From Raillietiella orientalis (lineage: Eukaryota): a stretch of DNA of 64,000 bases. Shown here piece after piece: positions 1 through 64,000 of the stretch. The translations under genes and the position numbers were made by a program. Position 1 is the stretch's first letter. Each line of letters begins with the position of its first letter. The stretch lies in contig JAYWIR010000004.1 of assembly GCA_036172245.1 (NCBI GenBank), positions 62,001 through 126,000 on the forward strand. Direction: 5' to 3'. The notes under the pieces are model-generated. The model saw nothing but the letters and a program-made list of their open reading frames with translations. It made no database searches and was not told the origin of the DNA.

Positions 1-2280
1 ATGAAGGTTTTCAGATGAGCAATATAAATTTGAGAGCAAATGAAATAGGACTCTGTGCAGTGAAGAGATTGCCAGTGTTTGTGCATAGGCAGAACACAGT
101 CAAGCTGCTCAAGTCTCTCATATGGAAGCTCACAGTGCAATCTGCTTGGCTCACATGAAAAGTGAGCATTTTTTTGTCCTTTCCATTGCACTGAATAGAA
201 AATCTGTAAATTTCGGTTATTTAGAAATCTACAACAAATTTGCTGCATACCGATATACATAAAGTTCAAAGGCCATTTTAAAATGTCGAATTATACTTTT
301 GCATGCTCGTAAGTGAAAGCTTAAATGGAAGATGTCTTAAATTCTTATTCATATTCAGAGCAGAACAAAGGACCAAGTGAGATGAAGATCTACTGGAAGA
401 GAAAGATGGTAAAAGCACCGGATTAGATCTCACGAATCTTCAAAACATTTTACTGTGGGATTCAATATTTGCATCGTTTTCTTTTTTTCTTTTCCGAAAG
501 AACTTGGCATGTAAAATTCTTTCGATGTCTTCTCAGCTTCTTTGAAAGCTTTTCCTAAAGCTACATATTCCATAATCACATTCTATCTTCCTCGTCTGAC
601 ACTTCTGTCCGTTGTCAGGGTGACTGCAGAGGATCGCTGCGTTCATTTCGCATGCAAGTGACTGAGAAAGATGCAATGGAGAATACCTTAGGAATGCTAG
701 CAGTTTATTTGTTGCTATCGTGTTAGCATACTACTTTCAAATCGTGATTTATGCAGCCCATCATCTCAGTACTTTGCAGCAGAAGAGTCGTCAAGGAAAG
801 AAAGAATGTTTTGGATTCAGTTTCAGTTTTCTAAAACTAATCCGAGTTTATGTCGGTTCCAATTCGAGCTTTATGTCAAGCATGAAGGGGATGCGGCACC
901 ATTAGTGGAGTATACACGGTTAATTTCCAGCTGGTGAAAAGAACTTGGATCGAATCGGAGGATTTATAAATGGCAAAGAGAATCCTTTACGTCACCATGG
1001 CGACCCAACACGAAGAGATATAATGTTACGAGCCGCGAATGCACAGGTACATATCGAATAATTGTTCTCTATTGAACTAGAGGAATCATTCTTACGAAGA
1101 AAGATAAACATAAGAGAGTGGTCGTCATTTTGAAAAACACCACGATTCTATATTGATTACGTTTGAGTTCCGTGTCATTCAATCTTTCGGCGCCTCTTTG
1201 AATTTTTGCGTATCACACGAAAAAATAAAATCACCTTTTCGTTCCCTTAGAGATAATTAATGCCGTGTTTAAAACCATAACCTATGCTAGCTTTTTTAGA
1301 GCTGAATGCATCAAAAAAAAAAAAAAAAGAATGTAAGATGATAATCATCTTTTTATAAAATTTGTGAGAAATGTCAGAAACATGATTAATTCATTCCTTC
1401 AAAAACCAAAAAGCATCACCAGGTTCTGCCAGTTTTGTCAGCTTGAAACTATTGGAAATCACTGATGAACTTCCGTCCAAAATGGTCATCAAAGTGGTCG
1501 GAAACAGCCGGAGATTCAGAAATGGTTCAGAGAGAACGGAGACAAAGTGCTGTGCTTGTTGCCAACGCACCTGTAGAGAGGTTCTATAGAGAATTTGTTT
1601 CCATTTCCACGCTCGGAGTTGTAAGTTAACTGGCAGGACTCACTGGATTCCAAAGAGCTGCCCTTAAACTTCTGCTGTGGAAGCATCATCAGGAATACTG
1701 TGAGTTGAATGGACCCATTGTCCAGTGATTTTTTGGGGGGCTAGTTTTGGGTGTTTAGTGGAACGGATTCCTTTTGGGGCATTCCATGCATAAGAAGGAA
1801 ACTTCGAAGCAAGCAATTTCGTTGTAGCTGATGCTTGGTAAAACACAGCACACCATAGTATTCGTTGTTAGGTCACCATTCGTTAGGATTGTTTGGTTGA
1901 GAGTCGTCCCACCCGAAAAACAACGTTTGTTCTCATATGCTGTGTTGCCAGTACTTGTTTCAGAATGTTTCATTGAAACCTTGTTAAAGTTCTTCAATTT
2001 TGTTTCTGGGATGGCAGGAACACGTAAGCCAGCAGACATGAAACCGATTTATCCTGGATAGGTTTGTGGGATCTTGTTAGCAGTTATTCAGACATGACAT
2101 GTCATCTTGTGAATAACCTGAACACTGGGTCTCGAGATCCTTCGACTATTGTAATAAGTTTTGCCTGCTCGGAATGCAAGTGTGCCTTCATACCGAACAT
2201 CGTGTAGGGATAAATTCGGTTCCTGTGACAAAATTCCCCATTGTGAACGTTATGGAAATGTTTGCAACTATGAATGATAC

Positions 2281-3010
2281 CGCCCGCGTTCGGAGGCCGT
2301 GTGGTTACGGTGGTCTCCGAGCGTGGCGCCATGAGCTGTGGGCTCGAATACTCCGAAAGGAATCGACTCAGCGCGTCGTGGGTTCAGAGTTCATCCCGCA
2401 AGATGACGCTGGTTGGCCTGCATTCATCCGGGTGCGGCGGCACCGGTAGCGGTTAAAACCGGGTGCTCCCGATGAGGGCCGGGACAAATGGGAGGTCCGG
2501 GTCCTTCCGGGAATCACGGAGTGGAAAGTTTCCCCTCTGGTTGTGAAGGAGCGGACACCCTATTCCGGGGACACCCTCCGTGTCGTACTGATGGAGTACG
2601 TGTGTCGCCACCACCTCCCCAGAGAGTTCAGAGGAGCGAGCCGATCCCTTCTGGGAAGCAGCGTCCTTCCTAATTTCGGAAGCGTCCCTTCTGGGTTCTC
2701 TTCAAAGGAGTAAAAACAGGAGCGGATCCCTTGCTGGGGATCCCTCCGGGGAAGAAATTCCAGGAGCGGATCCTTTCCGAGTTCCCTTCAGAGAAAAAAA
2801 ATGGAGCGGATCCCCACGGGGGTCCTCCGGAGAGAATAAGGAAGGAGGATTCCCTTCTGGATTCCCCTTCGGGGACAGCCAGGGAGGGTTGATCTCCAAA
2901 TCCGGGGATCCTTCCCCAGGCGCGAGAGGAACGGACTCCGAGTCCTTCCTGTATTCATAGGGCGGTACCCCCTATCTTGAAGCATTACACCCTCGGATGG
3001 CGTGGAACCT
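2281..3010 (-). repeat. Dispersed GC-rich repeat, copy A (LTR-like or tRNA-headed SINE-like); related to 29732-30390 and 34113-34775
   Basis: Its reverse complement shares blocks with the other copies, e.g. ccacgccatccgagggtg / ccacgccacctgagggtg, ccctatgaatacaggaagg / ccctatgaattcaggaagg / ccctgtgaattcaggaagg, and ccaaccagcgtcatct. Boundaries approximate. Confidence 0.7.
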
Positions 3011-4627
3011 TGTCGAAGAACTGCGAAGACAGAAAAGAAGGATTTCCATCATCCTAGGCCAATAGTAACGATCGGAACTATGCTTTCAAGATTATGATTC
3101 AGCTTCTATAAGATAGGACGAGGGAAAAGTAGTTGCAAAAAGTTGATGGAAACTTCTAATTTTTGGAAACTTCTGAAAGCGATTTGAATAGCTATTGTGT
3201 GTGCGTGTGTGTGTGTGTTTTTCTCTACGAAATATTTTCTCCTATTGTTCAAGTCGTGATTCCTAGAAAACACACTCCAATCTGAGCGTTTCCGATCCTC
3301 ATCCCATTTCGACCTTTTATCCTTGATTTCCACGTATTCGCCACCAGAAAGGTGGAAAGTATGCACCCACTTTGCCAGTCAGCTGTCTGAGGTCGCAAAT
3401 TTTCCTCATCAAAGAGTTCCAAAAGCTTTTGAAAACTTATCGCTCCATTGTATGAACACGAGTTCTTTGGCGTAAAAGCAGAACTGAATCTCGATTTCCA
3501 TCTAGTTAACCTGTTAGTGTTGCATCTAGTCAGAGAAGAATGACGGAGGAAACAACATGAATTTATCAGGAGAAAAAAAAATTAAATGCTGACTGATTCG
3601 GTAGCACCACTATCAAACTAGCTTTCTCTGATTAGCGGAGGACTGTGCAGGAATTCTCATTTTTGGCTTTTGTTCAGTTTTCAGAGCAGAGCTGTTTGGG
3701 CAGATGGGTTCCCAAAGAGTCCTTTGTCAATCTCACCATTCTCGAGGTTGTGAAGAGCAGCAGCTCTTGACACTGTTTGTGTCCAGTGGACTCGGTCACG
3801 AAATGTGCGTTTCACGAGTTACGACGAGTTTCTGGTGTTGTAGTTAACAGAAACCCAGGGGACTTCATCTCTGTCTACCAACCAACAGAGCTGTTTGCCC
3901 GTTCGTTACTATGACCCACTAAGGCGGACTTGGGACCGAAGTGGCAGTTGCTCGGAAATAAGAAATCTTTGAATTCTCACAGATTTGTTAACGATTCTTC
4001 TTAGGCATCACCTGCCATTTTGTAGTTATGTTTTGTGCCTATGACTACTTCTCAGCTCGAGGAATAAATGAAATTCCTGCCATTTGGGGACTCAGTAGTA
4101 GTATTGATTTTTTTTCTCCCCTTGCCAATGTGGGTAAAAGTTCCCAATTCACAATCAGCAATCACTTCCTATGTTTCTACAAAGAAGAATGCAAAGAATA
4201 ATGAGATATTCAAATTATCAGTCTTGATTCTTGATTTGCCGATAGCTTTTGTTTAATTTTTGCAGTATTCTATTCTTCTGAAGGTGTGCAAAGTCAGCAT
4301 CGATGTCATTTTTGTATGTGTGAGTCATATTCTCTTGCAAATGAAAAAGCCCTTTTTAGACAATTTGATGGTATTCTGACGATATACTGCAGGCACTTCA
4401 TTTGGAAATTTCGAAAACGAGCGGGGGATTAGGTGGTATCAAAGTTTTCTGCCTAAGAGAGAAGCTTTGAATCGAAATAGCCAAATTTGCAATCACAACT
4501 TAACTGTGGTTTCTAGACACATATGTAACCAAGTAATCAATAATGAATACGTTTCGTTTTCTTATCCGTTAGCTTCTCCTGAGCACAACCGTCTGTCCTC
4601 CTCCTGTGGGAGGCTCAATGACCAGGC

Positions 4628-5850
4628 CTACTCGTTTTTCGGATCTGCTACGGGTGCGGCTGGGGTGTCATCCTGTGCAGGGGCTGCTTCCTGGGGTTGC
4701 GGGGGGATGGGGAGTAGAACACTGTTAGGTTCATAGACCAGGAACCGACTTGCAACTTGGTGAAAGCTCATACTGAGCTTTTTCACGGTAATGTCATCAG
4801 TGGTTACTGGCGCGACCCGCTTTGGAACAAGTGGCACGGGCCTCAGGTCTCCCTGTATAGTTTGTCCCCTTCGGGATTAAAGAGGACTTTGATCCTCTAA
4901 AGAGGACTTCCCACGGCTCGCCTATACATGTGTGGCGACATGGCCAAGGTAGACTTGGGGAACATCCCCAAGATAAATGATCAGAGTCTATCCAAGTAGG
5001 TATTTGCATCCCCATCATTGAAGGGGGTCCTGTCTACTCCTGTTATATAGCGAGCTCCCACATGATATTTTTCTCGGACGCGCATAATCTTTGTAAAGGA
5101 TGTTTCAACAGATATCATCTTCTGTATGTTGGGGCAATACTGAGCAAGGGAATGATTTAACCGCCTTCTTAACGCCTGGAAAGCGATCTCTGTTCTATGG
5201 GTTCCCGCCGGAGGGAAGTGGAACCGAATCATCGCCTCTGCAGGCAGATCCCAACACTGGTATGTAGACCCTTCGGTGGGTAGCTGCTCGACATCTTGCA
5301 CGTTGGACAATCTGGCTGTCTTGAACACCAATAGTGTGCTTTCCTATTGCATTCGTATTACTTTCCTCGGATACCCAGCACGCTCTTGTCCGTCTTTTGT
5401 TACTGCTGTATGGTAGTTGCAGACCACCAGGAGGCCTTGGCTGAAATTATCAAGGCAAGGGCATGTGCGATAATTTTCCTGTCAATTAATTTTCATGCGA
5501 GATCATTTGGTTGCTTCGTGAGTCTTTCCGGTTCCCGTGAATATGTCCAGTCTCCGTCTGGCTGCCTGGTTCACCATGGAGACGGAAAACCGATAGGCCA
5601 AACGAAATAATCGCGTAATTCCCACTGAGAGACACTTGTAGGGATGTACCCATAAACTCCGAATGGTTAAGTACCCATGTAGTGGCATTCGAAGTTTGCT
5701 GCTTTATCGTCAGACTAGGGTTGTCCCGGCAACATCTCGGACTCAGTAGAGTGACATCACTTCCAGCCGTTGTATCGACCTCCATGTTGCCGTCTAGATC
5801 CGGGACATCGATCGCGAGTTGTTAGCGGAAATCTTCTTCTAGGACGTGTT
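4628..5850 (-). pseudogene. Endogenous viral element N1: decayed negative-strand RNA virus (qinvirus-like) nucleoprotein
   Basis: Intronless minus-strand frames joined across stops and frameshifts: DVPDLDGNMEVDTTAGSDV ... ISAKASWWS/NYHT ... AGYPRKV ... IRFHFPPAGTHR ... AQYCP ... KYHVGARYITG ... YLDRL*SFILGMFPKSTLAMSPH. These blocks are collinear with N2 and N3. The family assignment is from recalled motifs. Confidence 0.75.
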
Positions 5851-8559
5851 CCTGATAACTCACAGCAATTGCTATTGAGCATCAGCTGTAAATGCCCAAT
5901 GTGCTTTGGATTTGGCAATTCTGATTGCAGCTTTCTGCGACCATTTGACAGTTTAAGTCGACTCGCGGTTTCCATCGCAATGGAAAACTTGAAATATTCC
6001 GAGACGATAACGTCTAGGATGCTTTTCGAAGATTCCCGCATTGGAAAGCCTCTTCCTTCGAAATTCTTATGGCCATCACAACGATGGGCTGCCAATGCAT
6101 TTTTTTTCATTTTCTAAGCATCTCCACGGTCGTAATGATTTCCTCGTCTGGAAAAGTGTTCGAGTGAAAGAATTGAACTATGCCTGTTCTTCTGAGATAG
6201 CGAGCGTCGTTTCCGAATGTCGCAGATTTTTCTCAGCAGGAGAAGCGATGACAAATGCAAACAAAAATGCTGACATCTTTGTTAATAAAAAGGACGGTCT
6301 GTCTGAGCTTTAGCTAGAGTGACAGGGTGGAGATGTATAGGCCAGAATGATCATTTCCAATGATTAATTTTCATTATCTAGAAGTAAAAGTGTGTTTATC
6401 TTTGTTTGTGGATGAATTTGCTCTGTTTTTTTTTTTTTTTTTTTTTTAAAAAAAAAGGAGAAGGTTGAACATGGAAAGATAGGATTGCGAAGTGTTCATG
6501 TGCTGCATTTCAGTTAAGTTCCGAGATAGGGTTACGACTTGAATGGAACTTCTTGCCATGGGTTATTTTCCAGTGTTATCATTTACACAGAGTAAACTTT
6601 GACTTGAGATCATCCGCCAGCTCACCGAGAATCACAAAGAGGGATTAAAGAGAAACGTCAGCATTCCAGTGCACAAGCATACTCGACCCCAGATAGCTGT
6701 AAACGTAACTTATTGGGGAGACGCCTGCTCTTACCACTTGATCGAAACATCTCTTGCGCTTCTTCATGGGTGTTCCCTGAGGTAGCTTTCCCCCTTCCGA
6801 CTCGCCGGCCACCTAGACAGCCGTACGCATAAAGTCCTCGGTGGTTGTGAGCTGTTGGAAGTGGCTCCATTTTATGTTGTGGTTTTGCGACTCGAACAAA
6901 GCCATGTACGTTTTCGCTCTGTTGATATGGTAACAGTGCCAGCAGTGCTCTCAAGTGGAAGCGAAAATGCACTTCGTAAACGTGTAAAAGTCGGCACCGT
7001 TGTCTAGGACACCTACTTTTGCCTCTTGATTGGTCACACAGCAGCAACTAGGACTAATGTCAAAGAGCATAGTTTGTATATTTTGTATGAACAACATATA
7101 GCAAAAAACTTCATTTTGTGGTGCTGCCTTTGCTTGGCCTTTCAATGCGTTTAGTAGTATCAGAATATTACATATTCAGTAACGTCCCAAAGAGTCACGA
7201 TATTTATAAATCAATGCATGCCTTCATTCTCTGTCAGAGATATTCGTATGGACGTTATGTTTTGTGTCAGATCTAATATAAATATATCTGATTAAGCAAT
7301 AATCACTTAATTAAATGCACTCGTGTTGTATAATTATATCAGTATAACTCATTCAAATTAATTCAAGATTTGTATGATTTTATGTGTACTAATCGGATAC
7401 TATGAGACAACAACAAAATTTTTCATTACCGCTGCTCCTTCGATTTCATTCGTGAAAAATTTAAAATTTACTGTTCTCTGATGATGACTTCTGAGTACGT
7501 GCTTGTTCCACAAAGCACGTGATTTCATTTTTCGACGAACGGAGAAAATAGCAGCATATCTTAAAGCAATTAGAAAAATGACTTTTTAAAAAGAAAAGTG
7601 TGATCTCGGCAGAGCTGGACATTCGAATCATTCACCACAAATCGAGTTCTCCCTGAATTCAACGAAAATCAACTTCCGGTGACCTTCGATCAGAAACCTC
7701 TTTGATGTTCAAAATGCTTTGATGCCTCAGTGAACACCCATCTGAAACTCGGCTGCATACGGACGTTTATTAGCAACAATAAATACACAGTCAAGTAGGA
7801 AGCAACCCATCACCCGTTACAAATGTGGGTGGGAACTCGATGTACAAAGGGATGCGACACTCGATAGACGAAAATGTACGTGATTGATGGAGAGGAGGGA
7901 TCATCATGATGAGCCGAGTCCGGTCCTATTAATTAATGGCTCTTCCCTGTCCGCCGCTTTCAGATGAAACCACTTGCGGGCACACCCCTACCATGGTAGT
8001 GTCCAGCAGATCGATGTAGGGGTTTCATTCAGCCTGACTCTATGCCGAAGACAATTCCTTCGAGTGAGATCCTTTCTCTCGCTTCCATCATACTGCGCGG
8101 AATGATCAAGTGGAAACTCAGTTTTATCGTAGGACAAATTAGGGATGCTGTGGCAGTGGAATGGCTTCCGTCTGAGACAGTTGTGACGGGTCTCGGCTGT
8201 TCCTTCCCAGTCTCTCTTCCATATGCGCTTTTTGCTAGATATCTTCCAGAATCAATCTATCCGTAACACGGAGGCCAAGAAATCATGACTAAACTAGAAA
8301 GGGGTTCTACTGTTTGCCTACTCGTGGAATCCCAAGAGAACAGCTCCCAAGCTGAAAGAGAGCAACGACTAGGTGACGAATGCGCCTCTAATGAAAAAGG
8401 AACCATTCATAGTTCGACGGGTCGATGTCACTTGCTCGGTGGTCTCAAGTCCCTGAAAAAACAAAAGACTTTTCTACTTAGCTATGACACATCCTGCATA
8501 TTATGTAGTCTTCTTTCATTCTTGCTGTCTTCTAATCAATTTTGAGAATTTCTTAACCC

Positions 8560-9415
8560 ACTCAGAGTCTTTCTCATTCTTGTAAAAGGGAAGCAAATTG
8601 ATATAATGATTCGCCACCATCTTTTGAAGAGTTATGAACATTTACACCAAATAATCTAAGAAATGATGAATTGGTGTTTCTATCAAACTCGTGTTTCTTC
8701 TTTGGACTTGCGCTTTCTCGCAGCCTGAAAGCACCTTTTTCTTCGTGGTAAAAGGATTACCTAAGTTGTCTGGTCTAATCCCCTCTTTGACTACATCTAC
8801 GTCCTTCAAACCCCAGCCAAAGTTCCTTTCTGGTTCGTTATGATCAAGATGTCCATCCTTAGAATAAGCGAGTAATCCTTCCACGTGCATCCTACACCAA
8901 TCCAGTCAGTGTCAAAGACTACTATGTAGCCTCTGTTGCAAACTGTTGTTTTCCCAGCTCCGGAAGTGCATAATATACCCTTGAGGTGGAAGTCCGGTTT
9001 TATGTTTAGACTTCTTACCTATTCTACACTTCTGCTGAGAGTTTCCCATAATCCTAACTCTCTTTACCTTTTAATGAAGGAAGCCCCTTTGCGAATTCGC
9101 TTTGAGTAATTGCATCTTTAAAAAGGTGAAAACCATAGTAGTGATCTAGAAGATTTCTCTTTTCTCACTCATCCACTTTCGGAATCATTCTAGTTTTCTC
9201 CTCTAAGATTGTAGCTCTGACTGCAAGCTGTAGCCTTTCAAGCAGCAGTTTTGCGACTGCATCTGTACATCCTCTGATGTCAGCGTCCCACCACAGCTCC
9301 TTGAATACGTCGAATGGTAGGAAATTAGGCATGTTGCTACTCTCTATCAATTCCCAAACAACGATCCAAGCTAATATGTGCTCTATTGGATCTGAAAACT
9401 GAACATCTGCTTCTA
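8560..9415 (-). pseudogene. Decayed intronless coding fragment with a Walker A-like P-loop, probably viral (possibly the C-terminal region of a polymerase/L protein)
   Basis: Reads IEADVQFSDPIEHILAWIVVWELIESS...KELWWDAD...LLDHYYGFHLFK... then GILCTSGAGKTTVCNRGYIVVFDTDWIGVGCTWKDYSLILRMDILIITNQ. The P-loop is at 8970-8944 and DTD at 8913-8905. It contains several stops and frameshifts and directly follows N2 on the same strand. Confidence 0.55.
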
Positions 9416-9482
9416 TTTACTTTTTCACTGCGCCTAGGGACCTTGGCCTTACCTCCCTTTTGTGGCTCAAGGCGCCCTAGAC

Positions 9483-10424
9483 TTAAAAGTTTCCCGGACT
9501 GCTAGTTTCCCGGGCAGGCATTGAGGTGCCGTATTGTCTCTGGGATTCCATGGCAAATAATTCAGCTTGTAATTGGGTAATATCCTGATAGACGACTTCT
9601 TCCATGTGTGCCACTGGCAGCATTGCTGCTTTTTCTCTAGATATGGAACGGCAGAAAGCATCCCAAACCGGGTCAAAATCCTCCTTTGACTCGATCACAC
9701 TTAGGGTAAAATGGGAGGATTTCACCAGTGTTGACTTAGAACATAGCTTTCGCATATAGGTGTCTAGTCTGCCTAAGAATTGATCTGCCTCCGCATCTGA
9801 AAAGTCCTCTCAGGGGCGACCTGTAAGATAACGGCCACCAATATGGAAGCTTGCTGGATGGTCCATGACACGTTTGTAATGCAATTTTAGGATGGCCAAT
9901 CCAGTCACTCTTGCGCAATATTTGGCAGAAAAGCCTTCTGAAAGCCTGGTATCGCACAACATGGAGGTGGGAGTCTGCTGGGTCTGATTTGAATCTTAGC
10001 CTCGCGTCTGGATTAAGATTCCATGAGAGATGGGGCATATTATAACTGGGCACTACTGTAGTTGGGACTATACACTCCACGCCGGCGTGGCAGCATGTGG
10101 ACATATAATGCCCAAGTTGATGGGCCAAACATATTACTGCATCATTGTCAAATCTATCAAAGCATAAGTGCACGGCTTTTAAAGGGAAGGCTGCACCCCT
10201 TTTATCTCGATCACCCATTCCTACGTGATGATTGCAATTCCAAAGACTGGCTTGGGTAGCATTCAGCAACACGAACATGTCTCGAGATAATTACTTGTAC
10301 TCGAGATAATTACAGTTATTCTTGTACGTTCCGACTCTGACCGTTGCACAAATTCGGTAACGAAGTGCCAATCACCGTCAGGTACTGGATTGCCCTCTAC
10401 ATTACGAGTCTGTATTCCACCATA
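9483..10424 (-). pseudogene. Endogenous viral element N2, central and C-terminal part (qinvirus-like nucleoprotein)
   Basis: YGGIQTRNVEGNPVPDGDWHFVTEFV ... MFVLLNATQASLWNCNHHVGMGDRD ... AHQLGHYMST ... DARLRFKSDPADSH ... AKYCAR ... DHPASFHIGGRYLTGRP*EDFSDAEADQFLGRLDTYMRKLCSKSTLVKSSHF; stops and frameshifts present. Confidence 0.8.
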
Positions 10425-11067
10425 AGTCGACACCCGGTCAAGCAGGGGCGTTTATTCAAAATAAACTTACATGCCTGTGGTAGGACGTTTCATCCTCCCA
10501 CGTTACTTAATACTACGGGAAGGACCTGGCACGAATCTGGCACGCAGACCAGCTGGATTGCCTCGGCAGCACAGGGAAAGGGAATACAAACAAAAAGAAA
10601 AATAAAAGAAAAAATACAAAAAAAGGTGATGGGTTTGGGAAGGGATCCCTGCGTGCTGGAGGGTGTCCTCTGCATCCTTGTAAGGATGCCAGCAAGTTTC
10701 TATTTCGAGACTCCCAGACTGGGCCATCTTGACGCTATCCTCATGAAGAGGATGGCAAAATAGATGGCGTCCCTGTCGTTCTGGCCTTCTTTTGCGTTGC
10801 TCCATGCAGTCACGATCCTGCGCAGGCAGCAAAGTGTTGCTACGGATGCAGTTGGCGTGAGGGCTTCGCGCAAGAAGAGGCTTTTTAAGACGTCTCTGAG
10901 GTTGCCCTCCGGGATCCGCAGGGACGCGGCAAAGCGTTCATACATGGGACGGAGGACCACACAATCCATGAACAGGTGCGAGAGGGACTCTCTCCGCACC
11001 TGCCGCAGTTCGGGTTTACACTCCTCCCGTTACACGGGAGGTCCCAGTGCAACAGCAGGGTCGAGTG
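10425..11067 (-). mobile_element. 5'-truncated non-LTR retrotransposon (L1/Tx1-type C-terminal zinc finger) inserted into N2
   Basis: NPNCGRCG(frameshift)ESLSHLFMDC zinc finger, a T-rich 3' UTR and AATAAA (tttatt at 10451-10456). Flanked by the direct repeat ccaccata at 10417-10424 and 11068-11075. Confidence 0.8.
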
Positions 11068-11310
11068 CCACCATAGGAGAACAACGATTCAAGTCCGTTG
11101 ATTAGCAATGGTTCAATTTCGTCCGGGAAAGTTTGATTCGCAGCATGGATAAATTGATATTTATAGGTTGCTTTGGGTAGTTAGCGCAGACATTCTTTGG
11201 GATTCAGGTTGCGAAACATCGCTACCTATTGTAATGCCCATTTCCACTTCTCCATCGAGGTCGGGGAGCTCGGATATGTAGCGCTCGCTACTTGGGTATG
11301 AACTTGCCAC
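11068..11310 (-). pseudogene. Endogenous viral element N2, N-terminal part
   Basis: (V/M)ASSYPSSERYISELPDLDGEVEMGITIGSDVSQPESQRMSALTT/PKATYKYQFIHAANQTFPDEIEPLLINGLESLFSYGG. Aligns with N3 (PDSQRMPVLSSPKATYKHQFMHAAN...LMINGLYVPFSY) and N1 (PDLDGNMEVDTTAGSDV). Confidence 0.8.
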
Positions 11311-11618
11311 TGTCAAAATTCCTGAAACTGATTACTGTCTTTGAATCACTTGTTCAACACAAAAAGAATACGTATTTTGCTATCAGATGCTTGCCATACA
11401 TGCTTGTCTTCGATTCGTTGACCAATAGGTAGATACCTATTGGCCAAGTATTCTCACGCAAAAACCCATGCTTCACAGTGCAGATAGGTCGTTCTGGTTG
11501 AGAATATTCCCCGGACCACGACCAGGATAGACTTCTGGATAAAGTAGTCAGAGAATTAGGACTTTAGCCGAGGAGAAAAATTTTCCGATAGGTACAGATG
11601 GGATGTTAGATTATGCCA

Positions 11619-11658
11619 CTTTTCTTACAGCCCACTACATAGTGGGCTGTAAGAAAAG
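11619..11658. repeat. Perfect 19-bp inverted repeat with a 2-nt spacer
   Basis: cttttcttacagcccacta-ca-tagtgggctgtaagaaaag; the arms are exact reverse complements. Confidence 0.95.
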
Positions 11659-12699
11659 GAGGATGGCAATTACTTTTCTTAGCTATACCTTCTTAAGCAT
11701 CCCTCCGATTAATCAGTGAGTATGAATGATACTTTCGGACGGATGTCACCACTGTTTCGTCCTTCAGCCTCCAGCAAATTAACAGTGTATCGTAGCATGC
11801 TTGAGATGGTTTCACTTTTGTCTGTAACATCGAAAGTTGTCTAACACGATGTACTCAAAACCAAAAAGCTAAGTGAAGTTTTCAGTCTTGACATTCGGTT
11901 TATGCATGTACGTGTTTTCTAAGTACCACGTTTTTTGTCAAATAAGTCTACCTGTTGCATGGTCGGGTTACGTGTAGATTTTAATCCCAAAGTTATCAAA
12001 TGGAAATAGCTGATGAGGTATTTTTCGTTCCTCATCAATAAAGAGTGAAAACTATAAAGATGTTATAAGCAACAAAAACATTTCATTATTGCTCACCGAC
12101 AATATTAATAAACATTTATGAGCAATAAGAGAGACGTACAAACAGGCAGAGCCAAGTTTGTCATATGACCCTCCCTCAACCTTCACGAAGATGGGGAAAA
12201 AGTGCTGCCACGAAGAATAGAATGAATGGTGATCGTGAGGAAGAAATTTCTGTAGGAGACGCGGTGACCAGTTGAAGCAAAAATAAATCACAAAGCGAAT
12301 CACTGGCGCACTGCAAAAGTGAAACGTCTCTAACGAAAAACGGGCTCCGTGGGAACGGCTGGTGAGATCACTACGACGAGATATACAAGCGTGCTCTCCG
12401 TTTTTTTTTTGGTTTGTTGGACATTGTCTCTCTGTGGATCTTTTACCTCCTGGGGGCTTTCACTGCCATCGACGGAGCATTTTTTTTACCAGAATTTCCC
12501 TCTTCTGCAAGCTATCCGAGCCGAAGGCGGATTCTCTAGATAAACGGGAGTTCTGCTAGTCTTACCCTCGTCCCAGAGTTATTTTTCCTTTCCGCCAGCT
12601 CTGTTCACAACGCTTCAAACGGTGTGATGCACAAGAGAAGAGGGATGTCTAAGCATTACGGAGAGAGAAAACTCCAAACTCATCTTGACTCGGCTCCCC

Positions 12700-13365
12700 T
12701 ACGAGCGAAACCAGTGCTGGTAGTGGAAGTGCGTCTTCTGTGGCTCCTCTAGCCGCAGTGACACACTTTGTAGGACAAATCGACTTCCTGCTCGCAAGTG
12801 GTCCATCTTATGCCCTCCTTTTATATTCCTTGATTTGCTTTTTCGGAACTGCAACCGGTCTTTGATCTGAGATACCTGAGAAATTGGCTCTTGTTTCATT
12901 TTTTCATTTTTTTTCTGGGAGGGTTCGAAACAAACTGGAGAAGTGAGAAAGAATCGTTGCATCAATGCTGATCTCAGAAGTAACACCAACCGAAGAAAGC
13001 AAGCACCTTGAGGAACACACAAAAAAAAATTCTGCTTTTTCTCCCACACTGACTCCTACTCTTCCCCGAAGAGTGAGCGGTCGAGATGGTTCTCTGGGAT
13101 TTTCTTGAGACATTTAGGATGCTTTCTACTGAAGCAGAAGTACCAAAGGCTCCTCTCTGTGGAAACTTGCATTTTCTCATTGAAAGTTCTTCAGTATTTC
13201 GGGACGGAAGGAGATTCTTCCTACCACTTATTTTCACTTTCTGCTCAACCGGGAATGCTCCAGGCACTCGCTAGTCAGGCAACCCCTGAATCCGACTCCA
13301 AAAGGAGCGAAACGACCGCCTTCTTTCTCCCTTCAAGGCATCTTGTTCGCAACCGAACAGCTAGA
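12700..13365 (-). mobile_element. Possible decayed BEL/Pao gag remnant truncating N3
   Basis: LKGERRRSFRSFWSRIQGLPD*...PVEQKVKI resembles the Pao gag F.G...W..FW..F...K..YL pattern; weak. Confidence 0.3.
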
Positions 13366-13367
13366 GG

Positions 13368-14170
13368 CGAATCCTCACGCGGTCTGCCAAGGAGGTACTT
13401 CTCTCCGATGTGAAGACGCGCAGGATGATCCTTCACGAGCCTTCATCCATTGAGATTTTAGGACCTCTATCTCTGTCACCCGTGGGCAGTACCTTGCATA
13501 AGGCAAAACGAATAATCACCGAAATGCTTGGTAGCCCACAGCGTGGCGGTGAGAGCCAGCAGGGGCAGACTTAAAGAGGAGCTTCATGTAAGTACAAAGG
13601 TTCCATAGTCTGTGAGGCATTTTGTGACTAGGGACTACCGCAGTAGGCAATATACCTTCAACTTCTGTAGCGTTCAAGACGGAGCAGGTGGACATATAAT
13701 GTCGGAGCTGGTGGGCCAAATTTATCACGCGTTCACTGTCATATTTTTTTGAAATATAGGTGCACCACTTTAAGTGGTTAACCTGCACCTTTCCTGTCCC
13801 TATCGCCCATTCCTAAATGATGATTACAAGACCAATAACTGGCCTTGGTAGCATTCAGCAGGATGAACATTTCACAGGATAGTCGCTTATTCAGATGACC
13901 GGTTATCATTGATCTCATTGTCTCTGATGGTTACACGAATTGGATGACAAAGTGCCAGTCTCCATCTGGGACTGAATTGCCATTAACATTCCTAATATGT
14001 ATGGCGTCGTACGAGAATGGGACATAAAGTCCGTTTATCATTAGTGATTCCACATCATCGCCGAAAGTCTGCGTTGTCATTGCCCAATTAGCCGCATGCA
14101 TGAATTGGTGCTTGTACGTAGCCTTAGGACTAGATAGTACCGGCATGCGCTGGGAATCGGGTAGTCCGCC
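13368..14170 (-). pseudogene. Endogenous viral element N3 (qinvirus-like nucleoprotein, truncated at both ends)
   Basis: PDSQRMPVLSSPKATYKHQFMHAANW...RNVNGNSVPDGDWHFVIQFV*...MFILLNATKASYWSCNHHLGMGDRD...AHQLRHYMST...FKSAPAGSHRHAVGYQAFR*LFVLPYARYCP...DHPARLHIGEKYLLGRPRED; a clear paralogue of N2. Confidence 0.8.
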
Positions 14171-15899
14171 CAGCTTGGCCGAGGCATTTATTATTAAATA
14201 AAATAATAATGAAAGGTTTTGCCAATTTTGCTGAGGCGTTGAATTCAAAGACAGAGCTCCTCGCTTGTCCTGTCCCTTCGTTTCCGGAGCCAACTGCAGC
14301 CGCTTCTCTCTTCCCACTTCTACTACTGCGCGGAGTATTTCTTGCAGCGCAGGGCATACCCTGGCCTGATGTACCCTGGGACCTCGACGTCGCTGTCTTC
14401 GAGCTATCGGGAGAAGGATGGCCTGCTCTCATGGAAAGCTCCAATCCGCTCGAGGTTGTGCTGGGAGCGGTGGGATGGAACCCAGGTTGCTGTACGTCTG
14501 CGCCTCCTCTTTCGAGTCGCCTGCATGTTTGACATCACGCAGACGCTCCGGATGGCATTCTGCAGCAATCCCCAACTCTATCACGGAGTGATACACAGCA
14601 CCCCAGTTGCCCTTCTCCTGGACCCCCTTCAGGGCTCCATCCATTTCCCGCTGAAGCTGCACTCACCGCTTGAGCCAGTCAAGAGGACTGGAGAAGTCGC
14701 CCGCCGCCGAGCGCACGTGGCTTGGGCCGGCTAGTGTCACTGGCCATTTTTCCGTATATTCCAGCGCCGGCATGAGTTGATAGAGGTGAGACGCCCGATT
14801 CTTCGTGAAGCAGGAGGTTTAGCGCCAGAGTTCTCCGTAGGTTCGAGATTTTCCCCTTTGACACTGGATTTTTCGCCGGCACGGACGCTCTTTGCAGCTT
14901 CAGCTTCTTGGGCAAGGAAAATGTGTGATGTGTTCAACGATGAGCCCATCGGGTGCCTTCCTTCTTAACAAAGTGTTTTCTTTTCCGTACTTCACATTGA
15001 ATGGGACAACGTAACACCGCGTCGCTTGGCGATTACAGTGTTAGTGCAGCACACGCGACACTTGCTCCCCAGCCCCCAGAGGGACACATCTCTGCCTCGT
15101 TCGTGTCCCACACTGCTTTTCTGACAGGTCGCCTTTCAGATTGTCAGGGAACCTCCTCTAAGATTCAGGGAATCGCACTGTTGAAACATTACAGTGCTGT
15201 GGAATCTCGTCGGATAATCCATGAGGAAGGAGCCAATGTCTCCGCAACGCTGCTGGCTTAACGGACGTCATCTTTGAAGCTGCATGGACTGCACGATGCA
15301 TGAAATCCTTCTGGATTGATCTTGAGGGCGCATTGAAAAAGCGAAGCAGGACGAAGCAAGCGTCCACAGAATGATCTCTCAGAATGCACTGCCCTCAGCT
15401 CCGCACCTCCTTTTTGCTTGCTTCTATCGAGCCATCTCCGCGGATGCAAGCGCACAAAGAATTCGATTCTGGTAATCCTGACAGCACACATCTGTTCCAC
15501 AAGCCTGGCAGAGAAGGACTCACTCGAGACGAGTAGCGTGTGCGGGAAACTTTGCCGGAGTTCTGAACTTCCGAGTCCGTCAAGAGACTCTCGAAGGAAA
15601 CCACGCAGACTCCGAACGATTCACCTGCGCATGTCCAGATTCCGGCGCGCTTCTTTTCTTTCTTTTGTTGGCACGGCCTTCGGAGGTAAGCGAGAACTTT
15701 CATCTGGAGAGTCCGCTCTGCGGAGACTTTGGACTGCGAGCACACACTCAGCTGTGTCTACGAAGTTGACCAAGGAGGCTGCGCCGAGGAATCCCTGTAC
15801 TCACTTTCGGCACGGAACGCCTTCGCCGCCGACGGCAGCTTTCGAAAGCCTCACAGAGCGAAGAGAGCAGACATCGCGAATCAGTTCTTCATTTTTCCT

Positions 15900-16245
15900 C
15901 CGGGTTCTCCTGGAGCATGGAGCAGAAAAAGACATCGGCGCGAATATGGCTGGTAGTAGATGCCCAAATGGCAGATTCTAAGGCTAGCGGCGATCGCTTG
16001 GACAAGAACGGGCCGAAATGGACGCACGGAGATGCGCCGCATGGCTGTAGCACCAGCCGGCCACACCGCTCCGAGCCGCGAGGCGGATGGAGGAGCACGA
16101 GGGATGCGTTCGGAGGACGCGAGTGGAACACCGCGGATGGCATCGGGCAGCGCAAAGGTGAGCGCGCTCTACGTAAAGCGTGAATCAGGGTCGCAAGAAC
16201 GCGGGTTCGAGACGCGACATACACTACACGCAAATCCTTCTGAGG
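15900..16245 (+). repeat. Dispersed decayed coding repeat, copy 1 (copy 2 at ~36830-37172)
   Basis: Shares ccgaaatggacgcacgg, acaccgctcc, gcgagtggaacaccgcggatggcatcg, ggtgagcgcgct and cacgcaaatcct with copy 2. Confidence 0.8.
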
Positions 16246-18975
16246 AGCGAGCAGCCGTCAGATAGGAGAAAGGAAGACTGCGATCGACGGGCGTATGCAA
16301 ATGCGAAGTTTTTCTTCTTCTCTCTGTCCTTCTCGTTACCCCCACAGCTAGCAGCAGAATCTCACGTCGCCCTAATCTGCTGTTGTTGTCTTGCATACTT
16401 TCGCACGTCTGTCGGATCCAGGAATCCCCATTTCTTTCTTTCTTTTTCCCTTTCTGTTTTCCCTAACCTCTCCGTGCCCTTGCAGCAGCCTCGCGAAAGA
16501 GCCGCTTACGAATGCTGAGGACTACTTTTCCGCGCCCAGGTTTCTTCATATTTCGAAAGGCTGAAGAAGACATCCCTAAGCCATCCGGAATGACCTACCG
16601 GAGAAAGACTCCTCTCCACAGCTGAGCGGCGCCGTCGGCTGTCGTGGCAACGGCCCAACAGGTGAGGCGTGCCGTTTTCCTTGCCACCGGAATCGAATCC
16701 GTCTGAGAGACGAGGACCCAGTTGTGGACATGGCTCGTGTCGAAAGGTTCGTCGCGCAACAAAATAGACCCGTTGCCATGGATGTCCTTGAATTCTCGAA
16801 AGACCGGAATTTCGCCTTGTGTGGAGAAACAGACAAATACGCGATGCAAATATTTTGATCTTCAATTAGCTTACCGGGAAATGAGTGATGACGCAACCAA
16901 ATACACCTTGAATTTTGAAAGTAAATAATATGGGAAGGGACAAAAAAAAAAAAAAGGAATCGTAAACTTTAACCTTGTTGTACCACACAGAGCCGGGAAG
17001 CAACCATATATACGTGGTATGTAGTTGCTGGATCGCACATTCTCCCCGGACGACATGCAGTTTTACTGGACGGTGATGTGCATCGTGGCGCCGTTTGCTT
17101 GGCTCGCATCAGGTAGTGTGGCTCTTTGTGTCGCTACGGCGTCTCTTTTGGCATGCGAGTGCGAGGGATCAAGACTTGAGCTGCAACGCTAGCGCGTGTC
17201 CTCAAGAAGACCGACCACATGTGTCCGGTTCCCTACTCAGCCACTCCTTCCCTCCTTCCTTGAGGTAGCTGGAAGCAAATGCCCTTCCGCGCCCGGATCC
17301 GATGACTTTCCCGGTCCTCTCACATGAAGGGGGTAGGGAGGGGAAGGGGGGGAGTTGCTCTGAAAGACCTCTATTCTACTTTGTTTTCCTCCTGGCGTCG
17401 TTCACCCACCACCATGCATGTAGCAGCGCCATCTTGAGGGAGAAATCCTGTAAGATCTCCTCTGCTTTCCTTGAGTAGGCATCCCGACCCTGACTCAGGG
17501 AATCAGTAGGGAGTCCTGCAAGTGCCGAGTGTCCAAATTTTCACTCTGGTCGTTATGAATGGCTCGGTTGCATTGCACGACGCAGACTGCAGGACGTCTC
17601 TGCTTCAAATTCTGTGGTTTCACCACTAAAGACCCGCGTTCCGCTTGATGATTTTCCACTACGCTTTGCTGCCTTCCTTTGACAGATGTAGGGACAGCTA
17701 GTAAGAATGAAACTCAGGCTCGGCATCAGTGGCACAAACACTCAATATCGAACACGCAAAACTTATCGGCGCTTCTGAACCGTTGATGCTAAGAGTGTGC
17801 GTGAGCAGCGATGCCACTTTTGGCAAGGCCTTGGATGAGTCCTTGTGTCACCGAGGCAACGGCCACCTCGATCACGCTCGTCTGTTTCTGGTGCGCGGTG
17901 GGACCGGGAAAAGTCCACGAGCGGTGACTGCTGCGTAAAAGGAAGGAAGGGGGGGGAAGATGGGGCGAAGCTTGGTCAGAAGTATCATCCCTTCTGACCG
18001 CCGCAATAATCTACCAGAAGTCCCCACGGAATACCACCTTGAAGCGTCACTGGAGACTCTTTGGAAAAAACAAAAGGTGCTCTGGCAGTCGCTGCTGCCG
18101 ATTTGGAAGAGCCGGTGACCTTACCCGTACCAGGGCATCCTGAGAGCCTTTGGAATCGACCGCGGGAAGGGCACAAGCTGGGGCAAACGGTCCCTCAGCA
18201 TCTTCTTTCGCATGCCCGCTCGGAGCACGAAATGATGGATAAGGGAAAGTTAGCGCAAACATTTCTTCTTGGAGCAATGTTTCCCGGACATCCCGGAAAA
18301 CACATCGGTGGAAGCGAGCGGCATCTGCCCTGCGCAGAAAGAGCGCCGTCGAGGAAGACGTAGCCGTCGTCCGTTGCAGGGAAGCGCCGCTTCTCGTCGG
18401 CCGCCTCTCCGAGGCATTTCGTCCTCAAGGATAAAGCCGGGTCTGGAGAGGGAGCGCCTATGGATGGACACGGATGCCGCGAGCTAGGAGCGGACCTCCC
18501 CTCCCCATGTGGGAGCTGGGAAGAGCCAATGCTCCTACATCTTTCATGAGAGATGTCCGTCTTCCATTCCGGTTCTGTCCGCAGTCCGCTAAGTCGGCTC
18601 TCTCCTGCAACTCGCTCTGCTTCGCCCTTCCGTGGCATCTGTCAACCACACGGGCTGCCAGGAAGCAGTGAGCATCGCAGGCAGCTCCAGCGCATCCCGA
18701 GACGAGGAAAAACCGTTATTTCACTCCTGATGGAGCGTGGGGCTTCCCAAGGATGAGCTCTCGGAAGAGAATCGCGGAAGACGATCGGTCTGGCGGGAAG
18801 GTGGGAAAGTCCTAAATGCAAATTGAAGGACAGTGGAGGTCGCTCTAGAACGCTCGAGGCACCGACCCTAGCTGAAGAACAGCGGCTCCCTCCGCTCTTC
18901 TTTCCTTCCGGAAGTATGGGGCCGGTGAGCGCGAATTCTGGCACGAGGCTAGCCACGGGTTCTTTCCATCTCCAG

Positions 18976-21900
18976 GAGGAACGGTCGTCGCGCCTTTCCA
19001 AGAGGCAGCATCAACGGCGGCGGTCTCCAATCCACTCTCGCGAAGACAGAGTAACTCCCTCAACCAGGACTGCGGACTCCGAACTGGTCACCCATCTTTC
19101 AAGCTCTCGGAAAATTCGAATTGGAATAACAATAGGACAGCCAAGGTCATCGGAGGTGTCCCCACGCAGCACGGGGCTTATCCTTGGCAGGTAAGCTGCC
19201 TCTCGACAGGGGCGGAGCTTCCAATCTCACCACTCCCCTCCGGGTGCACTGGACGAGATCCTCGCTCTCCGTCTCCTCTTCCTCTCCTACCTTTGTTCTT
19301 CCTCCAGGTCCAGATTTTGGTCAAGAGGAGAGGCATTTTACGTCACCTATGCGGAGGAGCCATCATATCGCAGTACCATGTCCTGACCGCAGCTCACTGC
19401 TTGAGGGACCACCCAAAGCACGTATACAGAATCAAGGTGGGTAAACACAGGCTGGACCGGATCGAAGCGTCAGAGGAAATCTTCTTCATCCGCGACTTCA
19501 TCAGGCATCCAAGGTACCAGAAAGGTGAGGAGGGATGTTGTGGGTCGAAGACAATTGGAGGTCTCAGAAAGGGGGTTCGGGGGTATGCCGAGCTTGCCAG
19601 AAGAGTTTCGCCAGATCATGCTGAAGGGATTCTTGATCAAGAATGTACAAATGGAGAAAATCCTCATGCGCGGGAAGTGATGTTTTGGAAGGGGGAGGCA
19701 AACGGTCGACTCTTAAGCGATAAGCAGCTTCCGCCAGCAGGAACGGCGGAGGAGGGGAGCAGCAGATATATGAAAATAGACAATGGGAGAAGAGATCTGC
19801 TGCCCTTTCCGCATCTTCAGGAGCGTGCCTGCGATGCAGATTTATTTTTCTTCCATTCTTTGTTCCCTCGTGAGGCCATTTCGCCATCCCCCTAGCATGG
19901 AGGAACAGGCAAAGTTCATGGCCATCTCGACGCTCCTGGCACAAAGCTGCGGTAGTGTAGCGAATGGCTGCTGTTCTTTCGATGCAGTACAGCATGGGGA
20001 CCGGAATATTAGCACGAGAAGATCCCTCTGTAGCACGTCTTAGCAGCTCCTTCATTCGGAATGAAGCAGTGTTGCCGCTAGGCATCGTCGACTGCTCCTA
20101 AGGGAGTCCTAACCCACAACAGGCGCAGGGACAATCGGAGTTTCCTGCACCTGAGACAACTCGGGTATGCTCCTCCCTCTCATTCGGCAGCAGTGGTGCT
20201 GGAGGCAAAGAAAGCATGCCGCTTGCTGGCACCAGATGGGAAAGAGGGCGAACGGCGCGCTCGCAGTCTCCTTAGAAATATCAACCGGTTGCTCCTCTTT
20301 GTTCTGGAAGAGAAGGAGAAGGGAAGAGTCGGAGCTCTCTGCGGAGGATGGTGCGCGTGCTATTGGAGTGCAGGAGCCATGGCAACAGAAGAAGGCTCCT
20401 CTTCTGACCTGAGTTGTCCTTGTTGTTTTTGAGCTCGCGAGCGCTAGGATGTTTCTGACTGTTTTTCCTGGCGCCAAGCTCCGATCCCGAAATTCTTGAG
20501 CGGCATCACCACACTTATTAGACGGACTTGAGGAAGTGTCTGGGGTGCGAATGAGGGGGAGGGACGGGAAAGTTCTAGAATGTTGTTGTCCGAAAACGCT
20601 TCCTCTCTCTGACGACGGCAATACCTTACAAATGCCCTTTCCTCTCCTGGTAAGCGACGTTTCTCCTCATCTACTTTCTTTCCAGAGGGTTACTACAGCA
20701 ACGACATCGCAATAATCAAAGTGATACCCAAAAACTCCAGAGGGTTCATCTTCGGTCAGTTTGTGCAGCCAATTTGCCTTCCCCCTTCCGAAGACAACCT
20801 AGATGGAGGGATCACTACCGAGCCAATGTTCTGCACCGTGACCGGCTGGGGACTTCAGATACGTAAGGGCACAACTCTCCCACTTGCACCTACCCACCCG
20901 CACTCGAGCCACCATCTCTAGAAAATTGGGGAAAAGTTCTGCCTCTGCCACCTCCCGGAATAGGGGGAGCTTGCTTTGAGAGATAGCGAAACAGGGAAAA
21001 GAGAAAGGGCCCATAGCTTTTTCTTTTTCGCTTTTCTAGCTCGTCCCCAGCATGCGCCCGGAGTTCGCCTCGTGAAGACACCGTCCCCAAGCGTTCACTT
21101 AAGCTTATCGATGCCGTTGCCCCCTCTAACGTCCAGGAACGGAACTGCTCGCGTCGGCTTCGAAGTACATCTCGAGAAATGCAAATCAAAAGAGAAAAAG
21201 AGCGTCCAGGGGAAGAGAACCAAACTTCTCGTTCGGAGGCTCATAGTTGCGTTTCTCCTCCTCACATCTTCCTCCTTACTTCCTGACCGCCTACCCCTGA
21301 GGTCTTTCGACGCCATCCTCCCATCTATCAGCAAGAGACGCAACTGTTCTCTCTGGGAGAGAAGAGTCTGGTGTGCCAGGAGGCTTTAGAAAATGATGAA
21401 GAGGGAAACAGGAGAATAGGGAATGAGAGGCTCCCAAACATCCTGCATCTCTCCCAGCAGTACGTTCTGAAAATCATGGGCTCGCAAGGGTGCGATAGCT
21501 GCACCTTCCTTTCCCAGCTAGGGAGTGCTAGCGCATGCTGGCACGACAAAGAGTAGAGCGACCTCCTGTCCTCCTGTCTGAACGCCCGAAATCGATCAGA
21601 AAGGGGAGGAGAGTAACAGGACCTTGGGGAGCGTCGTAGAAGGGTGCTGGCTGACGGGCCTCCGACTCTCCATGTCTAGCAAAGTCTACCGAAACTTGTG
21701 GACAGGACTTGCAGAGGATGAGGAGGACTCATTGCAGCTCTGCCCCTGCCTTGCGAGTGCGGAAGAAGAGGAAAGCAAGGAGAGGCAGCCATGAGCGCAG
21801 AGCGTGCTCATAGAAAATGAAGAGATGATGGAAGGTGGAGATTGCCGTTCGAGCCTCTGGTTTGCGCGTGCGATCAGGATTTCGTGGGATGATCGCGGGA

Positions 21901-23031
21901 GGCTGGTGCTTCTCCGCCCGCCCATGTGCACCCTTCTTCTTCCACTCTTTTCTCCCACGGGCCACCAGAGAACCAAAGCACAAGGTGAGGGATTCTCCCC
22001 TTCCCCCTCCTTCTCCCGATCGCTGCGCCTCTCAAACTCCCTATGCGCTCGCTTTCGCGAGTGAGTGCGAAATCGCTTCTCGGACTTTTGGCTAAGATCA
22101 AAGTGTAGCTCACGATCGCATGGTGGCCACCCGTACCCGTGGTCCTGCCACTGATTCCATCCAGCTGGGGAGTATCGGAAATTTGGAAAAAATCCATCCT
22201 GACCCCGTCATCCCCTTCCTTCCTCTTCTCCTCTAAATCCATTGTCTCCTGGCTCCTGGCGCAGCCGCGTCTCCCGAGCGTGTGCTGGCGCAATGTCATT
22301 ACGACCCCCCTTGTCCGCGGGGACCACTTGTGCCGTACCCGCTGTGAAGATGCTATTTCGGCAAGGAGGAAGGGGCAGAGAAAAGAGGGTTCTTGCTTCT
22401 CGCCGCTCTTGCTCTGTGGCCCTCCCGAGCGCCGCTGCTACCGCTCATCCTCCTCCCAGCACGATGAACCCGAAGCCTTGTTTCCCTGGAGAAGCGCTTC
22501 TCTGCTTTTCCGGCCAAATCCTCGTGATCTTTCCTCACCTTTCCAGGGGTGCAATGGGAGAGGCCACGGGGATAGAGGAGAAGCAGGATTGGTGCTGCTT
22601 CTATCGTTGCTGCCAGCCTCCTCTCTCACTCTTTCGTAGAAACGAATAAGCTGAGTATGTCCACCGTGCTGCTGGAGGCCAGTGTCAGAGTGTTCTCCCA
22701 GGAGATCTGCAGGAGCAAGTTCGCCTACGGAGGTTCGTCGCAGGCAATTCTTCCTGGGATGCTGTGCGCTGGTGTCCTGGGAGGAGGGGCAGACGCCTGC
22801 GGCGGAGACAGCGGCGGCCCCCTATCGTGCCTGGTAAACGGTAAGGGAGAGTCAGATCACACGCAGGCGGAAGAGACCCAGCCTTTCCCTCTCCTTTGGT
22901 CAGGACGATTCTACGTCTACGGGATCGTTTCCTGGGGAGATGGCTGCGGTTTACCGCTGAAGCCCGGCATCTACTCCCGAGTCTCCTACTATAAGAAATG
23001 GATCGAACGATGGATCCAATCCCCGATCTGA
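18976..23031 (+). CDS. Trypsin-like (S1A) serine protease, neurotrypsin/Tequila-like catalytic domain; exons ~18976-19190, 19308-19524, 20686-20862, 22640-22840, 22904-23031; upstream exons not located
   Basis: Activation site DCG...TAK|VIGG...AYPWQ. Catalytic motifs LTAAHC (His), NDIA (Asp) and [10 protein letters not shown] (Ser, with the Asp189-type S1 residue), plus [20 protein letters not shown] and PGIYSRV. All introns are GT-AG with compatible phases. Confidence 0.93.
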
Positions 23032-23879
23032 CCTGAACCAGTCGGCACGCGTGGTTTTGTGTGGGAGTGATCTGGACAGAAGCAAAACATCAGGAAGAAT
23101 CGAGCGCACCGGAAGTGACGTCGGCATCCCTTCCCAAGACTGAGGAGAGTTGAGTCCTCTCCGGAGCTCTCTCGCCGTTTCCCCCATGTCCCGCTCCTCC
23201 TTCCCTGAAGAGTACCAGACCTTTTTCGCCCATCTACCGCTCGAACTTCGGTAGCGAGGCCAGTGGAGGTGCCGGACCTGGGAAGACGGTATGGCTTGAC
23301 TCGCGAAACGGTCCATCCTCGAGATGCTGCGGCACCGCGAAGATATCACGGAATGCTCTAAAATGAACCGGAAACGACTCCTTAACAGCTGGGGTGACGT
23401 CCCTTTCCTCCCCTGCATGCGGTCGGTCACCTAGACAACGGCAAGCTACCTTTGCTAAGAAAGCGTGTTCATTGGACAATATTCGCTGCTCTTTGACCGG
23501 CAGCTGGCAACCACCGAAGGACTCGACCGCACTCCTCGTTATACATGGGAATGTGTGCATACACATACATTTGTATTCATGAAAATGAATTGTATACCTG
23601 CTGGTCTGCGGGGAATAAAAGGTTTCTCGTGCAGTGCATCGTGAGTGTGCGCTGTACACAGTGAGTTGTGCTGCAGAGTTGCGTACAGATGCTAATTTCC
23701 ATGCATAGCCGTGCACACAACCTATCTATCTGTTCTACCCACATCTGTCTATCATTCATGCGAACGAATGCATGAGTGAGAACGAATGCGAGTTGTTCTC
23801 GTGGGCTTACATACTGAGTGCAGGCCAAGCTTCACACACATCGCATACGTAAGATGATCACAAAGCTCTAATATGTGAA

Positions 23880-24340
23880 TTTATTTCAAGAAACAACGCT
23901 CTTACACCTTTTGTAGAAGCTGTTTCCTTCCAAGGGACCGCTCCTGATGACATAACGCTGGCAGGCGACTCTGGAAAAATTTTACAGATGCTCCACTCGG
24001 GTCCCACTTTCACTTTTCATAGCTGTCGGAAGGTTCCTTTTTGTCTCGGAGCAGAGGGGGGAAACCACGAAGGGCGAGACCACGGAGGGGTGGCGACACA
24101 AGGATGGTCTTTTTCAGACAAAAATCCTTGAATGGAGAGAGTGAGCAGGAACTCGCGAAGCGGCGTTGCTATGATGCCGAAACCCGGCCATTTTCCAACA
24201 GCTCGTGGCGGCTCTTCCTTCGACGAAACACCGCCGTCTATGGCGCTTCACTTTACACATACCAATCTGCTCCATCGAAGCGTGAGTGTGTGATAACGAA
24301 TGAGAACATGCACAATTGCCTGTATACGAAATGCTGACCA
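23880..24340 (-). mobile_element. Decayed mariner-type transposase remnant
   Basis: FRHHSNAASRVPAH (cf. HHDNAPAH) followed by PLRGLALRGFPPLLRDKKEP (cf. SPDLAPxDFxLFxxLK) in the expected order. Confidence 0.45.
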
Positions 24341-25699
24341 TCATTTACAGATGGTACAGAGGTGCGTTTCGTGAACGCTGATGTGCGCATGCTTTTGAGG
24401 ATCCTTTGGATGATTCAGGCCGTGATAGAGGAGAGACTAAAGGAGGCTACAGAGAGATCGGAAGGACATTTGCGGTCCGGATTGAACGCGCGAAGAGGTG
24501 GTTGAGATTTTTTCGTTATTTGGTGTTCTTGGAAACAGGCTCAGCCAGTCATGGTGATGTGATCGCTGGCTACCTGTGAGAATTTGAACGTCGATAACCC
24601 CCTGAGGCGATAGCGGATGGAAGTAAACGCTAAGACTCGGAACGAGAGAGCCTACCCTAAGCAAGACAGCGACCGGAAGTCGAGAAGTTTCCAGAGCGCT
24701 GGCACTCCAGTGAAAGCTTGCGAAAGTGTCCACACGCAGCTTAGCTTTGCGAGCCTTCACGAGTGACTGCTGTCGTCCCAGTTTCCTTCGGAGGCTTCGC
24801 TCTGCGTCCACGTTCCACTGCCAACAGGAGGTGCTCGTCGCAGCAGATGGCACTATCCGAAGCGTTGTTTGCGCAGCTGCTCTGTTGCGGTAGTATGTCC
24901 TTGCGGTGCAAGTGTCAGGATGTTCCAAAAGCGTCCCGTCGCTGGTCCCAGATGTGGAAGTCGGAGGAGGGAGGAAACCTAGGGAACCAGGCTACACTTC
25001 TTTCCCGCTATGGGTGAAGTTGCTGGTGAGTCACTGTGCAGGCGCTCTCTCACCGCAATGTTTAAAGAGGAGCCACTTGGAGGAGCCCACGAGAGAGCCT
25101 TCAGCCCCAGACAACGGCGAGCAAGTTGGGCCGCAATCCCCCTCTCAAGGGGCAAACATTGAGCGCTCGAGGTTTAGACAAATGAAGGTTCCCACTCCAT
25201 CGATAGGCCTACCCATGTGTCTTTCCTCTGCGCCTCCTCAAGCAAAGAATCAGCAGGAGTCAGCTCCATCTTTGATGTCCTTCTGGTCCTCTTTCTGAGG
25301 CATGTCCTCCGTCCTTGTCAGCCGAGCAAGAATGCAATCAACTCGAATCCGTTGCCGGCACTTCATGGTATCATCACGGGGGAATGCGCGTCGCGAACAG
25401 CGGTTCCTGTACTGCTCCCACTTCTACTTCTGCTGCTACTCGAATCCGTCCACTTCCGGAAGCAGACGGGTCCGCAGCCTTTCCGTTGAGAACAGGAGGA
25501 CTGCGCGCGCTCTAGACGCTGCCTCCTGCCATCACCCACGCCTGCCACTGTCAAAGGACTTGGAGGCGCTTTTCTGCCCAGTTGGTGTTGCGGGAACCTC
25601 CTCGACGCTCTTCAGATTAGTCCACTGTCCTTCAGGTGTGAGCAACGACCATCGGACAGTCGAGCCCATAGGACGAAGAGTCGCTCCTCCCTACCCGGG

Positions 25700-27700
25700 C
25701 GAGAACACGCTTGCTGGAGAGGTCCGAAAGGACCACTCTGCTCGTGGACTCCGTTCGTTCTCGGTCCTTCCCATTGTGTGTAGGGAAGGGACCCACTTCG
25801 CCCCGCGGCACAGCAGCGATCTCCTTCGAGGAAGGGTCGGGACGGCACCTTCTCGTCCGGAGAGCTCACCCACCAATCACCCACCGTGTCGCACGCGAAA
25901 GGCCAGCAATGTGATGGTTGGCTGGTGACCCGGTCACGCCGGGAGGTTTGACCACATGAAAATAAACGTGCATGAAAAGGAATGCCATGGGCCCACATGC
26001 AAGACGAAAAAGGGACTTTCTAGGGAGAAAAGGGGAGGGACGACATAGATAAGTAACCGCAATAAAAATAAGGTTTGTACTCAGGGCAACACCAGGAGAA
26101 AATACTTGCCATGGGGGGGGGGGGGGGGGTTGGCTAGCAGGGGTGGGATGGGTGGAAAGGAGGATCCATACCTCCTGGCCTGACCGAGATGCAGACGGAA
26201 GAAGTTGGACCATCCCTAGTCGGAAGTGCGACCATCTTGCCAGGTTCCTCACAATGGAGGGGACCAAATGAACGGCCTCCCGTCGACGCTGCCGATGCCG
26301 CACCGCGTGGCGAGTCACTGCTGCTCGGATACAGCACACAGCATCGCCAGCGGGCTGGCGGACGAAAGCCCTTGAGGTGCGGGAAAAAGCTCTGCTTAAG
26401 CTGCTGAAGGGCATCCAGCGTGTAAGTGGTCGATCGGCAGCCTCAGACGGGCTCAAATCCTCCTCCGTGCATTGACTTTAGAGAAAGTCAGAGAGAAGGG
26501 GCGGTCCAGCGCGCTGGAGCTCCAGCCTCCCACTTTCCGATGGACTCCTCGGCGCGTATATGGCGAGATGCAGTGCTAGAAGGCAGATGGACCATCTCGC
26601 CAACACGCACTCCAGATTAAGCGGAAGAGCGAATTGAGCTGCAGGGGAGGGCGTTGATGACACAGGTCAAGGACGGACAAGAGTATCCAGCAGATAACCC
26701 CAAACCCCCAACATCTGGGAATGTCCAAGGCGCCCACTCTTCCGGACTTTGAAAAGCTAGGGCAGCTTTCCCCTTTGAGAGGGCTGGATTCGGTCAGAGG
26801 CGTCCTCGACCATCGACCGGCGGGCGTCGAAAACCCCTTATTCTGGAGCGAGATGAGCTGCCGAGTCTTCCGTCCCTGGACGTGCCCAGCCACTTATTCA
26901 AGCAGGTGGATGAAATCCCTTTAAGCAAGGAAAGAGCTGTTCCTCCAGGGGGCTTTTCAGTGAGGAGGAAGAGTGAGGTGCCATTTGATGTACAGCTCGG
27001 TTAGTCACAGGGGGGAAGGTCTGTGTTAGCGAAGGAGGAGAGGGTCACAAACAAACGAAAATAAGAGGACAATGGAGGTGGAATTACCGGACCCCAGTCT
27101 CTCGGCTTCTCAGCCCTCGTGCGATGGTATTCCTTGCTGCTGGATCCAGGTGGGGTCACAACCCGCTCCCCATAGCACGAAGATGTTCGGAGGAAGGCCA
27201 CACCCGTTTTGAGCATTCCTCTTAGCACCAAGCGAGAGATGGTCATTCCCTCTCGAACCTCCAGAAGAAGCAGCTCGGAACGGAGCAGCAAAGGGAGGCT
27301 GGGTCGCTCGAACCAGTTCCGGAGGCATGTGAAATCGCATCCTCCCTGCACTCCTCAGTGACCTGGCACTGCCTGGTCTTCTTTGGCGTGACTTTCGGTA
27401 GTTCCGGAGCTTCGCTGAGAAGCCTCTTGGAGCTCCGAGAGTTGAGCTGCAGGAAAGCAACACGGCCGCAGCTTCAACGAAACTTCCGTACATGGGACGA
27501 AGGACTCTTTGCGAAAGGTCAAGGAAATCTCCATGTACCTCCGGTGCTCACCTTTCGCGCGGTGGCTCGCACTACTAACGGGGGGGAGAGCAGAATTTCC
27601 TAGGATCTGCTTTGGCGCTCTGTGTTGTTCTCGAAAGTAGTCCAAAGCATCCAGCAACGGCACTGCTGCATGCGGTGGACAATTCGTAGGAATTGCCGCG
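25700..27700 (+). mobile_element. Decayed Gypsy-type pol remnants
   Basis: SKAPTLPDFEKLGQLSPLRGLDSVRGVLDHRPAGVENPLFWS at 26721-26850 resembles the RT/RNase H linker (APVL..PDF...GAVL.Q...G.E.PI..S). SWTIPSRKCDHLARFL near 26200 resembles WP.P...LR.FL. Boundaries approximate. Confidence 0.45.
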
Positions 27701-28519
27701 GCGCGGCTGCCCCGCCTTGGACAGCCTCTCCGTCACGCCTCATGGCGTCCGAGGGATAGTGATGACCGGCCACGCGCCTCCGCAGAGATGCTGCGTGGAA
27801 TCGGGGGGATAGTCAGCCTAGAACTAGGGCTGCAGATGATGCATGCATATCAAGCAGATGTGCAGAAGATGCAGCACGCGTAATCGATGGATCCTCCTCA
27901 TCTCGTTATTTATTTGTTTATCATTCCCCTCTGCTCCAATCTGCGCGCGTAGCTGGCCTGAGAGTCAGAGGTTCAGATCTTCTAGTCAAAGTCTCAGGTT
28001 CCCGCTGGGAAGACTTCCTGCTTTTGTATTTTTGCCGACATTCGTCATATGAGTGGGGGATGGGAATCAGTGTTAGAAGAGCGAGCTGCTTCCTAAGGAG
28101 GAGCGCGGAGCCGTTTGCGAGCGGGGAATGGACCACGAATTCACCGGCGGGAATCTCAGTACGTGCTCCACAGGAGCAGTTCCTCACGGGAGTCACGCCT
28201 GGCTAGCGCCCACCAGCCAGCCCACCCACCCAGCTGCGGGGCAGTCGGCACCGAGGAACCCATGGGCACGGAGAGATGAGGCTTTCTGCGTTCCTCGTCA
28301 TCTAAAGTTACTGCAGTAGCACTACCAGAACGTTTCGAGTGCGGCGAGGAGAGCAGAGTGCATCCTTCCACAGTTCCTCCTCTATTCATCTGGCGCGCTC
28401 GTCGCCCCTCATCATTTTGCTTCTTCTGCTTCCTGTCCTCCACATGGTAATGTAAGAGCCTTATGGTATTGACTATCCGGGACAGACCGAGTTTTTGTAC
28501 GAACAGACTGCTGGGGTTC

Positions 28520-29720
28520 TCCGGCTGGTTGTCGCCTTTTCGCGCGACGTGGACTGCACAGATATCGCTGGAGTACCGCCGGATTCACGAAAATATTATC
28601 TGGTGCCTTATTCCATCAATTTTTTCTGTGGAATTTCTAGTTCTCCTCCTTTCCTGAGTCCTGGCTTCCAGAGAGCCAACGATGGATGCACGTACCTTGC
28701 ATTGTTTTCCAGCTGTAGGTCCACCTCCTTGTGTTTTCCTTCTTTGTTTCTTCTAGCCGTGCTGAACGCATCTTCCATTTTCGTATTTACAGCGGACGTC
28801 CAGCACGAATACTCGGCTTCCCTATTCCATTATCAAATCCTACTTTAGGAGGGAATTCGTCCTTGCAACTCTCTGGTTGCTCGGCAGAAGGATTCACTTT
28901 GCCTCATCCAATGCGGCCTTGATGATCGCCTCTTGAATCGCGTTGCGGCGTGCCATGGACGGAGGAACGTGTCTCCTATATCTGTTTTGCATGTGAGGCA
29001 ACGTTTCGCTTCTGTCCAGCAGTGCCGACATGTGCGTTCTTCTGGTTTTATTCTTGGCCCAGCCCTGGTAGGATGTTTAGTCTGGCTGCATGGATGAATT
29101 TGTAGTCCTGGGATCTCTGGAGGCTTCTGTTGGTGAGGAAGAAGCTGGAGGCGCGACGCATGCCCTCACACTGCATGGTCTCCTCTTGACTGATGTGTTT
29201 TGGGATCAGGGATTGCCATGCGTGTTCCCTCTGCAGTGTTTTCACTCCAGAGTTGATCTTCTCCCCCATGCGCTGCTGCTCAAGATGATGCCGTCATCTT
29301 CAGCAGGGACCCTTGAGGGCAGCCGAAATCTCATGAATCTCATCTCTACAAGCGCCCCGCAGCAATCTTTCTACAGCCTGAGGAAACCTCAAAACAAGCA
29401 GATCTTTTCTTGGACGCTGCTGCTCCACCTTGCGGCAGCTGCTTTCATACAGAGGCCAGACCTTTTCTTGGACGTCTGCGGCTCCCAAACTCCTCTCTCG
29501 CTTTGCCACATTTCATCCTGCTGCGTGATCTTTTTTTTTTTCCTTAAAGGCCAGTAGCCACCTCGAAGGGAAATCGTCACTATGAACTTGGGATGATAGA
29601 AACCTTTCCGGTTCTTCCGTTTTCGCTGCTTTCCTTCCAGACTTTTTAAGAAGGGCTTTTTGGTTCTCAAAGAGTTCTGGAGAATCGTCCTTCCTTTTAG
29701 GAAAGGGAAGGTCCACAAAG
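28520..29720 (-). mobile_element. Decayed R2-group non-LTR retrotransposon (NeSL/Utopia-like), C-terminal zinc knuckle and restriction-like endonuclease
   Basis: In order: DYKFIHAARLNILP, TCRHC/SETLPHMQN...RRNAIQEAI, LK*DLI...VFVLDVRCKYEN, AFSTARRNK, IVGSL. This matches the RLE-clade C-terminal motif series. Confidence 0.8.
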
Positions 29721-29731
29721 CTCTTTAACAC

Positions 29732-30390
29732 TGTCCGCGCCAACCGAGGATGCGTGCTACTCTTCAAGTACGGTTACTCCGGAGAGACCACCCTATGAAT
29801 TCAGGAAGGCTCTAGAGGAAGGAGTCTCCGCTCCTCTTTTGCTTTGGGAGGGCACCCTCTCTCCCATATTCTCTTCGGAGGGATCTCCCGGAGAGGTCCG
29901 CTCCTCGTTTCTTCTCCGGTGGGAAACCTCAAGGGAGCTGCTTCCTGTTCTCTTCTGAAGAGAATCCCGATGGGAAAGCTCCCGAATTTCTCTGCAGGGC
30001 TCTCCTCGAAGGCTGCTGTAACACTCTGGAGAGGCAACCTCCCGAGGGGGGTATCAACCAGCTTAGTGGCACGTGACGGAGGGTCCCCAAGTGGGGGGGT
30101 CCATTTTCACAACTGAAAGGAACTCCGGAGGGAACCGTCTCCTTGATTCCTGGAAGGACCCTGGAGGGCGACTTCCGATCCCGGATAGTCAACAGGGGCA
30201 TCCGGTTCTTCAACTTCCACCAGAGCCTCATCCGGATAGAGGGCAGCCAGAGTCATCACCTGCGTAGGTCCCTCGGAACCCACGGCTCACCCTTCACCCT
30301 CGGCGTTGATGCTTTCCCAGGCGGGATTGGAACCCACGACGTCTCGCACCCCGGACGGAGACCGCAGCCACGCTGCCGGCAACGCGGGCC
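29732..30390 (+). repeat. Dispersed GC-rich repeat, copy B (LTR-like, starts TGT)
   Basis: Homologous blocks with copies A and C; ends in an antisense tRNA-like segment (30313-30378). Confidence 0.7.
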
Positions 30391-31699
30391 GCATGATCTG
30401 TCGAGAGCTAAGAGTGCATGTGGTCGTGCTGATGCTCTGGTCGCTCTTCCGCCAATTTGGCCGTCCGTTCTTTAGGCCCCAAAGAACGGACGGTTCTTTC
30501 TTTGTCAGTGCTGACGAAACTTCAGGGATACAAAGGGAGCAGTCTGCCGCGATGTCTTTTGCTGCTTTTGCAGATTCCTTCCGAGTGCTCCGCGCGCATC
30601 TGATGATGCGGGCGATTCACCCAATGTATTCCTGGGCTGTGCAGCGTCACAACGGAACGCACCATGGCAACCCTCATGCGGGTGCTGTATACGCCGCAAG
30701 GAAGATCCTGAGTTCCCTTTGGACTTCGCGGCGCTTCTCGGTTCCCCAGGAAAGCCGTTCCTGGCTCTCGGACGGATGTGCCTGAGCTCTTCCGGGGCAG
30801 AGGAGGAACCAGAAGTAGGGTCGGTTCGCGGTTTGAGGGCTCTCCTTCTTTCGTCATGCTTTCCCTAGTGCTTCCATCCATGTTTGAAAGGAGGCAAAGG
30901 GCATTGAAGACGGAGCTTCAGCTCTTCCTTGGAAGTTTCGAGTCTGGCCGGAGTTTGGAGCCGATTTCCGGGAGCATCCGGCTGCGAGCCACCGGTTCCC
31001 GCAGCTTCTGCACCGCATCCAGAACTCGGTCCGTCGGATATTCGTGCCTCCCGATAACGGCACCGGCAGTGTTTGAATGGAGATTCTTCAGTATTTCAGT
31101 CTACGCAACACGCCCTCTGCGCGCGCGACCTCCCTTCCCCCATTCCGGAAGGCACCTCTGACACGGGCAACAGCAAACTGAGACGGACCGAATGCAAGAG
31201 ATAATGAACAAAGAACCGCATATGGTTCTCCGGTGAGCAGGAAGTGGCTCTGCTCGCGGTGCTATGCAACGCAGGAGCATTTCAAAAGTCCCACACCCAC
31301 GAAGCTGAGGAGGCTCAGAAACCAAAAAAGCACAGCTAGCCTCGGGAGGTGGCTCTTTTGCGATCGGCTTGGACGAACCGCAAAGTGATGCTCACGCATG
31401 CGTCTCGAGACCACTCGTCACCGATTCCCTCAGCTGCCCCCGTTTCCATGGAAGGCGTCCGTGGCCACTGAGTTCACCTGCTTGCCGTGAAGAATCGTTG
31501 CCACGCAACATCGCTTCGGATCTCGATGGCGTGGCTGATTATTTAATCGTGGAAACCATAGGTGCCACACTTTGATCGTAGCTGACAGACCGTGGAGCAG
31601 CGCGGAAACCCATTGGTGTTCGTGGGGGCAGAAAATCCATGACGTCAGTGCGAGGAGAACATCCCGTTCAGGAGCCTCCAAGAACGTGCTGCGGAGGTG

Positions 31700-32150
31700 T
31701 CATGGATTCCGTAGGTCGAGTCCGCGGAGCCGTCTCCGAGAGACGAGGATTTGGCGAGTTGTCGGGAAACGCTCGAGGCAAAGCAGAGGGATCCTTATTC
31801 CGACGGGCACTTTTCCTCGCGAGCCCCGCCGTTCGCCTGCAGGGAGAGTGGGCGAAGGAACTGGACCCCGACGCACGCAGGTGCAACCGAGAACGGGATC
31901 TCGGATACTGCACCGAACAGCCTCGGGTGGAGTCGATCTCGCAGCGCCCCCCCCCCCCCTCGAGCCGATGAACGAGGAGCGACTCCCGCTTGCGCACACC
32001 AGCAGGTAGGGCATTGTCCGCTCAAGAGTATGGGAGCTCCGGAACGGAGGATTGGGCGGGCGGTCTACGGCAGTGGACCACCATGTCAGAGCAGACAAGT
32101 CCCGAGGACACGTCTGAGCGAGTGTGTGTGTTCGAAAGTTCCGAATCAGC
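31700..32150 (+). mobile_element. Possible decayed Gypsy RT fragment
   Basis: AKELDPDARRCNRERDLGYCTEQPRV resembles L.L.P.KC......LG......G; weak. Confidence 0.3.
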
Positions 32151-32288
32151 GTGGTCAATCCTGCGGCAGTACAGCACACACAGAAAATTAGCACACGCAT
32201 GTAATTTTAAAGGATAATCACTATGTGCTTCAACTTGGGATTACGGGCTTAGCACACTAACATATGTGTGTGCGTGTGTATATGTGTA

Positions 32289-33839
32289 TGTGATTCAAGT
32301 GATTAATCGGCTTATATTAATAATTACCAGCTATTTTTAATGATAACCAAATAAAAAGGTCAAAGTAAATAAATTGTAAGAATTTATCACATGAGCAGGT
32401 AATTATTAATAATATTCACAACTATCAATGGTATGTGAAGTTTTTCAATACGTGAAGTTCGAGGATCGCGAAGAGTAACGAAGTGCCACGCCCGGTTACA
32501 ACGAACTGGCGGGAAGGAACAGAATTCATTCATGGAAAATAGAGCGCATCACTCTGGAATAGATCGCAGTCCCTATGAAGCCATGCTTGGATGTAACGTA
32601 AAAATAGGTTGGCAAAAAAGCATGCTTGCCAGTCGACACTTTGTCAGAAATGACACGTGCAGAAGATCTTGAGACGACGTGAGCGCTCAATCTGATAGTG
32701 ATGCCGAACTTGAGAGAGTAATCTCAAAGGAGGATGACCGCATGTGGGCAGAGAGAAAAATGACAATGCGGAAGTGGAAATGGGTGATTCGGGCGAAGAC
32801 TTGCAGTTAATAGCTGCTGGAGATCCAAGCAAACATGGAAATAAGAGTGTTGGTTGGATCGAAGACGGACAACGTTCTTCTGAAACAGAAAAGACCGATA
32901 AGAAAGATGGTAAAGTAAAAAAGCGCTGCTGGTTTTGAATTGGGAAAATAGTGAGAATACCAAGGAAGATTCTTCTTTTTCACTCAATGAAATCTCTGAA
33001 ATGATCTAAGAAGCTTGGAACTCTGCTGAGCAGTCCCTGGGAAGGCAAGCCGAAAAAGTGTTACTCTGCGTTCGAAGACTTGAATGTCCGATTGAGGATG
33101 TAGGAGAGAGAGTTCGGATTCCAGATGCAGATAGGGCTGGAGCCGATAACCGGAATATTATGTCTGTTGCAATTTCTGTTGGAAAGGAAAACTTGTATCA
33201 ACTGGGTACAAAATATGGCGTTGTAAACCAACTCTGTACAAGGAATGAATTTACCGCCTGCAAGGAAACTCTTATTTCAGTTCATGGAGTGCCAGATACT
33301 GAGATAAGTCCAAGAGGATGTGCTTGCGAGACTTCCAATTCGGGTGGTCAAGGAAACCAATACTGCGACTGCACAGGCTATGGGGACTCAAATCGCCGCA
33401 GATGTAAAAAAAAAAAAAAGGGGACAAAAATCCTTTGTAATTCCCGATGCCACAAAGGATCTTCCTGCAAAAATGAATAGTTTGTTTATAACCATTTAAT
33501 GACGTAAAATTCTTCTCTTATTAATGACATTCCTCTCCTACCTTTATAAAAATTAATATTTTGACTAATTGTGTAATTTTGTCACAACTCTGTTTTTTTC
33601 TTTTTTTTTTCTTGAATTGTCAAGAACTTGTTTGTGTGATAAATAATGCATGTATGTTTTAATAATAAATAATATGATAAAACATGTTTCCATTAAATTT
33701 GCCAGGCTCCACTGGTAATTATTAATATTTACCGGTAAATATATTTATTACGTGTTATTCTTCACTTTGACTTTTTTATTTGGTTATTATAAATAATAGA
33801 TAATTATTAATACTAACCGGATTTATTACATGCGTAACA
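32289..33839 (+). mobile_element. Ginger-type DNA transposon (KRBA2/SCAND3-like integrase), internally deleted, with TGT...ACA terminal inverted repeats
   Basis: Imperfect TIRs of about 130 bp (32289-~32415 and ~33713-33839) share ataaccaaataaaaa(g/a)gtcaaagt. Integrase tail NWREG...HHSGIDRSPYEAMLGCNVKIG at ~32500-32612. ORF 33058-33480 carries VRIPDADR...RNI...YQLGTKYG...RNEF...GGQG..CDC...C...CNSRCHKGSSCKN. Confidence 0.88.
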
Positions 33840-34112
33840 TATGTATAATATTCATAATATGGCAGGGGTGAAGGAAACTCGGAAAAACACGATCTGTGAA
33901 AAAAATTGTTTTTAAAAACTAAGAGGAAGAGGCCAGTGGATATTTGCAGTTCCGTCGCCAATTGTGCGGAAGACGCTTTTGGAGGTCCAGGATGTCTGCC
34001 TTCTCTGCTTTACTTCCAGCCTCTTTTTTTTTTTTTTTCGGGTTTTCTTCTTTTTTTTTTCGGTTCTCTGAGTACCTCAAGAACCGTCGCGAGCCTGACG
34101 GCTCTTTGACGC

Positions 34113-34775
34113 TGTACCACGCCACCTGAGGGTGCGTTTGACTCTTCAAGAATAGGGGGTGGCCCGGGAGGGGATCACCCTGTGAATTCAGGAAGGGATC
34201 CAGAGAAAGGAGCCCGTTCCTCTCACGCCTGGGGAGGGATCCCCGAAAGGAACCCTCCATCTTGGGTTGTCTCCGAAGGGAATTTCCTTCCTCGTTCTCT
34301 CCGGAGGGACCCCCCGGAGAGGATCGCTCCTTGTGTCTTCCCCGGAGGAACCGCTCCTTGCTTCCTCATCCTCTGAAGAGAACCACGAAGGGACGCTTCC
34401 GAATTCTCCGTGAAGGGCGCTCCCCGAAGGGAGCAGAGCGCTTCTTCCCACTCTGGAGAGGTATCGATCCTCCAGCTCCGTGGTACGGGATGGAGAATCC
34501 CCTCTCTAGGGGGGAAGGGGGGAAGAGAGAGTCTTATTTTCACAACCGGAGGGTGACTCCGAAGGGCTCCTTGATCCCTGGAGGGTCCCCGGAGGATCGA
34601 CTCCAAATCCCGGCCAGTCCACGGGTCATCCGGATAGAGACCAACCAGCGTCATCTCGCGGGGGGGGACTCGTACTACTCACAACGTACCCCCCGTTCTC
34701 GCCGCCGATTCTTTCCGAGCGCGACGCTTTGGTGCCACGCGCGGAGGCCGCAGCCACGTGGTCTCCGACGCGTAC
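34113..34775 (+). repeat. Dispersed GC-rich repeat, copy C (LTR-like, starts TGTACCACGCC)
   Basis: Homologous blocks with copies A and B; followed by GC-rich TE-like sequence to ~37300. Confidence 0.7.
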
Positions 34776-36829
34776 ATTCGACTTGGTGCGACATCCAACT
34801 CGAATATGCAAGGCCTGCTTTCGAGAGGGCGCCGCCGTTCTCCTCCAGGATGATGCGGGGAGATTCCCGGCGGAAGCACGTCACGGACTCGACGCACGTC
34901 GGCTTGCCTCGTGACCGCCCCTGCTGCGATGGCGCATCGCGAAGACCGCATGGGCCACTGTCACAGGATCCGGCACAGACGGGAAGCTGCAAGCTCTTCC
35001 TGTGCGCCTTCACCTTAGCCCTTCTGGGTCTCCTAGAAACTGAGTGTCACGAGCGTCCTGCCTGGAGCTGGGTGTGCGAGCGACACACTGAAACCACAGC
35101 GAAGCGCGGCTCAGACCTCAAAAGCACACGGGGAAGCCAGGAAAACAAGAAAAAAGAAAAAATCACGCGCACGCGTGGGAGCACCATGGCGACGGCGGGG
35201 CACGGTTCGAACAAACTTTCTAAAACGGTCGAAGCGGTTCTCTTCGGCTTAGGCACAAGTTCCTTCCCAAGCAGGCACATCAGTAGAGAGAGCGGGAGAG
35301 AGAGAGAGAGGCAACCTCCTTCCAGTCTCGGGTTCCCATGAAAGCGAACTCTAGCTTCTCGTTCGAGATAACATCTTATCGGATCATAAGGAGCTTCCAA
35401 TCCGGCACGTTCCAGGTTCCAGGCATCCCCTCCCGCCGCCTCTGCTCCGCGGCCTCGAGGATCTCCCCGTCGATTACGATATCGGGTTCTGCTCCTCCGA
35501 ATCCCGGGAAAACTTCCCACCGGCGCTTCGAGCGCACGGGCGGCGCGCGCCTGGCAGCGTCTTCGCTCCTCGAGGAGAATGCAGATCCGGGAGGTGGTCC
35601 TAGGAATCCATTCAGAGGGCAAGCGGATGAAGCACGGAAGCTGGAAAGTGGCCGGAGGGAGAAGGGACCGGCGATGAACGGAGGGGCCATTCGATTGCCC
35701 AGAACTTCTGGTCTGTGATCTCGAAAGTGCCGCGCACGCGCACCAAGGGCGGCTGAGGAGTCGCTGGCGTTGACGATGACTCATGAGAGAAGCCTCCGCT
35801 GAAAGCGGATCGCCAAGTTCGCGGTCTGTGTGTGCTTCCTTTTCCTCCTTCCCCCTCGCTCATGTTCCAAGGCTCCGCCGACTTCGTCGAAGGTCCTCAG
35901 GGGACTGTTAGATTCAGGGATCAGTCCCACCGGCGCTTTGGAGCGAGCGGATGATATTTCCGTGCCAACCATCTCCAAGTGCCGGAACTCCACCGTCCAA
36001 CTTGACTTGGTCGACCATGCCGCCCTGGCCTCGCTTTGATTCTCTTGCCACCGGATCAGAGGAATCTGGAATCCGATCAGTGGTCCTTTGCACGGAGAAA
36101 GCTTCCAGCGGCAAGGACACAAAAAGGACGAGAGGAATTCTCCTGCTGGATCTTCGGAAAAGCGGCGAGGGACGCTGAGCGCCGCACCCGCTGGTGCTTC
36201 TCACTTGCTGCTGACCGCTGGTAAAATGCCTCCATCAGCCAATGATGGAAAAGGGATGCTGATGACCAAAACTCGTCTGTTGCTGACCTGGGATGAGTCA
36301 CCTGTTTCGTCACATGAGTCTGATCCGATGATCACCTGCGTAGTGAGCAAGGACCATCGCAGCAGCCACTGAAGAGTTAGCTGTAGCAGCCACTGCCCGG
36401 ATAGCTGTGACCTACAACCACTCTGAGCGCTCTTCTGAGCACGAAGGCATCAAAATTTGCACCTTTTGGCTGTGTAGTTCTTGCCTTACGCCGCCACGAT
36501 CACCCACCAGGGTCAACCAAAGGTCGAGTTCGCCACTCCGGTCGGCGTCACCGGGATGAAAACTCGAGGCTCTGCAGCACGTGATGGACCGTCGTTTTCT
36601 GAAGTCGGGTCCCATATTCAAGAGGCACGGTGGCCAGGTGCACCAAGCGCGAGACTTGAACCAAATCCAACGATCAGGAGCTGGCTCGAAAGTCAAGCTG
36701 GGTGGTGCTCCAAGGACAAAATCGAATGATGGTCCCAAGGATCTGCTGCTTCTCTGAAAGCTCAGAGACAGCGTTCGAGGAATCACGGCAGAGGAAGGGG
36801 TGCAAATGCTGCAGATTGGCTGAACAGTC

Positions 36830-37172
36830 CTCCTCCTTGGAAGCACGGGCATCAGAGCGAATATGGGTGGTAGCGGAGCCCGGGATGGAGAGTTCCTGAA
36901 ACTAGTGCGATCTCTCGGACAAAGACTGACCGAAATGGACGCACGGCGATGCCCCCCAACGTGCCGCATGGTTGGATCACCCGTTGTCCCTACACCGCTC
37001 CGGATCGCGAGTCGGATGGAGGAGTCCGAAGGATGTGTTCAGAGAATGCGAGTGGAACACCGCGGATGGCATCGTCCTGCGTGACGGTGAGCGCGCTACG
37101 GCCAAGGGGGACAGCGGTTGCAGAAACGTGGGTCCGAGGCGCTACGCCGACTGCACGCAAATCCTCCTGTAG
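36830..37172 (+). repeat. Dispersed decayed coding repeat, copy 2 (copy 1 at ~15900-16245)
   Basis: Direct nucleotide similarity to copy 1. Confidence 0.8.
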
Positions 37173-37899
37173 TGTGGCCACATGGAGACTTCGTCCAGCA
37201 CGAATGCTGAACCAAGAAGTCGGAAAGACGATACAAGACGAACAAACTGAATACGAGGCGGGGTTCCGTCTGAAAGCGACTGCAAGGACCCCTTCCCTTC
37301 TTCTTTGTACACCTCTTATGGGTGAAAGGGAAACATCCTCCTGATTACATGAACATCCAAACTTTCGAACGAAGGCATTGGAAATAAAGCGTAGGTGTTT
37401 CTTTATTTCAGTTAGGAAGAAGAAAAAGACAAATGCCCCTCAAGGAACTCATCCGCTCATAAATAAAAGAAAACTTTCACTCCTATTTACAAATTTCTTT
37501 ACGAATAAAAGTGCAACAAACATCCAAAAAAAAAGGAAAGAAAAGAAAAGCAAGCAAAATAGGTGAATCTGAGAAACGCGCGACACAACGAACCAACTTC
37601 ACGAGCTCGCGCTCAACACGACGCACCAAAATGCGAGACCGCACACTGTCACGTGATCAGTGTACATAAGCAACCGTGATTAAGCGGGAAGCAAGGACGA
37701 AACCGCCATACGAAAAGGAGTGTCCTTCAGCTTGAGATGGACGAGGGCACGCAAGGCAAATCCGCGGGCAGCGAAATCCAGGCAACAGAATCTACCGCGA
37801 CGTCAGCGAAGTCCTGCAGGGATGCGACCTCAAGGATAGTGAAGATCACTGGACGAGGGGATGGTCAGTGCAACATCCAGCAGGCTTCCGTTTCGGCAC

Positions 37900-40400
37900 G
37901 GTCGTGCTCTTCCAGACAGTTGGAGCCTTCAGGAGTGGCGAACTGAATCCTTTTCCTAGGACGTCACAACGACGATTCCATACCGAGGGTCTCTTGGTTG
38001 CCGATAAGCTCCTCCCGTATGAGGCTGCTGAAAAACTCCTCCCTACGTGGGTCTATTAATCCTAGGGTCGTAGGTTCTTGACGACCTAGGACTAATAGTC
38101 CGTGCTCCACCGGCCAGCCAGGCGACTCTTCTCATGAAGGTGCACGACGAAGAAAAACATCCTACAAAGCTGCCCCATTTCCTGATTCACGAAACTGTCT
38201 GCAGAGTTTCTCTCCGAAATTGAATACAGGAATATGCTCCGTGGAGTGCACCTTCTCCCTTTCCGGAAAAACACCAACTGCCACTTTTTCGAGAGCTCTT
38301 GGCACAGGGCCATTATCTCCCCCCGGTGCAGGAGGCTTTTTCCAGAAGACTCACTCAGAGTGGCTCTCTGGTATGCTGCATCTCTCTGTAGCAGAATTAG
38401 CAGCTAAAATATACGCTCATTCGATGCTGTGTACCGTGGCTAGGCAGTACCTCACTCAACCGGCAAAAAAGGGACCGCGAAAAAAGCAACTTTAAAAGTC
38501 AGCGGTGGAGCACCATCCACCTCTGGATATCCGCAGTGGACCTCGCACTCGCGAGGCTATCCGCCGTGGAGCTGGTGGTATTCCTTAGCATCCATCAAAA
38601 TGTAGTTCACTCCCTGAACGTAAACTAAGTGGCACTTTGCCGGTGTTCCGCTACTCGACTCGGTTGATGACTGGCACCAAAGACCCTCTCTGTGTTCCCT
38701 CACCCCGCCATTCACATTCACAACGTGCAGCTACGTGGTAGGCTCACACAACCCAGTATTTTATTAGTGAACCAGAGCACCGGACACTCCACCCTCGAAT
38801 TCATCCTTAGTCTCCACAACAGGAATAGTGCTTCAAAAACTGCGACGCTTTCCGGGGATTTGTCTGAGCCCAGCATCTACTCGCATCCGGGGAGCGTCGC
38901 CGTTCTCGTTGTCTTCCGTCATCCAGATCCGGAGTTCATCCCTGTGTGACCCCTACCTTTGACTTTGTGACATGCCACAGTGATGGAACCCACCCATAGC
39001 CTAATTTCTTGCACATCTGCAATTCTGCGAGGGTCCGCAATGTCTTGCAGGGTAACTCAGTACCTCTTATCTGGGGGAGGACCACACGAAGATAAAGAAC
39101 CGAGAAATCACGAAGAAAACACGTAAACGAGAGGAAGTGACAGTCTGGAAGCTGACATGATGGATGTGAGATCACTTGCTCTACATCCGGCAGGAGGTGG
39201 ATCTTCTTACACACATCCCTGGAGTTCCACGCATCAAAGCCTCTATCGGGGTTTACAGGAACGTTCGTGAACACCGAAGGTATTCGAAAGGAAAGCATTT
39301 TTTCCTATGGAACTCTTCCCGTGACACTGGTCTAGGCAAGAGTGAACGCTTCAACGAATGCTATAGGGCAATACCACTGGGAAGCATGGAGGTGGTGCAC
39401 GTATAGAGTTTCTCATCCGACGGGCAACCATTAAATCAACATAGCTGGAGCAAGACGCATTTCCGACCGCGCTCAAATCAGTCCAACTACAATAACCTAG
39501 GCAGGAAGAGGGTGGTGCAGAACAGGGGATGGCAAGAAAATTTCTATGGAGCACTGAACCACTGAACCCTTACAATCCCACAGACATCTCTGTGCGAGAG
39601 GCACAGAATGCTAACTCCTTGTAACGAGCAAACAGGAATGGTCTCTGCGACAAGTTCCGAGATTCTTTTCTTTTCTACGCAAAGATCTCACTGAAGGAGC
39701 TGTTGCCATATTCATTGTCTGATGGAGTCGACAACATCCGCGCAACACGCAGCTTTCAATAGGACTCCAGTCACGGGAATGGAGAATGAAATGGACCTTG
39801 CACGCTTTCCATTCCCTATCACGATGCTGTCACATGCGACAGACCAGCGAGTCACCGGTGGTTACTACTATGTCACTAAGATTTTGGTATCAGCAAAATC
39901 GACGCCTGCTACCAGCATCGTCGTCGTAAGTGGGGTCCTTATTTTTCGTACACAAAACTCCGAGGTAGAAGGAGTCGCAAAACACCCTTTTAACCTATAT
40001 GAATCCAAAGAGAAGATGTTTCCAGCTCTGCAGGCGCTACCCTAGTGGTGCGCTCCGAGACACCCCGGACTGGTTCGGTGGAGTGGCATGCTGATTTGCT
40101 TGGAAGCAAGAGATCTTTACAGAGTTCCTTTAGTCGATGCTAAAGATACCGCACGGTCCTCGTGAGGCACGATGGGCGCTCCACTGTCAGAGTACCACTA
40201 TAGGCATAAACGAAACCGAATTTTTCACTTTCACAGGAACAACGATCCCGTGCCTCTTCCTTTGGCGAGTGGCACATTAAGAATCGGACGAAACGTGCAG
40301 CACGGAAAAGCAAACCACGTAAAGTAGGCGCGCGTTTTCGGAAAATTCCAATCTGATCGGAGATAAGGGAAATGCCACCAGGTGAGAACCAGATAGCAAT
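37900..40400 (-). mobile_element. Highly decayed BEL/Pao-like pol remnants
   Basis: Degenerate motifs in plausible order: EIRLWVGSITV (RNase H WTDS-like), EYHQLHGG (integrase HH), a weak FAGP-like stretch near 38480, and PHTGGAY (cf. PHFGGAW). Confidence 0.35.
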
Positions 40401-41329
40401 CATTCTATGTGAGGTAGCGCCGTCTCTTCGACTATTCTATTTGGACTTTTGTCTACAATAAGAGCACCGGCCAAGCGCGAAGGGGAGAGTCAGGAGGATT
40501 TCAGCAGAAAGAGTGGCACCAGGACCAGGAAAGTGCAACCTTCTTCAACGAATGCTGTCGAAGAACACCTGTAGGAAGGATGGAAAGGGTGCACCTATGA
40601 TGGCGTGTTCTTCCGAAAATAAGGATCATTATGAGCAAACGTTAAATCAGCAGTGCTAGAGCAAGACATATTTCCGATCGTACTTGAATCCTGTCGTATT
40701 TCGATGGAGCACTGAACCATGAAACTCCAAAATACCGTGACTGCATTCTACTTTCGAAACAGACACGCGTCATGCTTTGACTTTTTCGGTGGTGAGACTG
40801 AGCCAACTACCACGAAGAACATTGTGACAACTGGTTGAACAGGTTATCATTTTAGGAGCTCACATTTAGATATTTTATCTAGCAGCTTACAAAAATTGAA
40901 ACTGCAGCTGGGAGAGGAGCAAACCAAATCCTGCGTTGGGAATTCTGTCGGAGTTACGCTCTAAGGCTGCGAATAAGGAACTCGTAGAAAGTAGATCCAC
41001 TTTCTCTTCTGAAGCAAAAGTGGATCATCTATGGGACAGTTTTCATCACTGCTCAGCTTCAAGGTTTCCTTTAGTTCTTATCCCTTCCGGTGGCTTCTAG
41101 AGCACGAGAAACCAAAATCCTGGATACACTTTTTTGTCTCTAAAAAGAAAAGAGACCTTTTCTCTCCCTCCGCACACCCCATCAACCATTCACATCCTTC
41201 TAGATCAGTACTTCCCCTGCCAAGAATATTGTTCCGCTATGAATAATATATGCATTGCAGCACAGTCTTCTCCTTTCACGCTGACAAGCAACACCTCTTT
41301 TTGTGTACTCAGAGGAACATTTCGACAAT

Positions 41330-41770
41330 TTCGAGTTATATCTTTTCCACGATAAAACGGAACTCCCTTTTTTGTGATTTAAGAAACGAGAGATAACTGG
41401 AGGTCCGTCGTCTTATGAGACGTGTTTCTGGAATGTTCACTCTCAGATTGAGTTCTTTTTCAAGCAGTCTTCCATTCTGCGACCAAAAACAAACAATCAT
41501 AGTAATGAGGACCAGCACCTTTTTGCTTTTTTTTTCTAATGCCGTGGCCAACTCTTCTGATTTCTTTAGTTCCCCTGTCAAGGAGAACTTTGCACAAAAA
41601 GTTATCGACACAAAATCGGGAACGGGAGCTGCCCGAGCTTTCGAAACTGTTCGTCACTCGCGTGGAAAAGTCCAAGGACATAAATGGCCTTCGAAGAAAC
41701 ACAATGCTGCGGATCCAAAACGACCGCAGTCCAAAATTCTTTACACATATTGCTGTTTGTTTAGGCATAA
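41330..41770 (-). mobile_element. Decayed mariner-type transposase remnant
   Basis: KKVLVLITMIVCFWSQNGRLLEKELNLRVNI resembles the mariner K.M..VFWD..G.L..E.L.....I block; ICVKNFGLRSFW lies upstream. Confidence 0.5.
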
Positions 41771-43271
41771 TCTGCTACTCCAGCTTCCAGTGATTAATGA
41801 TGATTCCGCAAGAGTGTGAGAAGTGATTCATCACTATCTCTTCAAGATAGGCTTTCATGGAACGAGCAGAACGCAAGATTGTGTTCCCACCTCGAAGCAT
41901 TAACACCCACTTCAGGCAAATAGAAACAAACTGAAGTCGAAGAATCAAGTCCACATCAAAATAGCAGCCACAGTTTTCGAAACTGAAATTTTCATCGCGA
42001 ACTGAATCGTGCTTTTTTCATCTGGTGAACATTTTCAATTGCTGATCATTGGGATCCAGTGCTGCTCTAACTAAAAAAGATTATTTAATGAGCGGTAGCA
42101 AACACTGTATTGCTGAAATTTCAAGTCCCATTCGATTTTAATACCGGATGTAATTGAGCAAAAACGTGCGCACGCACTTGAACTATGTAATAACCAAACA
42201 CGTCATATGTATCAAGCCCATTGAGAAAAGCGTGTTTTTGATAAATATAGTGCACTTCAAGATTGAAGAGAACGTTTTGTTTTGTTTTAAAAGAAAAAAA
42301 GAGAGGGGAGGGGGGGAATAATGCTTTTCCCGTATTTGTAGAATACCTTACATCCACCTATTTCAAAATCAAATCACTCGCCAGACACACAGTGTTGTTA
42401 GGAACCGGAAGCAACCGGAATGGCGGCTTCCCTGACTGCGTGCCATGTTCGTGTAGAAGAGCTGGTGCACTTTGGTTTAATATTCATTTGAAGATTCGTT
42501 TGTAGCACGCTGATGTGAAAAGAAAAAAAAAAAAAAAATGTTGAAAACACATATTCAGATGTGTTTCTCTTTTCCATGAATGCTTTGCACACCAGCAAAT
42601 TGCAAAATTGTTCCAACATCATCATCTACAGATTCTATTTTCCTGCTTACTTGAGAATTCTTCGTCCCCAATGGAGATTTTCGGATGAAATTACGAAAGA
42701 TGTCGTGCCGAGTTCACGACGGAGACGAAAAGCTGAGAGCGGCGAGGCTGGGATGAGATGATGACCTCCAGAGGTCAGGTCACTGAATCACGCATATCGA
42801 GTTCAGTTCCGGAATTTCGGAACGTGGCGCCGTCGAATTCGTGCACAAAGTCGGACAAAGTGGCACACGTGAAAATGGGATGCCGACCCAACCTTGCATT
42901 CGAACCACCGTGGAACAGCCCAATTTGAATCGATTACTCTCCGTGTGACACCATCAGTGCCGTGTTCAAAACCTGACGACCTGTCCCCAAAAGATGCAAC
43001 GTATACTCTACTGCCGGATTGAGTGGTAGCCGCTGATAAAAAAAAAAACGTTTGATAAAATCGATTCGGGTGTGAATGGGAAAATTTTCCAAGTCCGCTT
43101 CGTCGTGAGCACGACGGAAATTCACACACACATACGTGAACACTACACATTGTTGTGTGCACAAAACACGTTCAGGAATGCAAGCGTGCGAACACGAAGA
43201 CGAGCGCGGGCTCTTGTTGTTGTGTGGGAACAGTGAATGGAGAAATATCCTGCATTGTATTTATGTGTGCA

Positions 43272-43351
43272 TGTGTGTGTGTGTGTGTGTGTGTGCGCGC
43301 AATGAAATATTTACAAATATCTATATATATACCCGCACACACACACACACA
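43272..43351. repeat. (TG)n and (CA)n microsatellites facing each other
   Basis: TG run at ~43272-43294 and CA run at ~43336-43351. Confidence 0.9.
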
Positions 43352-43654
43352 CGCCCCATGCAATGTATATCGGTACGCGATTGCCAAATCAGCTCCTTAC
43401 GTCTTTTTCAGCCACAAATTTCCCAGATTTGCGAAGTGTTCCGTGTGCCCTAATATTACGGCTTTGATAACTTTACGGTCATTGAAAATCCGCTATCTAG
43501 CAAGCACTTCTGCAATCTCAAAGGATATAAGCCCACAGTGCACAGGACTGAAAACAGTGGCAACACAAGTGACAAAAAACTGGATTCGCAATGTTTGGTT
43601 CCCTCCTGGGTTTTTTTCTGAACACCGAAAGAACGATGGACCCACGATTGTAAG

Positions 43655-46600
43655 ATGCACGAATATGATCCATGGATTTGCTCCCTAATTGGATCGCTAC
43701 TAATAGGATTCAGCGGCATAATCCCATTGGGATTTATATCCATTCTACAAACCGATTCAGAGAACCCAAAAAAGCAAGGTATGAGTAATGAAATGATAGA
43801 TTTGGAGCATGGTGCACTTGGATTCGATGTGATAAAAATCTTAGAGAGTATGGAATGTTATGCTGCCGTTTTTACCTAACCGTTTTTTTTTTTTGGGGGG
43901 GGGGGTTGCTTGTTCTAAATATGAAAAGTGTAACCTGGGATGTTCTGAATTATCATTCACAAAAATGTTGGTTGCTTTGCTGTAAAGTGCAACACAAAGA
44001 ATAAAAACGCACCCACCATCAAACACACCCAAAAATGTGCTGATCCAAATAACCCAAGTGAAAAGACATGAAACTGAAATCCAGGAAATTGGATCTGATG
44101 AGAAATTTGAATCACAGTAGGTTTCCAGGTAAATCCAACTATGAATCAGTAGAAGTTATAGATCTAGGTGTAGAAGGGATAAATGCCAACAAGCATAGCC
44201 CACACAGTGATTGAAAAACAATGCAGCAAATAGATTTATGTAAGTGCACTTACAAATAGAAAGTCTGATGATGATGAACTGTGAAAAAATCATGGTGGGA
44301 CCTAGGCAATTCCCAATTGTGTAGGCAAAAATGCTTGAGTGAACTGAATCTAGTACAAGACAAATAGCACAGCAAACATTTAGAGCAGATGAGTGTTACA
44401 AATATTCAAATTGCCAATGTGATACTTGAACTTCCTGTTTGAACATACATTTTGACTGTTGGTTGATTCTTTACGATTATGAACCCTGGAATTTAAGGAC
44501 CATTCATTCACTGTACCTGTAGATGCTTTTTTTGTACTTGTTTAAAAAATTGCAATATAAAAATAAACTCCAACATAAGTGAGTTGCTGTTTTGAAGAAT
44601 GAATTGAAAATTGGTTTTCTGCAAATTCAAAGCTTGAAATTTACCTTCCCTTTAATTTTCACTTGAAGAACGAATTACTGAAATGGCCCAAACCAGCATC
44701 TGTTTATACCCAAGTATCCTCCCCAAGTCCAGGCTGCATGAATACAAGAAAAGTATGTTTCAGAAAACGTATTTGTGCGAACTCGTATAATGAGCGAGAT
44801 CAAATCTAGGAATATGTTGGGAAAACATTCACGCGACACAACGGAATCGCGAAATGAACATTAAATTGTTTTCTCACCGTGTGATTCTTACTGAAAAACA
44901 AACCGCTTTTGGTTGGTGCAGGGAAAAACCTCTGACCACAAGAGTACGATCGCTGGGTGTTCCGTGCCCGCTTGTGCAACGCATGCCATCGTGTACACTT
45001 CCATAGCACGTACTTTTGGCAGGAGAGGGGCCGACGAAATTGATCGGCTGCAAGGATTCCTTGCCACCCCGAGCCCGCTGGTACACAGGTGTTTCCTTTT
45101 CCGCGCCGTCTCTTCCCGGAACGCCCCTCGCGCCGCGCATGGTCGTGGGAGCAGGGCCACTCGCCGCCCCGCGTGAAAGTGGACGTCTGTCGGCCTTGGG
45201 CCACGGCGTGAGGAACCGGAAACGAACGGTCCCGAATTTTCGAAACATTAAAAAAAAAAAAAAGCCGCAGGTGTCTGTCCAGCCCAATACCTAGTTGTTG
45301 AAATTCATCATGCGAAGCATTCCGTGGAAACAAATCCTGGACTCGGCGTGCAAACCAAGATGAACACCAGAAGAATCGAATGCGTGGTGTTTTGCTAAAC
45401 GAGTGGGTGATAAGACTTTCTAGAGGAATCGCCAGGTCGAGAAGCGAATGTGTTTTTTTTTTTTTTTTTTTTTTTCTCCCAGCTTTATCCACCTTTTCCA
45501 CTCTCCCAAGACACTAGTTCTAAAGGGTCATCCCGTCCCTTGAATCCGTTATAGATTTTTCACTATAACATGAAATTCAAAATTACAAAACAACACAGCT
45601 TTGCCCGCTCATTTAAAACTGAGCCCACCTGGAAGCCCTCCTTGTGCATTCCAAGTGTCCCTCCCGTGTTGCTCTTCATTTCCGTAAATCGCTTTCGATG
45701 TTGTTTTGGAATTTTCCTCTTGCATTGTAAAGTTTGATGGAATTTTTGACGTTGCCCTCAAGTAAATCGATAAGTACTTCAAGGGTCCGGGCAAAGAAAC
45801 TTTTCCAAGAAACCCAAGAACTTATGTAAAAATGATAAAGTGAGGGTGTGGCTGCCAATCCGCCACTCTATGTGGACGATAAGTTGAGAGGTTTGGCATT
45901 TTAAATCAGCTCAAAAACGAATGTGGTTCTTTTCTAGTAGGGTTTGTTTGAGGTCGAATGTGGATATTCCGTGTCAGTAATACCAAGTTCTGAAACAAGC
46001 CAGGAAGTTGTTCTTCCAGAAATATTCGTACAGGTCATTTGAAGATTCACATATCTTCAATGTGTGTGTGTTTTTTTCTTAATCCGAGCCACTGGATGAT
46101 CAGCATATGTAATGTGAATCACTAGCTGTCAGGATTTCAACACACATTAATCCCACTTAATTTGTAATTACTTTGGACCTTGATTTGAGATTTAGCTGTA
46201 AGCATCTAAGCATATCCACAAAGAGTGGCATGGAATGAAAGAAAAGTTTTACTCTAGTACTGACAATCGATAAAATATCAAGATCAATAAAGGCACCTGT
46301 TCGGAAAATGTATGAAAACTGTCGCCATTTTTGTGTGCAATATTGTAATTTAAAATACAAGGAAGTACGAGGAATGCAGCAGAATCATCTAAGAGTACTC
46401 TGGAATGTAATGTACGTAAATAGCGAACTGGACTCTACCGACGGCATTAGGTTCTTTAATGTTTAAGTAATGTTTAGAGCTTATGCAGGAAGTAGGAGCC
46501 ACTTTTATGTTGTTTGTGTCATCCACAAATGAGGTTCTGTCTTGAAACAAAAGGATTAGCCACCGTCGCACTAACAGCCACCCTAAACAAAGTAGCAGAG

Positions 46601-48284
46601 GTTAATCATTTCAACTCTTCTTCGAGTATTTAATACTGAGGTGGTTTCAGCAATCGTTTGAAAAATCCAACGAAGCAAACATCTTGCTGACACCTTTTAT
46701 GCAAAAAAAAAAAAAAAAAGACAGTGAACATGATGCCATATCAGAGAAATAATACAGGTATTTATGTGTTCGTTTCCCGTTATTTGAGCATCATATGGTG
46801 TTCGAGTATTTTTTTTTTTTTTTTTCTTCTGAGAGAGGCCCTTCGAATTGAGAATTCTTGCAGGAAAAAGTTATTCAAGTCATAGTGTTCACCGATCCTG
46901 GAATTCAGCTTGTCGATCCGCCCGCTGTTTGTTTCTGAATCTGTCTCCTTCCTAAGCAGAACTTTGGTACAATTTGGAGAACTGGCAGCGGGGTCCTCAG
47001 TGCTGCTCTTCAGCAAGTTCTTGCCTCTTGTTAGTCTGCCTTCTGCGTTTCTTCAATCCGCGGCACACGTTTTTGGATAATTCCGGTCGGCATTATGCGA
47101 TGTATTTTCGCAGGTCCCGCATAATTTTTTTTTAATATCTATGTATCTATACGAAAAGAGGACCCATTCACGAGGCTACGGTGGTTCTTATGCTGTAACA
47201 AATTTGGTTGCTACCGTATTCGTTCGGTGTGTGTTTCAAACCGAGCACGAAATAGATGAACAAAATATGAAATGAATAAATAAACAAACCTCATTATGCA
47301 TTCTGAACTCGGTTCTAAAACTCAAAGCTGTTTCATCACTGAAATTTATAGGAAGAACGTGCCCAAAGTACTTGAAACTGCTGCTTAATTTTGCCGTTGG
47401 TGGCCTTCTGGCAGATGTGTGTTTGCATTTGTTACCCGAATCGTGGAAGTATGCTCATTCAAGTAAGTATTGATGTTGCAAATCCTTGATGTTGAACTTT
47501 TGAGAAAACTGAATTATGCCCCACGAACCCATTAATTCTTTAAAAGGATGTGGTACCAGGGAACAACACTATATTCACATGGGAACCTGGATTATTGCTG
47601 GCTTGGTGTCCTTCAATATCATAGAGAAGATCGGTGTCGCAAAACATGTTGAGCAGTTCAGACCAAATGAGCATTTGAGAGCTCCAAGTGCCAGTGGGAG
47701 CCAGTGTTTATTCCATGACGAAATTTCTGATAGTAAAGCTGAAGTTGCAGGTTACCTGAACATTGCAGCCAATGCATTTGACAATTTCTCTCATGGATTG
47801 GCCATATCAACAAGTTTCCTAATGAGTTTTCACTCCGGAATATTGACCACCATTACCATTCTTATCCATGAGATTCCTCATGAGGTTACAAAAATACCTT
47901 TTATTTAATTAAGAAATAGTCTGTTTATATGTTTAGCTTGGTGATTTTGCCATTTTATTGAGAGCAGGATTTTGCAAGTGGACAGCTGCAAAAATGCAGT
48001 TGTTTACTGCCATTCTTGGCATGCTAGGAGCTCTGGTAGTCCTTTCTTGGGAATCCAATCAAACAATCGGTAAGATTACTTTGAAATATCTGGTAATGAA
48101 TTAGGAACAAGAAAAAACTTGGTGGATTTTGCCTTTCACCGCAGGAGGTTTTTTGAATTTAGCCCTCACCAATCTTTTGCCAGAACTATTAAAGGAGACA
48201 GACCCACTGAGCTCAATCAAGCAGTTGTTGTGGTTACTTCTTGGTACTATGGTCATTGGAAGCATGAGTGTGCTTCCAGTGTGA
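43655..48284 (+). CDS. ZIP13/SLC39A13-like (LIV-1 subfamily) zinc transporter; exons ~43655-43778, 47352-47462, 47547-47884, 47937-48069, 48112-48284; true start may be upstream
   Basis: WICSLIGSLLIGFSGIIPL; LLLNFAVGGLLADVCLHLLPESW; GYLNIAANAFDNFSHGLAI; HEIPHE|LGDFAILLRAG (the LIV-1 HEXPHEXGD motif split by a 52-nt intron); WILPFTAGGFLNLAL...LPELL..TDP..SIKQL; stop at 48282-48284. Confidence 0.92.
44880..45420 (+). mobile_element. Possible Merlin/ISXO2-like transposase remnant in intron 1 of the ZIP gene
   Basis: AFGWCREKPL...CPL/CN N-terminal zinc-ribbon-like stretch and HHAKHSVETNPGLGVQTKMNTRRIECV (cf. NH...FV....G..T..IE..W). Confidence 0.35.
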
Positions 48285-48599
48285 GCCTTTTTGAAATCAG
48301 TTGTAAAGCTGCATTAACAGTGTAACAGTATGCTGCCTATAAATCCTGTGATAAAGCACTTAACGCAAGAAAGCTTGTGAATGGTTCATTTGGTTTCTAC
48401 CTGTGACTTCATCCATGTATCCTTCTCTCTGAAACCGTGTCTTATTCGTGTTTGGGATAAAATTTCACTGCAGGTATACCCTTTTCTCATATATTACCTT
48501 CATGTTTGTGATGCACCTTATATACGTTGCATATTTACCTATTCTTGTGTGCATTCAAACTGGATCCCTTAGGTGGCTCATATCGTAAAGGACTATTCA

Positions 48600-51500
48600 A
48601 TCGTAATCTCCACAGTGTCGCAAGGCTTGGGGCACTTCTGAACGTAAACGCACTGCAAAGGCGCTTGTGTGCGAACGATGGTTGTGATGGCAACAGCATC
48701 CAACTTGCGCCTGGGAGATTTGATTCGAAAAGACAACTTTTTGCGTGCCACTTGACTCATGAACTTGACGTCCATCTTGAGCCAGAAGGAAGGCAAAGCG
48801 CGTAATCCATTAATAATAAGAGGCAGGAAGCAGTTTGTGTCATGTTTCAATTGGCGCGCTCTTTGAGGAACCGACGGGAGGAACGGTGAAAATTTCAATT
48901 TTTTTTTTTTTCCTTTCCCCCCCACCTCTGATAGAACGAAGGAACGATTGGAGCACGATGAAGGGTTCGTTGATATTGTGATTAAGAACTGTGAAAATTC
49001 CGTAATAACACGAGTTCACAATAAGGCATGGCAAATCCGTTTCCTATCCTTTACAAAGCCACAGTCACTGAGACGGTTTGTTCCAATTGGGCCAGTATTT
49101 TACAGCTGAGGAAATTGCCCGATGCTTCCAAAAGGAAATCCTGAAGGAGAATTTAATGTATTTGGCCACATTATGGTCGTGGGATTGTGCAGACATAAAT
49201 AAATTGGTTCGATGAATAATCTTTGATAAGAGTGCCAAAAGAATCACTTCGCTTCAAAAGCGATAAGCAGAATTCCCTATCCTTTCATGTGTACCATATA
49301 AATGATGTACGTGGAAAGTACAAATAGAAGGTGCAGTTGCTAATGCGAGGGAGATAAGTTCTATAATCACCGTTAAGTAAAAGTGTGATGTCATTCCATG
49401 TTGCAAGTTTCTAATGCCGATTCATGAGATGTATAGAAACGGCGAAAATAGCACTGGTTCTAGTTCTATCGACTCTTGCCACCGTGGTGGTCACTTGGAA
49501 AGTGAACTCGCCTCTGCTAGACTTTTACCTCAAGATGGTTGGCAGTCTTTAGAAATACGCGTGACGGTAGACAGATTTTACAATGGATGCCACGCTGTGT
49601 GAAAGACAGAGAGAAGAGTGACTTCCGTTGAACGTGCCGAGCTTGCAGGTGCCATCGAAAGCATAATGCAGGGCGGCTTAGCTTCATAAGAGTACTCCCT
49701 AACTAAAGGTGAGTAGCTCTGCATCCCAACCATCAGTTGATATGGAGATACAAGAAATTGTTCACGAGATGGAATTCATTAAAATTATGCAATCAGAATG
49801 TCATCATTCTTCGAAAAAGGCACAGGCACTACTTGCGCAGTTGGCGTATCATTCTATAGTACACAGTACGAAAAGAAAGCGGGCATTCGCTGCCAAACGA
49901 GCCTGCCACAAAAATACATACTGACCGTGCGTTTTGCTAGTTGTGTGCGGAACGACGGGGTTGTAGGTCGGTAACCAGTCTAAGGTTGGTAGAGACTCCT
50001 GCCCACAATCACTGAGCAATTCGAATAGTTGCATAGCATTTCAAGTATGCAGGCGTTCCGTCGGAGGCTGGGGAGAAAAAGGAGATGGAGCATATCCCAG
50101 ACAAGTTACCTTTTTTTGTTTGCATATGGTCGTTCAAAAAACAATTCTCTTCGTGCAGTGGGAGATCTTTGAGATCCACTTTATTAGCCACACAGAAAAG
50201 ATTTGTGCGGTCGTATGCGGTTCATTTCACAATGAAATGGGATGCAAGTGTGGATGTGGCACAGTGCTGCGAACCTATCAGCCCCGAAGCCGATCTTTTC
50301 CTTATGCAAAAATTCAGTGAACGTTAGCATAATGGATGATTAAGGGAATGAATGTGGCCTGCGGAAAAGTGTGCTGTTGGTGTCCGTGTTAGCAGTGTCC
50401 ATGATCGGAGCACAGCTGATTTCCCATTTCGAATGCAGTCAGCATTCAGGCGACCTGTACAGAGATTGTCGTTTCGTATGGAAAGGCACGTGAGCGTGGA
50501 ACGTATTGCTATAGGCAAGATGAAGAAAGAGGCGCACGAGAATCTCCTGTGACTCCAGAAATCCTTGTGGCCTGACGTAATCTTTGAAGCCGAAATTGTC
50601 GAGAAAGTGCGAAGTTCTGCACTACCCTTGAAATTGAGCCACCAGTCACATGCAAGTATTGTGCAACCAAGTTTCATCTAGTGGAGCTCCACTTGCATGG
50701 AGCAGCTGAACAACGAGGCGCACGGGACTTTCGGGGGGGTTCTGTTCAAAAAGGCATGAGGGGACAGTCCGCATGTGGATCTTTAGAGGTGAGGCCGAAG
50801 GAAAATTTTCTGCTGAGAAAGGATTCTTGAGCGATCTCTGATTCTCAGCTCTCTAGATGCTTGAACTTTCTGAGAGATCCCCTTCCAGATTTAGGCTTTT
50901 TTCTTCTTCTTCGGCGAGAAAGATGGAGATAGAGAAGGTAAGGATCACCTCAAGCAAGCACGAGATCGAGAGAAAGCGTTCCTAAGATCATGAGGTATTG
51001 CAACCGCATGTTCGTGGGAAATCTGAGGAAACTGCACTTGTTCTCTAGGAGATCCATCTAAAAATCTATAGGATGAATCGTCCAATCAAAGTAGCGATCG
51101 TCTGAGGCTAGGGGAATTTCATCCAGTGGGCTCTCACGGTCTTGAGAGCTCAGGGCGCATACATCCGGGTCACCACCGTTACGTGTAGAGGAACCTTTCA
51201 AGGACACTCTTGGACCAGCCTTGCTCACTTTATGCAAAGTACGGACGCCTTGAGTAGGAGACGAGATGAGTGGTGTGGATCACACTAGAACTCTTCTTTC
51301 ATCCGTTTTTCGTGAGAATGGCCGTAGGCCCTCCACCTACCGAAAGGACTTGCTACAGAGAAACACCTGTATATAGCAAGGTTCAAGCGGCATCGGTTTA
51401 CCACTCATCCTGTCTCTGTAAACTGTAGCCACGAGATGTTTACGAAGGCAGTCTGAGCACATGCCAAGTGCTTTTGGAGGACTCCTGCGATGCGCGCATG

Positions 51501-53600
51501 CTCCGAAAACACGGTTCGCATCCGAATGCGTGCACTTTCGATTTTCCAAGATGTTCACATTTTGTCTTAGACTTGACGACCTCATGTTCAGGAACCATTG
51601 CCGTTGCTGCCCTTGAATCTCATTTTTTTATACAGCACTAAATAGGAAGGATACGTAATGTTCCGAAAAACTTTCCCAGTGTTATTGGTATTCTTAGAAG
51701 AGCTCCCATGAGTCTGCTGGCAAAAGAGGGGCTGATTTCGGTCTCCTCAAGTCAATCCATGCTCCGGAATCCTCTTTCTTTATCCCCCTCACTGCAACTG
51801 AAGAGCACTTCCTTCGAAAACACATGGAACAGTCTGAGAGCACCCTTTGCTCTCAGTAAGAACACTTTCTGCTTTTCACGGTGTTTTCTGTTGATTAATA
51901 GGTATATCAGCAACAGCTCTGAGGAAGTGCCAGCAGCTTGTATCAGTTCAAGTATAAAAAATGATTATTTTTACAAGAACTGCTCTGATCCTTCACTGAG
52001 AACCACATATAAGAATCGATCTTCAGGTGTGCAGCTTTACGAATTTTTCCTGCTAACTCCTTTGATGATCACTTTGGTCAGCGTCCTTTTTCTGGTCAGG
52101 TTCGTTTTCTTGACTTGCTCTCTTTCATCCTGTCTTCTGTACTTTGGGGAAGCGTCTGCGGACCTCTTGAACTGTCTCTTCGATCTTAAGCGTCATCACA
52201 TGGAAAGACTCCGTTCGACCTTTCCTACCGCTACCATGTACGACATCTGCAACCAGCTTATGAGTGAATCGCTTGCACAAGCACAGTTTCTTTTACGCAG
52301 AATCTCCAACGGACTAGCCAAATTCCAGAAATTATGTCATCTTTCTCATTATCAGCGAAAACTGTTGTTGGTAGCAGCACACTTGGATTCATACATGGGC
52401 TCCAAAAGAACACCAGGTACGTAAGACTGATTTTTGGAGCAACTGGCTTGAACAAACAGATCTGCAGCTCGGGAAAAAGGTAAAGATGCACGCACTGCTG
52501 CTCGCCGGAAATCATTGTGGTGTTGTGAGTGCAAAAACTGGAACAATCGTACTGACCGCACTCCTATTCCACGGTGACCTGACTCCATCCTCCAAACGGA
52601 GTCTGCTCTCCTCGAAAATTCCACAAGTGCGGTAAGCAATTGAGGATCTCGCGTCCATTACAAAAAGAGTCTGCTTGCGTCACGGCAGCCGTCCAGTGCT
52701 TTTGGGATTGTGCGCTGATCCTTCGTTCATCCGTTTGAAATTTGACACAAACTCTGTGTGCCAGCAGGGACTGCAAGCAACCAAAAAACAACTTGAGGAT
52801 GGAAGTCGATGTGTTGGAGAGATGCTTGCTTCGTATATGCATTGTGAGTGGTTCGTCCCCTTTCCCAGGCAACCCACTTATTTGCTTTTCAAGTACTCCG
52901 AGAGGGAGCGCTTCCCATTATTCTTGTCCTGCCTTCGGAGACCTGACTGCTGCTCGCGTTGCGTAGGTGTGCGACATGACGGTGACTCTTGAAAGCGGAA
53001 AAACTCGAGGTCTTCCCTTGACCCAGTCCTCACTGATGTCGAATCTTCCGGATAGAACTCCAGCTCGAGACTGTCCTAAATCGCATGTGATATCTTCTAA
53101 AGCAAGTGCTTCGTGACGCGATCATTTCCTCCTCCTCGCATAGAACTTTCAATGACCATATTAGTGTCAAGGTTTGTGTTCACGTGCTCTTAGATCGGTT
53201 TGCATATTGAGGCTGAGTGTGAAAACCATCGGAAAGACAGTGCTGCCAGATGCATGCGTACTTACCGCCGGGAACCAAGTGGCTGTGCCACCTAGTTTCT
53301 CCATGTGTTCCACTAAAACATGCCTAAGCAACCAGCGTTTCTGCAAAGCTGCAACTTTTGTACCCCCCGTTTTTCCGTTCTTTCGAGCTTTCACGCTGAA
53401 ATGCCTCTTATAACTCACATGAAGTCCGGGCGTACTGGAAAGACAGGAATGGCTACTTCCAGCAAAGGAACGATTCGAAGGAGTTGTTCTTCTTTACCAG
53501 GAAGAAAGAACCACGACTTGATGATTCTGAAATTCTTTCTGTCATCTTCGAAGCACAGTAGGCAGCATTTCACGTATTTATTTTCCATGATGGAGTAGTG
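48600..53600 (-). mobile_element. Near full-length, heavily decayed BEL/Pao LTR retrotransposon
   Basis: Minus-strand order: gag-like (LPHLWNFRG, ~52630), zinc knuckle GMCSDCLRKH (~51450), RT (SPHAFL...PKV, RQATRI, HVPF; ~50470-50770), integrase (TNLFMSA...IKFSF, ~49150-49210) and C-terminal tail (RIKSPRRKLD...VRT...VQKCP, ~48630-48730). Confidence 0.6.
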
Positions 53601-56600
53601 GGTGATTAGAGTAATGGGTTGTTAGCATTCTTCGTGGCCAAGTAGTGGATTCTTAGCCAAACTACGTGTTGTAGCCTGGCTAAGAAGTGGTCCTCCATTC
53701 CTCCGAATGGAAAACTGACTCAGATCTGTAGATTCTGACGAATCTTACAACAGAATCCAACGTAACAATGTGCATAATTCTGGAGAGATTTTTTGGAAAA
53801 CTTCATAAGTTTCCATGTGATAGCGGGTCAAGTCTGCTTTTAGAATAGGTCATTCGCGAGTGCACCAACGAGTTTATGAAGAAAGGCAGTGCACTTCTCG
53901 ATGAAGTAGCAAACCAAGATTCCAGAGACCACAACCAACATTCTCGTTTCCTGCCTCATCCTTGGCTTGACGCATCGCACCGCATCACAAATCCCATCTA
54001 TTCACACGCCAATGCAAACACCAGAAACCATCAGGAAAAATGGAAGCCTTAGGGAAAACCTACTTTTTCGTTGCCATATTGCTCATGCCCTTTTTGCCAA
54101 ATGAGTTTACTTACATGAGTTTCCCCCACATTTTTCTCATTGGCGCACCCATGCGTATGACTAGCTGGCTGTCCCTCTTTGATTGCCGAGACAACCTCTC
54201 CGCGGTATCATCACGTATCTCATGAACCTGTCCGTCTAACATCCAAAGGAATCTCCACAACCCTGTTGTTACCCTTCCTTTCAACTCCTGAAGCTATAAA
54301 GCTTCAACTCGAGCCATCATCATCCCCTACCGTTACGACTCATCCAACGTCATCATCGCTCGCATTCCCGCTACTTTGCTCTCCAACACTCTTTCCAACC
54401 CTCACGATGCTACAACATGCTATCGCGGTCTGCATCCAAAACGACATATTAGCTGCCTCCACCCCAATAAACAACCAAGAGAATCAACCTTCCAACTATG
54501 CTTTTTTCAAACACCACAAGGCCACACGAACCGTCCTTTCATGCCCCTCACCACCCTCTGCAACCCTCGCTCTTTCTAGCCTTCCTTGTCGGCACATGGC
54601 TTTTCTTTGATAGGTGGATATCTAAACAACCGAATCCTGGTTTTACTGGATCTGGGGAGCGGTCGCGGGATCTCCTCAATGAAGTCCCGTGCTTCATTCA
54701 CTTCATGCAGAGCTCCTCGAAGATCTGGGTCGTCATCAACTTCCCACAGCGTGACGGAAGCACCAGAAAGGAAAAAATTCGTTTTCTGGAAAGATCGAGT
54801 CCCAGTCCGATGGGGATCAGGGAATCCGGGACGAAGGCTGCAAGTCATCGTGGCAGTTCTGCGCATGCCGCTCAAGGTCTTTTCGCGGACACGCCAGAGC
54901 ATGGGAAACCTTAAAGGAAATCATCCTCCTGAAACCACAAGTGGAAGAATGGTATTCTGAAGGATGGTTTCCTCAACCCGTCCCTCAGGAAACTGACTGA
55001 GTTACCTATAAATCCTGCCTTCATTTTACATAGTTGTAACAAAGTTCCAAGTTTCCCTCTTGTTTTCTGTTCAGAGTGTGACCATCCAAACTGCCATCCC
55101 TGCCTTCATTGCTCCACCCTTCATGTGCCTTTACAAGATATACATGTGTTATACATGTTAAGTAAGCACATATACACCACACGCACACATCATATCATAT
55201 AAATACATGTTACGAAAATATATGCCTGTTTTATGTAGCTATGTGCGCATAGTACATAGCGCAGCTTATACTATATGCATATAGCGCAGCTTTATCCATG
55301 GGATGTACACATTTCGTACTATCGTAAATATCACAAGTTGGGTGTCTTCTGGAATTGACTCGTCAACCTTCATTTAGAAATTTCTTTGCGAAAATGCGAC
55401 GCGAGATTGTGGATGAGGGGACCGCCAATGTATCATTAGCAAATATCCTCCGAAGATTCGAGCTTGCTTCACCCTCCTTGTGAATCCACCCGCACCTCTC
55501 ATGTCTGAGGCGAACTTTGAAAGGTCCATGGAAATGCTCTTTGCACTTGAGATTCCGGCCGCAGGGCCCGCTGCTGAAAGTGACTGCCTCATCAGCTTAA
55601 TCAAAAGCATGGAATTCAAGGTTGCTCCCGTTTGAAGATGCGCATGAGTGAATGGCAGGTGAGTTTGGATAAGATTTTCGATTGGCCTGGAAATACTTTT
55701 CACCAGGATCTCCTTCCCGTTCTTCTTCATCTGCAGAAAATCATGGTGCCGTTGTCTTTCCATCCCACCAGTGCAGTCGGTAGCTCTGATATAAGATTAG
55801 ATAAGTCGTCACATAGTGGATGTACCGGAAGGTGTATCTAGGCAAGGGGGTAATTTACTGATTTAAGTAAAGATGAATTTGTGTTGATAATTATTTGACT
55901 TTTTGTTGGGTTTAAGTATGAGGTTATTAGTAGAAAATCTACTAGATGTCCGGTGTTCATGAGATCTTAACAGCTCTTGGACTAGTTTGCCACGAGGATT
56001 GAAAGATGGGAGCGCATCCTCCTGGATATATGCAGTGCTAGGTTCATTTTGTACAAGGGATCAAGTGATGCAGATAATAGCTGTTATTGTAATTGTGCTG
56101 ATTTTTCAACACGGTAATATGCACATGGAAATCTGTGTGCATGTTACTGTGTTGAAAAATTAGGTATGCACTTTCCACTTATGCGGATATGCACGACATA
56201 CGTGGGTTCATGCACGCTTGTGTACATAGGAGTAGCAGCAACGTTCGTGCACATAGAGATAGCTCTCTCGTGATACAAAGGTGTTCACATAAATGCACAG
56301 TTCATTTATTCGTTCGTGTGCACTCTTGTAAACGGATGAATTGCATGGAAATAAAACATGCCCATCATCATCTCAACGTACCATTCTCACTGTCTGAGAT
56401 CAGTGTCATAGGTTCACTCCAGACTTCGAATGACTTGTTATCTTTAAATTCGAATTGCTTTCGCAAAACCCTGCGAGAACTGATACTTAGTAAGTTTAAA
56501 CCTTATCTCGAATGGGAATGTCGTCGTGCTTTATGAAGAAGCAACAGTTTGCTATGAACGTAACCATAGTTTTCACGGTATTCTAAAGCTCTCACGGTTC

Positions 56601-59600
56601 CTTCATTCAAGCAGGTTCATCCAAGCATTTTTGAAAATAACTCCTGAGAGGCATTACTTATGATCAATGACGCCAAGATATCAGCAACCTAAGACGTTGT
56701 GTTATGCTGATTTCGCTCGAAGATTTGTCATTCGCAGTCACGCTGTCATACAAAGGGAAGAGTCTGGCGAAGACTTGGGAGTTATGTCGTGAGGATTACT
56801 TGGTTTTCTCAGTAGCATGCCTCTGAGGTACAAGAAAAAGGTCAGATATTTCTGTCAAGCCTAGGATCCACACCAGACTGTGCATGGTGAGGACAAATTT
56901 TTCCTCAATGCCTGAAGGAATGAGTTGTAGACAGATCCGTTCATCGGAAAGTTCTAGCAAAGAGAGCCCTCAAATTTCCGACCTCAAACCATGAAAGTAG
57001 CTGATCTTAGTCATGAAAACGGGTGAATTGCCGTGTTCATCCTTTATTGGATTTCCCTCTCAAGTTATCAGAGCGAAACGTCTCCAGTTCGGAAAGCATT
57101 TCCCGTAGGAAGAGGATTCAATACGAAAGGAACGTGTTTGTACATCGATTCTCAGCCTTTGGGCTAAATCAAAGTAAGGAAAGAGCGTATTTGCACCCAC
57201 GAACTGTGGAGGAACTCCCAAATTTTCGAGTTCTCAAGTAGCATTTGAAGGCAATAGTGCTTCTGTAGAATGACTCATCCTCTATTTTTCCAGAAATGTT
57301 TAGGCGGAAAACACTAAAACAGTATAAAATAAGGATCAGCACCCGACGTAGACAGCGGTGTGCACGAAAATGAAAAAAAAAACAATTGCCTGTATTTGAC
57401 TTCTGCTCATTTATGTATCTGTTCTGAATCACGCGGGCAATCCAGTGGACAGATACAAAGAAACTTTTCAATTTGTTTAATGCTACAACCTATTTCAAAG
57501 GTCTTTCCCCTCTCTGGAGGCAAATGCATAGGTAACTACACGTAAAGGAAACCAATATGCGTCTCGAAATTACACACGCGTGTGGAGGAATGCGAATAGA
57601 AAAACATGATCCTTTAAGAGAATCAATTTGCATCCTAGGAATAACCTCAAATAGTCGACTTTCAAGCAGAGAACAAAGCGGAAACAGAACGCCATTATGA
57701 CTCCTAATCGCACTCGTGTTAAGTAAAATTTTTTAAAACCACTCACAAATGCACTAAACTAAACACAATACCACTCTCTCCAAGAACCGACAGATTCGGA
57801 TGTACCTGCGTTTGAAATCGTTTTGGTAATCTTCGAGGTTCCAAAATTGCTTGTCTCTTCTGCTGTACAATGGAAGAGAATGGAAGGGAATCCAGGCATG
57901 GCAAAGTATGCATAAGTTCGGTGACTGCGGGCACAGACAGCAAACTTTGAGGAAACACGCAGCAGCGAATACCCCCACTCCTAAACAACGCCCTATGAAC
58001 ATATGGTGACCCTTGCCTATTCACATGGGATTGCCTGAATGAAAATTTACATCTACGTCACTCCTTCAATTTGATCACAAACGTGTTGAAAAACAGGACG
58101 CTGCCGATTCCAGTGCCATCAACGGATTCTGAGCTACTGTTTTTTTTGTTGTTGTTTTTAAAGATCCCGTTGTTAGCGCTTGTTTAGCACTTCCAAACTG
58201 AGAAAAACTTGTTGTGAGATGTTTTTGGTAATGAGATCTTTGTGCAGGTTAGACGGAAACCATCCTTGTGTTTTCAATCTTTTTAATCCTGACATTTGCT
58301 TTTCAGCTTTCCTGGACCTTTCTACGATCTTTCCCAAAGCATCTTCGCCTGAAAGTAAATTGCTGGTAAAGAGATTTCTTACCACCGCTTTTGTAAAAAA
58401 TCTCCACTCGACATGCATCCAAATGATGAGGTTCTAAACCAGAACGAACGCTGCATTCCCTCCTCATTTGCAAATATGGCCTGTACTAGGACAGATTCAG
58501 GAGTGGATGCCATCAGAAGCAAAAAAGGGAAAAAAAATCATCAGAAGAGTGTCAAGAGTTTCTTGCCTGAAATCTTAGCAACACTTTTGTTATTCTTGGG
58601 GGAGGTTTCAGAAACCCGAAAGTTTTCGGGATTGTGAAATCATTTTCCTATCAGTTTCTATTTTCCAGTTTATATTGCTCAAAACTTAAAAACGTTAGAA
58701 TGCGGAACATTTCATCCCTATATGCATTTTCCATGGATGAAGAACATCAGGATGAAATCATAAATCAAAATAGTTTTGTTCAAATGTTTATTACTTAAAT
58801 GCTTATCATTTAGTTAATGAGACTCGCAAAATATAAAATATTATGAATTTAATTATTTGAGGGCCGAAAATGAGGATGAAAATTCATTTTTGTTTTAAGA
58901 AAAAATATAGTGACAAATTCAAAATAATGTAAGGGATTTTTGTAAGTTTGTGGATATTGTGATCAGTAATGCAGTTTCTTTTTGCTTCGTCCAATTAAAT
59001 TTCGGTTTTCAATTTGAGATAAAGAATAACGTCGTAGGGATTCTGCAGTCTAAGATAAAAAAAAAACGGGAGGGGGAGGACTGTTAAGTGCCCTAATCGC
59101 ATTGAAGCAAAAGTAATCGAATCAAAATTTAGAGCTGAGATTTAGATAGAATGACGAAAATTCTTTTCCCAGAACAATCACTACAGTCTTTCAATTCATA
59201 TACCATATTTTTTTTTTTTTAAAAAAAAAAAACGATGGTATTAAAACACTGGCAGTATGATGTATGGATTTCTGCACCCACTTACCACTTGTTATTGTAT
59301 TCCCACTATTACGAAAAAAAAGAAAATGCTACTTCTAGAACCAAATCATAATCTACATTTTCCATCAACATCATTAACGAAAAGAACTGAACGGTTAAGA
59401 GCATTAAGATGATCAAAAGCATCAGCTAAAAATTTTTCATAATTCAGAGAGTTGCAAGGAGTTTAACACGAAGGACGAACAATTAAGAATGGTATTTTCT
59501 AAAATTTTCTGTGAATAGGAATGATTTAGCGGAGTCCAAATCCATCATCAGGTCCTATTGACTTCAGTGATTCCAATACGAACCAGTCAAAAGAAAAAAT

Positions 59601-60661
59601 ACTTGATAAGGGGCAAATAAAATCCAGACGATAAGAAGCAAAAAAAAAATCTTGTAAAATCGAAACCATTCTGCAATATTCGAAGGAAGATTTATTTCGC
59701 GTGGAAAAGCAGGTGCGGATCTTCTCTAATCCTCGATAACATTGGAACCATTTCTGACTTCAGGCAACGCACCTTGGTAGACGAGAGAAAAATCCAGACT
59801 CTGTACGAGAAATACCACCGATCTAAAAAATGAAAATACGTTAACGTGGTCGCTACAGAAAAGCAATCCTTACAAACAGAATTCATTTATGCTCAAGTTG
59901 AACGCTCAGTTTCCTTAAGCGCACAAATTGGTAGGATTTCAGAAGAAAAGCATTTTTTTTTCGAACGATTACGGCAGCCGCCATTAGCCGAAGCAAAACT
60001 CCAAACTGCGTAAAACACGAAAATTTTAAATGTCATTTCCTTAGGAGATGAACTTTACTCCTCTTTAAAGCTTTCACTGGCAGTTTCTAAAATGCTTCCT
60101 CAGTTGTAGTAAAAGATAGAAACCAATACATCGTTCATGAATATAATGGTTTTCTAATGACCAGGCAATAATTACGTGCTGGCAAGCTGTTGCACGAAAA
60201 CTTTTTTTCAACTTTTCTCAACGGCCACGTAAACACCAAGGGAGGGGGGGGAAGGGAGAGAGAGGGGGGGGGGACACGTGCCGGGGTGCTTTGACTGCGC
60301 CGTGAAGACGGTGATCCTTCGAGGCTCAAAGCAAAAGACTTGGGTTGTGTTGAGCGTGCATGAAATTGGACTTGGCGATGCTGCGTGTTCTCTCGAAGAG
60401 ATCCAGAAATGGATGCTCTTCCCCTTTTGCTTGACTACCTCACGAAGTTAAAAGGCCTTTCGATGCTTCCAACAACTGCCACATGGTCTTGTTTCGTTGT
60501 GCGATGGCTTCCGGTGATTGCTATCGAACCAACGCAGTTCCGTGTTATGTTGCGAATTCAAGGTAACATCTAAAAACTGGAGTCAGGATCGTGTTGCTGG
60601 ATCTAAAGCTGGCAGTTGTACCTAACTGTAGATGCATACGCTTGCAAGGTTTTCTTTTTTT

Positions 60662-60699
60662 TCTCTCTCTCTCTCTCTCTCTCCCGCCCCCCCCCCCCC
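60662..60699. repeat. (TC)n microsatellite and C run
   Basis: Directly visible. Confidence 0.9.
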
Positions 60700-61693
60700 G
60701 ATGTCCTGAGAGAGAAACGTAAGTGTTTTAGTTTATCGCTTATCTAATCTCTGAAGATTGCACTTGGTCCGTGACATTGAAATAGCTATGCGTTTCCTCC
60801 TCCCATGTAATTGTGACTGCAGTTTATGTATGTTGAAAATAAATGAAAGTTTGGGATAGGAGATGAACCAGTAGCCGATGCTATTTATCCGCCGGTGATA
60901 CAATTTGGTGTGCCCATCATTAATGCCCGAGAATGGATAACCTTTAAAAGGTACTGACTTTACTGACTGACTTTCAACAGTTTCCCTAGAATCCGTTTCG
61001 TTCAAAGCAAGTCTGAACAGTGTAATTAAGCCTAAGAAACGTTGGCGTGTAAAGTTGTCCACCGGCGATGTGTCCGATCTTGTGGACGAGATACCGTAGT
61101 CAGCGTCATCAGCCTCAGCGGTTGATTACTTTCTCCAGACGAGACTTTTTTTTCTTTTTTCTTTTTTGCCAAAACTCCCAAGCATGAGTGTCCTGATGTC
61201 AGCCGCCTTTAATGATCAGGAGCTTGTCACTAGTTGGCATAAAATAAAAGTATGCTCCAAAATAAACTTGCATTCTTCAGAGTTCAAAAATGGGACTGCA
61301 TTCAAGAGAGGGGGGGAGGAGTGGGAGAGAGGAAAAAGTTATGACGAGATGCCTCTGCCAAATTGTTGTTTCAATTACCTCTGTATACGACAGCTTTTGT
61401 AAACCGTATTATTTTAAAAAAAAAAAAAATTTGTACTGCGAAAACACGTAAAACTGGTTTTATGCTAAATTGGTTTTATGTGATTCCCTGAACAGATATT
61501 CCAGTAATAAACGTATAAAATTACGGTCTGATAATGAGAAAGTAACGTACATTAGAGATGCTCGCCATCGAGCAAACAGAATGTTATACGTAATTGGCAA
61601 CCGATTATCAAATATCGGCGTTATTTTGACTTGATGATGGCAAATTGCTGTTCTCATATTCTCATTCATCTTTATTATACATAACTGTTTTAG

Positions 61694-63366
61694 GTGGATC
61701 AGAGTACTATTCAACTCAAAAATGCTGTTACAATGACTGCGGTTGATAAATATTCGAGGACCACAGATCATTCCAACCATCAATCAGTAAAAGGAAAAAT
61801 TTGCAAAGTATGTGGAGACAAGGCATTAGGTTATAATTTCAATGTTATCACATGTGAATCATGCAAGGCTTTCTTTCGTCGGAATGCAATGAAGTCCAAG
61901 GTAACCAAAATTTGCTGTAACTTTTGCAAACACTCCTTGTTCTTCAGGAATATCATTGCCCCTTCATGAACTGTTGCAAGATTGATATGGTAACACGAAG
62001 GTTTTGCCAAAGTTGCAGACTTCAACGCTGTTTTGAAGTAGGCATGCGTAAAGAGTGGATCTTGACAGATGAAGAAAAATATTTAAAACGTTGTAAAGTT
62101 GAAGAGAACAGGACTCGTAAGGACAAAGAGTCTAGATCACAGATTCCACCTTTTCAGCAAGGTGCACATTTGGTTGTGTTTCAAAGTCAATAATATATGT
62201 AACAAAGGAAGGTGCTGCATGTGAGAGACCTCAAGCCCGAGTAATGGGGATACAGCAAATGGACTTCCAGCTGGCTACAAAACAAGTGCCCAGTGCACAA
62301 AAACATCATCAGTCATGTATCCATTTTCAAGCTGATCAAGAAAGTCCAGTTTCATCAAGCAGCAATAGCCTAAACCAAAAATCTACAGAAACAAATTCCA
62401 AACTTAGAAAACACCTAAGTTTGTCATCCACATTTGATTTACACCACACATCAAACCTGTTAGATAATATTTCAGCATAACATGGTGGTTTTGCAGTATG
62501 TCTTCCATTTTAGATATGGCATTAGCAGCAGAGTTTGGACGGACAAATACAGAATGCATTTTGAGTGAACTAACTGCAGCTGAGCAAGCACGTCTTCAAG
62601 AATTGCTGATAGCTAATGAAGCTATGCAATCTCCGCTCATTGATGATGGAGTCACAACAGTATGTATGCATAAGGCTAGCAGAACAACGACTTTGTGGAA
62701 GGACACAGTGGACCCATCACTGATCAATGTAATCAACTTGACTGATGTTGCTATCAGGAGATTGATAAAAATGGGAAAGAGAATTTCGGCATTCAAATCA
62801 CTATGCCAAGCAGATCAAGTTGCTCTTCTCAAAGGAGGCTGCACAGAGCTACTAATCCTGCGATCAGTTATGTCATTTGATCCAGACCGTCATTCTTGGA
62901 AAATACCACACAGCAGCACTACAGTGAACCACATTAAAGTAGATGTTTTAAAAGCAGCACCAGGAAACGTGTATGAACAACATCAGCGCTTTATTCAGTC
63001 CTTTGAACCATGCTGGAGAACTGATGACAACATCATGCTTTTGCTAGGGGCCATCACTCTGTTCTCACCAAACAGACCAAATATTATACATTATGATGTA
63101 GTGAAGTTTGAACAGGTTGTTTAGATTGCTTGAAATTATGTTCTTATTATGTTTTTTTACAGGATACGTATTTCTATCTTTTGAGATGCTATTTGAAGTC
63201 CATTTTGACTGGTTGTGAAGCTCGATCTTGTTATTTACAGCTTCTGCAAAGGCTGACCCAACTGCATATTCTTCATGAGAACCATGTGAGAGTCTTTTTA
63301 GACCTCAATCCTAAGGAAGTTGAGCCACTTCTTATTGAAATATTTGACCTGAAACCAAAGCCTTGA
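61694..63366 (+). CDS. Nuclear hormone receptor, NR1J group (HR96/DAF-12/NHR-8/NHR-48-like); exons ~61694(or ATG 61733)-61900, 61948-62161, ~62212-~62420, ~62497-63115 (possible 42-nt intron 62660-62701), 63163-63366
   Basis: DNA-binding domain [35 protein letters not shown]...[27 protein letters not shown], with the NR1J P-box ESCKA. Ligand-binding domain [39 protein letters not shown]...[10 protein letters not shown]...EQ|DTYFYLL...[11 protein letters not shown]. Hinge exon boundaries are uncertain. Confidence 0.93.
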
Positions 63367-64000
63367 TGGTCATTCAGTTCATTTGGTTATTGTGCTCATA
63401 AAAGCCAACCTACAGTTTTTTGTATTTCCCATCTAGGGTTCTCCTGCATTGCAGTCCATTAAAGAATGTAGCATATCATATTGAAATCAAGATATATTGT
63501 GTTCAAGACAGTTGCAAATAGTGTACTTTCTTTTTGAGTTTAAAACAACACGAAAATGTAGGAGAGCACTATACATCAAGTTCAAGGCCAGAACTCATGC
63601 ACAAGAGTTGAATGCCGAAGATTTCATTAATAAAATATAACTGTGACAAAACGTTTCTTAACAGGAACCATTAACAGATTTCTTTATGTTTTAATGTTCT
63701 CTCAATGAACGATTTTTTAATTTTTAAGGAAGCTGAGATTACGGTGCATATGATTATCGGACATCTAAGCATGCTATTGACAAAAATTGTCCAACACGCA
63801 TAGCACTTTGCACAGCAACGTTCTTAAACCTGATCCAGAACGAAAGACGAAGCTTTTGATAGTGGATCAGAGAAAATTACAATCAGAGCCCTAAAGGAAA
63901 GCATTATATCATGCAAACTTGTTTGAAAAATATGTGCATGTTGATAGATAAGACAACGTGCATGTTGACTGTGTCTATTATAGTAACAAATAAAAAGTAA

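What the first reader, a model, noticed from the sequence alone, without database searches (positions are those of the whole stretch)
8560..9483. P-loop NTPase-like fragment joined directly downstream of nucleoprotein N2
Seen: within about 70 nt of the end of N2, an intronless decayed frame begins abruptly (IEADVQFSDP...). It contains GILCTSGAGKTT, whose TGC codon is one base from the Gly of a canonical GxxGxGKT, followed by VVFDTDWIGVGCTWKDY...LIITNQ, a kinase-like P-loop layout. The ORF track misses the motif. Inference: this may be the C-terminal region of the same virus's polymerase segment; my recollection of such a tail in qinvirus L proteins is tentative. If so, the locus records either a chimeric cDNA joining two segments or an unsegmented relative.
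Basis: partly seen in the sequence, partly recalled or inferred. Interest (0 to 1): 0.72.

Follow-up and report, generated by a model that had tools for sequence, protein, structure and literature searches.

The report
Two unrelated RNA-virus fossils fused
A dead piece of an accessory gene from a double-stranded-RNA (partiti-like) virus, carrying a predicted nucleotide-binding loop, is joined almost flush to a dead nucleoprotein gene of an unrelated negative-strand RNA virus (a qinvirus) in an animal chromosome, likely because a retrotransposon's copying enzyme jumped from one virus's RNA to the other's.

Summary
Window 9413-8516 (minus) is a decayed, 5'-truncated copy (profile positions 132-445 of 448; 5 frame changes, 2 stops) of a stand-alone ~450-aa protein family. 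Its 22 database relatives lie on 1.4-2.1 kb contigs. The only named one is a hypothetical protein of Hubei tetragnatha maxillosa virus 8, whose segment shares terminal sequences with a partiti-type RdRp segment. It is not a qinvirus L tail: no 810-2310 aa relative was found (weak test), and 0 of 5 qinvirus small segments carry it. N2 is a qinvirus nucleoprotein (fold match, E 3e-18). The 70-nt spacer is qinvirus-derived to about 9426, leaving about 12 nt unassigned, with no transposon, poly(A) or target duplication. So two viruses of different genome type are fused. A template switch during reverse transcription (0.5) and a later deletion between neighbours in a virus-fossil cluster (0.4) could not be separated. 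The family's P-loop is YYA[P/L/F]PGxGK[T/S], broken inside the motif here, not one base from a glycine. The scan had not met this family before. Side lead: a possible -1 frameshift signal at the N stop.

The parts
8516..9413 (-). Decayed, 5'-truncated copy of the P-loop accessory gene of a partiti-like dsRNA virus (profile positions 132-445 of 448, then the stop)
   Evidence: 295 matched codons, 5 frame changes (near 9080, 9060, 8980, 8960, 8830), 2 stops (near 9160, 8640), one gap of 11 positions; no second copy found in the genome
8944..8978 (-). Walker A (P-loop) region, broken by a frame change inside the motif
   Evidence: family motif table
8902..8913 (-). DTDW motif, invariant in the family; acidic motif one strand after the P-loop, a kinase-like spacing (inference)
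8451..8515 (-). Probable 3' untranslated end of the partiti-like segment; ends in CAGGG like all 4 segments of the reference virus. Similarity alone is not significant
   Evidence: 1254 of 5000 shuffles score as well
9414..9425 (-). Junction: about 12 nt that cannot be assigned to either virus; no transposon sequence, poly(A) or target-site duplication seen
9426..9482 (-). Qinvirus-derived sequence behind the N stop, cut off before the AATAAA-bearing 3' end seen in other copies; folds into a hairpin (9482-9432)
   Evidence: homologous to other N copies L089, L020, L016 (0 of 300 shuffles reach the scores); hairpin -27.6 kcal/mol, z -2.7
9489..9495 (-). In-phase slippery heptamer G_GGA_AAC just before the N stop, 6-8 nt ahead of the hairpin: candidate -1 frameshift signal of the source qinvirus (untested)
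9483..11286 (-). Decayed qinvirus nucleoprotein gene N2, interrupted by an insertion
   Evidence: family identity
10430..11070 (-). Insertion in N2; looks like the 3' end of a non-LTR retrotransposon of the type that flanks other N copies (label recalled from the CxxC...H pattern, no family hit)
   Evidence: 33-37% identical to frames beside N copies L010, L015, L019
13371..14164 (-). Neighbouring qinvirus N copy (N1), same orientation
4906..5821 (-). Third qinvirus N copy (N3), same orientation, 2.7 kb past the fragment

Best explanation
The element is a composite viral fossil in which the back 70% of an accessory gene from a partiti-like double-stranded-RNA virus is joined almost flush to a qinvirus nucleoprotein gene, likely made in one step when a retrotransposon reverse transcriptase switched templates between the two viruses' RNAs in a co-infected germ-line cell. 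Shown: the identity of both halves, their shared message sense, the truncation of both at the join, and their decay. Inferred: the enzyme began at the 3' end of the partiti-like RNA, copied about 960 nt, jumped at about codon 130 onto the qinvirus N message about 60 nt behind its stop codon, copied N to its start, and the cDNA entered a cluster of co-oriented virus fossils. A retrotransposon end later landed in N2. The locus can make no intact protein; if it does anything, it would be as a template for antiviral small RNAs (untested). The intact viral protein is predicted to be a small P-loop kinase-like NTP-binding enzyme with a helical, probably metal-binding (HxxH, CxxC) front part.
For: Identity of the tail: 11 hits in 1.84 billion proteins, best E 3e-13, all 147-462 aa; 22 family members on contigs of 1435-2149 nt, one named Hubei tetragnatha maxillosa virus 8 hypothetical protein. 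Its segment L024 shares a ~58-nt 5' leader with 3 sibling segments and a 3' end with 2 of them; sibling L032 is PF00680 RdRP_1, E 7e-30. The virus is placed with partiti-like viruses of 4-6 segments (10.1101/2023.07.29.551099, passages). A second multi-segment virus record holds a relative (L094). The host genome holds capsid-like fossils (15 matches at 9 places) and an RdRp fossil of the same virus group. N identity: 7 fold matches at E<=0.001, 4 named qin(virus)-like, the best Wenzhou and Sanxia qinvirus-like virus 1. Join: qinvirus homology runs to ~9426-9437 and partiti homology starts at 9413; the missing N 3' remainder is not behind the fragment (3 of 3 tests at chance level), and the longest direct repeat around the fragment is 7 nt, as in shuffles. 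N copies L009 and L011 sit between two parts of a reverse-transcriptase frame, as template switching between retroelement and viral RNA would give. Template switching is proposed for mosquito EVEs (10.1101/127498 and PMC8048955, passages).
Against: No microhomology can be tested because neither parent virus is known at nucleotide level. Shared orientation does not discriminate: all virus fossils seen in this cluster point the same way. At two other places qinvirus N and partiti-like fossils lie 1.7 and 4.4 kb apart unjoined, which is the substrate a deletion would fuse. The tail has more breaks than the main part of N2 (7 in 295 codons against 3 in 275), although the difference is not significant (p 0.35). 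The CAGGG end is not significant by itself. The kinase-like class rests on motifs and sub-threshold Atlas leads only (best score 0.89); Pfam, PHROGs and PDB sequence searches gave no consistent family.
Confidence: 0.5

Rival explanations
1. The two pieces were captured separately in a cluster that collects virus fragments and were brought together later, by a deletion that removed the N 3' end, the intervening DNA and the 5' third of the partiti-like gene, or by insertion of the partiti-like cDNA with loss of target DNA.
For: Three co-oriented N copies lie within 9.3 kb, with CRESS Rep pieces 10-20 kb beyond the window start. 3 of 11 partiti-like places found lie within 5 kb of an N copy (coordinates), two of them unjoined. 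Both halves are truncated at the join, as one deletion would leave them. Mosquito piRNA clusters hold EVEs of different families side by side.
Against: The deletion must have both ends inside viral sequence and leave no host or transposon DNA. Decay levels of the halves are not distinguishable. No target-site duplication and no displaced N remainder, which speaks against the simple insertion variant.
Confidence: 0.4
2. The join existed in a virus: a qinvirus that had gained the P-loop gene on its small segment or as a further segment, or a satellite-like segment shared by both viruses.
For: Both halves are in message sense. One qinvirus small segment carries a second ORF behind N (PMC10496375, passages). 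Accessory segments of partiti-like viruses are proposed to move by reassortment (PMC10011393, passages).
Against: 0 of 5 qinvirus small segments score with the P-loop profile. L024 has partiti-type shared termini, not the complementary ends of qinvirus segments such as L026. The P-loop gene is cut at codon ~130 and follows a stop, so it forms no sensible viral gene. None of the other N loci examined (17 loci plus 2 window pieces) is followed by it.
Confidence: 0.05
3. One reading: the fragment is the C-terminal tail of the qinvirus L polymerase, recording a two-segment chimera or an unsegmented relative.
For: Position directly behind a qinvirus N. No qinvirus L sequence could be fetched for a direct comparison (searches returned only the S segments).
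Against: Every relative found is at most 481 aa, and full-length members start ~130 residues upstream of the fragment and end where it ends. No relative of 810-2310 aa among 4027 candidates, which the tool calls weak evidence. The ICTV profile lists only RdRP and PRNTase for L (PMC10721934, whole text). No PF00946 match in the genome.
Confidence: 0.02

Closest known systems
Hubei tetragnatha maxillosa virus 8, 1611-nt segment, 451-aa hypothetical protein (partiti-like dsRNA virus; IMG/VR record 2738541554)
   Same: Collinear over residues ~141-442; 27%, 58% and 34% identity in the three pieces; same P-loop, DTDW, ITNQ and C-terminal motifs; 3' end in CAGGG.
   Different: The window copy lacks the first ~130 residues and the 5' leader, is broken, and comes from another species of the group (unnamed relatives P0023, P0024 score slightly higher). 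The source annotates no domain.
Qinvirus (Qinviridae, Yingvirus) small-segment nucleoprotein, e.g. Wenzhou and Sanxia qinvirus-like virus 1
   Same: Fold of a genome copy of the N family matches at TM 0.71-0.74; five qinvirus-type small segments match the profile at E 2e-107 to 5e-54.
   Different: Here it is a decayed chromosomal copy with a retroelement insertion, cut ~60 nt behind its stop and joined to another virus's gene; none of the five viral segments has such a neighbour.
Composite non-retroviral EVEs and multi-family EVE clusters of Aedes mosquitoes (PMC8048955; 10.1101/127498)
   Same: Non-contiguous viral pieces joined in one insertion; fossils of several virus families co-oriented among retroelement fragments.
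   Different: In the passages read, composite EVEs join parts of one virus. This one joins a negative-strand and a double-stranded RNA virus. The retroelement pieces seen beside the N copies here look non-LTR, and piRNA output is untested.
Small P-loop kinase-like proteins (Pfam AAA_28, AAA_18, AAA_33, shikimate/APS kinase clusters)
   Same: P-loop followed after about ten residues by a hydrophobic strand and an acidic motif; the named Atlas rows with a family are of this kind (scores 0.82-0.88, leads only).
   Different: No sequence match to these families above noise; no structure model was obtained; an extra ~290-residue front part with invariant HxxH and CxxC.

Membership tests
Partiti-like dsRNA virus accessory segment (Hubei tetragnatha maxillosa virus 8 group) | Protein homology to a gene on a monocistronic ~1.5 kb segment | tested here: met
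   22 relatives on 1435-2149 nt contigs; collinear over profile 132-445
Partiti-like dsRNA virus accessory segment (Hubei tetragnatha maxillosa virus 8 group) | The reference segment shares terminal sequences with a partiti-type RdRp segment | tested here: met
   four segments, common 5' leader, L032 = PF00680 E 7e-30. Shown for 1 virus; for L094 only a similar leader motif was seen by eye
Partiti-like dsRNA virus accessory segment (Hubei tetragnatha maxillosa virus 8 group) | The window copy keeps the segment's conserved terminus | tested here: inconclusive
   ends in CAGGG 65 nt behind the stop, but 1254 of 5000 shuffles score as well; 5' end lost
Partiti-like dsRNA virus accessory segment (Hubei tetragnatha maxillosa virus 8 group) | Unnamed relatives co-occur with partiti RdRp in their samples | not testable with these tools
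   cluster look-up unavailable; no sample links held
Qinviridae L protein | Part of a 1600-2000 aa protein with RdRP and PRNTase domains | tested here: not met
   no 810-2310 aa relative (weak on its own); all relatives stand-alone, <=481 aa
Qinviridae S segment nucleoprotein (for N2) | Sequence and fold of qinvirus N | tested here: met
   (model of genome copy L008 with 12 relatives); N2 matches the same profile at iE 1e-30
P-loop NTPase / kinase | Walker A GxxxxGK[T/S]-type loop with invariant Lys | tested here: met
   G297 and K298 invariant in 26 of 26; PGxGK[T/S] in 25 of 26. No Gly four residues ahead of GK-1, so the loop is atypical. Broken in the window copy
P-loop NTPase / kinase | Kinase-type three-layer fold | tested here: inconclusive
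   no own model obtained; Atlas model pLDDT 0.45, TM <0.4; feature leads <0.9
P-loop NTPase / kinase | NTP binding or hydrolysis | not testable with these tools
   needs a biochemical assay of an intact viral protein
Non-retroviral endogenous viral element | Viral gene inside a long host contig, decayed, among host genes and retroelements | tested here: met
   6.76 Mb contig; trypsin, ZIP and nuclear-receptor exons in the window; stops and frame changes
piRNA cluster | Production of strand-biased small RNAs | not testable with these tools
   no run listed
-1 programmed ribosomal frameshift signal | X_XXY_YYZ in phase, 5-9 nt spacer, 3' stem-loop (features recalled) | tested here: inconclusive
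   all three present at N2; heptamer within 10 codons of the stop in 2 of 14 N sequences and 1 of 5 viral segments; no stable stem behind L026 (z 0.1)

The most novel reading that the evidence does not exclude
The locus is a direct fossil of a reverse transcriptase jumping between the RNAs of a negative-strand and a double-stranded RNA virus in one germ-line cell. It also exposes two unnoticed pieces of virus biology: a widespread P-loop, metal-binding enzyme on an accessory segment of arthropod partiti-like viruses, and a -1 frameshift that gives some qinvirus nucleoproteins a basic R-R-S tail.
Probability: 0.35. Interest if true: 0.68.

Novelty: new variant of a known kind. Interest (0 to 1): 0.47.

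Why it matters
Endogenous RNA-virus fragments and composite fragments are known. A flush join between two viruses of different genome type would show that host retroelement enzymes can stitch unrelated viral RNAs together, a route by which genes could move between virus groups and by which one locus could store small-RNA memory of two infections. The work also gives a first functional handle (P-loop, HxxH, CxxC) on a family of about 30 hypothetical proteins on extra segments of partiti-like viruses. In a Drosophila partitivirus an extra segment carries the male-killing gene (PMC10011393), so what these segments encode is an open question. The fragment itself is dead and codes for nothing.

Tried and rejected
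Pfam on the single pieces and on N: nothing. Pfam and PHROGs on all 26 family members: only scattered single-member hits. PDB by sequence: best E 0.31 and 0.66. ESM Atlas: leads under 0.9, structure rows under TM 0.4. No structure model of the P-loop family was obtained, so its fold class stays open. Cluster membership and accession look-ups could not be made, so names rest. Qinvirus L segments could not be reached through shared termini. PF00946 and PF00680 searches of the genome were blank, yet a single-protein search did find an RdRp fossil, so those blanks are insensitive. Sequencing runs: none was listed. The weak extension of the L089 alignment past the junction was rejected: L089 has no P-loop profile match. 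Target-site duplication and displaced N remainder: not found. 3' UTR likeness to the reference virus: not significant. The flank 8450-7500 is essentially single-copy and unidentified. A two-sequence consensus fold of the hairpin showed no compensatory change. Literature searches listed no paper, among those I opened, that describes a P-loop in a partiti-like segment, a qinvirus-partiti chimera or a frameshift in qinvirus N; one search matched 493 papers of which 25 were listed and 2 opened, the two papers were not opened, Shi et al. 2016 was not read, and no supplements were read, where such annotation may stand.

Full report
Observation. On the minus strand the N2 frame stops at 9485-9483, a frame reading IEADVQFSDP begins at 9416, a second frame holds GILCTSGAGKTT...FDTDW...ITNQ (9018-8806), and a third runs to a stop at 8518-8516. 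DNA and protein searches of the 210 Mb genome found this stretch only here. The host is an animal-type eukaryote: trypsin, ZIP and nuclear-receptor exons lie in the window (4 of 84 frames scanned hit Pfam) on a 6.76 Mb contig.

What the tail is. The first 140 codons, stops read as X, found 11 proteins among 1.84 billion, best E 3e-13. All but one short piece continue into the same P-loop, DTDW and ITNQ motifs as the window's other frames. A profile search gave 22 relatives of 185-464 aa on contigs of 1435-2149 nt; one is named, a hypothetical protein of Hubei tetragnatha maxillosa virus 8. Its 1611-nt segment is in IMG/VR. Searches with its two ends returned three more segments of the same record. 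All four share a ~58-nt leader and end in ACAGGG; one is an RdRP_1 polymerase, E 7e-30, and another looks like a capsid gene (my reading, no family hit tested). A preprint places this virus among partiti-like viruses with 4-6 segments (10.1101/2023.07.29.551099, passages); an ant EVE paper lists it in the Partiti-Picobirna capsid tree (PMC6540820, passages). A second multi-segment record (L094) and a 1610-nt metagenome contig (L042) also carry the gene. The host genome holds 15 matches at 9 places to the capsid-like protein and an RdRp fossil, so this virus group infected the lineage.

The window copy covers profile positions 132-445 of 448 with 5 frame changes, 2 stops and an 11-position gap; 23 of 23 full-length relatives tested hit it. 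The family loop is YYA[P/L/F]PGxGK[T/S] or a close variant in 25 of 26 members, with invariant HxxH, CxxC, GK, DTDW and TNQ. The kinase-like class is an inference from motif spacing plus Atlas leads below threshold (AAA_28, AAA_18, AAA_33, shikimate kinase). Pfam, PHROGs and PDB sequence searches gave nothing consistent and no structure model was obtained.

Not an L tail. A search of 810-2310 aa proteins found none among 4027 candidates, which is weak alone. The stronger point is anatomy: full-length relatives begin ~130 residues upstream and end where the fragment ends. The ICTV profile names only RdRP and PRNTase in L and a two-segment genome (PMC10721934, whole text). 0 of 5 qinvirus-type small segments score with the P-loop profile. 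I could not fetch a qinvirus L for a direct test.

What N2 is. The N-like family has 46 matches in the genome and 10 database relatives, 9 on 1.3-2.9 kb contigs. A model of one genome copy (pLDDT 78) matches 7 viral structures at E<=0.001, led by Wenzhou and Sanxia qinvirus-like virus 1; PDB gives only weak mononegavirus nucleoproteins. Five viral segments of 1.6-1.8 kb match the profile; three have ORF lengths equal to named qinvirus entries (434, 451, 364 aa).

The junction. The 57 nt behind the N stop align with other N copies: L020 to 9426, L089 strongly to about 9437, L016 at protein level to 9454 (0 of 300 shuffles). Partiti homology starts at 9413. About 12 nt are unassigned. Several other N copies keep a longer AT-rich 3' end, some with AATAAA; N2 has lost it. 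There is no poly(A) or retroelement DNA at the join, the lost N remainder is not behind the fragment (3 of 3 comparisons at chance), and direct repeats reach only 7 nt, as in shuffles. Behind the fragment's stop come 65 nt ending in CAGGG, like the reference segments, but this is not significant alone. Base composition also shifts as expected: the fragment is A-rich and C-poor like L024.

How it arose. Shown: two unrelated viruses, same message sense, both cut at the join. Inferred: either one cDNA made by a template switch, or two neighbours fused by a deletion. For the switch: a clean join, a kept 3' end where copying would start, and N copies L009 and L011 lying inside a reverse-transcriptase frame. 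Mosquito work proposes copy-choice recombination and reports composite EVEs of one virus (PMC8048955 and 10.1101/127498, passages). For the deletion: this is a cluster, with three co-oriented N copies and CRESS Rep pieces beyond the window start; 3 of 11 partiti-like places lie within 5 kb of an N copy, two of them unjoined at 1.7 and 4.4 kb. Break counts, 7 in 295 codons against 3 in 275, do not decide (p 0.35). I give 0.5 to the switch, 0.4 to later fusion, 0.05 to a join made in a virus, 0.02 to an L tail.

Side lead. The spacer folds into a hairpin (z -2.7, 2 of 200 shuffles) 6-8 nt behind an in-phase G_GGA_AAC. The viral segment L026 has C_CCA_AAC directly before its N stop. The -1 frame behind the stop holds an R-R-S or similar basic motif in N2, N3, L020, L026, L025 and L014, and in the +1 frame in L021; it is absent in L089, both L016 copies, L008, L010, L012, L018 and L091-L093. 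A canonical heptamer near the stop was seen in only 2 of 14 sequences, L026 has no stable stem, and no chance control was run for the motif. It is a lead, not a result.

Novelty. RNA-virus fossils, qinvirus and partiti fossils and composite fossils are all in print (PMC6955108, PMC6540820, passages; PMC8048955). In the papers opened after nine searches I met no join between two virus groups of different genome type and no P-loop annotation for this segment family; the library lacks most subscription papers and no supplements were read. Other papers seen: PMC10496375, PMC11842880, PMC6893623, PMC13685103, PMC10011393, PMC12389512, PMC9195127, PMC6932829 (passages) and PMC11783172 (first part of two). 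The scan's notes hold no look-alike of the protein and no partiti finding in this genome; they do note qinvirus N fossils and another two-virus N fusion in this genome, which I did not test. Verdict: real, a new variant of a known kind, interest 0.47.

Noticed in passing
window 9495-9426 (-); L026 1204-1345; L025, L020, L014, L021, window ~4640-4560 (N3 tail): Slippery heptamer before the N stop, hairpin behind it, and a -1 frame with an R-R-S/basic motif in several qinvirus N sequences: possible frameshift-extended nucleoprotein; the motif recalls chromatin-tethering arginine anchors (recalled, untested).
   Followed up: partly
L009 and L011 (G000 C72, C33): Near-intact qinvirus N frames (353 and 365 aa) sit between two parts of a non-LTR reverse-transcriptase frame, a direct-looking retroelement-virus template switch, present in two copies.
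   Followed up: no
L010, L012, L015, L017, L018: N copies end in an AT-rich 3' stretch and then converge on one shared ~19-nt sequence, suggesting a common retroelement partner or duplication.
   Followed up: no
L105 1919-2351 and 4075-6482; L106 8560-8238 and 3848-1380: Two more places where partiti-like fossils (RdRp, capsid-like) lie co-oriented within 1.7-4.4 kb of qinvirus N fossils.
   Followed up: partly
G000 C65, C119, C42, C4:3.12 Mb, C36, C109, C81, C14, C48: Partiti-like capsid fossils at 9 places; the C4 copy has a 398-codon open frame without stops.
   Followed up: no
window 4906-5821 (-): A third qinvirus N copy (N3), not mentioned in the finding.
   Followed up: partly
window 7970-8545 (+): A single-copy stretch with a ~190-codon frame broken by two stops, right behind the fragment on the opposite strand; unidentified.
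   Followed up: partly
L095-L096 (10-20 kb before the window start): At least four CRESS-type Rep pieces, same orientation as the N copies.
   Followed up: partly
L016 1950-2900: Internal tandem duplications of the N C-terminal region within one locus.
   Followed up: no
window 11619-11658 and 56098-56163: Short near-perfect palindromes (40 and 66 nt).
   Followed up: no
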